Origin: an uncultured Gemmatimonadales bacterium
GTDB lineage: Bacteria > Gemmatimonadota > Gemmatimonadetes > Gemmatimonadales > GWC2-71-9
Length of the DNA stretch: 64,000 nucleotides
Reading direction: 5' to 3'
Assembly: GCA_963748815.1 (NCBI GenBank)
Contig: CAVVKJ010000014.1
Span: 64,001-128,000 of the forward strand
The position numbers were made by a program, and so were the translations under genes. Shown piece after piece: positions 1-64,000 of this stretch; the first letter of the stretch is position 1, and every line of letters begins with the position of its first letter. The notes under the pieces were generated by a model that saw nothing but the letters and a program-made list of their open reading frames with translations, had not been told where the DNA came from and searched no databases.

Positions 1-1
1 G

Positions 2-2659
2 TCGCCGGTCGGGTCGGTCCTGATCGAGAAGAGCGTCATCGGCTGGAAGGAGTTCGAGCTCGAGGTGATGCGCGACGCCGCGGACAACGTGGTGATCGTC
101 TGCTCCATCGAGAACATCGACCCGATGGGCGTCCACACCGGCGATTCGATCACCGTGGCGCCGGCCATGACCCTCACCGACCGTGAATACCAGACCATGC
201 GCGACAGCGCCCTCGCCATCATCCGCGAAGTCGGCGTGGCGGCGGGCGGGTGCAACATCCAGTTCGCCGTGGACCCCGCCACCGGCGAGCAGCTGGTCAT
301 CGAAATGAACCCCCGGGTCTCGCGGTCGTCGGCGCTCGCCTCCAAGGCCACCGGCTTCCCGATCGCGCGGATCGGCGCCAAGCTCGCGGTAGGGTACCGC
401 CTCGACGAACTGTCCAACGACATCACCAAGACCACGCCGGCCTCGTTCGAGCCGGTGCTGGACTACGTGGTGGTCAAGGTGCCGCGGTTCGCATTCGAGA
501 AGTTCCCGACGGCCGATCCGACCCTGACGACGCAGATGAAGTCCGTCGGCGAGGTGATGGCCATCGGCCGGACCTTCAAGGAGGCCTTCCAGAAGGGGAT
601 GCGCGGCCTCGAGATCGACCGGATCGGCTGGGTCGCCGGTGCCACCCCCGCCGCCGACCGCCTCGACGACGGCGGCATGGACACCGTCAAGGCGGCGCTC
701 CGCCGGCCGACCCCTGAACGGATCTTCCAGATCAAGCGGGCGCTGGCGGGCGGCGTGCCCGCGGCGGAGGTCGCCGAGCGGACGGGGATGGATCCCTGGT
801 TCATCGACCAGTTCGCGGAACTCGTGGAGGCGGAAGCCGCGTGGGCCACGGCCCCGGACGCCCTGGGCCCCGAATCGTTGCGCGCGATGAAGCGGATGGG
901 CTTTTCCGACGCCCAGCTCGGCCGCATCCGCGGCATGCCGGAGGAGGACATCCGCACCCTCCGGCACCAGCACGGCATCCGGCCGGTCTTCAAGATGGTG
1001 GACACCTGCGCCGGCGAGTTCCCCTCGGCGACGCCCTACCTCTACTCCTGCTACGACGAGGAGAACGAGTCGATCCCCGACGGCCGCAAGACCGTCATCA
1101 TCCTCGGCAGCGGCCCGAACCGGATCGGGCAGGGGGTCGAGTTCGATTACTGCTGCGTCCGCGCCGTGCTCGCCTTCCGGGAGCTCGGCTTTCGAACGGT
1201 CATGGTCAACTCGAATCCCGAGACGGTCTCCACCGACTTCGACATCTCCGACGCACTGTACTTCGAGCCGCTGACGCTCGAGGATGTGCTGGAAATCGTG
1301 CACGTCGAGAAGCCGATGGGGGTGGTGGTGCAGCTCGGCGGCCAGACGCCTCTCCGGCTGGCGCGCGGGCTCGAGGCCGCGGGCGTGCCGATCCTCGGGA
1401 CGTCGCCGGAGGCGATCGACGAGGCGGAAGATCGCGGGCGGTTCGAGGCCATGGCGCGGGAACTCGGCGTCGCGCAGCCGCCGAGCGGCACCGCCATGTC
1501 GGTCGAGGAGGCCGCCGCGGTCGCCGACCGGATCGGGTATCCGATCCTGGTGCGGCCCTCCTACGTGCTGGGCGGGCGCGGGATGCAGATCATTTACGAC
1601 CTCGAGTCGCTCCAGCGCTACTTTGCCCAGGCCACGCGGGTGACGCCGGAGCACCCGGTGCTCATCGACAGCTTCCTCGAGGACGCGTTCGAAGCGGACG
1701 TGGACGCGATCTGCGACGGCACGCAGTGCATCATCGGCGGCGTCATGCAGCATATCGAGGACGCCGGCATCCACTCCGGCGACTCCGCCTGCGTGCTGCC
1801 GCCGTACCTGATCACCGAGGACCAGGTCGAGGAGATGCGGCGCCACACCCGGGCCTTCGCGCTGCGGCTGGGGGTCGTCGGCCTCATCAACGTCCAGTAC
1901 GCCATCAAGCACGGCCAGGTGTACGTGCTCGAGGTGAATCCCCGGGGATCGCGCACCGTTCCCTTCGTCTCCAAGACGACGGGCGTGCCGCTCCCCTGGC
2001 TCGCCGCGGCGGTCATGGCGGGGCGCACGCTCGAGTCGCTCGGCCTGCACGACGACGTCATCCAGCCCTATGTGGCGGTCAAGGAGGCGGTCTTCCCCTT
2101 CAACAAGCTGCCGGGGGTGGACCTCATCCTCGGGCCGGAGATGCGGTCGACCGGCGAGGTCATGGGAATCGCCGATTCCTTCGGGATGGCCTTTGCCAAG
2201 GCGCAGATCAGCGCCGACGGCGCGCTGCCGCTGGAGGGCACCGTGTTCGTGACCGTCAACGACCACGACAAGCAGACCGTCGTCCCGATCGTCCGGCGTT
2301 TCCACGAACTGGGATTCCGCATCGTGGCCACCGAGGGCACCGCCCGCCACCTCCGGAGCCGGGGCATCCCGGCGGAACGGGTGCTGAAGGTCCACGAAGG
2401 GCGGCCCAACGCCATCGACATGATTCTCTCGGGCGATGTGCAGCTGCTCATCAACACGCCGCTCGGCAAGCTGACGCAGCAGGACGACTACCTGATGCGC
2501 CGCGCGGCGCTCCAGCACCGGACGCCGTACACCACGACACTGTCGGCGGCCTCCGCCGCCTGCGACGCCGTCATCGCGCTCCGCAGCCGGGCGCGGACCG
2601 TCCGCTCCCTCCAGGAATGGCACGCCATGGCCCGTGAGGCCACCGCGGAATCGGTGTGA
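2..2659 (+). CDS. carB: Carbamoyl-phosphate synthase large subunit (5'-partial)
   Basis: Frame is open from the window start ([22 protein letters not shown]). Motifs [42 protein letters not shown]-terminal MGS domain. Confidence 0.97.
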
Positions 2660-3624
2660 CGACCGCCCGCGATCCCGGGTTCATCGCGTCGCTCCGTGGG
2701 CAGGTGCGGGGAGAGGTGCGCGCCGAGGAGCCGCTGGCCAGGTACTCGACCTATCGAATCGGCGGACCGGCCACCGTGCTCCTGCCCGCGGTCGAGGAGG
2801 ACGTGGGCGTGGCGCTTCGCGCGGCGGCCGCGGCTGGCATCCCCTGGTTCGCGGTGGGCCTCGGCTCCAACATCCTTCTCCCCGATGAGGGGATGGACGC
2901 GCTCGTCATCCGCCTCGGCAAGGGGCTCGACCGGCTCGACCAGGACGGGGCGCAGTGGACCGTGGGGGCCGGGCTGCCGGCGCCGCTCGCGGCGCGGCGC
3001 ACCGCGGCCGGCGGGTGGTTCGGCCTGCACAAGTTCGTCGGCGTGCCGGGCACCGCGGGAGGCGGGGTGTACATGAACGCCGGCTGTCACGGGGCGGAGT
3101 GGTCGGATTTCGTGGCATCGGTCCTCGTGGTGGACGCCACCGGGACCGACCGCGTCCTTCCGCGTGCCGAAATCCCCTTTGCCTACCGCCAGAGCGGTCT
3201 CGCGGGGCAGGTGGTCCTCGCGGCGACCGTGCGCCTTCGGCCGGAGGATCCGGCGGTCATCGAGGCGGAACTGGCGGAGCTCTTCAAGTGGCGCTCCGAA
3301 GGCACGCCGTTCAACCAGCCCTGCTGCGGGAGCGTCTTCCGAAATCCGGGAGGGGCCTCCTGGCATCAGGAGGGAGGTCCCCGGACGGCGGGGCAGCTGA
3401 TCGAGGCTGCCGGGCTGAAGGGGTTCCGGGTGGGAGGTGCCGAAATTTCTCCCAGGCACGCCAACTACTTCGTGAACACCGGCGGCGCGACCGCCGCCGA
3501 CATCCGGGCGTTGATTGCGCACGCCCAGGCCAGGGTCCGGGACCAGTTCGGCGCGGCGCTCGAGACCGAAGTGAAGCTGATCAACCCGGACGGTCGCGCC
3601 GACACGCTCCCTCCCCCCCGCTGA
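2656..3624 (+). CDS. murB: UDP-N-acetylenolpyruvoylglucosamine reductase
   Basis: [57 protein letters not shown] overlap with carB. Confidence 0.95.
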
Positions 3625-3635
3625 CGGAAACTCCC

Positions 3636-4226
3636 ATGCCCGACTATTTCGTCCACGAATCCAGCTATGTCGATGAGGGCGCCGTCGTCGGCGCCGGGAC
3701 CAGCATCTGGCATTTCAGCCACGTCATGCCGGGCGCGGTCATCGGGGAGCGATGCAACCTGGGCCAGAACGTGGTGGTGATGCCGCGGACACGCCTCGGG
3801 AATAACGTGAAGGTGCAGAACAACGTGTCGATCTACGAGGGAGTGGAACTCGACGACGACGTCTTCTGCGGGCCCAGCTGCGTCTTCACGAATGTGATCA
3901 ATCCGCGGAGCCACGTCTCCCGGAAGCACGAGTATCTGCCGACCCGCGTCGGGCGGGGGGCCACCATCGGTGCCAACGCCACGATCATCTGCGGGAGCAC
4001 CCTCGGGGCCTATGCCTTTGTCGGGGCGGGGGCGGTGGTTCGTGGCGAGGTGCCGGACTACGCCCTGGTGGTGGGAATGCCGGCTCGGCGCATCGGATGG
4101 ATGTGCCAGTGCGGGGTGCGTCTCCATCTCGCCGACGGCGCCGCCACCTGCGCCGCCTGCGGCAGCCAGTACCGCGAGGAGGGGGGGCTTCTGCGCCGCG
4201 TTGATTCTGCCCCTCGGCACGGCTAA
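3636..4226 (+). CDS. wbpD: Hexapeptide-repeat sugar N-acetyltransferase (WbpD/WlbB-like)
   Basis: YFVHESSYVDEGAVVG, IWHFSHVM, CNLGQNV, KVQNNVSIY, VFTNVINPRS, C-terminal CxCG..CxxCG. ATG at 3636 lies inside the 2955 ORF. Confidence 0.85.
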   Translation: MPDYFVHESSYVDEGAVVGAGTSIWHFSHVMPGAVIGERCNLGQNVVVMPRTRLGNNVKVQNNVSIYEGVELDDDVFCGPSCVFTNVINPRSHVSRKHEYLPTRVGRGATIGANATIICGSTLGAYAFVGAGAVVRGEVPDYALVVGMPARRIGWMCQCGVRLHLADGAATCAACGSQYREEGGLLRRVDSAPRHG

Positions 4227-4301
4227 GTTTGTTGGTTGCCGTAGGTTAGAGAAATCCAACCGGCCGGAGGCCCCGCCTCCTGCCCCGCGAGGGACCGTCC
4301 C

Positions 4302-5420
4302 GTGAACGTGCCGCTGCTTGATCTCGTCGCCCAGCACCAGGGCATCAAGGACGCCGTCCTGCCGGCGGTCATGAGCGTCATCGAACGACAGGGCTTCATC
4401 ATGGGGCCCGAAGTGGCGCAGCTCGAGGCCCAGGTGGCCAGGCTTTCCGGGGCGAAGCACGGCATCGCCTGCGCGAGCGGCACCGACGCGTTGCTCATTC
4501 CCCTCCGGGCCCTCGGGCTGAAGCCAGGCGACGAAGTCATCGCGCCCGCATTCACCTTCTTTGCCACCGCCGGCGCCATCCACAACGCGGGCGGACGCCC
4601 GGTCTTCGTGGACATCGAACCGGGCACCTTCAATGTCGACCCGGCCGCGGTGGCGGCCGCCATCACCCCGCGGACGCGCGCCATCGTCCTGGTCCACATC
4701 TTCGGGCAGATGGCCGATGTCGGGGCCCTCGCGGCGCTGGCCCGGAAGCACAACCTCATGCTGGTGGAAGACGCCGCGCAGGCCATCGGGGCCCGCCGGA
4801 AGGTGGACGGGACCTGGCGCGCGGCGGGCGAGGTCGGCACCGTCGGCTCGTTCTCGTTCTTCCCGACGAAGAACCTCGGCGCCTGGGGCGACGGCGGCAT
4901 GATGGTCGCCCAGGACGACAGCCTCGCCGACCGGCTCCGCCGGGAGCGCCTGCACGGCGGGGCCCGCGAGTATTACCACGACGAGGTCGGGCTCAACAGC
5001 CGGCTCGACTCGCTGCAGGCCGCGGTTCTCCTGGCCAAGCTGCCCTACCTGGCGGCGTGGGGAGATCGGCGCCGTGCAATCGCGGCGCAGTATTCCGAGG
5101 CGTTGGCCGGCGTGGCAGGGGTGACGCCGCCTCCCGTGGATCCGGCCAACGAGCACATCTTCCACCAGTACACCATCCGTGCCGACCGGCGGGAGGCCCT
5201 GCTGGCCCACCTGAAGTCGCGCGGCATCGGCCACAAGGTGTACTACCCGCTCGCGCTGCACATGCAGCCCTGCTTCGCCTTCCTGGGTACGGGGAAGGGG
5301 GCGCTGCCGGTCACTGAGCGAGCGACGGAGGAAGTCGTTTCGCTGCCGATCTATCCTGAGCTCACCTCCGCCCAAATCGACGCCGTGATCGCGGCCGTCC
5401 GGGAGTTCTACCAGGGATGA
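4302..5420 (+). CDS. DegT/DnrJ/EryC1/StrS PLP-dependent sugar aminotransferase (WbpE-like)
   Basis: SGTDAL, FTFFATA, EDAAQAIGA, SFFPTKNLGAWGDGG, NSRLDSLQAA. Confidence 0.9.
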   Translation: MNVPLLDLVAQHQGIKDAVLPAVMSVIERQGFIMGPEVAQLEAQVARLSGAKHGIACASGTDALLIPLRALGLKPGDEVIAPAFTFFATAGAIHNAGGRPVFVDIEPGTFNVDPAAVAAAITPRTRAIVLVHIFGQMADVGALAALARKHNLMLVEDAAQAIGARRKVDGTWRAAGEVGTVGSFSFFPTKNLGAWGDGGMMVAQDDSLADRLRRERLHGGAREYYHDEVGLNSRLDSLQAAVLLAKLPYLAAWGDRRRAIAAQYSEALAGVAGVTPPPVDPANEHIFHQYTIRADRREALLAHLKSRGIGHKVYYPLALHMQPCFAFLGTGKGALPVTERATEEVVSLPIYPELTSAQIDAVIAAVREFYQG

Positions 5421-6708
5421 CCAACACCACCGTCCAGGACATCATCGCCAAGGCCGAGCGACGCGAGGCGCTGTTCGGCGTCGTCGGCCTCGGGTACGTC
5501 GGACTCCCCCTGGTCATCGAGCTGGCCCGGGCCGGCTACAAGGTGCTCGGCTTCGACATCCTCCCGCACGTGGTCGAGGGGCTGAACGCCGGCCGCTCCC
5601 ATGTGAAGGACATCACCGACGCCGCCCTGAAAGAGGTGCTGGCCAAGGGGCTGTTCGAGGCGACCACCGACCTCAGCCGCATGGGCGAGCCCGACGCGAT
5701 CTCGATCGCAGTGCCCACGCCGCTCTCGAAGTTCAAGGACCCCGACGTCAGCTTCATCCAGGCGTCCACGGAGTCCGTGCGCAAGACGCTGCGGCGGGGC
5801 CAGGTCATCATCCTGGAGAGCACCACCTACCCCGGCACCACGCGGGAGCTGATGCTGCCGGCGCTGGAGAGCACCGGGCTGCAGGTGGGCAAGGACTTCT
5901 TCCTCTCGTTCAGTCCGGAGCGTGTGGACCCGGGCAATGCGGTCTACGGCACGCGCAACACGCCCAAGGTGGTCGGCGGCATCACCCCCGACTGCCTGAA
6001 GGTGACGCTGGCGCTCTACCAGCCGGCCATGGACACCCTGGTTCCGGTGTCGTCGCCGGAGGCGGCGGAGCTCACCAAGATCCTGGAAAACACCTTTCGC
6101 AGCGTCAACATCGGCCTGGTGAACGAGACCGCCATCGTCTGCGACAAGCTGGGCGTGGATGTGTGGGAGGTCATCGAGGCGGCGGCCACCAAGCCGTTCG
6201 GCTTCATGAAGTTTCTTCCCGGCCCCGGGCTGGGCGGACACTGCATCCCGATCGACCCGCACTACCTCGCGTGGAAGATGCGCGGGCTCAACTACAAGAC
6301 CCGCTTCATCGACCTGGCCGGGCGAGGTGAACACCGAGATGCCGATGTTCTGGGTCCGGAAGGTCGCCGACGCCCTGAACAGCGTCGAGCCGGTCGGTGC
6401 GCGGCAGCCGGGTCCTCATCCTGGGCGTCGCCTACAAGCGGGACATCGACGACCTGCGCGAGAGTCCGGCGCTCGACATCATCCGTCTGCTCGAGCAGCA
6501 GGGGGCGCACGTCGAATTCCACGACCCGCACGTGAAGAGTTACCTGGAGGACGGCAAGACGGTGCACTCCGTGCCCCTGACGGTCGACACGGTGAAGGCC
6601 GCGGACTGCGTGATGGTGGTGACCGACCACACCGCCACGGACTACGCGATGGTGAAGCGGCACGCGCAGCTGGTCGTCGACACCCGCCACGTCATGCCGA
6701 GGGACTGA
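5417..6708 (+). CDS. UDP-N-acetylglucosamine 6-dehydrogenase (WbpA/WecC family); +1 frameshifts at ~6320 and ~6390, probably artefacts
   Basis: GLGYVGLP, ESTTYPGTT, SPERVDPGN, KILENTFRSVNI, GPGLGGHCIPIDP. Continues in the 6327 and 6397 frames (LGVAYKRDIDDLRESP). Confidence 0.88.
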
Positions 6709-6714
6709 GCCGAC

Positions 6715-8017
6715 GTGCGTGTGACGATCGTCGGGAGCGGGTACGTGGGCCTCGTGGCCGGCGCCTGCTTCGCCGAGACCGGCAACGACGTCGTCTGCGC
6801 CGACGTGGACGAGGAGAAGGTCGCGGGACTGCGGCGGAACGAACTCCCGATCTATGAACCGGGGCTCGAGCCGCTGGTGCGGAGGAATCAGGAGGAGGGG
6901 CGGCTTGCCTTCACGACCGACATCGGGGCGGCGGTGGAGCGCGCCCAGGTGGTCTTCATCGCCGTGGGGACGCCGGAGGGGGAGGACGGCTCGGCCGACC
7001 TGCACCACGTGCTGGACGTGGCGCGGGTCATCGGCAAGCACCTGAACGGCCCCAAGGTGATCGCCACCAAGTCCACCGTCCCGGTCGGGACGGCGGAGCT
7101 GGTGCGGGAGGCGATTCGCGCGGGGTCGAGCGAGGCCGTTCTCCGTCTGCGCCAATCCGGAGTTCCTGAAGGAGGGGGCGGCGGTCGAGGACTTCATGCA
7201 CCCCGACCGGGTGGTGGTCGGCGTCGACGACGACCGCGCCCGCGAGGCGATGGCGCAGCTCTACGGGCCGTTCTTCCGGAAGAGCGACCGGATCCTGTTC
7301 ATGGACATCCCGTCGGCGGAGGTCACGAAGTACGCCGCCAACGCGATGCTGGCCACGCGCATCTCGTTCATGAACCAGATCGCGAACCTCTGCGAGCGCG
7401 TCGGGGCGGACGTCACCAGCGTCCGGCGGGGCATCGGCACCGACCAGCGCATCGGGCCGGCGTTCCTGTTTCCCGGTCCCGGCTACGGCGGCGCCTGCTT
7501 CCCGAAGGACGTCAAGGCGCTGATCCGGACCGCGCGCGATGCCCACGCCCCCGCCGACCTCTTCGAGGCGGTCGAGACGGTCAACCTGCGGCAGAAGCAG
7601 GTGCTCCTCGGCAAGGTGGCCGCGGCGTTCGGTGGGGTGCTCGAGGGCAAAATCGTGGCGCTCTGGGGTCTCGCCTTCAAGGCCGAGACCGACGACGTCC
7701 GGGAGAGCCCGGCCATTCCGCTCATCGAGGGGCTGCTGGCGCGCGGGGCCCGCGTGGTGGCGCACGACCCGCACGCGATGGAGAACGCCCGGAAGCGCTT
7801 CGGCGATCGCATCAGCTTTGCCGCCGACCCGTACGCCGCCGCCCACGGGGCGGACGCCCTCGTCATCGTCACCGAGTGGCTGGTGTACCGGAACCCCGAC
7901 TTCGAGCGGTTGCTGGCCGAGCTGCGGGGCCGGGTCCTGGTCGACGGCCGTAACTTGTACGACGCGGCGCGCATGCGCGCCCTGGGATTTTCCTACGCCT
8001 CCATCGGCCGGCCATGA
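6715..8017 (+). CDS. ugd: UDP-glucose 6-dehydrogenase; +1 frameshift at ~7135
   Basis: GSGYVGL, KSTVPVGT, then after the shift NPEFLKEG, KYAANAMLATRISF, GPGYGGACFPKD, FKAETDDVRESP. Confidence 0.92.
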
Positions 8018-8742
8018 GTGCCCGGCCCGGGAGCAGCATGAACGTCAGCCCTGAGCACCTGATCCAGCAGGCCCGCGAGCGCTTTGCGCTGCAGGACTAC
8101 CGCGGCGCCGCCTACCTCCTCGAGGAGGTGGTGGCCGGTGGCCGTGCGTTCGCGGACGTCCACCACCTGCTCGGCGTCTCGTATTCGCTGTTGAGCCTGC
8201 CGGACCGCGCCCTGGTCGAGTTCGACCGGGCGCTCGCGCTCAATCCGCGGTATCTCGAGGCCCTCATCCACCGCGGGATGATCCTGATGGACCTCGGCCG
8301 TCGCGAGGAGGCGGAGGCGTCGTTCCAGCTGGCCCAGCAGGGTGAACTGCTGACGGCCGGACTGCCGGCCCACGCCGCCGGCCGCCTGGCCAACCTCCAC
8401 GCCGCGGTCGCCGAGGCGTACGCCGAACTTGGCGCGTTGCAGCCCGCGATCGAGCAGCTCACGATCGCCACCAAGCTCGGGCCGAAATTTCCGGATCTTC
8501 GGTACCGGCTTGCGCGCCTGATGCTGGAGGCGGGGCAGACGCTGGAAGCGCGCGAAGAGCTGGAGCTCGTGGTCCGCACGCGGCCCAACTTCCTCGACGC
8601 CCTCGCCCTCCTCGGACTCGCCCGGTATCTCTCCGGCGACGCGGACGGCGCCGAGACCGTCTGGCGGGATTGCCTCACCCGCCGGCCGGAAGACGCCCGC
8701 GTGGAAGCGTACCTGGCCATGCTGAGCCGCGGCACCCGATGA
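8014..8742 (+). CDS. Tetratricopeptide-repeat protein (alternative start 8038)
   Basis: TPR-like helices (ADVHHLLGVSY, FDRALALNPRYLEA, PDLRYRLA); ATGA overlap with ugd. Confidence 0.8.
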   Translation: MSARPGSSMNVSPEHLIQQARERFALQDYRGAAYLLEEVVAGGRAFADVHHLLGVSYSLLSLPDRALVEFDRALALNPRYLEALIHRGMILMDLGRREEAEASFQLAQQGELLTAGLPAHAAGRLANLHAAVAEAYAELGALQPAIEQLTIATKLGPKFPDLRYRLARLMLEAGQTLEAREELELVVRTRPNFLDALALLGLARYLSGDADGAETVWRDCLTRRPEDARVEAYLAMLSRGTR

Positions 8743-9647
8743 CGCTGGCAGGGCGGTCGTGGCTGGGCATCCTGGCGCTGGGCGCCGTCGCCTGCGGCCC
8801 GGCCGGGGGGCCGGAGGGCGTGGCCGACCGGGAGTACGCCGAGGGCCGGTACCAGGAGGCCCTGGCGGTGTACGCCCCCCTCGCCGAGAGCCAGCCGTCC
8901 CCGGCCCTCTGGGCCAAGGTCGGCGCCACGGCGCTGCGGCTTGGCCAGCTGCGGGAAGCGACCGCGGCCTACCAGGCGCTCGCCACCACGGCCCCGGACC
9001 GGGCCGAGGAGGCGGCGGAGGGACTGGAGCGGGTCATCGTGGCGGCGGAGCGCCGGCGCGACGAGGTGGCGCTGGAGGAGGCGGTCACGGCGCTGCGTGC
9101 CGTCGCGCCCGAACGCCCGCTCGGCCGGCACGCCCTGAACCTGATGCAGGTTGTCGAGGGGCCGGTTACGCCGTCCGATTTCGCGGCGGCGCTCGCCGTG
9201 GCCTCTGATGCGCGCACGGTGGATTCGTTGCTCGTCCGACAGGCGAATGCCCTCGTCGGCACCGGCAACTGTGCCGCCGCCATCCCGCTCTACCAGGCCG
9301 CCGTTCGCCGCGCCGGGCGATCGGGAAGCCTCTCTGCGGAGTCGGGACTGGTGGACTGCTTCTTCCGGCTCGGCGCCGCGCAGCTGGTCACGGCGCCGGA
9401 CAGTGCGGAGGCGTGGTTTCGCAGCGCCACCGGCCTCGACTCGACCACCGCGGTCGGCCGGGCGGCGATGGTCGGACTTGGCGATGCGCGGCGGAGTCAG
9501 GGCGACCTGATCGGCGCCGCGCTCGCCTACCAGACCGTCCTCTCCAGCGGGGACCGGTCCGATTCGCTCTCCACCGTGGCCGCCGCCAGGCTCAACGCGC
9601 TGGTCTCGGCCGACGCGCCGGATTCACTTTCGACGGAAACGCCATGA
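8739..9647 (+). CDS. Helical-repeat (TPR-like) lipoprotein
   Basis: Lipobox LGAVAC, Ala-rich helical repeats, ATGA-coupled to both neighbours. Confidence 0.7.
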   Translation: MTLAGRSWLGILALGAVACGPAGGPEGVADREYAEGRYQEALAVYAPLAESQPSPALWAKVGATALRLGQLREATAAYQALATTAPDRAEEAAEGLERVIVAAERRRDEVALEEAVTALRAVAPERPLGRHALNLMQVVEGPVTPSDFAAALAVASDARTVDSLLVRQANALVGTGNCAAAIPLYQAAVRRAGRSGSLSAESGLVDCFFRLGAAQLVTAPDSAEAWFRSATGLDSTTAVGRAAMVGLGDARRSQGDLIGAALAYQTVLSSGDRSDSLSTVAAARLNALVSADAPDSLSTETP

Positions 9648-10420
9648 CGTTGCGGTCACTGTTGTTCTGCGGAGTCCTCGCCGTCGCCGCCTGCAAGTCG
9701 GGCAGCGGCAGCGCCGCCCCCGATCTGGGCGCCGCGCCGGTCGACCCGACGCTCGCGGCCGCGCGCGGCGACTCGCTCTGGGACAAGGGCGTCAAGGATT
9801 TCCGGAAGGGGTACTACCACTCCGCTTCCGAGGCGCTGCAACGGGCGCTCCTCGAGTTCAACCCGGGCGATCCCCGCATTCCCCAGGCCCATTTCTACCT
9901 CGGGGAGGCGTACTTCGGCTCCGGCAGCCAGCTGCAGGCCGTCCGCGAGTTCCGGAAGGTGTCTGATGACTTTCCGAGCAACCCCCTCGCGCCCGACGCG
10001 CTCTACCGCGCCGGCGACGCCTATGCCGTCCTCTGGCGGAAGCCGGCCCTCGACCCGACGTACGGCAAGTCGGCCATCGCGACCTATACCGAGCTCCTGA
10101 ACCGCTATCCGGACTCGCCGGCCGCCGCCAAGGCGCGGGTGCAGCTGGCGGACCTGGCGGACAAGTTCGCCTACAAGGAGTGGGAAACCGCGAAGTACTA
10201 CATCCGCAACAAGGCGATCGACTCGGCCATCCTGTACATGCGCGCGCTGGTGGCGAGCTACCCGAACACCCCCTCGGCGCAGCAGGCGCTCGCGCAACTC
10301 GTCGTCACCTACCGCAGTCTCGGGTACGTCGAGGACGCGGCGGAGATGTGCGGCGCCCTGCGGCAGTACCACCCCGAGACCAAGAACCTCGACACGCTCT
10401 GCCCTGTCGGCGGCGGGTGA
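9644..10420 (+). CDS. bamD: Outer membrane protein assembly lipoprotein BamD
   Basis: Lipobox AVAAC; TPRs AHFYLGEAYF, DALYRAGDAY, ELLNRYPDS, KEWETAKYY. Confidence 0.85.
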   Translation: MTLRSLLFCGVLAVAACKSGSGSAAPDLGAAPVDPTLAAARGDSLWDKGVKDFRKGYYHSASEALQRALLEFNPGDPRIPQAHFYLGEAYFGSGSQLQAVREFRKVSDDFPSNPLAPDALYRAGDAYAVLWRKPALDPTYGKSAIATYTELLNRYPDSPAAAKARVQLADLADKFAYKEWETAKYYIRNKAIDSAILYMRALVASYPNTPSAQQALAQLVVTYRSLGYVEDAAEMCGALRQYHPETKNLDTLCPVGGG

Positions 10421-10424
10421 ACGC

Positions 10425-10996
10425 GTGATCGGGCTGTTCGGGGGTTCGTTCGACCCGATCCACGCCGGACACCTGATCGTGGGACGGGCGGTGGCGGAAT
10501 TGCTCGGGCTCGAGGAACTGCGGTTCATGCCGACGGGGGAGCAGCCGCTGAAGCAGGGGCGGCACCAGGCCAGCGCCCGCCAGCGGATCGCGATGGTGGC
10601 CGCGGCCGTCGCGGGCGAGCCGGGCCTCGCTCTCGAAGCGAGCGAGGCGGAACGGCCCGGTCCGTCGTACACGGTGGACACCCTGCGGGCGCTCCGGGCG
10701 CGTGAGCCGGGGCGGGAATTCGTCGTGCTGCTCGGCGCCGATGCCGTCGCCGATCTCGACCGGTGGCACGAGGCGGCGGCCCTGCCGGGCCTCGCGCGGC
10801 TGGTCGCCTTTACCCGGGCGGGCGCTCCGCGTCCCGCCCACCCAATGCTCCACCAGGTGGTGGACGCACCCGCCGTCGAGATCTCCTCGACGGCCATCCG
10901 GCGGCGCGTGGCGGCCGGACGCTCGATTCGCTATCTCGTCCCCGACGCGGTCGCCGCGGTCATCGCGGCCCAGGGGCTGTACAGGAACGGACTGGA

Positions 10997-11000
<4 letters not shown>
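10425..11000 (+). CDS. nadD: Nicotinate-nucleotide adenylyltransferase
   Basis: [34 protein letters not shown]. Confidence 0.95.
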
Positions 11001-14134
<3,134 letters not shown>

Positions 14135-14191
14135 GGGGGCACGCGTGATTCGGGCCCCGTAAACTCGGCGGGCACGGCCTAACTTGTGGTC

Positions 14192-14875
14192 GTGCCCGCC
14201 TCCCTTTCCCCCCCGGCCGTCCCCGACCTCCCCCGGGAGCGGCTCTGGGCCCTCGGGCCCTCCGCGTTGACGCCGGGCGAACTTCTCGCCATCCTCCTAG
14301 GGACCGGCAGTTCCACCACAAGCGTGACCGAGGTCGCTGCCCGCCTCCTGGAGGCGGGGGGTGGGTCCTTGCGCCGCCTGGCCGCCCGCCCGCCGGCGGA
14401 GCTGCTCCAGGTCCCCGGGGTGGGCACCGCCAAGGGGGCACGGCTCCTCGCCGCGTTCGAGCTCGCGGCCCGGCTGGCCGGGGAAACCCGCCCCGCGCGG
14501 CCCCGGATCGGGGAGCCGGCGGACGTGGCTCGGCTGCTCGGGCCGCGGCTTCGCGATCTCGAGGTCGAGGAGTTCCGGCTGCTGGCGCTCGACAGCCAGA
14601 GCTGTGTCCTGCGGGAGGTCCTGGTCACCCGGGGACTGTTGAACAGCTCCCTGGTGCATCCCCGCGAGGTCTTCCGGCCCGCCATCGCGGAGGCGGCGGC
14701 GGGCATCATCGTGGTCCACAATCACCCGAGCGGGGATCCGACCCCCTCGGCCGAAGATCAGGCGGTGACCCGGCAGCTGGTGGCGGCCGGGCGCCTCCTG
14801 GACCTGCCGGTGTACGATCACGTCGTGATCGCCGGCGATCGTTTCGTCAGCTTTGCCACCGCAGGACTCCTGTGA
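14192..14875 (+). CDS. radC: RadC-like JAB/MPN domain protein (start 14186 or 14192)
   Basis: PRERL, ELLAILLGTG, HhH VPGVGTAK, VHPREVFR, HNHPSGDPTPSAED, DHVVI. Confidence 0.93.
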   Translation: MPASLSPPAVPDLPRERLWALGPSALTPGELLAILLGTGSSTTSVTEVAARLLEAGGGSLRRLAARPPAELLQVPGVGTAKGARLLAAFELAARLAGETRPARPRIGEPADVARLLGPRLRDLEVEEFRLLALDSQSCVLREVLVTRGLLNSSLVHPREVFRPAIAEAAAGIIVVHNHPSGDPTPSAEDQAVTRQLVAAGRLLDLPVYDHVVIAGDRFVSFATAGLL

Positions 14876-17062
14876 CCGCTCCGACGCTCGACCTCGCCCC
14901 CGAACTTCGTGCCGTGCTGGCGAAGCACGCCGACCGCCTCGATCTGGACCTGATCGAGCGGGCGCTGCGCTTCAGCACCTCGGCGCATCACGGCCAGAAG
15001 CGGGCGTCCGGCGAGGAGTTCATTTCCCACAGCATCGCCGTGGCCATGATCCTGGCGGAGCAGCTGCCCGACTCGACCTCGATCGCGGCGGCGCTCCTCC
15101 ACGACGTGGTCGAGGATTCCGACGTCGGCGTCGAGGACATCGCCCGCGACTTCGGCCCCGAGGTCGGCGTCATCGTCGACGGCCTGACCAAGATTTCGCA
15201 CCTCACCTTCCGCTCCACCGCCGAGGAGCAGGTCGAGAACTACCGCAAGCTGCTGCTGTCGATCGCCAAGGACGCGCGGGTCATCATCATCAAGCTCGCC
15301 GACCGCCTGCACAACATGCGGACGCTCGAGCATCTCGAGCCCGCAGAAGCGCGCCCGGATCGCCACGGAGACGCGGGAAATCTACGCGCCGCTGGCGCAT
15401 CGCTTCGGCATGGCGCGGCATGAAGGCCGAACTCGAGGACCTCGCCTTCCGGTTCCTGGAGCCGGAGGAGTACAAGGCGCTCTCGGAGCAGGTCGCGGCC
15501 GAGCGCGAGGCGCGCGAGCAGATGATCGACCGGCTCCGCCGGCCGCTGGAGGACGAACTCAAGCGGGCGGGGATCGCCGCCGAGGTGACGGGGCGCCCGA
15601 AGCACCTCTGGTCCATCGAGCAGAAGATGAAGCGGCGCGGCAAGCCGTTCGACGAGATCTACGACCTGATGGCGGTCCGCGTCATCGTGGCGACCGTCCC
15701 GGAGTGCTACCACGTCCTGGGCATCATCCACCACAACTGGACGCCGCTGCAGGAGCGCATCAAGGACTACATCGCCAGCCCCAAGTCCAACGCCTACCAG
15801 TCGCTGCACACCACCATCTTCGGGCCCGGGGGCGAGCTCTTCGAGGTGCAGATCCGCACCAAGGAGATGCACCGCACGGCGGAGTACGGCATCGCCGCGC
15901 ACTGGGTGTACAAGAACGAGGGCAAGGGCGACGACGAACTCGACCAGGCGCTCGGCTGGTTCCGCCAGCTCCTCGAACTGCAGCAGGACACCCACACCCC
16001 CGAGGAGTTCCTCGAGTTCCTCAAGGTGGACCTGTACCAGGACGAGATCTTCATGTTCACGCCGCAGGGGGACGTGAAGCGGCTCCCCAAGGGTGCCACG
16101 CCGATCGACTTCGCCTTCCACGTGCACACCGAGGTCGGCCTCAAGTGCCAGGGCGCCAAGATCAACGGCCGGATCGCGCCGCTGCATCGCGAACTGAAGA
16201 ACGGCGACACCGTGGAGATTCTCACCAGCCAGCACGCCCGGCCGAGCCGCGACTGGCTCAACCACGTGCATACCGCGCGCGCGCGGCACAAGATCAAGCA
16301 GTGGATCCGGGAGGAGGAGGAGTCGGTCAGCCTGCAGATGGGCCGAGAGATTCTCGCCCGCGAGACGCGACGCCGCCGGCTCGACGCGCCGGCGCCGGAG
16401 CAGCTCGAGCGCGGCGCCGTCGCCCTCGGCCTCCACAGCGGGACGGCGCTCGAGATCGCGATCGGCCGGGGCGACGTGGCCATCGGGCAGGTCTTCCGGG
16501 TGCTCTATCCCGACCGGCCGCCGGATGAACTCGCAGGACCCGAAGCCGACCGTCTTCGGCCGCCTGGTGGACCGGATCCGCCTCGGCCGCGGCATCAAGA
16601 TTCACGGGGTCGACGGCCTCATGGTGCGGTACGCCCAGTGCTGCCAGCCGGTGCCGGGCGATCCGGTGTCGGGCTACGTGACGCAGGGCCGGGGCATCTC
16701 GATTCACCGCGCCGACTGTCCCAACCTGCTGACGCTGAGCTCCGAGGGGCGGCGGGTGGACATCGACTGGCAGGAGGTGGAGGGCGAGGCCTTCTCGGTG
16801 CGGCTGGCGCTCTCAGGGGAGGATCGGCGGGGGCTCTACGCCGACATCATGTCGGCCATCAGTTCCACCGGCACCAACATCCGGTCGGCGCGATATCCAT
16901 ACCAAGGACGGCACCGTCTTCGGCACCGTCTTCGTCGAGGTCGACAACATCGCGCATCTCGCGAAGGTGCTGAAGGCGGTGCGGCGGGTCAAAGGCGTCG
17001 TCGAGGTGGAGCGCCGGGAGGCGCCGGGGCCGGCAGGGCCGGGGGGCAGCGGGGCGGCCTAG
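14872..17062 (+). CDS. relA: Bifunctional (p)ppGpp synthetase/hydrolase Rel/SpoT; four +1 frameshifts (~15343, 15416, 16533, 16891)
   Basis: AALLHDVVED, IKLADRLHNMRTL, KDYIASPKSNAYQSLHT, EVQIRT, TGS (DFAFHVHT), CC (AQCCQPVPGD), ACT domain ending at TAG 17060-17062. Confidence 0.93.
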
Positions 17063-17901
17063 TTCCCGATCACACAGCGCGTTGGATTCCCGGACTCATA
17101 GCCGCGCATGAACCACTCGCTGCGCTGCGCCGCCGAGCCGTGGGTGAAGGCGTCCGGGTTCACGTACCCGCCCCCCATCCGCTGGATGCGATCGTCGCCC
17201 ACCGCCGCCGCCGCCGCCAGCCCCTCCTCGATGTCGCCCCCCTCCAGCAGCCCCCGCGATCGGGCCGAACTGGCCCAGATGCCGGCATAGCAGTCGGCCT
17301 GGAGCTCCAGCGCGACGGAGTAGGCGTTGGCCCGCGACGGGTCGCGCTGCTGGGCGCGGCGCATCTCGGCCTCGGTGCCGATGAGGTGCTGGACATGATG
17401 CCCGATCTCGTGGGCCAGCACGTAGGCCTGGGCAAAGTCGCCGGGCGCGCCGAAGCGGTCCCGCAACTCGTCGTAGAACCCGAGGTCGATGTAGACTTGC
17501 GAGTCGCCGGGGCAGTAGAAGGGGCCGGTGGCCGATTGCGCGTAGCCACAGGCGGACTGTACGCCGTCGCGGAAGAGGACCAGCCGCGCGTCGCCATACT
17601 GGGCGTCGCTGCCAGCGAAGATGGTCGCCCACGTCTGCTGGGCGTCGTCGAGTACGTAGGAAATGAACTGCTTCGTCGAGTCCTCGGCCGGCGAGGAAAC
17701 GGGATCCGAACCCGCCGTGACCGACGGCTGGTCGTCCGCAAACCCTCCGGCCAGGGAGAGAAAGTCCCGCTTGAAGACGATGCTCAGGATGAGCAGGATG
17801 ACGATGCCGCCGAGACCGAGCCGGCCCCCCGGCATCCGCCCGCCTCCGCGGCCCCGGCGGTCCTCGACGTTGGAACTCTGATAGCCACGCTGCCACTTCA
17901 T
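17059..17901 (-). CDS. YpfJ-like neutral zinc metallopeptidase
   Basis: SSNVEDRRG, single TM, GPFYCPGD, YVLAHEIGHHVQ (HExxH), ELQADCYAG, FTHGSAAQR. Confidence 0.9.
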   Translation of the reverse strand: MKWQRGYQSSNVEDRRGRGGGRMPGGRLGLGGIVILLILSIVFKRDFLSLAGGFADDQPSVTAGSDPVSSPAEDSTKQFISYVLDDAQQTWATIFAGSDAQYGDARLVLFRDGVQSACGYAQSATGPFYCPGDSQVYIDLGFYDELRDRFGAPGDFAQAYVLAHEIGHHVQHLIGTEAEMRRAQQRDPSRANAYSVALELQADCYAGIWASSARSRGLLEGGDIEEGLAAAAAVGDDRIQRMGGGYVNPDAFTHGSAAQRSEWFMRGYESGNPTRCVIGN

Positions 17902-17945
17902 GCCGGGATCTCCGCTCGCGGGTAGGGCGCCCCAGGGAATCGACG

Positions 17946-18341
17946 ATGCCTCAATATTGGCTGATCAAGACCGAGCCGTCCACCTATTCGTTCGACGACC
18001 TTGCGCGGGAACAGGTCACGACCTGGGACGGCATCAAGAACGCGCTCGCGCTCATCCACCTCCGCGCGATGCAGCCCGGCGACGGCCTCCTGATTTATCA
18101 CTCCGGGAAGGAAAAGGCGATCGTGGGGCGGGGGAGCGTCGTGGCCCCGCCGCGCACCAGCGGGAAGGTGACAGTGGTGGACGTGCGATGCGAGGCGCGC
18201 CTGGCGTCGCCGGTCACGCTGGCGCAAATCAAACGGGAGCCCGGCCTGGCCGGGCTCCCGCTGATCCGCAACACCCGGCTCTCCGTCATGCCTGTCACCG
18301 CCGACGAATGGGAGGCGGTGAACCGGGTGGCGCGTGGATAG
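17946..18341 (+). CDS. EVE domain protein
   Basis: YWLIKTEPSTYSFDDL, WDGIKN, MQPGD..YHSG, RLSVMPV. Confidence 0.9.
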   Translation: MPQYWLIKTEPSTYSFDDLAREQVTTWDGIKNALALIHLRAMQPGDGLLIYHSGKEKAIVGRGSVVAPPRTSGKVTVVDVRCEARLASPVTLAQIKREPGLAGLPLIRNTRLSVMPVTADEWEAVNRVARG

Positions 18342-18359
18342 GCGCCTCTGCATGCCTGG

Positions 18360-19691
18360 TCAGATGCCGGTACAGCACGCCGTGCCGCAGCGCGACCAGG
18401 TCTTTGCGTCCGCTTCACTCCAGTTCCATCGGGCGGCGGCGGCCGGGATGACGTCACCGCCGTGGGTGCGACGCCGTACGCAGTAGTAGTACGGGTCACC
18501 CGCTGCCGGAGTGACTCGGCCCCACCAGGTGTCCTGGGAGTCGGGATCGATCCCCGTGCAGTGTTTGGCTCCCGCCGGTATGCTGCAGTCGCTCTGCGTC
18601 CCGTTGCAGATATCGACCCGGTTCATCCCGGCTTGCATTGGATACTTCGCGGAATACGTCGCATCCACGAATACGTAGGCGCTGGGTATCCAGGTGCTCC
18701 GGTAGGCGTCCACCGCGACCGAATCCAGCGCAGGCTGAGGAAAGACCACCCCCGAGACATCGGCCAGGATCAGCCGGCTATCCTCCGTCCGCAGGTCGAG
18801 ACGCTGGCGATCGGACCATCCCTTCACTGCCACCACGCGCAGCACTTCGTCCGGTGTGGCCTGGTGGACTCCCGATTTGGGGATGGGCACGACCGCCGCA
18901 AGGAACTCCGCCCCCTCCGCGGTGCCGTCGGCCGGGTCGGATGGCGCGAAGCCGGGCGCGCCAACCTCGCACCATGTGTCGCCGCACCGGATGCCGATGT
19001 ACTGCTGACGGTTCTTCTTGTCCCAGTCCCACCGCGCCACCGGAGGAATGTCCCGGGGCTTCAAGGGCGGAGGCGGCGCCACGGGGAGCACCTCGAGCTC
19101 GGTCCCGGCAAGGATGGCGCGACTCGCGGTGTCGATGGGAGCCAGGCACCGAGTCGGCTCCGATTCCACCGGCGGTTTGTCCCCGAGGGCGACGAGCGTG
19201 CCGTGCCAGGTACCGTCGTTCCAGAGGAAGAGGCAGTTGAATCCGGGCTTGATGCCGAGCGGGGCGTAGTCGTGGTCGGCGTCGAAGTTGTATAGGACAG
19301 CCACCGGAACGGCCTTGCCGTTGAGGGAGTCCCCTCGTGCAAAGGCGAGGTCAAGCTGGTTCGCGGCCCAGACCGCCACGAGCGGCCCGAAGGCCAGGCT
19401 GTCGCTGGACGGCGCCGACGCGAGCCCCGAAGTCGTCGCCGGGATGACGAATCGCTGGCAGTCATGGAACTCGGGCATGTCGGCAATCGGGCCGACCAGC
19501 GGAAGGCTCGAACCGGTGAGGCTGTCGTGCTCCGAGGTCCAAATGACCAGGTGGTCCTGCTGGCAGTCATTCTTCAACGATGTATCGGGTGGTTTGGGGG
19601 GCCAGGGGCAGGCGACCAAACCAAGCGCGGCCAATCCGGCCACTGTCCACCAGGTCCATCTGCTCGTGTTGGCACGTCCGCTTGTTCGCAT
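18360..19691 (-). CDS. Hypothetical Cys/Trp-rich lipoprotein with an internal two-fold domain duplication
   Basis: 443-aa ORF, lipobox LGLVAC, 14 Cys, duplicated DxQR...GxN...WxG...ARWxW...RCGxxxC pattern; 42 nt downstream of the kinase on the same strand. Confidence 0.75.
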   Translation of the reverse strand: MRTSGRANTSRWTWWTVAGLAALGLVACPWPPKPPDTSLKNDCQQDHLVIWTSEHDSLTGSSLPLVGPIADMPEFHDCQRFVIPATTSGLASAPSSDSLAFGPLVAVWAANQLDLAFARGDSLNGKAVPVAVLYNFDADHDYAPLGIKPGFNCLFLWNDGTWHGTLVALGDKPPVESEPTRCLAPIDTASRAILAGTELEVLPVAPPPPLKPRDIPPVARWDWDKKNRQQYIGIRCGDTWCEVGAPGFAPSDPADGTAEGAEFLAAVVPIPKSGVHQATPDEVLRVVAVKGWSDRQRLDLRTEDSRLILADVSGVVFPQPALDSVAVDAYRSTWIPSAYVFVDATYSAKYPMQAGMNRVDICNGTQSDCSIPAGAKHCTGIDPDSQDTWWGRVTPAAGDPYYYCVRRRTHGGDVIPAAAARWNWSEADAKTWSRCGTACCTGI

Positions 19692-19733
19692 CGATCCCCC
19701 CGGGATAAGAGGCTGTTGGCGTGATTCCGGTAT

Positions 19734-22700
19734 TCAGTGGGTGAGCGCCTTCATTTCCTCGACGAGCGGTTGCAGGAAGTCGTCCGCGCCCGACCACAGG
19801 GCGAGCACCGCCTGGGCCCAGGCCCTTGCCGCGACACGATCTCCCTCCCGCTCCGCCAGCCTGGCGCGAAGCGCCATCGCCCGCACCAGCGGCCCCGCCT
19901 GATAGACCTCGAGAAAGAGCTGGGGTGGTGTCCGGGGGAGGGCGGTCAGGATCGGGTCGAGCCACGCCACCGCCGAACCGTCGTCACCCAGCTCGGCCAT
20001 CAACCACGCCGTGCCATAGCCGAGGTCGATGGTCCGCTCGCCCGGCTGATCCGGAGGCCTCATGGCGACATGCGGGGCCAGCGCCCGTCGGGCGCCCGGC
20101 AAGTCGCCGCGGAGGAACGCCGCATCGGCGTTCAGGAGGCCCGTGCCCGCGCCGGCCAGCTGCTCGACTTCCGGAAACTGAAACGCGGGAAAGCCGACGA
20201 GGATCGGGAGGTGGAGCCACATCTCCTCGGCCCGGGAGCGGACCTCCGGGTCGACGGACGCCTCGAGCGCTCGGCCTACCTGGGGCGCAAGCACCCGCAG
20301 GCTGTCGACCGGGCCGCCCATGGACGCGTAGGTGAGAAAGGTGATGCCGATGCCGACCAGCGCCGGCGGCGTGTCCGGGCGGGCCCGACTGGAAATGCTC
20401 CGACCCAGGCGTGCCGCCAGGTGGGCCCGGCCGGTGAGTGCCGCCAGGCTGGCCAGGAGCATCGGCTCCACGGAGCCGTCCGTCGGGGCGTGATCGAGCA
20501 GGGAATCGGCAAGCCGTCGCGCGGCGCGAAGTTCCCAGAAGCCCGCGGGGGCGTTGAACAGGACGCGCATCCAGACTTCCGAGGTGGCGACCCGGATGGT
20601 CTCGCCCGGATTCCGCGCCAGCCGCCGTGCCTGCTCAAGGGTGTCGAGCGCCGAGCGATCCCCGAGCAATTGGAGCGAGACCGCGAGCGCCTGCAGGGCA
20701 TCGGCATTGGACGGGTAGGCGGCGACCCAGCCGCGTGCGATGTCGTAGAGACGCTGCCGCTGGTGGCGGATCGCCTCACGGGTGGTCGGATCGCCCGACG
20801 TCACGATCTCCGTCCCCGCCGCCCACTCGATGGGGAACAGCACGAGGGTGTCCCCCTGCCACGAGGGGAATGCGTAGAACTTCGCGGGGTCTGGCGGCGG
20901 TCCCTCGCCGCGCCGAAAATCGGTGCCGCTCGCCAGCAGCAGGTGGACCATCTTCGAATACGATTCGGTGCGGAGATCCTTGAGAATGGAAGGGAGGAGC
21001 GCATAGGCTTGCTCAAAGGCGCGCAGCGCGGCGTGGTAACTGGACCGGAATCGCCAGGTGGTGGGCGACCGGGGGTCTCGCACCACGACCCGGTCCTGCT
21101 GCAGGCAGACAGCCAGGCCGTACCAGACGACAAAGTCGAAGGCGTGCGCGGTGGTCAACGCCTCCCATCGTTCGCACGCGGCGAGAATATCGCCCTGGGC
21201 CTGCGCCAGGACGGCCTCGGCGATCTCGCGGTCACGGATTGACAGGTCGCTCCGGGCGGCCACCGCGCGTTCGGCCGACGACCGCCAGGTGGCGGGTGCG
21301 GATGGATCCACCCAGAGGCGCACGAGGGCGAGCCAGAGGTGGGCCTGGGCGTATGCGGGATCAAACCGCAGGGCGGCGACGAAATGCGAATCTGCGGCGG
21401 TGAGATTCCAGTCGTTAATCGCGGAAGTCCCTTCCTCGAACGCCTGGCGGGCCGGCAGCGAGGTCGTCCGGCCCGCCGGCTGATAGCCGCCGGTGACCCC
21501 CGCATTCACCAGGAGCCGTTCGCCCAGTTCGGTGAACGCGGCATCTCGGCCGTTGAGATCGGCGGGGATGCGCACCGCATGCTCCCGGAGCACCGGGTTG
21601 ACACTCCCGGGCGCCACGCTGTACAGGACCGCGTGGATGCGGATCGAATCGCCGATCCGGGAGGCGTCGGCACGGATGTACCGTCCGGCCCCCAGCTGCG
21701 CCGCAAAGCGGTCCCACTCCCGGCGGGAATAGCCGGCGGTGTCGCGCCGGGCGACGGCCTCGCGGACCTGGAACGGATCGACCACGTGAATGCCGTTCCA
21801 CCGGCCCAGGGCGTCCTGGAGCAGGAGGGAGGGATGCAGCAGCTCAGGGACGCCGGAGTCTTCGCTGAACGAGACGATCGCGTACCGGGTGGTGTCGAGC
21901 GCGGCCGCGGCACTTTCGGCGCGGCGCTGCGCGGCCCCGCCGCCGGCGAGGTACCAGGCGCCGGCGACCCCGACGCCCGCCAGGAGGAGGAACCCCCACG
22001 TGCGCCGGCGCGCGGAGGGCGGGCGCGACCGCAGCGTCGTCGGCTCCCAGCCCCCGGAGGCCGTCGGCTGCAGGGCCTCGATGAACTCGCCCGCGGTCGC
22101 AAACCGGTCCGCCGGAGATTTCTCCAGCGCGCGCATCACCGTCCGCTCGACCGACAGCGGCACCGAGGCGCGGATGGTGCGGAGCGACGGCACCTGGTCC
22201 ATCCGGTGCCGCGCCAGCACCGCGTGCGGGCTGATGCCGGTGAACGGCGGCTCCCCGCCGAGCATCTCGTACAGGACGCAGCCGAGGGAGTAGAGGTCGC
22301 TCCGTCCATCGAGATCCGGCTCACCGCCTGCCTGCTCGGGCGACATGTATGCCGGCGTGCCGATGACGAGGCCGGCACTCGTCACCGCGTCCGGATCGAC
22401 CGCCTCCCGCACCGCGCGGGCGATGCCGAAGTCGGCCACCACGGCGTGCCCGTCCATCAGGAGGATGTTGCCCGGCTTGATGTCGCGGTGCACCACGCCG
22501 CGCCCATGCGCGTGCCCCAGCGCGGCGGCCACCTCACGCGCGATCTGGAGCGACTCGTCGAGCGGCAGCTGCTTCTCCCGGAGCAGGCGCTCGCGCAGCG
22601 TCTCCCCTTCGACGTACGGCATGGTGTAGTACGGCAGCGCCGGCGACTCGTCGGTTGGCGGAATGGTGCCCGAGTCGAGCAGCGGCAGGATGTTCGGGTG

Positions 22701-22913
22701 GGTCAGGTCGGAGGAAATGCGGATTTCTCGGAGGAAGCGCCCCCGGGTCATCACCCCGGCGAGCTCAGGGCGGAGGACCTTGATCGCGACGTGGCGGGGA
22801 TGCTTGAGCTCGCGGGCGAGGTAGACCGTGGCCATCCCCCCGCGGCCCAGCTCCCGTTCGAGCTGGTACGTGTCGGCCAGCGCACGCTGAAGGGAACTGA
22901 AGAGATCGTCCAC
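19734..22913 (-). CDS. Membrane-anchored Hanks-type Ser/Thr protein kinase with a large C-terminal TPR/helical region
   Basis: LGRGGMATVYLA, VAIKVL, HRDIKPGNILL, DFGIAR, GTPAYMSPEQ, DGRSDLYSLG; TM GFLLLAGVGVAGAWYL; GTG at 22913 preceded by GGAGG. Confidence 0.9.
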   Translation of the reverse strand: MDDLFSSLQRALADTYQLERELGRGGMATVYLARELKHPRHVAIKVLRPELAGVMTRGRFLREIRISSDLTHPNILPLLDSGTIPPTDESPALPYYTMPYVEGETLRERLLREKQLPLDESLQIAREVAAALGHAHGRGVVHRDIKPGNILLMDGHAVVADFGIARAVREAVDPDAVTSAGLVIGTPAYMSPEQAGGEPDLDGRSDLYSLGCVLYEMLGGEPPFTGISPHAVLARHRMDQVPSLRTIRASVPLSVERTVMRALEKSPADRFATAGEFIEALQPTASGGWEPTTLRSRPPSARRRTWGFLLLAGVGVAGAWYLAGGGAAQRRAESAAAALDTTRYAIVSFSEDSGVPELLHPSLLLQDALGRWNGIHVVDPFQVREAVARRDTAGYSRREWDRFAAQLGAGRYIRADASRIGDSIRIHAVLYSVAPGSVNPVLREHAVRIPADLNGRDAAFTELGERLLVNAGVTGGYQPAGRTTSLPARQAFEEGTSAINDWNLTAADSHFVAALRFDPAYAQAHLWLALVRLWVDPSAPATWRSSAERAVAARSDLSIRDREIAEAVLAQAQGDILAACERWEALTTAHAFDFVVWYGLAVCLQQDRVVVRDPRSPTTWRFRSSYHAALRAFEQAYALLPSILKDLRTESYSKMVHLLLASGTDFRRGEGPPPDPAKFYAFPSWQGDTLVLFPIEWAAGTEIVTSGDPTTREAIRHQRQRLYDIARGWVAAYPSNADALQALAVSLQLLGDRSALDTLEQARRLARNPGETIRVATSEVWMRVLFNAPAGFWELRAARRLADSLLDHAPTDGSVEPMLLASLAALTGRAHLAARLGRSISSRARPDTPPALVGIGITFLTYASMGGPVDSLRVLAPQVGRALEASVDPEVRSRAEEMWLHLPILVGFPAFQFPEVEQLAGAGTGLLNADAAFLRGDLPGARRALAPHVAMRPPDQPGERTIDLGYGTAWLMAELGDDGSAVAWLDPILTALPRTPPQLFLEVYQAGPLVRAMALRARLAEREGDRVAARAWAQAVLALWSGADDFLQPLVEEMKALTH

Positions 22914-22995
22914 CCCGGCACCTCCATCCCGGCTACCATACCGTCCGTTCGAAATTCGGGCAAGCGGACCGGAGCGGTGATGCAACGCCCCGACC

Positions 22996-23025
22996 CTACC
23001 GAACATTTCCCGAAAGTGCTAGATT
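22996..23025 (+). promoter_or_regulatory. uvrB promoter: extended -10 plus candidate SOS operator
   Basis: CTACCGAACATTTCCCGAAA (22996-23015), then TG-C-TAGATT (23017-23025), ending 6 nt before the ATG. Confidence 0.5.
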
Positions 23026-23031
23026 TGGCGG

Positions 23032-25078
23032 ATGGCTACCACCCTGTTCAAGGTCGAGGCGCCGTTCGAACCCGCGGGCGACCAGCCCCGCGCCATCGAG
23101 GAGCTCACCGCCGGGCTGCGCCGGGGCGATGCCTACCAGACGCTCCTCGGCGTGACCGGCTCCGGCAAGACGATGACCCTCGCGAACGTCATCGCCGCCT
23201 ACGGCCGCCCGACCCTGGTCCTCTCCCACAACAAGACCCTCGCCGCGCAGCTCTACGGCGAATTGCGCCAGTTCCTGCCCACCAACGCGGTGGAGTACTT
23301 CGTCTCGTACTACGACTACTACCAGCCCGAGGCCTACGTCCCGAGCTCCGACGTCTACATCGAGAAGGATGCCTCGATCAACGAGGACATCGAGCGGCTG
23401 CGGCTCCGCGCCACCTCCAGCCTCATCGAGCGGGAAGACGTCGTGATCGTCGCCACCGTCAGCGCCATTTACGGCCTCGGTGATCCGGTCGAGTACCGCG
23501 CCCAGATGGTCACGGTGGAGCAGGGGAGCGAACGGGGGCGGGATTCAATCCTCGAGGCGCTCGTCGCCATCCAGTACAGCCGGAACGACGTCAGCTTCGA
23601 GCCCGGCACCTTTCGCGTCCGGGGCGACACCGTCGAGATCTTCCCCGCCTACGAGGAGCGCGCCGTCCGCATCGAGCTCTGGGGCGACACGGTAGAGCGA
23701 ATCACCAAGATCAATCCGCTCACCGGCGAGGCGCTGCAGGCCATGCCGCGCTGCGCCATCTACCCGGCCAAGCATTTCGTGACGCAGCGGGCCAAGATCG
23801 AGCGCGCGGTGCGCATCATCCGCGAGGAACTCGCCGAGCGGCTCAAGGTGCTCCGTGAGGCTGGCAAGCTGCTCGAAGCGCAGCGGCTCGAGACCCGCAC
23901 CCACTTCGACATCGACATGCTGCTCGAGGTCGGCATCTGCTCCGGCATCGAGAACTACTCCCGCCACCTCAGCGGCCGCGCCGAGGGCGAACGCCCCGCC
24001 TGTCTCTTCGACTACTTCCCGCCGGAGTTCCTGGTGGTGGTGGACGAGTCGCACGTCACCCTGCCCGCAGATCGGCGGGATGTCGAACGGCGACCGGGCC
24101 CGGAAGGAAACGCTGGTCGAGTACGGCTTTCGCCTCCCGTCGGCGCTCGACAACCGCCCGCTCCGGTTCGACGAGTTCCTGGCCCTCGCCCCACAGATGA
24201 TCAACGTCTCGGCCACGCCGGGCGATCTCGAACTCAAGCTGTCGGGCGGCGCCATCGTCGAGCAGATCATCCGCCCCACCGGGCTCATCGATCCCCTGGT
24301 CGAGATCCGGCCGGTCAAGGGCCAGGTCGACGACCTGCTGCACGAAATCCGCGAACGCACCCGTCGCAAGGAGCGGGTGCTCGTGACCACCCTCACCAAG
24401 CGGATGTCCGAGGACCTCACCGACTATTTCCAGCAGCACGGGGTCGCGGTGCGCTATCTCCACTCCGACATCGACGCCATCGAGCGGATCGAGATCCTGC
24501 GCGGCCTCCGCCTTGGCGACTTCGACGTGCTGGTCGGCATCAACCTCCTCCGCGAGGGGCTCGACCTCCCGGAGGTGTCGCTGGTGGCCATTCTCGACGC
24601 CGACCAGGAGGGGTTCCTCCGCTCCGACCGTTCGCTGATCCAGACCGTCGGCCGGGCCGCCCGCCACCTCGGCGGGCTCGGCATCCTCTACGCCGACCGG
24701 ATCACCGGCTCGATGGAACGGGCGCTGCGCGAAATGGACCGGCGCCGCGCCATCCAGGTCGCCCACAACGAGGAGCACGGCATCACCCCGCGCTCCATCG
24801 TCAAGTCGTTCGAGCAGGTGCGGCTCTCCACCTACGTGGCCGACGCCCGCGCCGAGAAGGTCGAGCCGATCGCGGCGGGGTCGCTCGTGCGCGAGGACCT
24901 GCACGACCCGGCCGTCCGCGCCAAGACCATCGCGGCGCTGGAGCGGCAGATGAAGGAGGCGGCGGCCAACCTGGAGTTCGAGCTCGCGGCGCTCCTCCGC
25001 GACCAGGTGAACGACCTCAAGGCGTCGGGCGCTCCCGACGTCCGGCGGGACGGCGGTCGACGGCGGAGGTTCGCCTGA
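23032..25078 (+). CDS. uvrB: Excinuclease ABC subunit B; +1 frameshift at ~24067
   Basis: [36 protein letters not shown], then [29 protein letters not shown]-terminal UVR helix. Confidence 0.96.
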
Positions 25079-25486
25079 TGCGGGAGGTGACGGAGGCCCA
25101 GCTCGTGGCGGAGGGCGAGGAGCTGGGACGCACCCTCCCCCCCGGCGCCATTCTCACTCTTCGAGGGCGACCTCGGCGCCGGCAAGACCACCTTCATCCG
25201 CGCCATCGTGCGCGGCCTGGGCGTCGAGCCCCCCGCCACCAGCCCGACCTACGCGCTCGTGCACCGCTACGCCGGACGGCGGGGGCCGGTCTTCCACCTC
25301 GACTGCTACCGCCTCCGCGATCCCGAGGAGGCCGCCGACCTCGACTGGGAGTCGCTGCTCACCGACGGCGACGCCGTGCTCATCGAATGGCCCGAAAAGG
25401 CCGGCGCCTGGGTTCCCGAGCCGACCATGCGGTTCCGGCTGACGCATCTCGACGACCCGGGCCGCCGCGCGCTGGAGTCGTTCTGA
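25078..25486 (+). CDS. tsaE: tRNA t6A biosynthesis ATPase TsaE; +1 frameshift at ~25159
   Basis: After the shift [32 protein letters not shown]. Confidence 0.9.
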
Positions 25487-26205
25487 TGTGGCTCGCCCTC
25501 GAGACCTCCTCGGACCGGGCCTCCGTCGCCGTCGGGCAGCCGGGACGAGTCCTCGCCGAGACCAGCCTCGAAGGGGCGCGCCAGCACGCCGGCGCCCTCC
25601 CTCGGCTCATCGAGGAAGCGCTGGCCCAGGCCGGGACGGAACTCGCCGCGCTCGAGGCGGTCATCCTCGGCGACGGCCCGGGCAGTTTCACCGGGCTGCG
25701 GGTGGGCGCCTCGGTCGCGAAGGCGCTGGTCCGCTCGCATCGGCTCGCCTTCTACACCACCCCCGCGCTCGCCGCGGTCGCGCTGGCGGCCAGGCCGTCG
25801 CCGGAGGAGCGGGTGCTCGCCGTGGCGAACGCGCTCCGCGGCGAGGTCTACGCCGCGGAATACCGGTTCCCGGAGGGGCGGGTCGAGGTGCTGCAGGCGC
25901 CGGCCGTCTGGCTGCCCGAGCGCCTCCTCGCCGACTGCCCGGTGCCCGACGTCGTCTGCGGCATCGTTCCCGAGGGGCTGGCCGACCGGCTGGCGGAGTG
26001 GCAGGCCGGCCGCCATCCGCGGACCGTGCGCGGTGTGGCCACGGCGGGCGCGCTGCTGGAGCTCACGGCACGCGCCGACGGCGCGGTGCGCGTGGCCGCG
26101 CCCGCGCAGTGGGAACCGCAGTACGGTCGGCCGGCGGAAGCACAGGCCAAGTGGGAACGGGATCATGGACAGACACTCCCCGATTCGCCCGGCCACTTTC
26201 GCTGA
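25486..26205 (+). CDS. tsaB: tRNA t6A biosynthesis protein TsaB
   Basis: [37 protein letters not shown] coupling to tsaE. Confidence 0.9.
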
Positions 26206-26653
26206 CGCGGCGGCCCTGGCCGCCATCGAGCGCCGGTCGTTCTCGGATCCCTGGCCGCTCGAGGGGTTCGGGGAGGTGCTGCGGCTCCCCGGGACGGTCG
26301 CCCTCGTCATGACGGACGCCGACGCGCCAATCGCCTACTTCCTCGCCCGGGAAATCCTCGGGACCGCGGAGGTGCTCAACCTGGCCGTGGTGCCCGAGCT
26401 GCGCGGCCGGGGATTGGGCGCCAAACTGCTCGACGCCGGCCTCGCGGCGGTGCGGGCGCGCGGCGGGACGGAGGTCTTCCTCGAGGTGCGGGCGTCGAAC
26501 GCCGTGGCGCAGTCGCTCTATGCGGGTCGGGGTTTTCGAACCGAAGGGCGGCGGCGCGGATACTATCGGCACCCCGACGAGGACGCGCTGGTGCTTCGGC
26601 TGGTCATGGCGCCCGTGCGTTCAAATGATGGTGACGGCGAGGCATTGGTGTAG
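26165..26653 (+). CDS. rimI: Ribosomal-protein-alanine N-acetyltransferase (GNAT)
   Basis: [40 protein letters not shown]. Confidence 0.9.
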
Positions 26654-26725
26654 ATTTGGACTGTCAGGGGCAGTAGCGTATGGCTGTCCGCGGTCCCGAA
26701 CCCTGTTGATGCGTGGGAGGTCATT

Positions 26726-27202
26726 GTGAGTCGGAGTCTGAACAAGGTCCAGCTGATCGGGAATCTGGGGGCGGATCCGGAGGTGCGCAGCACCAACAAC
26801 GGCTCCCGCGTGGCCACGCTGTCGGTCGCCACCAGCCGCCAGTGGACCGGCAAGAGTGGCGACAAGCAGGAAAAGACGGAGTGGCACCGGGTCATTCTCT
26901 GGAACACCAATTTCAGCAAGCTGGCCGACATCGCCGAGAAGTACTGCAAGAAGGGCGACAAGGTCTACATCGAGGGCGCCATCGAGTACCGCACCTGGCA
27001 GGACCGCGAGGGGCAGACGAAGTACACCACCGAGATCAACGGGCGTGAACTGATCCTCCTCGGGGGGCGGAGCGGTGGGTCGTCCGACGAGTCGTACAGC
27101 GCGGCCAAGGTGGGCGCGGCGGCATCCGCCCCCAAGAAGGACGAGTCCTTCGACGATTTCCCCGAGGCGCTCGACGGCGAGGACGACGACCTGCCGTTCT
27201 AG
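26726..27202 (+). CDS. ssb: Single-stranded DNA-binding protein
   Basis: LNKVQLIGNLGADPE, EKTEWHRV, KGDKVYIEG, C-terminal DDDLPF; GGAGG RBS. Confidence 0.97.
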   Translation: MSRSLNKVQLIGNLGADPEVRSTNNGSRVATLSVATSRQWTGKSGDKQEKTEWHRVILWNTNFSKLADIAEKYCKKGDKVYIEGAIEYRTWQDREGQTKYTTEINGRELILLGGRSGGSSDESYSAAKVGAAASAPKKDESFDDFPEALDGEDDDLPF

Positions 27203-27225
27203 TCGGCCCGGAGTCGGGGGCAGGA

Positions 27226-27264
27226 GAGGCCGGCGGTGGGGGAGCGTCCCCTGCCGCCGGCCTC
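27226..27264 (+). terminator. GC-rich hairpin after ssb
   Basis: 18-bp stem GAGGCCGGCGGTGGGGGA / TCCCCTGCCGCCGGCCTC with 2 G-U pairs and a 3-nt loop; weak U-tract. Confidence 0.6.
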
Positions 27265-27279
27265 CGCATTCTCAGGGCA

Positions 27280-27295
27280 GGGCACAGCTCTTGCT
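27280..27295 (+). promoter_or_regulatory. Candidate sigma-54 (-24/-12) promoter upstream of the LysM-tol-pal cluster
   Basis: GGGCAC-AGCTC-TTGCT versus consensus TGGCAC-N5-TTGCW. Confidence 0.45.
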
Positions 27296-27474
27296 TTTTC
27301 CTCGGGACAGTCGCTTCCGTCGCTCAGGAAGTGGAGCAGGTCCGGACCTCTTAGCTTTTGTCCCACAACGTGTTACATTGTGGGCAAGCCGGCGGCCCGA
27401 ACGCTGGATGGGACGTTGCAATTCACCGCAAGTCTCTCCGGAAACCGAAGCGCCTCTACACCACAAGGACACCC

Positions 27475-28719
27475 ATGGCTATGCGAAATGCGTCGACGGG
27501 GCAGTTCTCAGTGAGGGCTCTCCTGGCCGCCACCCTTCTGGTCGGCGTGCCGGTTGTTGCCTCAGCCCAGAACGCCTCCGTTCCGGAGACCCACACGGTC
27601 CGGAAGGGCGACACCCTCTGGGATCTGGCCAAGACGTACTTCGGTGATCCGCTCACCTGGCCCCAGATCTACAAGCTGAACACCGGCGTCATCGAGGACC
27701 CGCACTGGATCTATCCGGGCGAGGTGCTCCAGCTGGCTGGCAGCGGTGCCGGTGTCATTCCGGCGGAGCCTGCCCCGGTGGCAAATGCGCCGGCCCCCAT
27801 GGCGGATGCGGTGGCCCAGGCCCAGCCTCAGGCCCAGCCTCAGGCCCCGGATGCGCCCGCTGCCGCGGTCGAGCCCGAGGTGTACGCCGATACCCCGGCG
27901 CCGGCTCCCGGCGGCGGCGCGCGCGGTGCAGGCCCCATCCCGGGCGACCCCACGCGTCTCTTCGGCAAGACCAATCCGGAGGGCGCTTCCGCCGACCAGT
28001 TGGTGGCGTACGCCGAAAAGGCCTATCGTCCTCTTCGTCCGGGCGAGTTCTACAGCGCCGGTTTCCTCACCGAAAACCAGAAGCTGAGCTACGGCGAAGT
28101 GCTCGGGGATGTGGCGCCCCCGCAGGTGGCCAACCTGCAGCCACCGACCGCCGCCAGCCAATTCTCGCGGATCGGCATCATTCCGCCGAAGGGCGCCGCC
28201 TACCAGGTCGGCGACTCGCTCATGATCGCCAGGGTGGTCACCAGCTACGCCGGGTACGGCGATGTGGTCTGGCCCACCGGCCTGGCGCGCGTCATTGAGG
28301 TCGGACCCAAGCAGACCACCGCGATCGTCCTCAACCAGTACCAGCGGATCCGGATCGGGCAGGTGGCCCTTCCTCTCGAGCGATTCGTCCCGGGCGGTTC
28401 GGCGCGCGCCGTGCCGGTCGCGGACGGGATCGAGGCGAAAGTCGTCCAGGCCCGCTCCGAGAACATCCTGACCGAGCAGCAGTCGATCCTCTTCCTGGAC
28501 AAGGGTCGCGCGGACGGGGTGGCGCCGGGCGATGTCTTCGAGTTGTGGCGCACCCCCGAAGAGCGGTGGGACGCCGCCTCGACCGTCGCGGAGCCCATGG
28601 CTCGGCTCCAGGTCGTGCGGGTCGGTGAGCACACCTCCTCCGCGCTGGTCGTCCGGATCATCTCGGCGGACATCAGGCCGGGCACCACGGCCAAGCAGGT
28701 CGCCAAGCTGCCGAACTGA
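27475..28719 (+). CDS. Secreted LysM peptidoglycan-binding protein (TsaP-like architecture)
   Basis: Signal peptide ending ASA-Q; LysM HTVRKGDTLWDLA..WPQIY..IEDPHWIYPG; Pro/Ala linker; beta-rich C-terminus (FLDKGRADGVAPGDVF). Confidence 0.8.
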   Translation: MAMRNASTGQFSVRALLAATLLVGVPVVASAQNASVPETHTVRKGDTLWDLAKTYFGDPLTWPQIYKLNTGVIEDPHWIYPGEVLQLAGSGAGVIPAEPAPVANAPAPMADAVAQAQPQAQPQAPDAPAAAVEPEVYADTPAPAPGGGARGAGPIPGDPTRLFGKTNPEGASADQLVAYAEKAYRPLRPGEFYSAGFLTENQKLSYGEVLGDVAPPQVANLQPPTAASQFSRIGIIPPKGAAYQVGDSLMIARVVTSYAGYGDVVWPTGLARVIEVGPKQTTAIVLNQYQRIRIGQVALPLERFVPGGSARAVPVADGIEAKVVQARSENILTEQQSILFLDKGRADGVAPGDVFELWRTPEERWDAASTVAEPMARLQVVRVGEHTSSALVVRIISADIRPGTTAKQVAKLPN

Positions 28720-28815
28720 GTTTGCCGGACGTTCGTACCCCGAGCACGCGGGGCTACCCACCCTATCCGGGTCGGTCCCGCGTGCTTCGTTTTACCCTCA
28801 CCCCTGAGGCAGGAT

Positions 28816-29763
28816 ATGGCTCGACGTGTCTTGGTCAGCGGCGGCGCCGGATTCATCGGCTCGCATATCGTGGAGGCGTACCTGGCCGCCGGCTGGGAGG
28901 TCACCGCGCTGGACGATCTCTCCCGCGGGAAGGCCTCCCAGGTGCCCGACGGCGTGCCGCTGATCGTGGCGGACATCCGGTCCGACCTGGCACGCACCAC
29001 GGTGGCCACCGGTGGCTTCGAGGTCGTCAACCACCACGCCGCGCAAATCGACGTGCGGTTCTCGGTTGAGCGCCCGTCGGCCGACGCCGACATCAACATT
29101 TCCGGCTTCGTCAACCTGCTCGAGGGCGCCGCCCAGGGCGGCGTCCGGCGCGTGGTCTTCGCCAGCAGCGGCGGGGTGGTCTACGGCAACCCGGACGTCA
29201 TTCCCACGCCCGAGTCCGCGCCCAAGCGGCCGGTCTCGCCGTACGGCGTCAGCAAGCTCGCGGGTGAGCACTACCTCCGGGCCCTCGCCGACCTGCACGG
29301 GTTCGAGGGGGTGGCCCTCCGGTACGCGAACGTCTGCGGGCCCCGCCAGGACCCCAAGTCCGAGGCAGGGGTGGTCTCCATCTTCGTGTCCCGCCTCCTG
29401 GCCGGTCAGCCGCTGGCCATCTTTGGAGACGGAACGCAGACGCGTGATTATGTTTCTGTTCTGGATGTCGCGCGCGCGAATGTGCTGGCGAGCACAGCGC
29501 CGCTGGCGTCCGGCGACGATCATGATACCCGCGCCTTCAACATCGCGACGGGCATCGAACGCTCGGTGCTGGACCTGGCCGAGGTGGCTGGCAAGGTGAC
29601 CGGGCGCAGCCCCGAATTGAAGATGGAAGCCGCGCGGCCGGGAGAAATCCTCCGGAGCGCGCTCGACCCGAAGAAGGCCGCCGACGGACTCGGCTGGCGG
29701 CCCGACGTGCCGTTCGACGACAATCTCGCGCTGCTCATGGATTGGTTCCAGACGGAGGGGTAA
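28816..29763 (+). CDS. NAD-dependent epimerase/dehydratase (GalE-like)
   Basis: SGGAGFIGSH, HHAAQIDVR, SPYGVSK, LRYANVCGPRQ, GDGTQTRDYV. Confidence 0.9.
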   Translation: MARRVLVSGGAGFIGSHIVEAYLAAGWEVTALDDLSRGKASQVPDGVPLIVADIRSDLARTTVATGGFEVVNHHAAQIDVRFSVERPSADADINISGFVNLLEGAAQGGVRRVVFASSGGVVYGNPDVIPTPESAPKRPVSPYGVSKLAGEHYLRALADLHGFEGVALRYANVCGPRQDPKSEAGVVSIFVSRLLAGQPLAIFGDGTQTRDYVSVLDVARANVLASTAPLASGDDHDTRAFNIATGIERSVLDLAEVAGKVTGRSPELKMEAARPGEILRSALDPKKAADGLGWRPDVPFDDNLALLMDWFQTEG

Positions 29764-30476
29764 TGCTCCTGCAGGTCGGTGGCGCGGTTCCGCGCTCGTC
29801 GTTAGAGCTTCTGCAACAGGCCGGCGGCGAGACCAAGATCGTCCTCGCGATTACCGCCCTCTTCTCCGTGGTCTCCTGGTTCATCATCGGTCTCAAGTGG
29901 TGGCAGTTCCGCCGGATCCGCCGACAGGCGGATCACTTCTTCACGGAGCTGGAGCGGACCACCCGCCTGCAGGAGGCGTACACCCTCCTGATGAAACAGC
30001 CCCCCTCCCCGTACAACCGGCTCTTCCGCGAGGGGATGAACTTCTACAGCGAGCTTCGGCCCGGCGCCCTGCGCGATGAGGCGCCCACCGCCCGGGCCTC
30101 GCTGACCATGACCCAGCTCGAAGCGCTCAAGATGGTGCTCGGCAAGGAAATCTCGGCGGAGCGCGAACTCGCCGCCCACCTCGTGCCCTGGCTCGCCACC
30201 ATCGGCGCCGTCAGCCCCCTGCTCGGCCTCCTCGGCACCGTCCTCGGCATCATGGATGCCTTCATCGGCATCGCCGCCAAGGGGTCCGGCAACATCGCCG
30301 CCGTCGCACCGGGCGTCGCCGAGGCGCTGATCACCACGGTGGCGGGCCTCGCCACCGCCATCCCCGCCATGATGGCCTACAACTTCTTCGTGCACCGGAC
30401 CCGGGTCTTCGCGGGGGAACTCGAAGGGTTCGCCAACGAGCTCATCGGTACTATGGCGCGCGAGGGGCTGCTCTAG
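29763..30476 (+). CDS. tolQ: TolQ (MotA/TolQ/ExbB family)
   Basis: LATIGAVSPLLGLLGTVLGIM, APGVAEALITTVAGL; first gene of the tol-pal cluster. Confidence 0.88.
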   Translation: MLLQVGGAVPRSSLELLQQAGGETKIVLAITALFSVVSWFIIGLKWWQFRRIRRQADHFFTELERTTRLQEAYTLLMKQPPSPYNRLFREGMNFYSELRPGALRDEAPTARASLTMTQLEALKMVLGKEISAERELAAHLVPWLATIGAVSPLLGLLGTVLGIMDAFIGIAAKGSGNIAAVAPGVAEALITTVAGLATAIPAMMAYNFFVHRTRVFAGELEGFANELIGTMAREGLL

Positions 30477-30911
30477 GTGGCCGGCCGGATGGGGAGTCTG
30501 GGCGGTGGCGACGACGGTGACATGCACCTGAGCGCCGACATCAACGTCACCTCCCTGGTGGACGTGGCGTTCGTGCTGCTCATCATCTTCATGATTGCCG
30601 CGCCGCTGATGACGGGCGGCGTCGACGTGCAGCTGCCCCAGGCCGAGGCGAGGCCGCTTCCCTCGAAGGAGGGGATGGTCGTCTCGGTCGACCGCGAGGG
30701 CCGGATCTTCATCGACCAGACTCGCGTCACCTACAACGACTTTCGCGTCACCTTCCGGGCGCTGGTCGAGAGCCGGAAACCGTCCGGCGTGTATCTCCGA
30801 GCCGATCAGCGGGTGCCATACGGCGACGTCGTGCGCGTCCTCGCGGTCATCCGCAACAGCGGCATCAAGGATGTCGGGTTGGTGGCCGAGGAGGAGGATC
30901 AGACCAAGTGA
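30477..30911 (+). CDS. tolR: TolR (ExbD/TolR family)
   Basis: DINVTSLVDVAFVLLIIFMIAAP, LRADQRVPYGDVV. Confidence 0.88.
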   Translation: MAGRMGSLGGGDDGDMHLSADINVTSLVDVAFVLLIIFMIAAPLMTGGVDVQLPQAEARPLPSKEGMVVSVDREGRIFIDQTRVTYNDFRVTFRALVESRKPSGVYLRADQRVPYGDVVRVLAVIRNSGIKDVGLVAEEEDQTK

Positions 30912-31633
30912 GCCGTCCGGTGGCGGTGCGGCGGCGCGCGCCGGAGACGGCGGCGGGGGCGGCGGGCACCGCCCTGGTACATCTGACGGCGCTCGCACTG
31001 CTGATTGCCGGGGTGAAGACGCCTCCGCCGATGGCGCCGGTCTACGCGGTGGAACTGGTCGCGGCCCCCGCGCCCACGGCCAACAAGCGCCCCGCGCCCG
31101 AAGCGGTGACGCGTCCGGTGGAGCAGCCTGATCCCGGCCCGCCGGTGACCAAGCCGAACAAGGTCTCCCCGGTCCCCTCGGCCAAGGCGCCGCCGAAGCC
31201 GAAGTCCACGGCGCCGAAGACCACGACGACCCCGGTCAAGCGCGAGCCGGCGCCCAGGTCCGAGACGAAGGCGGTCCCGGCACCAGGCGAGACCCCGAGC
31301 ACCGGCACCGACGCGGTGAACATCAAGACCCCCGGCCTGCAGTTCGCCTATCCGGAGTACCTCCGGAACATCGTGGCGCAGGTCTATCGCCGCTGGGAAC
31401 GTCCCGGCGGGAACCAGAGCCTGCGGGCCGAGGTGAGTTTCTTCATTCTGCGGGATGGCAGCGTGCGTGACATTCGATTCGTGACTCCCTCCGGCAACTT
31501 CAGCTTTGACCTCAGCGCCCAGGGGGCGATCGAGGGCGCCGGGAAAGTGCGCGCCTTCGGCCCGCTCCCCGACGGCTACGAGGCGGATGTGCTGCCGGTC
31601 AGCTTCTTCTTCACGCCGCAGGCGGGCTCGTGA
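30908..31633 (+). CDS. tolA: TolA/TonB-like energy transducer
   Basis: TM with His (ALVHLTAL), Pro/Lys/Thr linker, TonB_2-type C-terminus (FILRDG..SGNFSFDLSA). Confidence 0.8.
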   Translation: MSRPVAVRRRAPETAAGAAGTALVHLTALALLIAGVKTPPPMAPVYAVELVAAPAPTANKRPAPEAVTRPVEQPDPGPPVTKPNKVSPVPSAKAPPKPKSTAPKTTTTPVKREPAPRSETKAVPAPGETPSTGTDAVNIKTPGLQFAYPEYLRNIVAQVYRRWERPGGNQSLRAEVSFFILRDGSVRDIRFVTPSGNFSFDLSAQGAIEGAGKVRAFGPLPDGYEADVLPVSFFFTPQAGS

Positions 31634-32913
31634 ATCGGCTGCTGATGGTGGGGCTGCTGTTGGCGGCCGCATCACCGGTGCTGGCGCAGGACCCGATTGA
31701 CCGTGGGGTGCGTGTCGGCATCACCTACCAGCCCGGCACCCGTCCCCGGCTCGTGATGCTTCCCGGGCCGGGCCTCGACTCGGTGCGCGCCATCATCCAG
31801 AGAGATCTCGATTTTAGCGACCGGTTCGAGGTGCTTCCGCTCGCCCCGGGCGGCGCGTCGGCGTCGTCGGCCGTCAACTATCAGCTTTACCGCTCACTGG
31901 GCGCCGAATACGGCGTCGAGGTCCGGGCGGACGCCGCCGGCGTCGCCGTGCGCCTGCACGACATCGGGGCGGGCACGGTGCGCCAGCAGCAGGCGTTCGC
32001 CATCCCCGCCGAGTCGGCGCCGGGGTTCCGGATGGCCGTCCACCAGGTGTCCGACGAGGTGGTCCGGTGGGTCACGGGCACGCCGGGGGTGGCCGCCACC
32101 CGGATGCTGGTCCTCATCGACCGGCGCGCCTACCGTGTGGACAGCGACGGCGCGGACATGACCGCGGTGACCCCCGCCTCGGAAACCGTGCTGTCGCCGA
32201 CCTGGTCCCCCGACGGCCGCTCCGTCGCCTACACCAGGTTCCTCGATGGCAGGGGCCCGATCATCGTGCGCGACCTGGCCACGGGGCGCTCGAAGCAGGT
32301 CATGGGGACGGAGTCGCAGCTGAACTTCACGCCGGCGTTCTCGCCCGATGGGCGCACGCTCGCGTTCGCCCGGACGGACCAGGAGGGCGGCACCGACATT
32401 TACGCCGTGAATGTCGCCGATCAGTGCTGCCTCCGGCGGTTGACCGTGGGGCGTTTCGCGGATAACCTTTCGCCCACGTACGCGCCCGATGGCCGGCGGA
32501 TGGCGTTCGTCTCCACCAGGCCGGGGACGCCCCAGATTTACGCGATGTCGTCGGACGGGACTGACCAGGAACTGCTGGCCCCTTATGATTATGGGGCCAC
32601 CGGGGCGTCGAACGCGCCGGAATGGTCGCCGGACGGCGCGTCGGTCGCGTTCCACCGGGACATCGACCGGGCGCCGCAAATCTTCATTCTCGAGGTCGGG
32701 AGCCGACGCTTCAAGCAGCTCACCTCGAGCGGGCGGAATTCCGACCCGACCTGGGCTCCCGATGGCCGCCATCTCGCGTTCGTGTCGGACCGCAGCGGCC
32801 GCGGGCAGGTCTGGATCATCGACATCGAGACGGGGCGCATCCGGCAGCTGCCGCTGTCGGGCGAAATTCGCCTCCCACACTGGTCCCGCCGAGTGGGCGG
32901 GTCCACGCCGTAA
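31630..32913 (+). CDS. tolB: TolB beta-propeller protein
   Basis: DLDFSDRF N-domain and PD40 repeats (PTWSPDG, PAFSPDG, PTYAPDG, PEWSPDG, PTWAPDG). Confidence 0.9.
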   Translation: MNRLLMVGLLLAAASPVLAQDPIDRGVRVGITYQPGTRPRLVMLPGPGLDSVRAIIQRDLDFSDRFEVLPLAPGGASASSAVNYQLYRSLGAEYGVEVRADAAGVAVRLHDIGAGTVRQQQAFAIPAESAPGFRMAVHQVSDEVVRWVTGTPGVAATRMLVLIDRRAYRVDSDGADMTAVTPASETVLSPTWSPDGRSVAYTRFLDGRGPIIVRDLATGRSKQVMGTESQLNFTPAFSPDGRTLAFARTDQEGGTDIYAVNVADQCCLRRLTVGRFADNLSPTYAPDGRRMAFVSTRPGTPQIYAMSSDGTDQELLAPYDYGATGASNAPEWSPDGASVAFHRDIDRAPQIFILEVGSRRFKQLTSSGRNSDPTWAPDGRHLAFVSDRSGRGQVWIIDIETGRIRQLPLSGEIRLPHWSRRVGGSTP

Positions 32914-32939
32914 CCACCACAACTGACTGGAGTACCCCC

Positions 32940-33527
32940 ATGAAGTCCCGTTCCCTGATCGTCTTTGCCCTCCTCGCCGCGGCCGCATGCGGCGGCAAGA
33001 AGCCCGCGGAGACACCCGCGCCGGCGCCGGCCCCGGCCCCCATCGACAGCACGGCCATCAAGGCCCGGATGCGCCAGGACTCGATCAACGCCGCCGAGGC
33101 GCGTGCCCGCGCCGCTGCGGAAGCCGCCGCGGCCGCCGCCGCGAAGCTGCAGGCGCAGCTCACCGCCGAAGTGACGTCGATGATCCACTTCGACTACGAC
33201 AAGTCGGATATCAAGCCGGAAGACCAGGCCGCCCTCAACCGGAAGGCCGCCATCCTCAAGGCCAACCCGGCCCTCATGATCCAGATCGCCGGCAACTGCG
33301 ACAACCGCGGGTCCGATGAGTACAACCTGGCCCTTGGCAATCGCCGCGCAGCGGCCGCCCAGCGCTACCTGATCAATCAGGGCGTCTCCGCCGGCCAGAT
33401 CAGCATCGTCTCCTACGGCGAGGAGCGTCCCGTCGACGCGGCCAATACCGAGTCGGCCTGGGCCATGAACCGGAACGACCAGTTCACGCCGACGGCCGGC
33501 GGCAACAACCTGATGGCGCCGAAGTGA
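32940..33527 (+). CDS. pal: Peptidoglycan-associated lipoprotein Pal
   Basis: Lipobox AAAAC; IHFDYDKSDI, GNCDNRGSDEYNLALGNRRA, SYGEERP. Confidence 0.92.
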   Translation: MKSRSLIVFALLAAAACGGKKPAETPAPAPAPAPIDSTAIKARMRQDSINAAEARARAAAEAAAAAAAKLQAQLTAEVTSMIHFDYDKSDIKPEDQAALNRKAAILKANPALMIQIAGNCDNRGSDEYNLALGNRRAAAAQRYLINQGVSAGQISIVSYGEERPVDAANTESAWAMNRNDQFTPTAGGNNLMAPK

Positions 33528-34285
33528 TCCGAAGGATCGCGCCGATCCTCGTGGTGGCGACCGTCGCTCTGGGGGGCTGTGCCCTCCGGAGCGACGTGCG
33601 CCGGCTCGAGGAGCAGTTGACAACCATGCAGGACGAGTCCGACCGCCGCGACTCGCTGCTCGCGGCGCAGCTCACGCAGGTGATGGCCCTCCAGCGGCAG
33701 GCGAACGACTCGCTGGCGTCCGTCGAAGCGAGCCTCCTCACCTTTCGCGGCGAGACGCTCGGGCAGCTCTACGACGTCCAGAAGCAGCTGCTGCAGGTTC
33801 AGGAGCTGACGGGGCTGAGCAGCCGTCGGCTGAACGAGCTGCGGGGCGAGCTCGACGCCCGCGGGCAGCAGTTGAGCGGGGTCACGCCGGCCGCCGGGGG
33901 CCCCACCAGCGCCTCGGCGGTGCAGATGTACGAGGCCTCGCTCCAGCAGTTGCGCCGCGGCAGCACCGGGACCGCGCGCGCCGGATTCCGGCAGTTCCTC
34001 GACCAGTATCCCACCGCGTCGGAAGCGCCCGACGCCCTCTACTTCATCGGAGAGAGCTTCAGCACGGACGCGCCCGACTCCGCGGCGGCCTACTACACGC
34101 AGGTCGCCGACACGTACCCGGCCTCCCCGCGCGCCGCGAGCGCGCTGTACCGGCTGGGGTCGATGGCGGAGTCCGCTCGCGACACCGCGGCCGCCCGCGG
34201 CTATTACCAGCGGCTGATCGCGAAGTACCCGACGTCGAACGAGGCCGCGCTCGCCCGCGACCGCCTGAAGGCGCTCGGGCAGTAG
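33524..34285 (+). CDS. cpoB: CpoB/YbgF tol-pal TPR protein
   Basis: Lipobox LGGC, coiled coil, TPRs FLDQYPT..DALYFIGE, YPASPRAASALYRLG. Confidence 0.85.
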   Translation: MIRRIAPILVVATVALGGCALRSDVRRLEEQLTTMQDESDRRDSLLAAQLTQVMALQRQANDSLASVEASLLTFRGETLGQLYDVQKQLLQVQELTGLSSRRLNELRGELDARGQQLSGVTPAAGGPTSASAVQMYEASLQQLRRGSTGTARAGFRQFLDQYPTASEAPDALYFIGESFSTDAPDSAAAYYTQVADTYPASPRAASALYRLGSMAESARDTAAARGYYQRLIAKYPTSNEAALARDRLKALGQ

Positions 34286-34304
34286 CCCGGCGCCGACCGC
34301 CCCG

Positions 34305-37300
34305 ATGGCCGCCTCCCGTGGCGAGATGCCGTTTCTCGATCACCTCGAGGAGCTGCGTTCGCGCCTGATCAAGACGCTGGTCGCGGTCATCGTCGGGTTC
34401 GGGGCCGGCCTGTGGATCGTCCAGCGCTTTCAGTTCGTCTCCCTCCTCAAGGAACCGATCGCGCCCTACCTGATCGACGGCCGGCTCACCATCCTGAGCC
34501 CGACCGAACCGGTCATGATCGTGCTGAAGCTCTCCCTGTTGATCGGGCTGGTCCTCTCCTCGCCGTTTCTCCTCTATCAAGTCTGGGGATTCCTTTCCCC
34601 GGCGCTCTACGAGAAGGAACGCCGCGCCTTCGTCCCGGCCCTGATCGTGGGAACGCTGCTCTTCATCGTCGGCGCCGGTCTCGGCTACGTGTTCGTGGTG
34701 CCGCAGGCGCTCCGCGTCCTCTTCAGTTTCCAGACCGAGGCGCTCCAGCCGATGATCACGTACGACGCCTATTTCAGCTTCGTGCTGCAGATCCTCGTCG
34801 GACTGGGCCTGTCGTTCGAGATTCCGCTGGTCATCACCATCCTGGCGGGGTTCGGGCTCATCACGCCGGCGGCCCTCAACCGGTTCCGGCGCTTCGAGAT
34901 CGTCCTCGCCTTTGCCGCCGGGGCGCTGCTTTCGCCGGGCGCCGATGTGCTCTCGATGCTGATGATGACCTTCCCGATCCTGCTGCTGTACGAGGTCGGG
35001 GTGGCGGGGGCCATCGTGATGCACCGTCGCCGGCTCCGGCGTGCGGCGTCGGCCGCCGTCGCGGGGCTCGTCGCGCTCGCCATCTGGGGGACGCCGGCCC
35101 AGGCGCAGGACCCGCAAGTGCGCGACCGCCCCACGAAGCCGGTGCCGAAGCAGACGACGCCGGGTGCCCCCGGAGCACCCGGTGCCGCGCCGGCGACCCC
35201 CGACGACTCCCTCGCCCTCGCCAAGGTGCAGGGGGGCCAGGCGGTGGACACCGCCGCCGCGCGGCGCCTCGGCCTCCCGACGGCGCCCGTCTTTCCGTTC
35301 CCCGATCCCGACTCCACCATGCAGAGCCTCCTCCTGCGGCAGGGGTACGTGGTGACCCGGTATCGGGCCGACTCGGTGACGCTCTTCGCCCAGGACAAGC
35401 GAATCCTGATGACGGGAGAGGCGCGCACCGAGCGGGAGGGCGCGACGCTGGAGGCCGGCGAAATCGACTACCAGGACGCCAAGGGCCTGCTCGACGCCCG
35501 CGGGTCGCCGATGCTCTTCAGCGAGGGCAACATCCTGGTGGGCAAGGAGATCCGCTACTACACCGATTCAAAGAGGGGCGTCGTCACCGGCGCCCTCACG
35601 AGTTTTGATCAGGGGGGCACCGAGTGGTTTCTGCGCGGCAGCATCGCGCAGGACTCGAGTTCCCGCCGCATCTACGCCCAGTCGAGCGAAATCACCAGCT
35701 GCGACCTGCCCGACCCGCACTACCATTTCTCCGCCGGTGAGGTGAAGTGGATCAGCGGCACGGTGATGGTGGCCCGCCCGACCGTCCTCTACGTGCGGGA
35801 CGTGCCGGTCATGTGGCTGCCGTTCGTGTTCCAGGACGGCCGGCCCGACCGCCACTCGGGGATCCTGATTCCCCGGATCGGCATCAACGACGTGGTGCGG
35901 TCGTCGTCCACCTACAACCGCCAGATCACGAATCTCGGCTACTACTGGGCGACCAGCGACTATTTCGACCTGACCGCCCGGTTCGACTGGCTCGATAACC
36001 GGTATTCCACCCTGGCGGTCCTCGGGCGCTACCGGTGGCTCGACCGCTTCACCTCCGGCTCCATCGGGCTCAGCCGGCAGTGGGCCTCCGACGGTGGGCG
36101 CTCCACCGGCGTCATCTGGGATCACCACCAGATCTTCTCGCTCAACAGCTCCGTCAACCTGTCGCTGAACTACGTGACGAACAGCAGCATCGTCCGGAAC
36201 AACGCGATCGACCCGCTCCTGACCACCCAGCAGATCACGAGCGCGCTGAACTATACGCATCGCTACGGGTGGGGCACGCTGACCCTCGGCGGCAACCTCC
36301 GGCAGAACCTCGAGAACAACAGCCTCACCAGCCAGCTGCCGGCCATCACCCTGAGTCCCAAGCCGGTCAATATCGGCTCGCACGTGACCTGGTCGCCGGG
36401 GCTGTCGTTTGCCACTGAGTGGCAGCAAAAACAGCTGCTCGGCGCGCCGGACACCCTCGTCCTGGTCGGCGGTGTGGTCGACACCGTGCGCACCACCTTC
36501 AACGCGCGGGCCACCACCTTCAGCCTGGAAACGCCGTTTCGGGTCGGGAACTTCAACTGGCGGAACAGCATCCGCTTTACCGACGCCGAAGACACCAAGC
36601 GCACCACGAGGCGACAGTACGTGCCCGACCCGGATAATCCGGGGGATTCGGTGCTGGTGTCCACCACGTATGGGGGGACGTACACCTCCGGGCTCAATTG
36701 GGACACCGGCATCAACCTGCCGCTGCTCTTTCGCGGGTCGTGGAAGCTGCAGCCGTCGGTCGGGGTGACGAACGTGGTCGGGGGCCAGCCCTACCTGGTC
36801 CGCAACGAGACGACCAACGGGGAATGGGTGGCCCAGTCCAAGCGATTCGCGTTCAACATCTCCTCCAATCCCACCTTCTTTGGGTTCTACCCCGGGTTCG
36901 CCGGCTTCCAGCGCATCCGGCACAGTTTCTCGCCGGTCATTACCTACGCGATGGCGCCGTCCGCCGACATTCCGCTCGACTTCGCGGTGGCGACCGACTA
37001 CCGGAGGGCGGGCGCCATTTCGCTCACCAGCCCGCGCACCGAGCTGCTGGCGTTCGGGCTCAACCAGAACATCGAGGGCAAAAAGCTCAATCCCGGCGCG
37101 GACAGCGCCGGACAGGACGGGGGCAAGAAGCAGCGGGTGCTGAGCATCGCGACGAGCCCGATCGGCTACGATTTCGAGCAGGCCAAGGAGCCGGGCCGCA
37201 CCGGATGGATTACCCCGTCGCTCACCAATTCGTTCCAGAGTGATCTGCTCCCGGGGTTCAACCTGGCAATTACACACAGCCTCTGGGACGGCCCGGTTGG

Positions 37301-37826
37301 CTACGACAGCACGTCGTTCGATTTCGCGCTGCAGCAGGTAGGCCTCAGCTTCGCGGTCTCGTCCGCGACCTTCGCTCCGCTCCTGCGTCTGTTCGGATTG
37401 TCCGCCCCAGCCCCTGGCACCGCGGCCGACCCCGACATCCGCGGCTACGTGGCCGACTCCTACCGCCCGGTTCGACCGGGCCCCGAGGCGATCTACGGCA
37501 ACAATTTCGGTTCGACGCCCCTCGGGCGGGCCTTTCGCGCGAACGTCAGTTACACCTACCAGAAGCTCGATCGCGCCGGGATTGCGCAATCCAATATCGG
37601 GTTCAACACCACCTTCTCCCCGACGCCCCTCTGGGGACTCTCCTGGTCCACGCAGTACAACGTGACCGCCGGCACCTTCGAGTCGCAGATCATCCGGCTG
37701 GAGCGCGAGCTGCACGAGTGGCGGGCGGGGTTCAACTTCGTGCGGAACCCCAACGGCAACGTGACGCTCTACTTCTCGATCTCGCTGACCGACCTTCCCG
37801 AGATGAAGCTGGACTACAACCAGTAG
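34305..37826 (+). CDS. tatC: TatC fused in frame to an LptD-like outer-membrane LPS assembly protein
   Basis: aa 1-~245: EMPFLDHLEELRSRL, YQVWGFLSPALYEKE, FEIP, LLYEVG. Then a signal-like segment and LptD-type motifs (ITSCDLPDPHYH, RHSGILIP, NLGYYWA, LERELHEWRAGF). Confidence 0.82.
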   Translation: MAASRGEMPFLDHLEELRSRLIKTLVAVIVGFGAGLWIVQRFQFVSLLKEPIAPYLIDGRLTILSPTEPVMIVLKLSLLIGLVLSSPFLLYQVWGFLSPALYEKERRAFVPALIVGTLLFIVGAGLGYVFVVPQALRVLFSFQTEALQPMITYDAYFSFVLQILVGLGLSFEIPLVITILAGFGLITPAALNRFRRFEIVLAFAAGALLSPGADVLSMLMMTFPILLLYEVGVAGAIVMHRRRLRRAASAAVAGLVALAIWGTPAQAQDPQVRDRPTKPVPKQTTPGAPGAPGAAPATPDDSLALAKVQGGQAVDTAAARRLGLPTAPVFPFPDPDSTMQSLLLRQGYVVTRYRADSVTLFAQDKRILMTGEARTEREGATLEAGEIDYQDAKGLLDARGSPMLFSEGNILVGKEIRYYTDSKRGVVTGALTSFDQGGTEWFLRGSIAQDSSSRRIYAQSSEITSCDLPDPHYHFSAGEVKWISGTVMVARPTVLYVRDVPVMWLPFVFQDGRPDRHSGILIPRIGINDVVRSSSTYNRQITNLGYYWATSDYFDLTARFDWLDNRYSTLAVLGRYRWLDRFTSGSIGLSRQWASDGGRSTGVIWDHHQIFSLNSSVNLSLNYVTNSSIVRNNAIDPLLTTQQITSALNYTHRYGWGTLTLGGNLRQNLENNSLTSQLPAITLSPKPVNIGSHVTWSPGLSFATEWQQKQLLGAPDTLVLVGGVVDTVRTTFNARATTFSLETPFRVGNFNWRNSIRFTDAEDTKRTTRRQYVPDPDNPGDSVLVSTTYGGTYTSGLNWDTGINLPLLFRGSWKLQPSVGVTNVVGGQPYLVRNETTNGEWVAQSKRFAFNISSNPTFFGFYPGFAGFQRIRHSFSPVITYAMAPSADIPLDFAVATDYRRAGAISLTSPRTELLAFGLNQNIEGKKLNPGADSAGQDGGKKQRVLSIATSPIGYDFEQAKEPGRTGWITPSLTNSFQSDLLPGFNLAITHSLWDGPVGYDSTSFDFALQQVGLSFAVSSATFAPLLRLFGLSAPAPGTAADPDIRGYVADSYRPVRPGPEAIYGNNFGSTPLGRAFRANVSYTYQKLDRAGIAQSNIGFNTTFSPTPLWGLSWSTQYNVTAGTFESQIIRLERELHEWRAGFNFVRNPNGNVTLYFSISLTDLPEMKLDYNQ

Positions 37827-37923
37827 CCGGACCGCTTGCAATCGTCCCCGTGAGCGGACATCTCCCCGCTCGTAGTATCGGCATAACCACTTGTCTTTAC
37901 GTCACTTGCGATACTCCTTTGCA

Positions 37924-37939
37924 TGGCATGGACCGTGCT
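37924..37939 (+). promoter_or_regulatory. Candidate sigma-54 promoter
   Basis: TGGCAT-GGACC-GTGCT (GG-N10-GC) preceded by an AT-rich tract. Confidence 0.45.
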
Positions 37940-37972
37940 CTCTGGGGGGTGTCCCCTCTTCGAGGAATTCCG

Positions 37973-39142
37973 ATGCGTTACGCCTGGGCCGGTGCGGCCA
38001 TTCTCACTCTCGCCGCCTGTGACTCCTATACCGAAGTCATCGCGCCGCCGGCGGGGATTCTCCCGCCCGCTGCGCTCTACTACGAAGTGGCCCCGGTCGG
38101 CACCGGGACGGCGCCATCGGGCCTCCTGCTCTCCTGGCCGGACGACGGCAATCCCAACCTCGCTGTCTGGCATGTGTATTCGCGTGGAGTCACGAACGAG
38201 CCGTTCTACCTGCGCGGGTCCACCACCTCCAACAGCTTTCACGACAACGGCCCCCCCGACCTCGAGTACTACGTGACCGCGGAGGACCTCGCCGGCTTCG
38301 AAAGCGTGCCGAGCCCCACCGTGACCATCGATGAACGTCTCGCGCTCCCGGCGCCGGCCACCCTGTTCAGCACCAGCCTCGACGGGGCCATTGCCCTGGC
38401 GTGGGCCGACAACGCGCACGCGGCCTCGCCGGCGCGGTTCGCGGCCTACCGGATCTACAGCGCGGCGTACAACCTCGATGCCAATCTCTGCGACGTCGAC
38501 TGGTACCTCGAGGGCACCACGGTGGCGCCCGAGTTCATCGCCGGTGCGTTGCCGAACGGGCAGCCGCGCTGCTTCGCCGTGACGGCGGTGAGCCGCGAGG
38601 GGTACGAGAGCCTCTGGTCGCCGATCCGCGCCGACACCCCGCGCCCCGACGCCCGGAACATCGTCCTCTTTGCAGCCGAAGCCTCCCTGGGCCAGAGCGG
38701 GTTCCGGTTCTGGAAGGACCTGAACAACGACTTCACGGTGCAGCCGAACGAGCTGGGACTCGTCGGTTCCGGCGCCGCCCCTGATATCGACTTCGTCGTC
38801 GAACGAAACGGCCCCTCGGCGCTGCGGCTGCGGCCGGTGCGCGCAGGGACCGGTGTCGAGTTCTACGGAAACACCGCCGTCGGCGACCTGACCGACATCG
38901 ACTGGGCGCCGGACCAGGCGTACAGCCCGCTGCCCATCGATGCGCGGGTCGGCTGGGGCTATGTCTTCGAGATGAGCGCCGCCGATCCCTACGCCCGCTA
39001 CGGGGCGCTCCGGATCACGCACGTCGGGCAGGACTTCCTGATCCTCGACTGGTCGTACCAGACCGATCCGGGGAACCCGGAGCTCGTGGTGGGTGGCGGG
39101 GTCCGCACCGCTCGCCCCAGCGGGGTGACGGTGCACCGATAG
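37973..39142 (+). CDS. Hypothetical lipoprotein with two fibronectin-III-like repeats
   Basis: GAGGA RBS; lipobox LAAC; repeats LLLSW..WHVYS..YYVTAED..ES and IALAW..YRIYS..FAVTAVS..ES. Confidence 0.75.
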   Translation: MRYAWAGAAILTLAACDSYTEVIAPPAGILPPAALYYEVAPVGTGTAPSGLLLSWPDDGNPNLAVWHVYSRGVTNEPFYLRGSTTSNSFHDNGPPDLEYYVTAEDLAGFESVPSPTVTIDERLALPAPATLFSTSLDGAIALAWADNAHAASPARFAAYRIYSAAYNLDANLCDVDWYLEGTTVAPEFIAGALPNGQPRCFAVTAVSREGYESLWSPIRADTPRPDARNIVLFAAEASLGQSGFRFWKDLNNDFTVQPNELGLVGSGAAPDIDFVVERNGPSALRLRPVRAGTGVEFYGNTAVGDLTDIDWAPDQAYSPLPIDARVGWGYVFEMSAADPYARYGALRITHVGQDFLILDWSYQTDPGNPELVVGGGVRTARPSGVTVHR

Positions 39143-39184
39143 GCCGCACTTGTGTCGGCCGGGACGTTCGGGCAGTTTCGGTGG

Positions 39185-40717
39185 ATGCCTACTGAAACCC
39201 TGCATCTCGACGGCCAGTCGCTCACAATTTCCGACGTGGTCCGCGCGGCACGCACTCCTGCGTGCCGCGTTGGCGTTCGCCCCGCGGCGCTGGCGGCCCT
39301 GGAGGCCAGTCGGGGCCGCGTGGAGCGCGCACTGGCGTCGGGCCAGACGATCTACGGGATCAACACCGGGTTCGGGAAGCTGGCCAACGTGCGGATCGCC
39401 CCCGGGGACCTCGACCGGTTGCAGGTCAACCTGATCCGCAGCCACGCCGCCGGCGTCGGCGCCCCCCTGGCGCCCGAGGTCGTCCGGGGCCTCATGATCC
39501 TGCGGGCCAACGTCCTGCTGCGGCCGACCAGCGGCGTGCGCCCGGCACTCGTCGAGGCGCTGATCGGCTTGCTCAACGCCGGCATCATCCCCGCCGTGCC
39601 GGAGCAGGGGAGCGTCGGGGCCAGCGGCGACCTCGCCCCGCTCAGCCACGTGGCGCTCGTCCTGATGGGCGAGGGCGAGGTGCTGCAGGCGGGGCGCCGG
39701 GTGCCGGCCGCGGCGGCGCTCGCAGAGGCCGGATTGGCCGCCCACCGGTTCGCGCCGAAGGAAGGGCTGGCCTTCATCAACGGCACGCAGGCGCAGACGG
39801 CGATGCTCGCGCTCCTGGTGCACGACGCCGAGGTGCTCTGGCGGAGCGCCGTGGGCGCAGCGGCGATGAGTCTCGAGGCGCTGCGGGGCACGCCGACGCC
39901 GCTCGACGAGCGCATCCACGCGGCGCGTCCGCACGCGGGACAGATCGAGGCGGCGCGGCTGATGCGCGAACTCCTTGCGGACAGCGCCATCCGGGACTCG
40001 CACCGCGACGACGACCCCCGCGTCCAGGACGCCTACAGCCTCCGGTGCACGCCCCAGGTGCTCGGCGCCGTCTGGGACGCCATCGCCTTCGCGGCGCACA
40101 CGGCGTCCATCGAGCTCAATGCCTCCACCGACAACCCACTGGTCTTCGAGAACGGCGACGTGCTTTCGGGGGGCAACTTCCACGGGCAACCGGTCGCGCA
40201 GGCCCTCGACTTCCTGGCGGTGGCGCTGACGACCCTGCAGGCAATCGCCGAGCGGCGGGTGGAGCGGCTCGTCAACCCTGACCTGTCGCAGGGCCTGCCG
40301 GCGTTCCTGACGAACGATCCGGGGCTGTCGTCGGGCTACATGATGGTCCAGATCACGGCGGCGGCGCTCGTCGCGGAATCCCGGACGCTGGCCTATCCGG
40401 CGAGCATCGGTTCGATCCCGACCGACGCGAACCAGGAGGACTTCGTGCCGATGGGGATGGGGGCCGCCTACAAGGCGCGCCGCATCCTCGACAACGCCGT
40501 CCACGTCATCGCGACGGAGCTGCTGTGCGCCGGGCAGGGGCTCGAGCTGCTGAAGCCGCTCACCCCCGGGCGCGGTGTGGGAGGGCTCTTTGCCCGGCTG
40601 CGGGGCCTGCGCCCCACCGTGCCGCCGCTGACCGACGACCGGCCGCCGGCGCCCGACCTCGAACGCATCGCGCGGGCGCTCCGGGAGGGGGAGTTCGATC
40701 CCTCCACGCTCGCGTAG
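39185..40717 (+). CDS. hutH: Histidine ammonia-lyase
   Basis: YGINTGFG, MIO motif GSVGASGDLAPL, KEGLAFING, VQDAYSLRC, SGGNFHGQP, NQEDFVPMG. Confidence 0.93.
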   Translation: MPTETLHLDGQSLTISDVVRAARTPACRVGVRPAALAALEASRGRVERALASGQTIYGINTGFGKLANVRIAPGDLDRLQVNLIRSHAAGVGAPLAPEVVRGLMILRANVLLRPTSGVRPALVEALIGLLNAGIIPAVPEQGSVGASGDLAPLSHVALVLMGEGEVLQAGRRVPAAAALAEAGLAAHRFAPKEGLAFINGTQAQTAMLALLVHDAEVLWRSAVGAAAMSLEALRGTPTPLDERIHAARPHAGQIEAARLMRELLADSAIRDSHRDDDPRVQDAYSLRCTPQVLGAVWDAIAFAAHTASIELNASTDNPLVFENGDVLSGGNFHGQPVAQALDFLAVALTTLQAIAERRVERLVNPDLSQGLPAFLTNDPGLSSGYMMVQITAAALVAESRTLAYPASIGSIPTDANQEDFVPMGMGAAYKARRILDNAVHVIATELLCAGQGLELLKPLTPGRGVGGLFARLRGLRPTVPPLTDDRPPAPDLERIARALREGEFDPSTLA

Positions 40718-40718
40718 C

Positions 40719-40747
40719 TTGCTCCCCCTCTCCCCCCTTCCTATCTT
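40719..40747 (+). promoter_or_regulatory. Candidate sigma-70 promoter
   Basis: TTGCTC-N17-TATCTT upstream of the 40814 gene. Confidence 0.45.
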
Positions 40748-40813
40748 TCGGCGGTACGTGCCCCTTAAGTCCAAGTCCTGTCGCCGTTTTCCTCCTCCTC
40801 TGGCCGAGCCCGA

Positions 40814-43087
40814 ATGAACCTCGACAAGCTCAAAGACACCGCCAGGAAGCATGAACAGAAGGAAGAGTGGCGGAAGGCCATCGATGTTTACCAGCGCGTC
40901 CTCCAGGCCTTCGAGTCCGGCGAGGAAGCCGCCCCCGACCTGGCCCTCTACAACAAGGTGGGCGATCTCCACCTGAAGGTGGGCGACATTCCCGCCGCGG
41001 TCCGCTCCTACGAGCGCGCCGTCGAGCTGTACAGCGAGCAGGGCTTTTCCAACAACGCCATCGCCGTCTGCGGGAAGATCCTCCGGTACGACCCTCACCG
41101 CACGCGCACCTACATCCAGCTCGCCCGCCTGCATGCGCGGAAGAACATGGCGGGCGAGGCCAAGAAGAACCTGATCGAATACCTCGAGCGGATGAACCGC
41201 GAGGGGCTCCGCGACGACGCGTTCCGGGACGTGAAAGCGTTCGCCGACCAGTTCGCCAGCAGCGACGAGATTCGCGTGATGCTGGCGGAACTGCTCCGGG
41301 TCGCGTCGCGCGGCGCCGAAGCGCGTGAACAGCTGGAGAAGCTGGCATCCGATCTCGAGAGCCGCGGCGACCAGGCTGGCGCGCGGCGCACGCGGGACCG
41401 GCTCAACGAGATGGAGGTGACGCCCGCCCCGGCACCCGCCGAGGAGCCGCGGCGCCGGAGTGACCTGGTCTTCCTCGACATCGGGATCGATACGCCGTTC
41501 GGTTCACCAGTCGGGTTCGGCGCGCCCACCCGCGAAGTGCGCACGACGGAGCCGCCTCCGTCGCCGCCCGTGGCGGACCCGCCTGTCGAGGTCGCGATGT
41601 CCGCCTCCGACCTGATGCGGTCCGATCTCGATGACATGGAACCGGAGTTCGACGTGGAGCCGGTGGAGGGTCTCGAGCGCGTGGACGCCGACTCGCTCGA
41701 CGATCTCGAGATTCTCCCGGTCGATCCCGACCTGGTGGTGGACCAGACCCATCTCGACCCCGCGGACGAACCCGCCCAGCTCGACGGTTTCGAGCCCGGT
41801 GTCGCGGACGACACGGGGACCGTCCCGCTGGTGGCGAACGACGTCACCGGGCTCGTGTCCGACCTGACCATCGACCTCACCAGCACCGCCATCAGCGACG
41901 ACGCGGCGCCGGACCGGATCGAGGAAGAGCCGCTTCTCGGCGACCTCGAGGTCTCCCTCGACGAGCCGGAGATGGGCGAGAGCTACGCGGTCGACGCGGC
42001 GCCGGTCTGGGACGTGGACGATCCGGCGCTGCAGCTGGTCGAGGACCCGGACGCCTCCGCGCCGGAGCAGGAACAGTCGGCCGAGGAGCGGGTGGCGGCC
42101 CTTGAGGATCGGGTGCTCGACAATCCGGACGATCCGGAGGTGCACCGCGCGCTCGGCGAGGCGCTGCTGTCCGTCGGGGACCACGCGCGGGGCGTGGAAG
42201 AGCTCGACCTGGCCCTCGGCCGATTCGAGGAACTCGAGGACTGGGATCGGGCGAACGATGTGGCGGAGGAACTGGCCCGGCTCGAACCATCCGGCATCCG
42301 GTACTTCCAGAAGCTCGTGGAACTGGCGTACCGGGTCGGCCACCGGGGCCGGGTCGTCGACGCCTACCTCGAACTCGGCGACGCCCTGGTGCGCGTCGGG
42401 GCAGTCGAAAAGGCGCTGGCCGTCTATGGCCGCGTGGCGGAGAGCGAGCCCGACAACGCCCGGGCCCGCGCGGCCATCGACGCGCTCGCCCCTCCGGCCC
42501 CACCGGCGCCCGCCGTCTCCGCGCCCCCGCCGCCCAAGGCGACGGACGACTTCGTCGACCTGGGGGCCATGCTGCTCGACGGCGACGCCGGCGTGAAGCC
42601 GAAGGACACCCGGATGCGGGTGCAGGACGAGGAGCCGACCGGCGACGAGGAGAAGGATTTCGCCGACATGCTCAAGCAGTTCAAGCGCGGCCTCGACGAA
42701 AATCTGGACGACGAGGACTACCAGTCCCACTACGACCTCGGGATCGCGTTCAAGGAGATGGGGCTGCTCGACGAGGCCATCGCGGAGTTCCAGAAGGCGC
42801 TCCGGTCGCCGGACGCCCGGCTGCGGACCTCGGAGGCGCTCGGCTCGTCGTTCTTCGACAAGGGGCAGTTCGCAGTGGCGGAGGCGATCCTCCGCCGCGC
42901 CGTGGATGGCCTGAGCGGCCAGGACAACGAGAAGATCGGGCTGCTGTACTGGCTGGGGCGGGCGCTGGAGGCGGAAGGGCGTGGGCACGAGGCCCGACCG
43001 TACTACGAGCGGGCCCTGGCGGTCGACGTGAAGTTCATGGACCTCAACGACCGGCTCCGGGCCATCATCCAGGGCGGGGCGGCGTGA
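40814..43087 (+). CDS. Large cytoplasmic TPR protein with acidic disordered linker (SgmX-like architecture)
   Basis: N-terminal TPRs (YNKVGDL, GFSNNAIAVCGKILR), Asp/Glu/Pro-rich centre, C-terminal TPRs with HYDLGIAFKEMGLLDEAIAEFQKA. Confidence 0.8.
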   Translation: MNLDKLKDTARKHEQKEEWRKAIDVYQRVLQAFESGEEAAPDLALYNKVGDLHLKVGDIPAAVRSYERAVELYSEQGFSNNAIAVCGKILRYDPHRTRTYIQLARLHARKNMAGEAKKNLIEYLERMNREGLRDDAFRDVKAFADQFASSDEIRVMLAELLRVASRGAEAREQLEKLASDLESRGDQAGARRTRDRLNEMEVTPAPAPAEEPRRRSDLVFLDIGIDTPFGSPVGFGAPTREVRTTEPPPSPPVADPPVEVAMSASDLMRSDLDDMEPEFDVEPVEGLERVDADSLDDLEILPVDPDLVVDQTHLDPADEPAQLDGFEPGVADDTGTVPLVANDVTGLVSDLTIDLTSTAISDDAAPDRIEEEPLLGDLEVSLDEPEMGESYAVDAAPVWDVDDPALQLVEDPDASAPEQEQSAEERVAALEDRVLDNPDDPEVHRALGEALLSVGDHARGVEELDLALGRFEELEDWDRANDVAEELARLEPSGIRYFQKLVELAYRVGHRGRVVDAYLELGDALVRVGAVEKALAVYGRVAESEPDNARARAAIDALAPPAPPAPAVSAPPPPKATDDFVDLGAMLLDGDAGVKPKDTRMRVQDEEPTGDEEKDFADMLKQFKRGLDENLDDEDYQSHYDLGIAFKEMGLLDEAIAEFQKALRSPDARLRTSEALGSSFFDKGQFAVAEAILRRAVDGLSGQDNEKIGLLYWLGRALEAEGRGHEARPYYERALAVDVKFMDLNDRLRAIIQGGAA

Positions 43088-44070
43088 CCCAGGCGATGCC
43101 GGCCACGCTCGCCGATATCCAGGCGCCGGTGCGCGACCGGCTCGACGAGGTGCGCTCCGAGCTCCGCCGGATCGTCGAGGCGGATTTCGGCCTGATCGCC
43201 GAGGTGAACGCGCACCTCCTCCAGATGCACGGGAAGATGCTGCGGCCGACCCTGCTGCTCCTGGCCGACGAGGCCACGGGCGCCCCCGACCAGCGCGCAC
43301 CCACCCTCGGCGCGGTGGTGGAGCTCATTCACCTCGCGACCCTGGTGCACGACGACTCCGTCGACCACTCCGTGCGCCGCCGCGGCATGCCGACGATCAA
43401 CGCCCTCTTCAGTCACCAGGTGTCGGTGATCATGGGGGACTACCTCTACTCCCGCGCCGTCATCGAGCTGGTCCGGCTGGCCGACCTCGAGCCCCTGCGC
43501 ATCCTGGGCCGGGTCACCAACGAGATGACCGTCGGCGAAATGCGGCAGCTGCTGGCGCACGACCGGCTGGCGTTCTCCGAGGAGCAGTACGACTTGCTGA
43601 TCACCGCCAAGACGGCGTCGCTCCTGTCTGGTGCCTGCGAAACCGGCGCCATCCGCGCGCCCGCGGCGCAGCGGCAGGCGCTGCGCGAGTTCGGGCTCCG
43701 GCTCGGCATGGCCTTCCAGATTGTCGACGATCTCCTCGACTACACGGGCGACGCGTCGGTCACGGGGAAGCCGGTCGGCGCCGACCTGCGGGAGCACAAG
43801 GTGACGCTGCCCCTGATCTACGCCCTGCCCCGGCTGACCCCGGCCAATCGTCGCGAGGTGTCGGCCCTCATGGACGCCGAGGTGCCGACCGACGAGCAGA
43901 TCGCGGCGGTCGTGGACGCCGTCACGGCGGCGGGTGGCCTCGACTACGCCAGGGAGCGGGCGCTCTCGCTGTCGACCCGGGCCGAGTCGGCGCTGGAAGA
44001 GCTGGCACCGAGCCCGGCGCGCGACGCCCTGCGGGCGAGCATTCCCTTCGTCCTCGACCGGAGAAGCTGA
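43084..44070 (+). CDS. ispB: Polyprenyl diphosphate synthase (IspB-like)
   Basis: GKMLRP, ELIHLATLVHDDSVD, MGDYL, KTASL, AFQIVDDLLD, GKPVGADL. Confidence 0.88.
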   Translation: MTQAMPATLADIQAPVRDRLDEVRSELRRIVEADFGLIAEVNAHLLQMHGKMLRPTLLLLADEATGAPDQRAPTLGAVVELIHLATLVHDDSVDHSVRRRGMPTINALFSHQVSVIMGDYLYSRAVIELVRLADLEPLRILGRVTNEMTVGEMRQLLAHDRLAFSEEQYDLLITAKTASLLSGACETGAIRAPAAQRQALREFGLRLGMAFQIVDDLLDYTGDASVTGKPVGADLREHKVTLPLIYALPRLTPANRREVSALMDAEVPTDEQIAAVVDAVTAAGGLDYARERALSLSTRAESALEELAPSPARDALRASIPFVLDRRS

Positions 44071-44342
44071 TGGCAGGCGGACCACGTCGCCCCGCGTACT
44101 ACCTCGGCGTATTGACCACCGGCTTCCTGGCGGGCGGTTTCCTGACGGCCCTCCTCCGGCAGTTCCTGCCGGAGAGCGCGGCCCGGGACTTCTTCACCAC
44201 GGCCGTCCACCCGACCCTCGGGCCTGTTTCCGTGGACCTGCTGGTGCTAGACTTTACGCTGGGGCCGGTCGGGCTGGATGTGACACTCTTGAGTCTGGTG
44301 GGTGTCCTCCTGGCCTATTTCATCGCGCGGTCCCTCTTCTAA
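44070..44342 (+). CDS. Small membrane protein (DUF4321-like)
   Basis: 90 aa, two hydrophobic segments with a central beta-like stretch; TGATG coupling. Confidence 0.65.
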   Translation: MAGGPRRPAYYLGVLTTGFLAGGFLTALLRQFLPESAARDFFTTAVHPTLGPVSVDLLVLDFTLGPVGLDVTLLSLVGVLLAYFIARSLF

Positions 44343-44353
44343 AGGCGGTCCGT

Positions 44354-44611
44354 ATGCTCGGAAACATCGGTTTCTCCGAATTGATGATCCTCATGGTGGT
44401 CGTGTTGCTGGTCTTCGGCGCGAAGCGGCTGCCCGAGATCGGCTCCTCCATCGGCAAGGGGATCCGGGAGTTCAAGCGCAGCATCTCGGACGCCGGCGAC
44501 GCCATCAACAGCGCCCCGGACGATCGCACCCAGTTGCCGCGCTCCATGGATGCCCCCCCGCCGAACAGCACGGTGAGCGGATCGGGCGAGCCGAAACGGC
44601 TCTCGCAGTAA
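44354..44611 (+). CDS. tatA: Twin-arginine translocase TatA
   Basis: IGFSELMILMVVVLLVFGAKRLPEIGSSIGKGIREFK. Confidence 0.93.
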   Translation: MLGNIGFSELMILMVVVLLVFGAKRLPEIGSSIGKGIREFKRSISDAGDAINSAPDDRTQLPRSMDAPPPNSTVSGSGEPKRLSQ

Positions 44612-44632
44612 CGCCCCGGCACCGAATGGCAG

Positions 44633-44668
44633 AGGGGCCGGATCGGGAACTTCCCCGGTCCGGCCCCT
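44633..44668. terminator. Hairpin between convergent tatA and the PpiD-like gene
   Basis: AGGGGCCGGATCGGG-AACTTC-CCCGGTCCGGCCCCT, a 15-bp stem. Confidence 0.65.
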
Positions 44669-44696
44669 TGCCGTTGTCCCCTTGCGAATGGACCGG

Positions 44697-46553
44697 CTAG
44701 AGGCCGCCGCCCTGGCCGGGGAGGGCGCTCGCGTTCGCCTCGGCCTGCGCCGAGGTCGGGAAGAGGCCTTCTCGCCGATCGACCACCTTGGCCTGCGTCT
44801 GCAGCGCCGCCAGGTAGTTCCGGGCCCGGTCCTGACGCGCGGCACGGATGGCGTCGGTGCGATAGGCGTCGAGCCCCGCCCTGAACGCGGCCGTATCGGC
44901 CGGTGTGCGCTCCAGGACCCGCACCACGTACATCCCGTCATCCGTGTCGAGCACCTCGCTCACCTGTCCGATCGGCAGGCTGAACACCGCGCCGGTCAGG
45001 ACCGGGTTCGGCACCGGGCTTTCCACTCGCGAGAAGGGGCCGAGGAGGCGATAGGGCACGTTCAGCGCGGTGGCCGCCTGCTCCATGGTGCTCCCTTCCC
45101 GGACCCGCTGCTGGAGGCTCTGCGCCAGCACCAGCGCCAGGGCCGTCTTCTTCTCCTGGACGACGGTGACGGTGACCGCCTCCTGGATGGTCTCGAGCGG
45201 GGGCACGCCCTCGGGGGCGATGCTGTCCAGCCGGAAGAGATAGTAGGCGAACGGCGTCTCGATGATCGGGCTGACTTCGCCGACCTTGGCCTGGAACGCC
45301 CACGACCCGGCGTCGCGGATGACCTGGCGCCCGAGCTGAAGTTGGGTGCCCTTCTGGACGGGGGGCGTCGGCCCGAGGGGGAGATTGAGCGCCCGCGAGG
45401 CGGTGTCGAGCGCCGCCGGGTCGAGGCGGCTGGCCCCGAGCTCCTCGAGGGAGTCGGCTCGCGCGTCCATCTCGTCGCGGTGCACCCCGGTGACTTCGAT
45501 CGGGATGAGGATATGCCGGCCCTTGGCGGTGTTCCCCTTCCGGCTGGTGACCTCGATGAGGTGGTACCCGAACTCGGTGAGCACCGGCATCGAAACGGTG
45601 TTCAGCGGCATCGAGAAGGCCATGTCGTCGAAGGGCTCGACCATGGAGCCGCGGGTCCACTCGTCGAGGTCGCCCCCCTGGGCGGCGGAGACGCTGTCGG
45701 CCGACTCCCGGGTGGCGATTTCCGCGAACGGCGCGCCGTCGAGAATTTCCTGGCGGAGGCTGAGCGCGTGCTGGTACGCGGCCGCGGTGTCGCTGGCGTT
45801 GGTCAGCCGCGGCAGCGCGATGAAGCTCATGTAGGCGGTGGCGGGCCGGCTGAACTGATCGGGGTTGGCCTTGTAGTAGGCGACGATTTCGTCCTGGGTG
45901 ACCTGGACGTCGGCGTCGGCGATGGCCCGGCGGGGGAGGATGGCGGCCAGCTCGATCTTGGCCGTCTCACCCCGGTCCCGGTACATCTGCCAGAGCGCGG
46001 GGTCGGAGAGATAGATGTCGGCGGTGACCACCCGGAGCAGCTTGCTCTGGAGGATCTGGTCGCGGTACTGTGCCTCGAGGAGGGGGATGTACTGCTGTCC
46101 CACGCCGGAGGCGAGCCAGCGCTGGTACTTAGCGAGGTCAAACTGACCGTCCGTCTGGAATTCAGGCCTCGTCTGCAACTGGGGCGGCGGGAAGTTCTTG
46201 ACGGCGTCGGCGATTTCCTCGGGCGTCGCGACGAGCCCCCGGCGCTTGTACTCCCGCTGGAGCACCGTCGCCTCGACGATCTGCTGCCAGACGTCGTTGC
46301 GGATCCCGACGATGTCGTCCAGCGAGAGCGGTGTCGTCGACGTCCGCTGCTCCTGCTCGATGGTCTGCTGGACCAGGGAGGTGTAGTAGCGCGCCTCGAT
46401 GGTCTGGCCGTCGACCTTGCCGGCGCTGGTCTGTGAAAGGACACCGGTCCCGCCGGACAGACCGCTGAGATCGAACACCAGCCAGAGGAAGAACGAGGCG
46501 GTGACGATGTAGATGAGCGGCTTGGCGCTGTTACGGAATACTTGCATCGACAT
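44697..46553 (-). CDS. SurA N-domain/parvulin peptidyl-prolyl isomerase (PpiD-like)
   Basis: MSMQVFRNSAK plus TM; FQTDGQFDLAKYQ; FAEIATRESAD..GGDL..MVEPFD..TEFGYHLI. Confidence 0.88.
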   Translation of the reverse strand: MSMQVFRNSAKPLIYIVTASFFLWLVFDLSGLSGGTGVLSQTSAGKVDGQTIEARYYTSLVQQTIEQEQRTSTTPLSLDDIVGIRNDVWQQIVEATVLQREYKRRGLVATPEEIADAVKNFPPPQLQTRPEFQTDGQFDLAKYQRWLASGVGQQYIPLLEAQYRDQILQSKLLRVVTADIYLSDPALWQMYRDRGETAKIELAAILPRRAIADADVQVTQDEIVAYYKANPDQFSRPATAYMSFIALPRLTNASDTAAAYQHALSLRQEILDGAPFAEIATRESADSVSAAQGGDLDEWTRGSMVEPFDDMAFSMPLNTVSMPVLTEFGYHLIEVTSRKGNTAKGRHILIPIEVTGVHRDEMDARADSLEELGASRLDPAALDTASRALNLPLGPTPPVQKGTQLQLGRQVIRDAGSWAFQAKVGEVSPIIETPFAYYLFRLDSIAPEGVPPLETIQEAVTVTVVQEKKTALALVLAQSLQQRVREGSTMEQAATALNVPYRLLGPFSRVESPVPNPVLTGAVFSLPIGQVSEVLDTDDGMYVVRVLERTPADTAAFRAGLDAYRTDAIRAARQDRARNYLAALQTQAKVVDRREGLFPTSAQAEANASALPGQGGGL

Positions 46554-46646
46554 GGATTGGAATCCCGGCTCCGGACACGGTGGAAAAAGAGGGATAAGTC
46601 TAAGCACGGCAACGGACAATCTCAAGCCGGGGAGGTCCCGGGGCGG

Positions 46647-46675
46647 TTGACAGCGTCGCACTTTCGCCTTACTCT
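46647..46675 (+). promoter_or_regulatory. Sigma-70 promoter for the 46717-aroQ-accBC operon
   Basis: TTGACA-N17-TACTCT. Confidence 0.65.
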
Positions 46676-46716
46676 GAAGTCAATCCCCGCAACAACTTAC
46701 GCGTCCAGGGACCGGA

Positions 46717-48582
46717 ATGGCCTACTCTCGCGAGATTGAAAAACTCGAGCGTCAATTCGCGGAGAACCCGCGGCGCTTCGCCGCTCCCTTCGCCGACGCC
46801 CTCCGGAAGAACAGCGACGTCGAGCGCGCGCTCGAGGTCATCCAGGTGGGACTCGAGCTCAATCCCGACTACATCCCCGGCAGCGTCATCCTCGGACGCT
46901 GCCACCTCGACCTCGGCGACGACAACGGCGCCGAGGCGGCGTTTTCGCGCGTGCTCGATCTCGACAACGAGAATGTGATCGCGCTCAAGTCGCTGGCCGA
47001 CATCATGGAGCGGCAGGGACGCAGCCACGAGGCCATCAGCTTCCTGACCTACCTGCTGGACGTCGACCGCAGCAACGACGAGGCCCGGGAACAGCTGGCC
47101 AGGATCGAGGCGCTGCCGGCTACGGCGGCGGCGCCCGCACCGGTCGCGGAGGCCCCCGACGCCGGGGCCAGCCCTGCCGACGGCCCGATCTTCGGCGCGC
47201 CACCGGCCGAGGAGCCCGAGACGCCCCGGCCGCCGGTCGAGGAGTTCCTCGAACCGACCGCCCTCTGGGAGCCGCCGGACGAGGTGGCGGAGGCGTCGAT
47301 TTCCTCGTGGGTGGAGCCGACGTCCGCCGACGCGATCGAGCCCCCCGAAATCGGGACTTCCCTGGTGGAGGAGCCGCAGGACACCGCTGACATCACGCCG
47401 GTCGAAGGGTTCGAGTCGGCGGAGTTTGACGGCGGGTCTGACGCGGCGCCCTACGAGGAATTCGTCCTCGAGCGCGAGGAAGAGATCATCCTGACGAGCA
47501 TGTCCGGCGCCGAGTACCAGGTCGCGAATGACTCGGAAGCGCTCCTCGAGCACACCTTCGCGACGCCGAGCGAGGAAAAGAAGGAAGAAGAGGAGAAGCA
47601 GCCGGCCGTGGAGGTGGAGGCGCCGGCCGAGGCCGAGGCGGAGCTCGAGATCGCGCCAGCGGTCGAGGAGCTGGCGGTCGAGGAGCCGGCGGCCGATGAC
47701 GCCGGGTCGGAGGCGGCCGAGGAGTCGGACGATGTCGAGGCCGATGACGTGGCGCCGACCAGCGCAGTCGTCGACGAGGCCCCGTTCGAGTGGGCCATGC
47801 ACGTCGGCGAGGAACGGGAGTTCCATCCCGGTGAGGTGCCGCAGGGCGGGGCACACGCCTCCGACAGCTTCGACTCGGCCATCGAGGGCATCGCGCCGGT
47901 CGACGAAGAGGCGCAGGGTGACGCTGATGAGGACGAGCCCGTCGAGGACGAGGCCGAAGCGGCAGCGCCGCCGGTCCTGATGGTCACGGAGAGCATGGCC
48001 GAGTTGTACGCCACGCAGGGGCACCCGGGCGAGGCGCTCGGCGTCTATCGCATCCTGTACGACCGGAACCCGGACAACGAGCGGCTCCGCCTCCGGATCC
48101 AGGAACTCGAGGGAGTGCTGGCGGCGCAGGTACTGGAGAACGCGGCGCCGTCGTACGCGGCCTCGGTCACCGGTGGCAAAGCCGTGGCCTCCTTTTTGGG
48201 CGCGATGCTCGGCGCCCGCCCGGCGCCCGTGGACCTGCCGGAGCCTCCGCCGGCGCCCGAGCTCCCGACCACTGCGGTGGCGCCGGACGACGGGGGCGAG
48301 GAAGCGGTCGCCTCGGGCGCACCGACCCGGCCCGCGGTCGACCGGCTGTCCCTTGGGGCCATCTTCGGCGAGGATTCCTCGCCGGTGCCCCCGGCCGAGA
48401 ACTCCTCGGGCAAGGAAAAGGGCGAGGGGGCCGGCGGCTTCTCCTTCGACGATTTCTTCGGGGGCGGCGAGGGGGTGCCGACCGGGCGCACCTCCTCGGG
48501 ATCGGTGCGCGCCACGCGCGCCTCCGACGACGAGGACGACCTCGACCAGTTCCACTCCTGGCTCCAGAGCCTGAAGCGCTGA
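46717..48582 (+). CDS. TPR protein with a very acidic low-complexity linker
   Basis: N-terminal TPRs (FADALRK..GLELNPDY..LGRC), Glu/Asp/Ala/Pro centre, TESMAELYATQG motif, C-terminal DLDQFHSWLQSLKR. Confidence 0.8.
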   Translation: MAYSREIEKLERQFAENPRRFAAPFADALRKNSDVERALEVIQVGLELNPDYIPGSVILGRCHLDLGDDNGAEAAFSRVLDLDNENVIALKSLADIMERQGRSHEAISFLTYLLDVDRSNDEAREQLARIEALPATAAAPAPVAEAPDAGASPADGPIFGAPPAEEPETPRPPVEEFLEPTALWEPPDEVAEASISSWVEPTSADAIEPPEIGTSLVEEPQDTADITPVEGFESAEFDGGSDAAPYEEFVLEREEEIILTSMSGAEYQVANDSEALLEHTFATPSEEKKEEEEKQPAVEVEAPAEAEAELEIAPAVEELAVEEPAADDAGSEAAEESDDVEADDVAPTSAVVDEAPFEWAMHVGEEREFHPGEVPQGGAHASDSFDSAIEGIAPVDEEAQGDADEDEPVEDEAEAAAPPVLMVTESMAELYATQGHPGEALGVYRILYDRNPDNERLRLRIQELEGVLAAQVLENAAPSYAASVTGGKAVASFLGAMLGARPAPVDLPEPPPAPELPTTAVAPDDGGEEAVASGAPTRPAVDRLSLGAIFGEDSSPVPPAENSSGKEKGEGAGGFSFDDFFGGGEGVPTGRTSSGSVRATRASDDEDDLDQFHSWLQSLKR

Positions 48583-49019
48583 TGCGGGTCGCCGTCCTGA
48601 ACGGCCCCAACCTCAATCTCCTCGGCGTGCGCGAACCCGACCTGTACGGGCGCCACACGCTGGCGGACATCGAGGCGCTGGTCCGCCAGGAGGGGGACCG
48701 CCTCGACGTCGAGGTGGAGTGGCTGCAGACCAACCACGAAGGGGTCCTGGTCGATGCCGTCCAGGGACTGCGCGGCCGGGTGGATGGCGCGGTCGTGAAC
48801 CCCGCCGCCTTCGGGCACACCAGCCTGGCGTTGCGCGACGCCTTCCTCGCGGTGCGAGTCCCCTTCGTCGAAGTGCATCTCACGAACATTTTCGGGCGCG
48901 AACCGGAGCGGCGGCATACGGTCCTCGCCGATCTCGCGGTCGCGGTCGTCGCCGGGCTCGGTGCCCAGGGGTATCCGGTGGCCTTCCGGGCGCTGGTGGA
49001 CCACCTGCGTGCCGGCTGA
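48582..49019 (+). CDS. aroQ: Type II 3-dehydroquinate dehydratase
   Basis: LNGPNLNLLGVREPDLYG, QTNHEG, NPAAFGHTS, EVHLTNI. Confidence 0.96.
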   Translation: MRVAVLNGPNLNLLGVREPDLYGRHTLADIEALVRQEGDRLDVEVEWLQTNHEGVLVDAVQGLRGRVDGAVVNPAAFGHTSLALRDAFLAVRVPFVEVHLTNIFGREPERRHTVLADLAVAVVAGLGAQGYPVAFRALVDHLRAG

Positions 49020-50094
49020 CCGGCGGGAGGAACGTCAGGCGGCGGTGCGGGCCCTGCTCGCGGCTGAGGGACATGACGCGCTGCTGGTGACGCACCTTCC
49101 CAACATCCGCTATCTGACCGGATTCACCGGCTCCGCCGCCTTGCTGCTCGTCTCCCGCGACCGGGCGGTGCTGTTCACTGATTTTCGGTACGCCACCCAG
49201 GCGCCGTCCGAGGTTGGGGATGCGGCCATCGTCGAGATCGACTCGGCGAGCGTCTGGGACCGGCTCAAGAAGTCGTGCGCCGAACGCCCCGACGACACGG
49301 TGGCCTTCGAGGCGCATTCCATCACGGTGCGGGACGCGGGGCGGCTGAAGAAATGCGCGCGGCGGACCGCGCCCGGCGGCGAGTTGGTGGAGGGGCTGCG
49401 GGCGGTCAAGGCTCCCGAGGAGGTGGCGGCGATCGAGGCGGCCGCGGCGCTCGCCTCCTCGGCGCTGGCGGAGGTGCTGCCGACCATCCGCCCGGGCCAG
49501 TCCGAGTTGCTCGTGGCCAGCCGCCTGGAGTCGGCCCTCCGGCAACGGGGGAGCGAGTGGCACCCCTTCCAGACGATCGTGGCTTCCGGCGTCCGCGCGG
49601 CGTTGCCGCACGCCCACACGACCGGGCGCGCCATCGGGGCGGGAGAATTCCTCCTGATCGATTTCGGCGCCCAGGTCGAGGGCTACTGCGCCGACCTGAC
49701 CCGGACGGTCGTCGTCGGCGGGCGGGCGGACGAGCGGCAGCGGGAGGTCTACGGGGCCGTCCACGCCGCGCAGCTGCGGGCCCGGCAGGAGATCCGGGCG
49801 GGGTTGACCGGCCGCGAGGCCGACGCCCTCGCCCGCGAGTTGCTGGAGGCCCGCGGGTTCGGGGAGGCGTTCGGGCATTCGCTCGGCCACGGCCTGGGCC
49901 TGGAGGTCCACGAGGCGCCTCGGTTGAGCACCATGTCGGATGCGACGCTGCCGGCGGGTGCGGTGGTCACGATTGAGCCGGGCATCTATCTTCCCGGGTG
50001 GGGTGGAGTGCGTTTGGAGGACGATATCGTCCTGACAGCGGAAGGCTCGCGCCTGCTGTCGGACGGACGGACCGATCTGGTCGAACTGGTCTAA
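49009..50094 (+). CDS. Xaa-Pro aminopeptidase (M24)
   Basis: NIRYLTGFTGS, TDFRY, DFGA..GYCADLTRT, HSLGHGLGLEVHEAP, TIEPGIY, GGVRLEDD. Confidence 0.92.
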   Translation: MPADRREERQAAVRALLAAEGHDALLVTHLPNIRYLTGFTGSAALLLVSRDRAVLFTDFRYATQAPSEVGDAAIVEIDSASVWDRLKKSCAERPDDTVAFEAHSITVRDAGRLKKCARRTAPGGELVEGLRAVKAPEEVAAIEAAAALASSALAEVLPTIRPGQSELLVASRLESALRQRGSEWHPFQTIVASGVRAALPHAHTTGRAIGAGEFLLIDFGAQVEGYCADLTRTVVVGGRADERQREVYGAVHAAQLRARQEIRAGLTGREADALARELLEARGFGEAFGHSLGHGLGLEVHEAPRLSTMSDATLPAGAVVTIEPGIYLPGWGGVRLEDDIVLTAEGSRLLSDGRTDLVELV

Positions 50095-50130
50095 CCGCGG
50101 GCCGAGGCCTGCGCCGGAGGAGGAGCGCCC

Positions 50131-50673
50131 GTGAACGCCGACGAAATGAAGCAGCTGGCTCAGCTGCTCCAGAAGATGCCGGGGATCAAGTCCATCGAGC
50201 TGAAGGACGTAAAGAAGCTCGCCCAGTTGCTCACGGACTCCCCTGAACTGGGGTCGATCGAGGTCACGGGCTTCTTCGGGACGGGCGTCGTCATCACCCG
50301 CACCAACCAGGGCGCGGCGGGATCCTATCCGCAGATGCCGATGATGGCCCCCGCGCCGATGATGGCGGCGCCCGCCCCTGCGGCGGCGGCCCCGGCGGCG
50401 GCGGCCCCCGCGGCGGCGCCGGCCAGCACGCTCAAGGAGATCAAGTCGCCGATGGTCGGCACCTTCTACAAGGCGCCGGAACCGGGCGCCGACGCGTACG
50501 TGAAGGTGGGCAGCCGGGTGACGGCGGGGCAGACGGTGTGCATCATCGAGGCGATGAAGATCATGAACGAGATCGAGGCCGAGGTCACCGGGGTCGTCCG
50601 CGAGATTCTCGTGGAAGACACCCAGCCCGTCGAGTTCGGGCAGGCGCTCTACCGTGTCGATCCCAATGGCTGA
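50131..50673 (+). CDS. accB: Acetyl-CoA carboxylase biotin carboxyl carrier protein
   Basis: KSPMVGTFY, EAMKIMNEI, VEFGQAL; Ala/Pro linker; GGAGGAGG RBS. Confidence 0.95.
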   Translation: MNADEMKQLAQLLQKMPGIKSIELKDVKKLAQLLTDSPELGSIEVTGFFGTGVVITRTNQGAAGSYPQMPMMAPAPMMAAPAPAAAAPAAAAPAAAPASTLKEIKSPMVGTFYKAPEPGADAYVKVGSRVTAGQTVCIIEAMKIMNEIEAEVTGVVREILVEDTQPVEFGQALYRVDPNG

Positions 50674-51832
50674 CGCGCCCGCCGCCGTCCCCTTCAACTT
50701 CAAGCAGGCCATCGCCGAGATGGTGCGCCGCAACGGCTCGGACCTGCTGCTCAAGGTGGGCCGTCCCCCGACCGTCCGGGTCAACGGCGACCTGACCGGG
50801 CTCGACTTCCCGCCCCTCCGACCGGAAGACCTCAAGGCGCTCGCGGAGCAGATCATGACGCCGCGCCAGGTGAAGGAGTTCGCCGAGAAGAAGGAGGCGG
50901 ACTTCGCCATCGGCGTGCCCGGGGTCGGACGCTTCCGGACCAACATCTATCAGCAGCGGGGCACGCTGGCCTTCGCGTTCCGCGCCATCCCGTACGAGGT
51001 CAAGACGATCCGGGAGCTCAAGCTCCCCGCGGTGCTCGAGGAGATTTCCGCCCGGCCCCGCGGGCTGGTGCTCGTCACCGGCATCACCGGCTCCGGCAAG
51101 TCCACGGCGCTGGCGGCCATGATCAACCACGTGAACCAGAACCGGCGCGTGAACGTGATCACCATCGAGGACCCGATCGAGTTCCTGCACCGGGACCAGA
51201 TGGCCAACATCTCGCAGCGCGAGGTCGGGAGCGACACGCTGACCTTCGGCGCCGCGCTGCGGCACGTGCTGCGGCAGGACCCGGACGTGATCCTCATCGG
51301 CGAAATCCGCGACAGCGACACCCTCGATACCGCGCTCAAGGCCGCCGACACCGGCCACCTGGTGTTTTCGACGCTCCACACGACGGACGCCACCCAGACC
51401 ATCAACCGTGTCATTTCCTTCTATCCGCCACACCAGCACCAGGAAATCCGGTCGCTCCTGTCCACCGCGCTGCAGGCGGTCATCTGCCTCCGCCTGGTGC
51501 CGAAGAAGGACGGCAGCGGGCGGGTGCCGGCGGCGGAGGTGCTGATCAACACCGCGGCGGTGGCCGACAACATCCGCGACATCGAGAAGGCGCTGAACAT
51601 CCCCGACCTCATCGCCGAGGGCACGATCTCCTACGGGATGCAGTCGTTCGACCAGTCGCTCATGAAATGGTACCGCGAGGGCGTCATCTCGTACGAGAGC
51701 GCGCTCTTCTACAGCTCCAACCCGAGCGAGTTCGCGCTCCGCGTGTCCGGCGTCAGCTCGGCCTCCGACCAGACCTTCGAGGACGGCGGCAAGGGCGGGG
51801 CCGGGGGCATCACGCAGGGCTTCGTCCCGTGA
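50666..51832 (+). CDS. pilT: PilT/PilU-family type IV pilus retraction ATPase
   Basis: [71 protein letters not shown]. Confidence 0.9.
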
Positions 51833-53190
51833 CGATCAAGAAGGTGCTGGTCGCCAATCGCGGGGAGATTGCGCTCCGTGTCATTCGCGCCTGCCGGGAG
51901 CTGGGCATCGCGACCGTGGCGGTGTACAGCGAGGCCGATCGCGAGTCGCTGCACGTCCGCTTCGCGGACGACGACGTCTGCATCGGGCCGCCCCCGGGCC
52001 GGCTCTCCTACCTGCGCATTCCCAACATCATCGCGGCGGCGGAAATCACCGGGGCGGACGCGATTCACCCGGGGTACGGCTTCCTCGCCGAGAACGCCGA
52101 GTTCGCGGACATCTGCCGCGCGTCCAACCTGACCTTCGTCGGCCCGACCGGCGACCAGATCCGCCAGATGGGCGACAAGGCCACCGCGCGCCGGCTCGCC
52201 AAGGAGGCCGGGGTGCCGACGGTCCCCGGGTCACCGGGCACCATCGAGGACGCCGAGGAGGCGCTCGCGGCGGCGGAGGAGATCGGGTTCCCGGTCATCA
52301 TCAAGGCGACGGCGGGCGGCGGCGGCAAGGGGATGCGCATCGCCCTCGATGCCGAGCAGTTCGCGCAGTCCTTTTCGCTGGCGCAGAACGAGGCCCTCTC
52401 CGCCTTCGGCAACGGGGCGGTCTACGTCGAGAAGTACCTGGCCCGGCCGCGCCACGTCGAAATCCAGGTCATGGGCGACAGCCACGGCACCGTGGTGCAC
52501 CTCGGGGAACGGGACTGCTCCGTGCAGCGCCGGCACCAGAAGCTGATCGAGGAGAGCCCCAGCCCCGCCCTGACCGAGGAGCTGCGCGGCCGGATGGGCG
52601 AGTCGGCCGTGCGGCTGGCCTCGGCCATCGGCTACGTCGGCGCCGGCACCATCGAGTTCCTGCTCGACGAGGATGGCAGCTTCTATTTCATGGAGATGAA
52701 CACCCGCATCCAGGTGGAGCACCCGGTCACGGAAATGGTGACCAGCTTCGACCTCGTGAAGGAGCAGCTGCGCGTCGCGGCGGGCGAGCGGATCAGCTTC
52801 AAGGGCGACGGCCGCTACCTCCGGGGGCACGCGATCGAGTGCCGGATCAACGCCGAGGATCCCTACCGCAACTTCCAGCCGAGCCCGGGACTGATCACGG
52901 CGTACCACCCGCCGGGCGGGCCAGGGGTCCGCGTGGACACCCACGTGTACGCCGGCTACCGGGTGCCGCCGCACTACGACTCCCTGCTCGCCAAGGTGAT
53001 CGTGCACGGCAACAACCGCACGGAAGCGCTCAGCCGGATGGGGCAGGCGCTCGACAGCTTCATCCTCGAGGGCGTCACGACCACCATCCCCTTCCTGGCA
53101 CGCGTCATCCGCCATCCCGATTTCGTGGCCGGGACCGTGGACACCAAGTTTCTCGAGCGCGAGCCGCAGCTGCTGAAACCCGAGGCATGA
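51829..53190 (+). CDS. accC: Acetyl-CoA carboxylase biotin carboxylase
   Basis: [59 protein letters not shown] at 51829 overlaps the pilT stop. Confidence 0.96.
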
Positions 53191-53935
53191 AGCTCGACGT
53201 CGTCTTCTCGCCGCTGGGCCTCCTGCCCGGGCAGGCGACGGGGCGGACGATCTTCGTCATCGACATCCTCCGCGCCTCCACCGTCGTTTGCGCCGCGCTG
53301 CACCATGGTGCCCGCGCCGTCCTCCCCGCCTCCTCGACCGAGGAGGCGCTCCGGCTCGCCCAGACCATCGGGGCCCCGGACGTGCTCCTCTGTGGCGAGC
53401 GCGGCGGCCTGCCGATTCCGGGGTTTGCGCTCGGCAACAGCCCCCTCGAAATGACTCCGGACGCCGTCCGCGGCCGGACGCTGGTCATGACCACCACGAA
53501 CGGCACGCCGGCCCTCCTGGCGACACAGGGCGCCGCGTCTGTCCACCTGGCCGCCGCGGTGAATCTCTCCGCGGCCGCGGCCGCGGCGCGCGACGCGCTC
53601 GATGCCCGCGGCGAACTCCTCGTGCTCTGCGCCGGGCGCGAACGGGCCTTCGCCCTCGACGACGCCTATGCGGCCGGCCGCCTCCTCGCGGCCGTGCTCG
53701 GGACCAACCGAAAGCGCAAGGGAATGAACGACGCGGCGCTCGCCAGTCTCGACCTCGTCCGGCGGTACGGCACCGACTGGGAGCGCCCGCTGCGCGCCAG
53801 CCGCGGCGGTACGGACCTGATGGCCCTCGGGTTCGACGCCGACCTCGCCGACGCGGCCCGTCAGGACGCATACCCCGTCCTTCCGGCCTATCACGAACGG
53901 CGCATCACCAACGCGCCCGCTCCCGCGAGTCTCCT

Positions 53936-53939
<4 letters not shown>
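53187..53939 (+). CDS. comB: 2-phosphosulfolactate phosphatase family protein
   Basis: [36 protein letters not shown]. Confidence 0.9.
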
Positions 53940-56174
<2,235 letters not shown>

Positions 56175-56267
56175 CGCCCACCGGGGCCGTGATCTGTTGC
56201 CCCGGTTCGTTCTCCCCGCTAGCCTCCATACGTTGATGACTTGCCGTTCCCCGACTTGAGAGCTCCC

Positions 56268-57910
56268 ATGCGCGCACTCCCCTTCCTCTTGAGCCTCGCC
56301 ACCGCTTCTGTCCTTGGGGCACAGCAGGCCGCCCCGTCCGGGGCAGGGTCGTCGCTCGTGCCCGAGACGGATCATGTCCGGCGCCGACTCTGCCGTGCTG
56401 TCGGTTGGGAATCGCACCATCTTTGTGTTTCGTGCCGGCTTCGGCGCGCTTGGCCCCCGCGACCGGGCCGAGATGGCGCTGATGCGCATCAAGCGCTCGC
56501 AGCATGCGGGAGACGATTCCCTGCGATTCGTTCCCGACACGCTCGGCGCCATCATCATGGTCAACGACGCGCCGGTGTTCGTCGTGACGCCGCAGGACCT
56601 GCCCGTCAGCGATTCGCTCACGCCGGAGGTCGTGGCGCTCCAGGTCATCACCCAGCTCCGGGACGGGTTGGGCGCCGCCGAAGAGGCTCTCAACCTCAAG
56701 GCACTCGCCATCGGGGCGGCCTCGGTCGTTGCGGCGACCGCTCTGTTGCTCTTCCTGCTCCGCATGATGGGCCGAGGTCGCCGCTGGCTGCTCGATCTGT
56801 CGGCCAGAAAGCTGCCGGAGCTCAAGGTGCGGGGGGTGGAACTCCTCGCGCCGCCCGGCCTGCGCCGTGGCATTCACATGACGCTCGGCGTGCTCTTCTG
56901 GACGGTCGGCCTCCTGCTCACCTACGGCTGGATCACTTTTTCCCTGACACGCTTCGCCTACACGCGGCCCTGGGGGCTGCTGTTCGGCGGCTTCCTTGCC
57001 ACCACGGCTGCCAGCATCGGACTGGCCATCCTCCATTCGATCCCCAACCTCATCACCATCGGGCTGATCTTCTTGGCGGCACGGGGAATCCTAGTGCTGC
57101 TGAACCGCCTGTTCGACGCCGTGGAGGAGGGCCGGATCAGCGTCCTCGGTCTCCATCCGGACACGGTCGGTGCGACGAGGCGCATCGTCACGGCCATCGT
57201 CTGGATGTTCGCCCTCGCCTCGGCCTACCCGCTCATTCCGGGTGCCACGTCGGATTCGTTCAAGGGCATCTCCGTGCTGGTGGGTGTGCTGGTCACGTTC
57301 GGTTCGGCAGGACTCGTCGGCCAGGCGATGAGCGGCTTGCTGCTGATGTACGCGCGGGGCTATCAAGGTGGGCGACTTTATCCAGGCGGGAACGACGGAA
57401 GGGGTCGTCGTCGAACTCGGCCTGCTGTCCACCCGGATCCGGAATGGAGCCAACGAGTTCATCCTGGTGCCCAACAGCACGATGGTCAGCGGGTCGATCG
57501 TGGACTACAGCGCCGCGGGGCGCGAGGGCCGGTCGCTGTTCGTGCGGGCGTCCGTGACCATCGGGTACGACACGCCGTGGCGGCGCATCCACGACCTGCT
57601 CGAGGCCGCCGGGGCCAAGCTGGAGGGGGCGCTGAAGACGCCCGCGCCGTTCGTGCTGCAGCGGGCGCTGAACGACTTCTACGTGCACTACGAGGTGTTC
57701 GTGCCGATCGACTCCGAGCAGGCGGTCCTCCTGCCTCGGCTGCGGAGCAGCCTCCACTCGCTGATCCAGGACACCTTCTGGGAGGCGGGCCAGGAAATCA
57801 CCTCGCCCCACTTCTACGCGCTCCGGGACGGGAACACCGTCACCATCCCGCCCGAGTTCCGGCCGAAGGAGCCGGCGCCGTCGTTCCGGGTGGACGTCAA
57901 CCCGACGTAG
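56268..57910 (+). CDS. MscS-family mechanosensitive channel with N-terminal periplasmic extension; +1 frameshifts at ~56370 and ~57364
   Basis: TM region (YPLIPGATSDSFKGISVLVG), then KVGDFI..EGVVVELGLLSTRIR..VPNS, VTIGYDTPW, LNDFYVHYE; TTGCCC-N17-TAGCCT upstream. Confidence 0.88.
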
Positions 57911-57930
57911 CGATTGGAAAGCCTGGTGTC

Positions 57931-57966
57931 GCGGGGCGTCTTCTTCGGGGGGCGCCCCGTTCGTTT
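57931..57966 (+). terminator. Intrinsic terminator after mscS
   Basis: GCGGGGCGTCTTC-TTCG-GGGGGCGCCCCGT (UUCG tetraloop) followed by TCGTTT. Confidence 0.65.
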
Positions 57967-58028
57967 GTGCCCACCCGCGGCGCGCCGAGTACCTCGGGGG
58001 TGTCGCAACCTCCCATCCTCGATCGAAT

Positions 58029-58067
58029 GAAACGCGGGAAACTCGGAAGGGAGGGAGGCGACGGAAG
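58029..58067 (+). repeat. Left arm of the inverted repeat flanking GxxExxY
   Basis: GAAACGCGGGAAACTCGGAAGGGAGGGAGGCGACGGAAG, imperfect reverse complement of 58466-58503. Confidence 0.75.
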
Positions 58068-58078
58068 GCGCTAGGTGG

Positions 58079-58462
58079 GTGCCTCTTGAACACGAAGTGG
58101 CAACCGGGCGGGTGATCGGGGCGGCGATCGCCGTCCACCGTGAGCTCGGGCCTGGCTTCGTCGAGTCCGTCTACCATCGCGCGATGACCCTTGAACTGCA
58201 CCGGCTCGGGGTCCCCTTTTCCAGTGAAGTGGAATGCGAGATCCAGTATCGCGGTGTTACCGTGGGAAGGCACCGGTTCGACCTGGTCGCGAAGGGCGGC
58301 ATCCTCGTTGAGCTCAAGGCTGTTCAGTCCCTGGACGCTGTCCACTTCGCCCAGGTGCGTTCCTATCTTGAGGCCTCCCGACTACCGGTGGGGCTCCTGC
58401 TGAACTTCGCCGCTTCTACCTTGGTAGTCCGGCGAGTCGAAGCCCGCCGCCGCACACCGTAG
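58079..58462 (+). CDS. GxxExxY protein (PD-(D/E)XK nuclease-like)
   Basis: IGAAIAVHRELGPGFVESVY, RFDLV..LVELKA, QVRSYL, GLLLNF. Confidence 0.92.
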   Translation: MPLEHEVATGRVIGAAIAVHRELGPGFVESVYHRAMTLELHRLGVPFSSEVECEIQYRGVTVGRHRFDLVAKGGILVELKAVQSLDAVHFAQVRSYLEASRLPVGLLLNFAASTLVVRRVEARRRTP

Positions 58463-58465
58463 GGA

Positions 58466-58503
58466 CTTCCGCGTTTCCACTCCTTCCGCGTTTCCCGCGT
58501 CTC
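58466..58503 (-). repeat. Right arm of the inverted repeat flanking GxxExxY
   Basis: CTTCCGCGTTTCCACTCCTTCCGCGTTTCCCGCGTCTC. Confidence 0.75.
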
Positions 58504-58584
58504 CCTCTCCAGCGCGCAGAATCATGCCCGAGTGTCGCGTCCGCTGGATGACGGCGTGCCCCGCCAGGGGTGCTAGTGTGTCCC

Positions 58585-58992
58585 ATGACCACCCGCCGAT
58601 TCATCCCGACCCGCGAATGGGAAGACGCGCGCCAGCTCCGTGGCCTGGCCGGGGAGCACGCCGCCATCGCGTTCCTCACCTCCTGTGGCTGGTCGGTGGA
58701 GGCGCACCGCTTCAAGCTCGGTCGCCACGACCTGGACCTGATCATCCGACGGGGCCCGATCGTCGCCTTCGTCGAGGTGAAGACCCGCCGCTCGACCACC
58801 TTCGGGCTGGGGGCCGAGGCGGTGGGCTGGCGAAAGCAGCGGACACTGAGCCGCGTGGCCGAACTCTGGCGGCTCCGCTACGGTCGCCCCGGCGATACCT
58901 ATCGCTTTGACCTGGTGTCGGTTACGGATGCCGGGAACGGCAGAATGGAGGTTGACCATTTGGAGGATGCGTGGCGCCTGGACCGCCGATAG
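58585..58992 (+). CDS. yraN: YraN family (UPF0102) putative endonuclease
   Basis: GLAGEHAA, DLDLI, FVEVKTR, EAV..RKQ, RFDLV. Confidence 0.9.
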   Translation: MTTRRFIPTREWEDARQLRGLAGEHAAIAFLTSCGWSVEAHRFKLGRHDLDLIIRRGPIVAFVEVKTRRSTTFGLGAEAVGWRKQRTLSRVAELWRLRYGRPGDTYRFDLVSVTDAGNGRMEVDHLEDAWRLDRR

Positions 58993-59038
58993 GGCCGATG
59001 TGTATCAAAGTGACTCAAAATAAGCCACATTTTGCCTA

Positions 59039-59088
59039 TTGCTTCGGCGCCTGTTCGGTAGTATTGTTGTCCGTGATTCAGTGAATCA
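59039..59088 (+). promoter_or_regulatory. recA promoter with candidate operators
   Basis: TTGCTT-N17-TATTGT (59039-59067); TTCGG-N6-TTCGG repeat across the -35 end and spacer; palindrome TGATTCA-G-TGAATCA at 59074-59088. Confidence 0.6.
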
Positions 59089-59123
59089 AAATCATCCATT
59101 TCCACATCTGGAGCGCGAGCCAC

Positions 59124-60212
59124 ATGGCCAACGACGACAAGAAGCAGGACAAGCACGAAGGTGAACGCCGCAAGGCCCTGAACCTCGCCATCTCCCAGAT
59201 CGAAAAGCAGTTGGGGAAGGGGTCCATCATGCGGATGGGTTCGGAGTCCCCCCGGGTCAAGATCGCCGCCATCTCCACCGGGGCCATCAACCTCGACGCC
59301 GCCACCGGCGTGGGTGGCATCCCCCGCGGGCGCATCACCGAAATCTACGGCCCCGAGTCGTCCGGCAAGACGACGCTCTGTCTCCACCTCGCCGCCAATG
59401 TCCAGAAGACCGGCGGGGTGGCGGCCTACGTGGACGCCGAGCATGCGCTGGATGTCGATTACGCGAGGAAGCTCGGGGTCGACATCGACAATCTGCTGGT
59501 GTCACAGCCGGACACCGGTGAGCAGGCGCTCGAAATCGTGGAAATCCTGGTCCGCTCGGGGGCGGTGGATCTCATCATCATCGACTCGGTGGCGGCGCTG
59601 GTGCCCAAGGCCGAAATCGAAGGCGAAATGGGCGACAGCCACATGGGCCTCCAGGCCCGCCTCATGAGCCAGGCGCTTCGGAAGCTGGCCGGCGGCATCA
59701 ACCGCTCGAGCTGCTCCGTGGTCTTCATCAACCAGCTGCGCGAAAAGATCGGCGTCATGTTCGGCAATCCCGAGACCACCACGGGCGGCAAGGCGCTGAA
59801 GTTCTACGCCTCGCTCCGGCTCGACATCCGGCGCATCGGTCCGGTCAAGGAGCGCGAGGCCGTCATCGGCAACCACGTCCGCGTGAAGGTCGTCAAGAAC
59901 AAGGTCGCCCCGCCGTTCAAGCAGGCCGAATTCGACATCATGTTCGACGAGGGAATCAGCCACACCTCCCTCCTGGTCGACATCGCTTCCGAGGCCAACA
60001 TCATCCAGAAGTCGGGCGCCTGGTATTCCTACGGCGACCAGCGGATCGGGCAGGGCCGAGAAAACGCGAAGCTCTTCCTCCGCGACAACGAGGCGCTGAT
60101 GCTCGAGATCGAGACCAAGGTCAAGGACCTGCTCGGCATGGGTGCCGCCGGCGCGGTGGCGGCCGTGGGGGTCGGTGCCGACACGGACGACGAGGAACCG
60201 GACGATGAATAG
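59124..60212 (+). CDS. recA: Recombinase A
   Basis: [58 protein letters not shown]. Confidence 0.98.
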
Positions 60213-60855
60213 CCCCCTTCCGCGGGTCGTCACGGCCATCGAGCCGGACCCGCGGAAGCCGGGTGTCCTGCGGGTGCACGTCGACGGCCGCCCCTACTGC
60301 GCCGTTCCCGCCTCCGCGCTCGGTCGGGCGGAGGTGGCACCTGGCACGCAACTCACGCCGGAACGACTCGACCGGCTGGGGGAGCTTGCCGACGAGGAGG
60401 GGGCCTTCCGGACCCTCCTCCGGGCCCTCGAGCGCCGCTCCTACGCCCGACGGGACCTCGGAAGACGGTTGACCCGGAAAGGGCATCGCCCCAGTGCGGT
60501 GGAGGCGGCGCTGGAGCGGGCGTCCGGACTCGGCCTCCTCGATGATGCCGGATACGCCCTCAACTACGTCGAGACCCGTGCCGCCCGGGGGAGGGGGCCC
60601 GCACGGCTGGCGCGCGACCTGATGGCCATGGGGGTGGAACGCCGCCACATCGACGCCGCCATCGCCGCCCACTGGCCCCCCGACGCGGACCGGTCGGCCA
60701 TGCCGAGGGCGCTGGCCGCCCGCCGGGCCCGGCAGCTCGGCGCACTCCCCCGCGAGGCCAAGCGGCGCCGCCTGACCGCCTACCTGGCGCGGCGCGGCTT
60801 CACCGGGTCCGACGTCCGCCAGGCCATCCAGGAGGCCCTCGCCATCCCATCCTGA
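60205..60855 (+). CDS. recX: RecX regulatory protein
   Basis: [34 protein letters not shown]; directly after recA. Confidence 0.88.
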
Positions 60856-60887
60856 TGGGCGCCCCATTCCCGGCTTATATTTGGCGG

Positions 60888-63530
60888 ATGCATGCCTCCG
60901 AGATCCGCCGCCGCTTCATCGAGTATTTTGAGCGCCAGGGACACCAGCCGGTGCCCTCGTCCTCCCTCCTCCCCGCCGACGACCCGACGCTGCTCTTCAC
61001 CAACGCCGGGATGAACCAGTTCAAGCGGACCTTCCTCGGCGTCGAGCCGCGGACGTACCAGCGCGCGGTGACCTGCCAGAAGGTCGTCCGCGCCGGTGGC
61101 AAGCACAACGACCTCGAACAGGTGGGCCACACCAAGCGACACCACACCTTTTTCGAGATGCTCGGCAATTTTTCCTTCGGAGATTACTTCAAGCGCGACG
61201 CGATCCGGTTCGCCTGGGAGTTCGTCACCAGTCCCGACTGGCTCGGCATCCCGCCGGGGCGGCTCTGGGTCACGGTCCACGAGAGTGACGCCGAGGCGCT
61301 CGCGCTCTGGAAGGAGATTTCGGGGCTTCCCGACGACCGGCTCTTCGGTCTCGGCGACAAGGATAACTTCTGGCAAATGGGCGACACCGGGCCGTGCGGG
61401 CCCTGTTCCGAGATCTACGTCGATATCGGCGGGGCAGCGGGGCAGCAGGGCAGTGGGGCGGCGCTGTCACGCGCCGAGTTCGAGGAGCAGGCCGAAGCCG
61501 GGCGATTCCTCGAAATCTGGAACCTCGTCTTCATGCAGTTCGACCGGAGCGCGGACGGCACACTGACGCCGCTGCCGAAGCCGTCGGTGGACACCGGCGC
61601 CGGCCTCGAGCGGATCGCCGCGGTGCTGCAGGGCGAAGAGTCCAACTTTCACACCGATCTCTTTCTGCCGCTGCTCGAGGCGGTGGCGGGACTCGTCGGC
61701 CAGCCCTACGACCGCGGGCCCGCGGGCGCCTCGTACCGCGTCCTGGCCGATCACGCGCGCGCGGTGACCTTCCTCCTGGCCGACGGCGTCGTGCCCTCCA
61801 ACGAGGGGCGCGGGTACGTCCTCCGCCGGATCCTGCGGCGCGCGGTACGGCACGCCTGGCTGCTCGGCCGAAAAGAGCCGACGCTGGCGCCGCTGACCGA
61901 CCTGGTGGTCCGCGAAATGAGCCCGGCCTATCCCGATCTTCGCGACAAGGCGGCCTCGATCCGGCAGTGGACCCTCACCGAGGAACAGCGCTTTCTCGAG
62001 ACGATCGAGGGTGGGCTCAAGCGAATGGACGAGCTCCTCGCCAGCGGCCTGACGGTCATTCCCGGCGACGAGGCCTTCAAGCTCTACGACACCTACGGCT
62101 TCCCGATCGACCTCACGATGATCATCGCGGAGGAGCGGGGCGCGTCGGTGGACCTCGCGGGATTCGAAGCGGCACTCGACGCGCAGCGGAAGCGGTCGCG
62201 CGAGGATCGCGTCGCGGTCGCTGGCGTCATTCGTGGCGGGCCGGCGGTTCTCACCGGGGCAATCGGCTTCCGTGAGATCAAGAAGGGTGAGCAGGAATTC
62301 GTCGGGTACCGGCACGACGCCGCCGACACCGAGATCCTGGCCTTCCGGCAGGATCCCGACGCCCAGCGGGTGGAACTGCTGCTCAGGGAGAATCCCTTCT
62401 ACGCGGAGTCCGGCGGTCAAGTGAGCGACACCGGCTTCGTCCGGGGGCAGGGCTGGGTCATGCCCGTCGACCAGGTGCGGAAGGGGGAGCGGGGGACGAT
62501 CGTCGGGGGCGCCTTCCGCGACACCTTCGAGCCGACCAGCGTCTTCGGCTCGGTGGATGTGGCCCGCCGGCGGAACATCGAACGGAATCACAGCGCCACC
62601 CATCTCGTGCACGCGGCGCTGCGCAAGTATCTCGGCACGCACGTCCACCAGCAGGGCTCGCTGGTGGACGACGGGCGGCTCCGGTTCGACTTTTCGCATC
62701 ACGGCCCCATCGAGCCGGACGTGCTCCAGCAGATCGAGCGCGAAGTCAACGCGCAGATCTGGGACAACGATCCCGTCACGACCAGGGAGATGGCCTATGC
62801 CGACGCGCTGGCGCTCGGCGCGATGGCGCTCTTCTCGGAAAAGTACGGCGACGTGGTGCGAGTCGTCTCGATGGGGGAGGCGTCCATCGAACTCTGCGGG
62901 GGGACCCACGTCCGGAGCACCGGCCAGATCGGGCTCTTCCAATTCGCGTCACAGGGCGGCGTCGCGGCGGGGGTGCGGCGCATCGAGGCGGTGACCGGTC
63001 CCGAGGCGTACACGCTCGTGGAGTCGCTCCAGGCGCAGATCGCCGGCGCGGCATCGGCCCTCAAGGCCCAGCCCGACCATCTGCTGCGCAAGCTGGAGCA
63101 GCTGATCGAGGAGCGCGAACGCCTGCACACCCGCGTCAACGAGCTCCTCCGCGGCGGCGCGGCGGCGCCGGCCGAGGGCACGACGCTCGACATTGGCGGG
63201 GTGGCGGTCACGCTCGGCGACACCGAGGTGGAGAATCGCGAGGAAGTCCTGGCGCTGGTCGACGGATTCCGGACCGGACAGTCGAACGCCGTGCTGGTGC
63301 TCTTCGGCACCGCCGGGCGCGGGGCGGTCCATGTGGCCGTCACCGACGACCTGGTCAAGGCCGGGCGCAAGGCGGGCGATCTGGCGGGCCGCATCGCGGC
63401 GGTGAGCGGCGGCAAGGGGGGCGGCCGGCCGCAGTTCGCCTCCGCCGGGGCGGGCGATGTGGCGCGCCTGCCCGAAGCCCGCGCCGGGGCGCCGGCGATC
63501 ATTGCTGCCTGGCTCCGTGGAGACCAATGA
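60888..63530 (+). CDS. alaS: Alanine--tRNA ligase
   Basis: DPTLLFTNAGMNQFK, HHTFFEMLGNFSFGDYFK, GPCGPCSEI, HSATH, ELCGGTHV, GGKGGG. Confidence 0.98.
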   Translation: MHASEIRRRFIEYFERQGHQPVPSSSLLPADDPTLLFTNAGMNQFKRTFLGVEPRTYQRAVTCQKVVRAGGKHNDLEQVGHTKRHHTFFEMLGNFSFGDYFKRDAIRFAWEFVTSPDWLGIPPGRLWVTVHESDAEALALWKEISGLPDDRLFGLGDKDNFWQMGDTGPCGPCSEIYVDIGGAAGQQGSGAALSRAEFEEQAEAGRFLEIWNLVFMQFDRSADGTLTPLPKPSVDTGAGLERIAAVLQGEESNFHTDLFLPLLEAVAGLVGQPYDRGPAGASYRVLADHARAVTFLLADGVVPSNEGRGYVLRRILRRAVRHAWLLGRKEPTLAPLTDLVVREMSPAYPDLRDKAASIRQWTLTEEQRFLETIEGGLKRMDELLASGLTVIPGDEAFKLYDTYGFPIDLTMIIAEERGASVDLAGFEAALDAQRKRSREDRVAVAGVIRGGPAVLTGAIGFREIKKGEQEFVGYRHDAADTEILAFRQDPDAQRVELLLRENPFYAESGGQVSDTGFVRGQGWVMPVDQVRKGERGTIVGGAFRDTFEPTSVFGSVDVARRRNIERNHSATHLVHAALRKYLGTHVHQQGSLVDDGRLRFDFSHHGPIEPDVLQQIEREVNAQIWDNDPVTTREMAYADALALGAMALFSEKYGDVVRVVSMGEASIELCGGTHVRSTGQIGLFQFASQGGVAAGVRRIEAVTGPEAYTLVESLQAQIAGAASALKAQPDHLLRKLEQLIEERERLHTRVNELLRGGAAAPAEGTTLDIGGVAVTLGDTEVENREEVLALVDGFRTGQSNAVLVLFGTAGRGAVHVAVTDDLVKAGRKAGDLAGRIAAVSGGKGGGRPQFASAGAGDVARLPEARAGAPAIIAAWLRGDQ

Positions 63531-63826
63531 CCGACGCCGCCACCTGGTTCGCTGAACATGCCGTCGGTGCGCCGGCGGCGCTTCGCGCCAGTGCGGCGGG
63601 CTACCTTGCGCACGCCACCTCCGGTGGGAGTGTGGGATCGCAACTGACCGAGGCGGCGACGCTCGCCCTGCGCGATGCGAGTGGGCAGGACCGGTCCCGG
63701 GCCGCGGCGCTTGCCCTCCTCACCGCCGATAGCCTCATCACTCTGGCGCTGCTCGCGGAGGCGGAGGCAAATCCCGCCGGCCTCGAGCGCTTCGCCTCCG
63801 ACATCGTGGGTAGCGCGGCCGCGTGA
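63527..63826 (+). CDS. Small Ala-rich hypothetical protein
   Basis: 99-aa ORF coupled to alaS (ATGA) and to the next gene (GTGA); ALALLTADSLITLA segment. Confidence 0.6.
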   Translation: MTDAATWFAEHAVGAPAALRASAAGYLAHATSGGSVGSQLTEAATLALRDASGQDRSRAAALALLTADSLITLALLAEAEANPAGLERFASDIVGSAAA

Positions 63827-64000
63827 TCGACCTGCACAACCACCTCCTCCCCGGCGTGGACGACGGCGCGCGCAGCGTCGCGCAGGCGCTGCGGGTGCTG
63901 GGGGCGTTCGCCGACCAGGGCGTGGCGGCGGTATGCCTGACCCCGCACCTGCTGGCCAGCGATGCCGCCGGCGGTCGACCGGCCGATCACGACCTGGCGT
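63823..64000 (+). CDS. CpsB/CapC-type PHP-family tyrosine phosphatase (3'-partial)
   Basis: GTG start reads MIDLHNHLLPGVDDGA..CLTPH. Runs off the window and is absent from the ORF track. Confidence 0.85.
   Translation, partial: MIDLHNHLLPGVDDGARSVAQALRVLGAFADQGVAAVCLTPHLLASDAAGGRPADHDLA

Follow-up and report, generated by a model that had tools for sequence, protein, structure and literature searches.

Bacterial genes in which an internal signal peptide separates two mature proteins have a precedent in the FbcH cytochrome b-c1 precursor of Bradyrhizobium japonicum, for which Thony-Meyer, James and Hennecke reportedly showed signal-peptidase cleavage in 1991. In FbcH, one gene reportedly encodes, in this order, a polytopic inner-membrane protein, an internal signal peptide and an exported protein, and the two products are subunits of a single inner-membrane complex. 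A similar arrangement is reported for flavi-, pesti- and bunyavirus polyproteins, where an internal signal following a membrane segment is cut by the host signal peptidase, but there the setting is the eukaryotic ER and the genes are viral, whereas the genes considered here are bacterial housekeeping genes. A literature search of titles and abstract openings returned no paper on a TatC-LptD fusion, nothing on a TatC gene fusion in a gemmatimonad or on LptD in Gemmatimonadota, and no paper on bacterial internal-signal polyproteins.

The locus described here lies in a 64,000-nucleotide stretch (the window) of the genome of an uncultured Gemmatimonadales bacterium, G000. A tatC-lptD fusion ORF at 34305..37826 on the plus strand encodes a 1173-residue, 128.7 kDa precursor without an internal stop, and the open frame is conserved. 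Pfam, AlphaFold and Foldseek all bear out the earlier note's description of one unbroken ORF that runs from a complete TatC through a junction into LptD. As in FbcH, the two mature proteins are parted by an internal signal within a single ORF; unlike in FbcH, they serve unrelated machines, each in its own membrane, the second of them is a beta-barrel of the outer membrane, and cleavage is a proposal drawn from sequence comparison. We think it very probable that this is a natural signal-peptidase-processed bacterial polyprotein, which would yield a seven-helix TatC of about 29 kDa and an LptD of about 100 kDa.

A fusion ORF could be created by a sequencing or assembly error that joins two genes, and the earlier note had cautioned that an indel in a G run might conceal two separate genes. 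The caveat was reasonable because indel errors do occur elsewhere in G000 (the uvrB and tsaE frames are broken within the window), and both the G5 run at 35006-35010 and a TGATG at 35017-35021 are indeed present at the junction. The gene-splitting indel is what fails, refuted by independent genomes. Both domains occur in 119 of 120 homologues among the matches listed, as the earlier note had suggested looking for; 126 of 170 fetched loci are fused; and the junction is read through in 140 of 146 same-family genomes among those listed. Three Logan contigs from three other studies, which are contigs and not raw reads, cross the junction in frame and with no indel in the G run: X1 (34305-35165) and X2 (34740-35546), either of which could be related to the source sample, and X6 (34802-35338), which carries a compensating +1/-1 pair at 35116/35120. 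The G run is interrupted by synonymous changes in three fused relatives (L004, L007, L014), and TGATG stands at the equivalent place in only 13 of 111 fused junctions; on these comparisons, the G5 run and TGATG are incidental. Since the fusion is open across a whole family, the frameshift caveat is removed, the ORF is confirmed as real, with no assembly slip, and an artefact has a negligible chance of being the explanation. Public records name the fused proteins as TatC only.

Residues 1-240 (34305..35024, plus strand) form a six-helix TatC core, as judged by profile, fold and residue conservation. PF00902 matches residues 12-224 (E 1.2e-58, 198.8 bits against a cut-off of 25.1), TIGR00945 scores 193.2 bits against a cut-off of 132.7, and Aquifex TatC (4B4A) is matched at E 9.5e-51, with a fold match at 42% identity and a target TM-score of 0.80. 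Six membrane helices and the TatC fold were both found by hydropathy, AlphaFold and Foldseek. H13, E16, F96, P99, E105 and Y229 are invariant in all 57 fused rows, and D214 is kept in 55 of them. The signal-binding residues F94 and E103 and the helix-5 residue D211 of E. coli TatC, as given in PMC5102672, are inferred from alignment to correspond to F96, E105 and D214, and the signal-binding residues of this TatC half are intact. The fusion thus shares the full six-helix core and conserved signal-binding residues of Aquifex 4B4A and E. coli 9DZZ, but its C-terminus, unlike that of known TatCs, runs on into a seventh hydrophobic segment and 900 more residues, and it is paired with a single TatA-family protein.

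The LptD half begins with a Pro/Ala-rich arm (residues 268-313, 35106..35243, plus strand) that pLDDT marks as disordered, with values below 50 across residues 257-313. The distance from the Gln to GLP has a median of 42 in fused forms and is 32-48 in 14 split ones, so the arm appears no longer in fused than in free LptDs. A periplasmic beta-jellyroll follows at about residues 351-511 (35355..35837, plus strand), recognized by its strand pattern and by weak TIGR03002 and PRK03761 matches, and then an outer-membrane beta-barrel at about residues 540-1173 (35922..37823, plus strand), supported by Pfam, AlphaFold and Foldseek. LptD_2 (PF19838) matches residues 489-958 (E 1.1e-30, 107.2 bits against a cut-off of 22.5), while the scores for PRK03761 (20.8 against 683) and PRK04423 (18.3 against 944) fall far below the proteobacterial NCBIfam cut-offs. 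The best Foldseek match is 8H1S (E 7e-27), and the top 15 are all LptD-type entries. The model contains a jellyroll and a large barrel, in which the last nine residues are of low confidence and the strand count is inexact. The same two parts make up the solved LptDs (8H1S, 4Q35, 5IV9), and the partner genes are present here too, but the fused form has no free N-terminal signal and is only 11-14% identical to them. The G000 copy has a single Cys.

Between the two halves lies a segment that resembles a signal peptide by our own heuristic rules, with a basic n-region, a hydrophobic h-region and small residues at -3 and -1. The Arg-rich n-region (residues 241-247, 35025..35045) derives from the cytoplasmic tail of TatC; the h-region (residues 248-261, 35046..35087), placed by hydropathy and alignment, is the seventh and weakest hydrophobic segment (hydropathy 1.58 over residues 247-265); and the c-region (35088..35108), all on the plus strand, holds a predicted signal peptidase I site, A265-Q-A267 followed by Q268, identified by alignment and motif. 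The predicted cut falls between 35105 and 35106, and the junction sequence quoted in the earlier note, with Q268 starting at 35106, is correct. A cut after A265 would obey the same rule, but homologues align with A267. Across 111 distinct fused junctions the n-region has a net charge of at least +1 without exception, and a small-x-small-Gln site, counted for any Gln 3-13 residues past the h-region, is found in 110 (L145 is the one without), against 289 of 4778 matched control windows (6%). Ala stands at position -1 in 103 junctions and Ala or Leu at position -3 in 96, while position -2 is variable, with 14 different residues. Gln at +1 is also common among N-terminal signal peptides of G000 (192 of 313 crude candidates, 61%, against 142 of 3294 controls, 4%), a preference that resembles the Bacteroidetes Q-rule as set out in PMC5837995. 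Free LptD of split relatives begins with the same type of signal, ending in Ala/Gly-Gln. The earlier proposal that the TatC tail doubles as the LptD signal therefore stands as to the fusion and the signal-like junction, but is refined: the junction is a hybrid, its Arg cluster matching the free TatC tail and its h- and c-regions the free LptD signal peptide. These patterns support a junction that evolves like a working Sec/signal-peptidase-I signal, and the conservation reflects selection on the motif, not the extent of cutting. AlphaFold draws a single helix of low confidence through helix 6 and the signal, which is uninformative on topology or cleavage.

TatC has six helices and a cytoplasmic C-terminus. 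One gene encodes TatC, the signal-peptide-like segment and LptD in a single chain. In the processing that we propose, SRP/Sec would insert TatC, the Arg cluster would remain inside, and the seventh segment would enter the translocon N-in/C-out, with LptD passing as an unfolded chain into the periplasm. Some 900 residues could plausibly be exported in this way, behind a seventh segment of a protein that is inserted co-translationally. The single LepB would then cut after A-x-A, before Q268, freeing an LptD of 99.6 kDa whose first residue is Gln, which might be cyclised to pyroglutamate; this LptD would pass to chaperone and BAM assembly with LptE. The remaining 29.1 kDa TatC would keep its seventh helix or be trimmed later. 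A search for glutaminyl cyclase gave 13 M28-family matches in G000, none of them assigned.

Genome content indicates that both halves must work, since G000 carries a single tatC and a single lptD (tblastn finds no second lptD), one LepB, and LptC, LptE and LptF/G. With these present, no Lpt part needs replacing; LptC occurs in G000 and in 21 of 24 other genomes of its family, f1, and the idea of the fusion as an LptC replacement was rejected on that ground. An apparent loss of LptE in f1 (5/24 by Pfam) is a detection failure at least in G000, because tblastn finds LptE there at 91% identity. A PF03968 search of G000 gave no match; an ORF next to lptC looks LptA-like by eye. The only tatA-family gene found in G000 lies at 44354..44611 on the plus strand (contig 14, 108366-108500), so the Tat system appears to be TatAC-type. 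A role as TatB replacement was likewise rejected, a single TatA-family gene being usual in fused and split relatives alike.

It is conceivable that the protein is never cut, and that LptD stays anchored to the inner membrane by TatC and the seventh helix as a trans-envelope tether, the disordered arm and jellyroll spanning the periplasm and placing the Lpt bridge beside the Tat site. An open frame that persists throughout a family would fit this, as would the roughly 80 residues between helix and jellyroll, 57 of them predicted disordered, which could span the periplasm when extended. An uncut anchor, however, has no need of Ala at -1, a small residue at -3 and Gln at +1, yet all but one junction keep them; the arm is not lengthened in fused forms, LptC is retained, and the fusion has been re-split about seven times. 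We consider a tether very unlikely. An internal translation restart where TatC helix 6 ends (M240), with most LptD made from there and read-through as the source of TatC, is highly unlikely. Met occupies the M240 position in all 15 same-genus loci displayed and an in-frame ATG, GTG or TTG falls in the region of 92 of 111 junctions, but ATG itself is found in only 34, ATG with a Shine-Dalgarno match of at least 4 bases in 2, and a start codon of any kind with a match of that length in 23. TatC must still derive from the long product, and with no stop codon there, cleavage would be needed even with a restart, which could add to cleavage in the source genus rather than replace it.

Outer-membrane barrels traverse the inner membrane unfolded, through Sec, and this known route counts against a further reading in which the RR cluster acts as a cis twin-arginine signal that binds its own TatC, either routing LptD via Tat or auto-inhibiting TatC until it is cut. 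RR does occur in 98 of 111 n-regions, and TatC keeps its signal-binding residues, but free TatC tails have RR just as often (24 of 27), and neither the strict S/T-R-R-x-F-L/I nor R-R-x-[FL]-hydrophobic is found in any of the 111. The Tat signal peptide consensus S/T-R-R-x-F-L-K is equally absent (0/111), and the predicted structure does not pack the segment with confidence (pLDDT 49, residues 251-260). This reading seems extremely unlikely.

The history of the locus fits the processed polyprotein. Within the phylum, families f2, f3 and f7 have split, stop/start-coupled tatC-lptD pairs (L029, L030, L037-L050, L089, L090) with the same gene order, an LptD signal ending in Ala/Gly-Gln and an Arg-rich TatC tail, but in these the stop codon overlaps or abuts the lptD start and gives two proteins without internal cleavage. 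Comparison shows that the fusion arose when such an overlapped pair lost its stop codon near the base of f1. The trees point to one family-wide fusion and one probable independent fusion, and to re-splitting in about seven lineages, which are nested within fused clades; overlapping stop/start codons were regained before the same h/c-region in L031, L032, L051, L053-L056 and L153. The re-splits of G017, G148, G182, G397 and L153 each occur in one genome only, and G047 carries the fusion seen in f2. In two genomes, G023 and G028, cpoB is followed by lptD with no tatC in between, and an f2-type TatC is encoded elsewhere; these two have lost the TatC half and use an unrelated TatC. The earlier suggestion that the fusion serves to tie Tat and LPS export 1:1 is not supported by these observations: the ancestors were already translationally coupled, the re-splitting tells against an obligatory 1:1 tie, and the TatC half can be lost. 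The fusion looks tolerated rather than required or adaptive. Longer proteins sought with a Bacteroidota-type TatC numbered seven, of which four have TatC and LptD_2 at similar length and two of the other three have metabolic domains, which is weak evidence on fusions outside the phylum.

BatD-BatE is a second conserved fusion with the same type of junction. We lean towards the view that signal-peptidase-cleaved polyproteins are recurrent and overlooked in Gemmatimonadales, where coupled genes would fuse and re-split freely while the downstream signal survives internally, as in TatC-LptD, which would have arisen at least twice, in BatD-BatE and probably in BatB-BatC. If so, TatC-LptD would be a single polypeptide that provides a translocase for the inner membrane and a beta-barrel for the outer one, leaving a naturally seven-helix TatC. 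If cleavage is confirmed, two core envelope machines in two membranes come from one polypeptide, and an outer-membrane barrel of about 900 residues follows a six-helix membrane protein out of the cytoplasm. The system would then test how Sec switches from inserting a protein co-translationally to exporting a long chain, and whether TatC tolerates a permanent seventh helix next to its TatA-binding face, with fused, re-split and TatC-replaced genomes as a natural series of ready controls. For annotation, N-terminal signal predictors are blind to fused LptD. The surprise is limited, given that the mechanism has a bacterial precedent and the fusion is apparently tolerated rather than adaptive.

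Upstream, a cpoB/ybgF-like gene (33524..34285, plus strand) ends 19 bases before the fusion start and closes a tolQR-tolA/tonB-tolB-pal-like cluster, all names being taken from reading the translations. The order cpoB then lptD is the same in G023 and G028.

The tatC-lptD fusion occupies a single open frame of 1173 aa in the window (34305-37826, plus strand), starting 19 bases 3' of a cpoB-like gene that, from reading translations, we take to close a tol-pal-like cluster. In Pfam, aa 12-224 match TatC and aa 489-958 match LptD_2; the TIGR00945 score exceeds that model's cut-off, and proteobacterial LptD models score far under theirs. Hydropathy adds a weaker seventh hydrophobic segment at aa 247-265. 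AlphaFold2, given an 80-row alignment, models six TatC helices, a disordered segment over aa 257-313, a jellyroll and then a large barrel (mean pLDDT 80.4, pTM 0.57); for this model, Foldseek ranks 1-15 are LptD-type entries (best E 7e-27), followed by TatC structures. The source genome, G000 (86% complete), has one copy each of tatC, lptD, a TatA-family gene and LepB; LptC, LptF/G and LptE are also found. TatC residues putatively aligned to E. coli F94, E103 and D211 (PMC5102672) are conserved. Given these partners, single copies and residues, both halves look functional and non-redundant. Separately, alignment A1 has Cys in the aa 421 column in 59 of 80 rows and in the aa 466 column in 63 of 80; the two may form a disulfide in the jellyroll, and the G000 protein retains C466 only.

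The fusion is real and family-wide. The earlier note's claim of one ORF is borne out by 119 of 120 listed homologues carrying both Pfam domains, the named ones nearly all Gemmatimonadales. Among 61 whole genomes, 25 of 37 from the source family f1 (G000 counted) give one stop-free full-length match; of the remaining f1 genomes, most are contig fragments or carry a frameshift at some other place, with four genuinely split. Across the phylum, 401 sampled genomes gave 407 matches, and by hand count the best 150 include 146 f1 rows, with the frame extending beyond TatC in 140 (11 of these have frames of 381-1010 aa, six stopping at contig ends). The other six (G397, G182, G026, G096, G363 and G148) are split, as confirmed at fetched loci, and in the four rows outside f1 the frame is 269-282 aa long. 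The 170 fetched loci, which contain redundancy between tools, comprise 126 fused, 34 split and 10 with one half only; eight of the 34 resemble frameshifts located off the junction. A sequencing or assembly artefact is hardly credible against the near-uniform fused state of the listed homologues and against junction-spanning contigs from three studies, which show no indel, at contig level, in the G run (35006-35010) that the note had flagged. The TGATG at 35017-35021, part of the note's caveat, is incidental, present in 13 of 111 fused junctions.

Across these 111 distinct junctions, n-region net charge is always positive, and a small/aliphatic-x-small|Gln motif lies 3-13 residues past the h-region in 110, versus 289 of 4778 equal control windows from the mature part. 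Position -1 is Ala in 103 and -3 is Ala or Leu in 96, with -2 free to vary; these counts come from related, non-independent sequences, whose flanks are nonetheless highly variable. In a crude scan of G000 (2388 ORFs, our own calls), candidate N-terminal signals have Gln after the motif in 192 of 313 cases and controls in 142 of 3294, so that the internal site bears the mark of this genome's predicted freshly cut N-termini. The enrichment is like the Q-rule described for Bacteroidetes signal peptides in PMC5837995, whose main text does not contain the term "Gemmatimonad". Thirteen M28-family matches in G000 yielded no assigned cyclase for Gln N-termini.

We therefore think it highly likely that signal peptidase processes TatC-LptD as a polyprotein. 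The TatC half would be inserted co-translationally, the seventh segment would take an N-in/C-out orientation in Sec, LepB would cut A267|Q268 into 29.1 and 99.6 kDa products, and BAM would assemble LptD. That LptD instead stays tethered to an uncut TatC is very unlikely: the arm past the Gln shows no lengthening in fused relative to free LptD, and an uncut anchor would gain little from a +1 Gln signature, which thus speaks for cutting. Internal restart as the main source of LptD can draw on Met240, preserved within the genus of G000, but is very unlikely, since a conserved start was not found in the 111 junctions (ATG in 34, ATG with a Shine-Dalgarno in two). A cis-acting Tat signal is more implausible still, the twin-arginine consensus occurring in none of the 111.

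The Bradyrhizobium FbcH precursor is reportedly a bacterial polyprotein cut at an internal signal. TatC-LptD would work alike, but ties unrelated machines in two membranes. The fusion is apparently undescribed; no paper was found in a search poor in subscription journals.

In the neighbouring families f2, f3 and f7 the tatC stop abuts or overlaps the lptD start, with sequences such as GTGA or ATGA, and unfused LptD opens with a typical signal peptide ending Ala/Gly-Gln. The fused junction joins an Arg-rich TatC tail to the h- and c-regions of that signal; on this comparison, the fusion is shown to derive from a stop/start-coupled pair. Trees, built by fast methods throughout, kept 82 LptD and 88-90 TatC rows, omitting eight frameshifted and five truncated or foreign loci, duplicates and one further set of fused loci. 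FastTree, with one long f7 row as the root of the LptD tree, recovers f1, f2 and f3 as single clades (support 97, 100 and 100), and the fused/split character there needs nine changes. Once the contig-end row L015 is dropped and G047 is included, the tree is most simply read as two fusions, at the f1 base and in G047 (f2), and seven re-splittings; by this comparison the fused state is shown to be reversible. With L015 included, the starred branches require at least seven changes of the f1 split label, so the split forms are not a single ancestral clade; one re-split is common to G026, G096 and G363, adjoining fused G209, and five are single genomes. The G047 fusion (locus L216, G047:C6:67800-73000; 1253 aa from match start) is probably independent. 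It is seen in one genome, whose split sister has an 89% identical TatC and which holds a second, free tatC. An assembly error could conceivably have produced it. In G023 and G028 (loci L033-L036 and L181-L184), cpoB and lptD have no tatC between them, and TatC, on another contig, groups with f2 (support 99-100), which suggests replacement by transfer, or conceivably a binning error. As to the 1:1 tie between Tat and LPS export proposed in the note, the fusion would yield TatC and LptD 1:1, but recurrent re-splitting and the apparent TatC replacement speak for a link that is tolerated rather than required.

A genome scan of G000 gave 14 internal signal-like segments in 12 ORFs; wrongly called starts or ordinary membrane segments account for most, and two belong to a Bat-like operon (locus L185). 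A second fusion of this kind, a BatD-TPR-SH3 protein, its TPR-SH3 part presumably BatE-like (L185:2180-4774 = G000:C10:487679-490273, minus strand), has an internal basic-hydrophobic segment ending Ala/Gly-Gln, present by eye at the same place in 29 of 30 relatives' loci; the frame is long in 29 of the 30 and interrupted in L214 alone, where the parts are split, with long frames in f2 too. A vWA-TPR protein (L185:4525-6150, minus strand), which we take to be BatB-like with a BatC-like TPR part, has a similar segment ending Ala-Gln-Ala-Gln.

Elsewhere in the window, uvrB-like and tsaE/tsaB-like genes are split over frames (23032-26205), probably by long-read indel errors, and other contigs carry lptA-like and lptG-like genes that appear broken likewise. 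On G000:C8, about 3.2 kb separates two 473-aa frames of identical printed sequence, which were either duplicated in tandem or repeated by the assembly.
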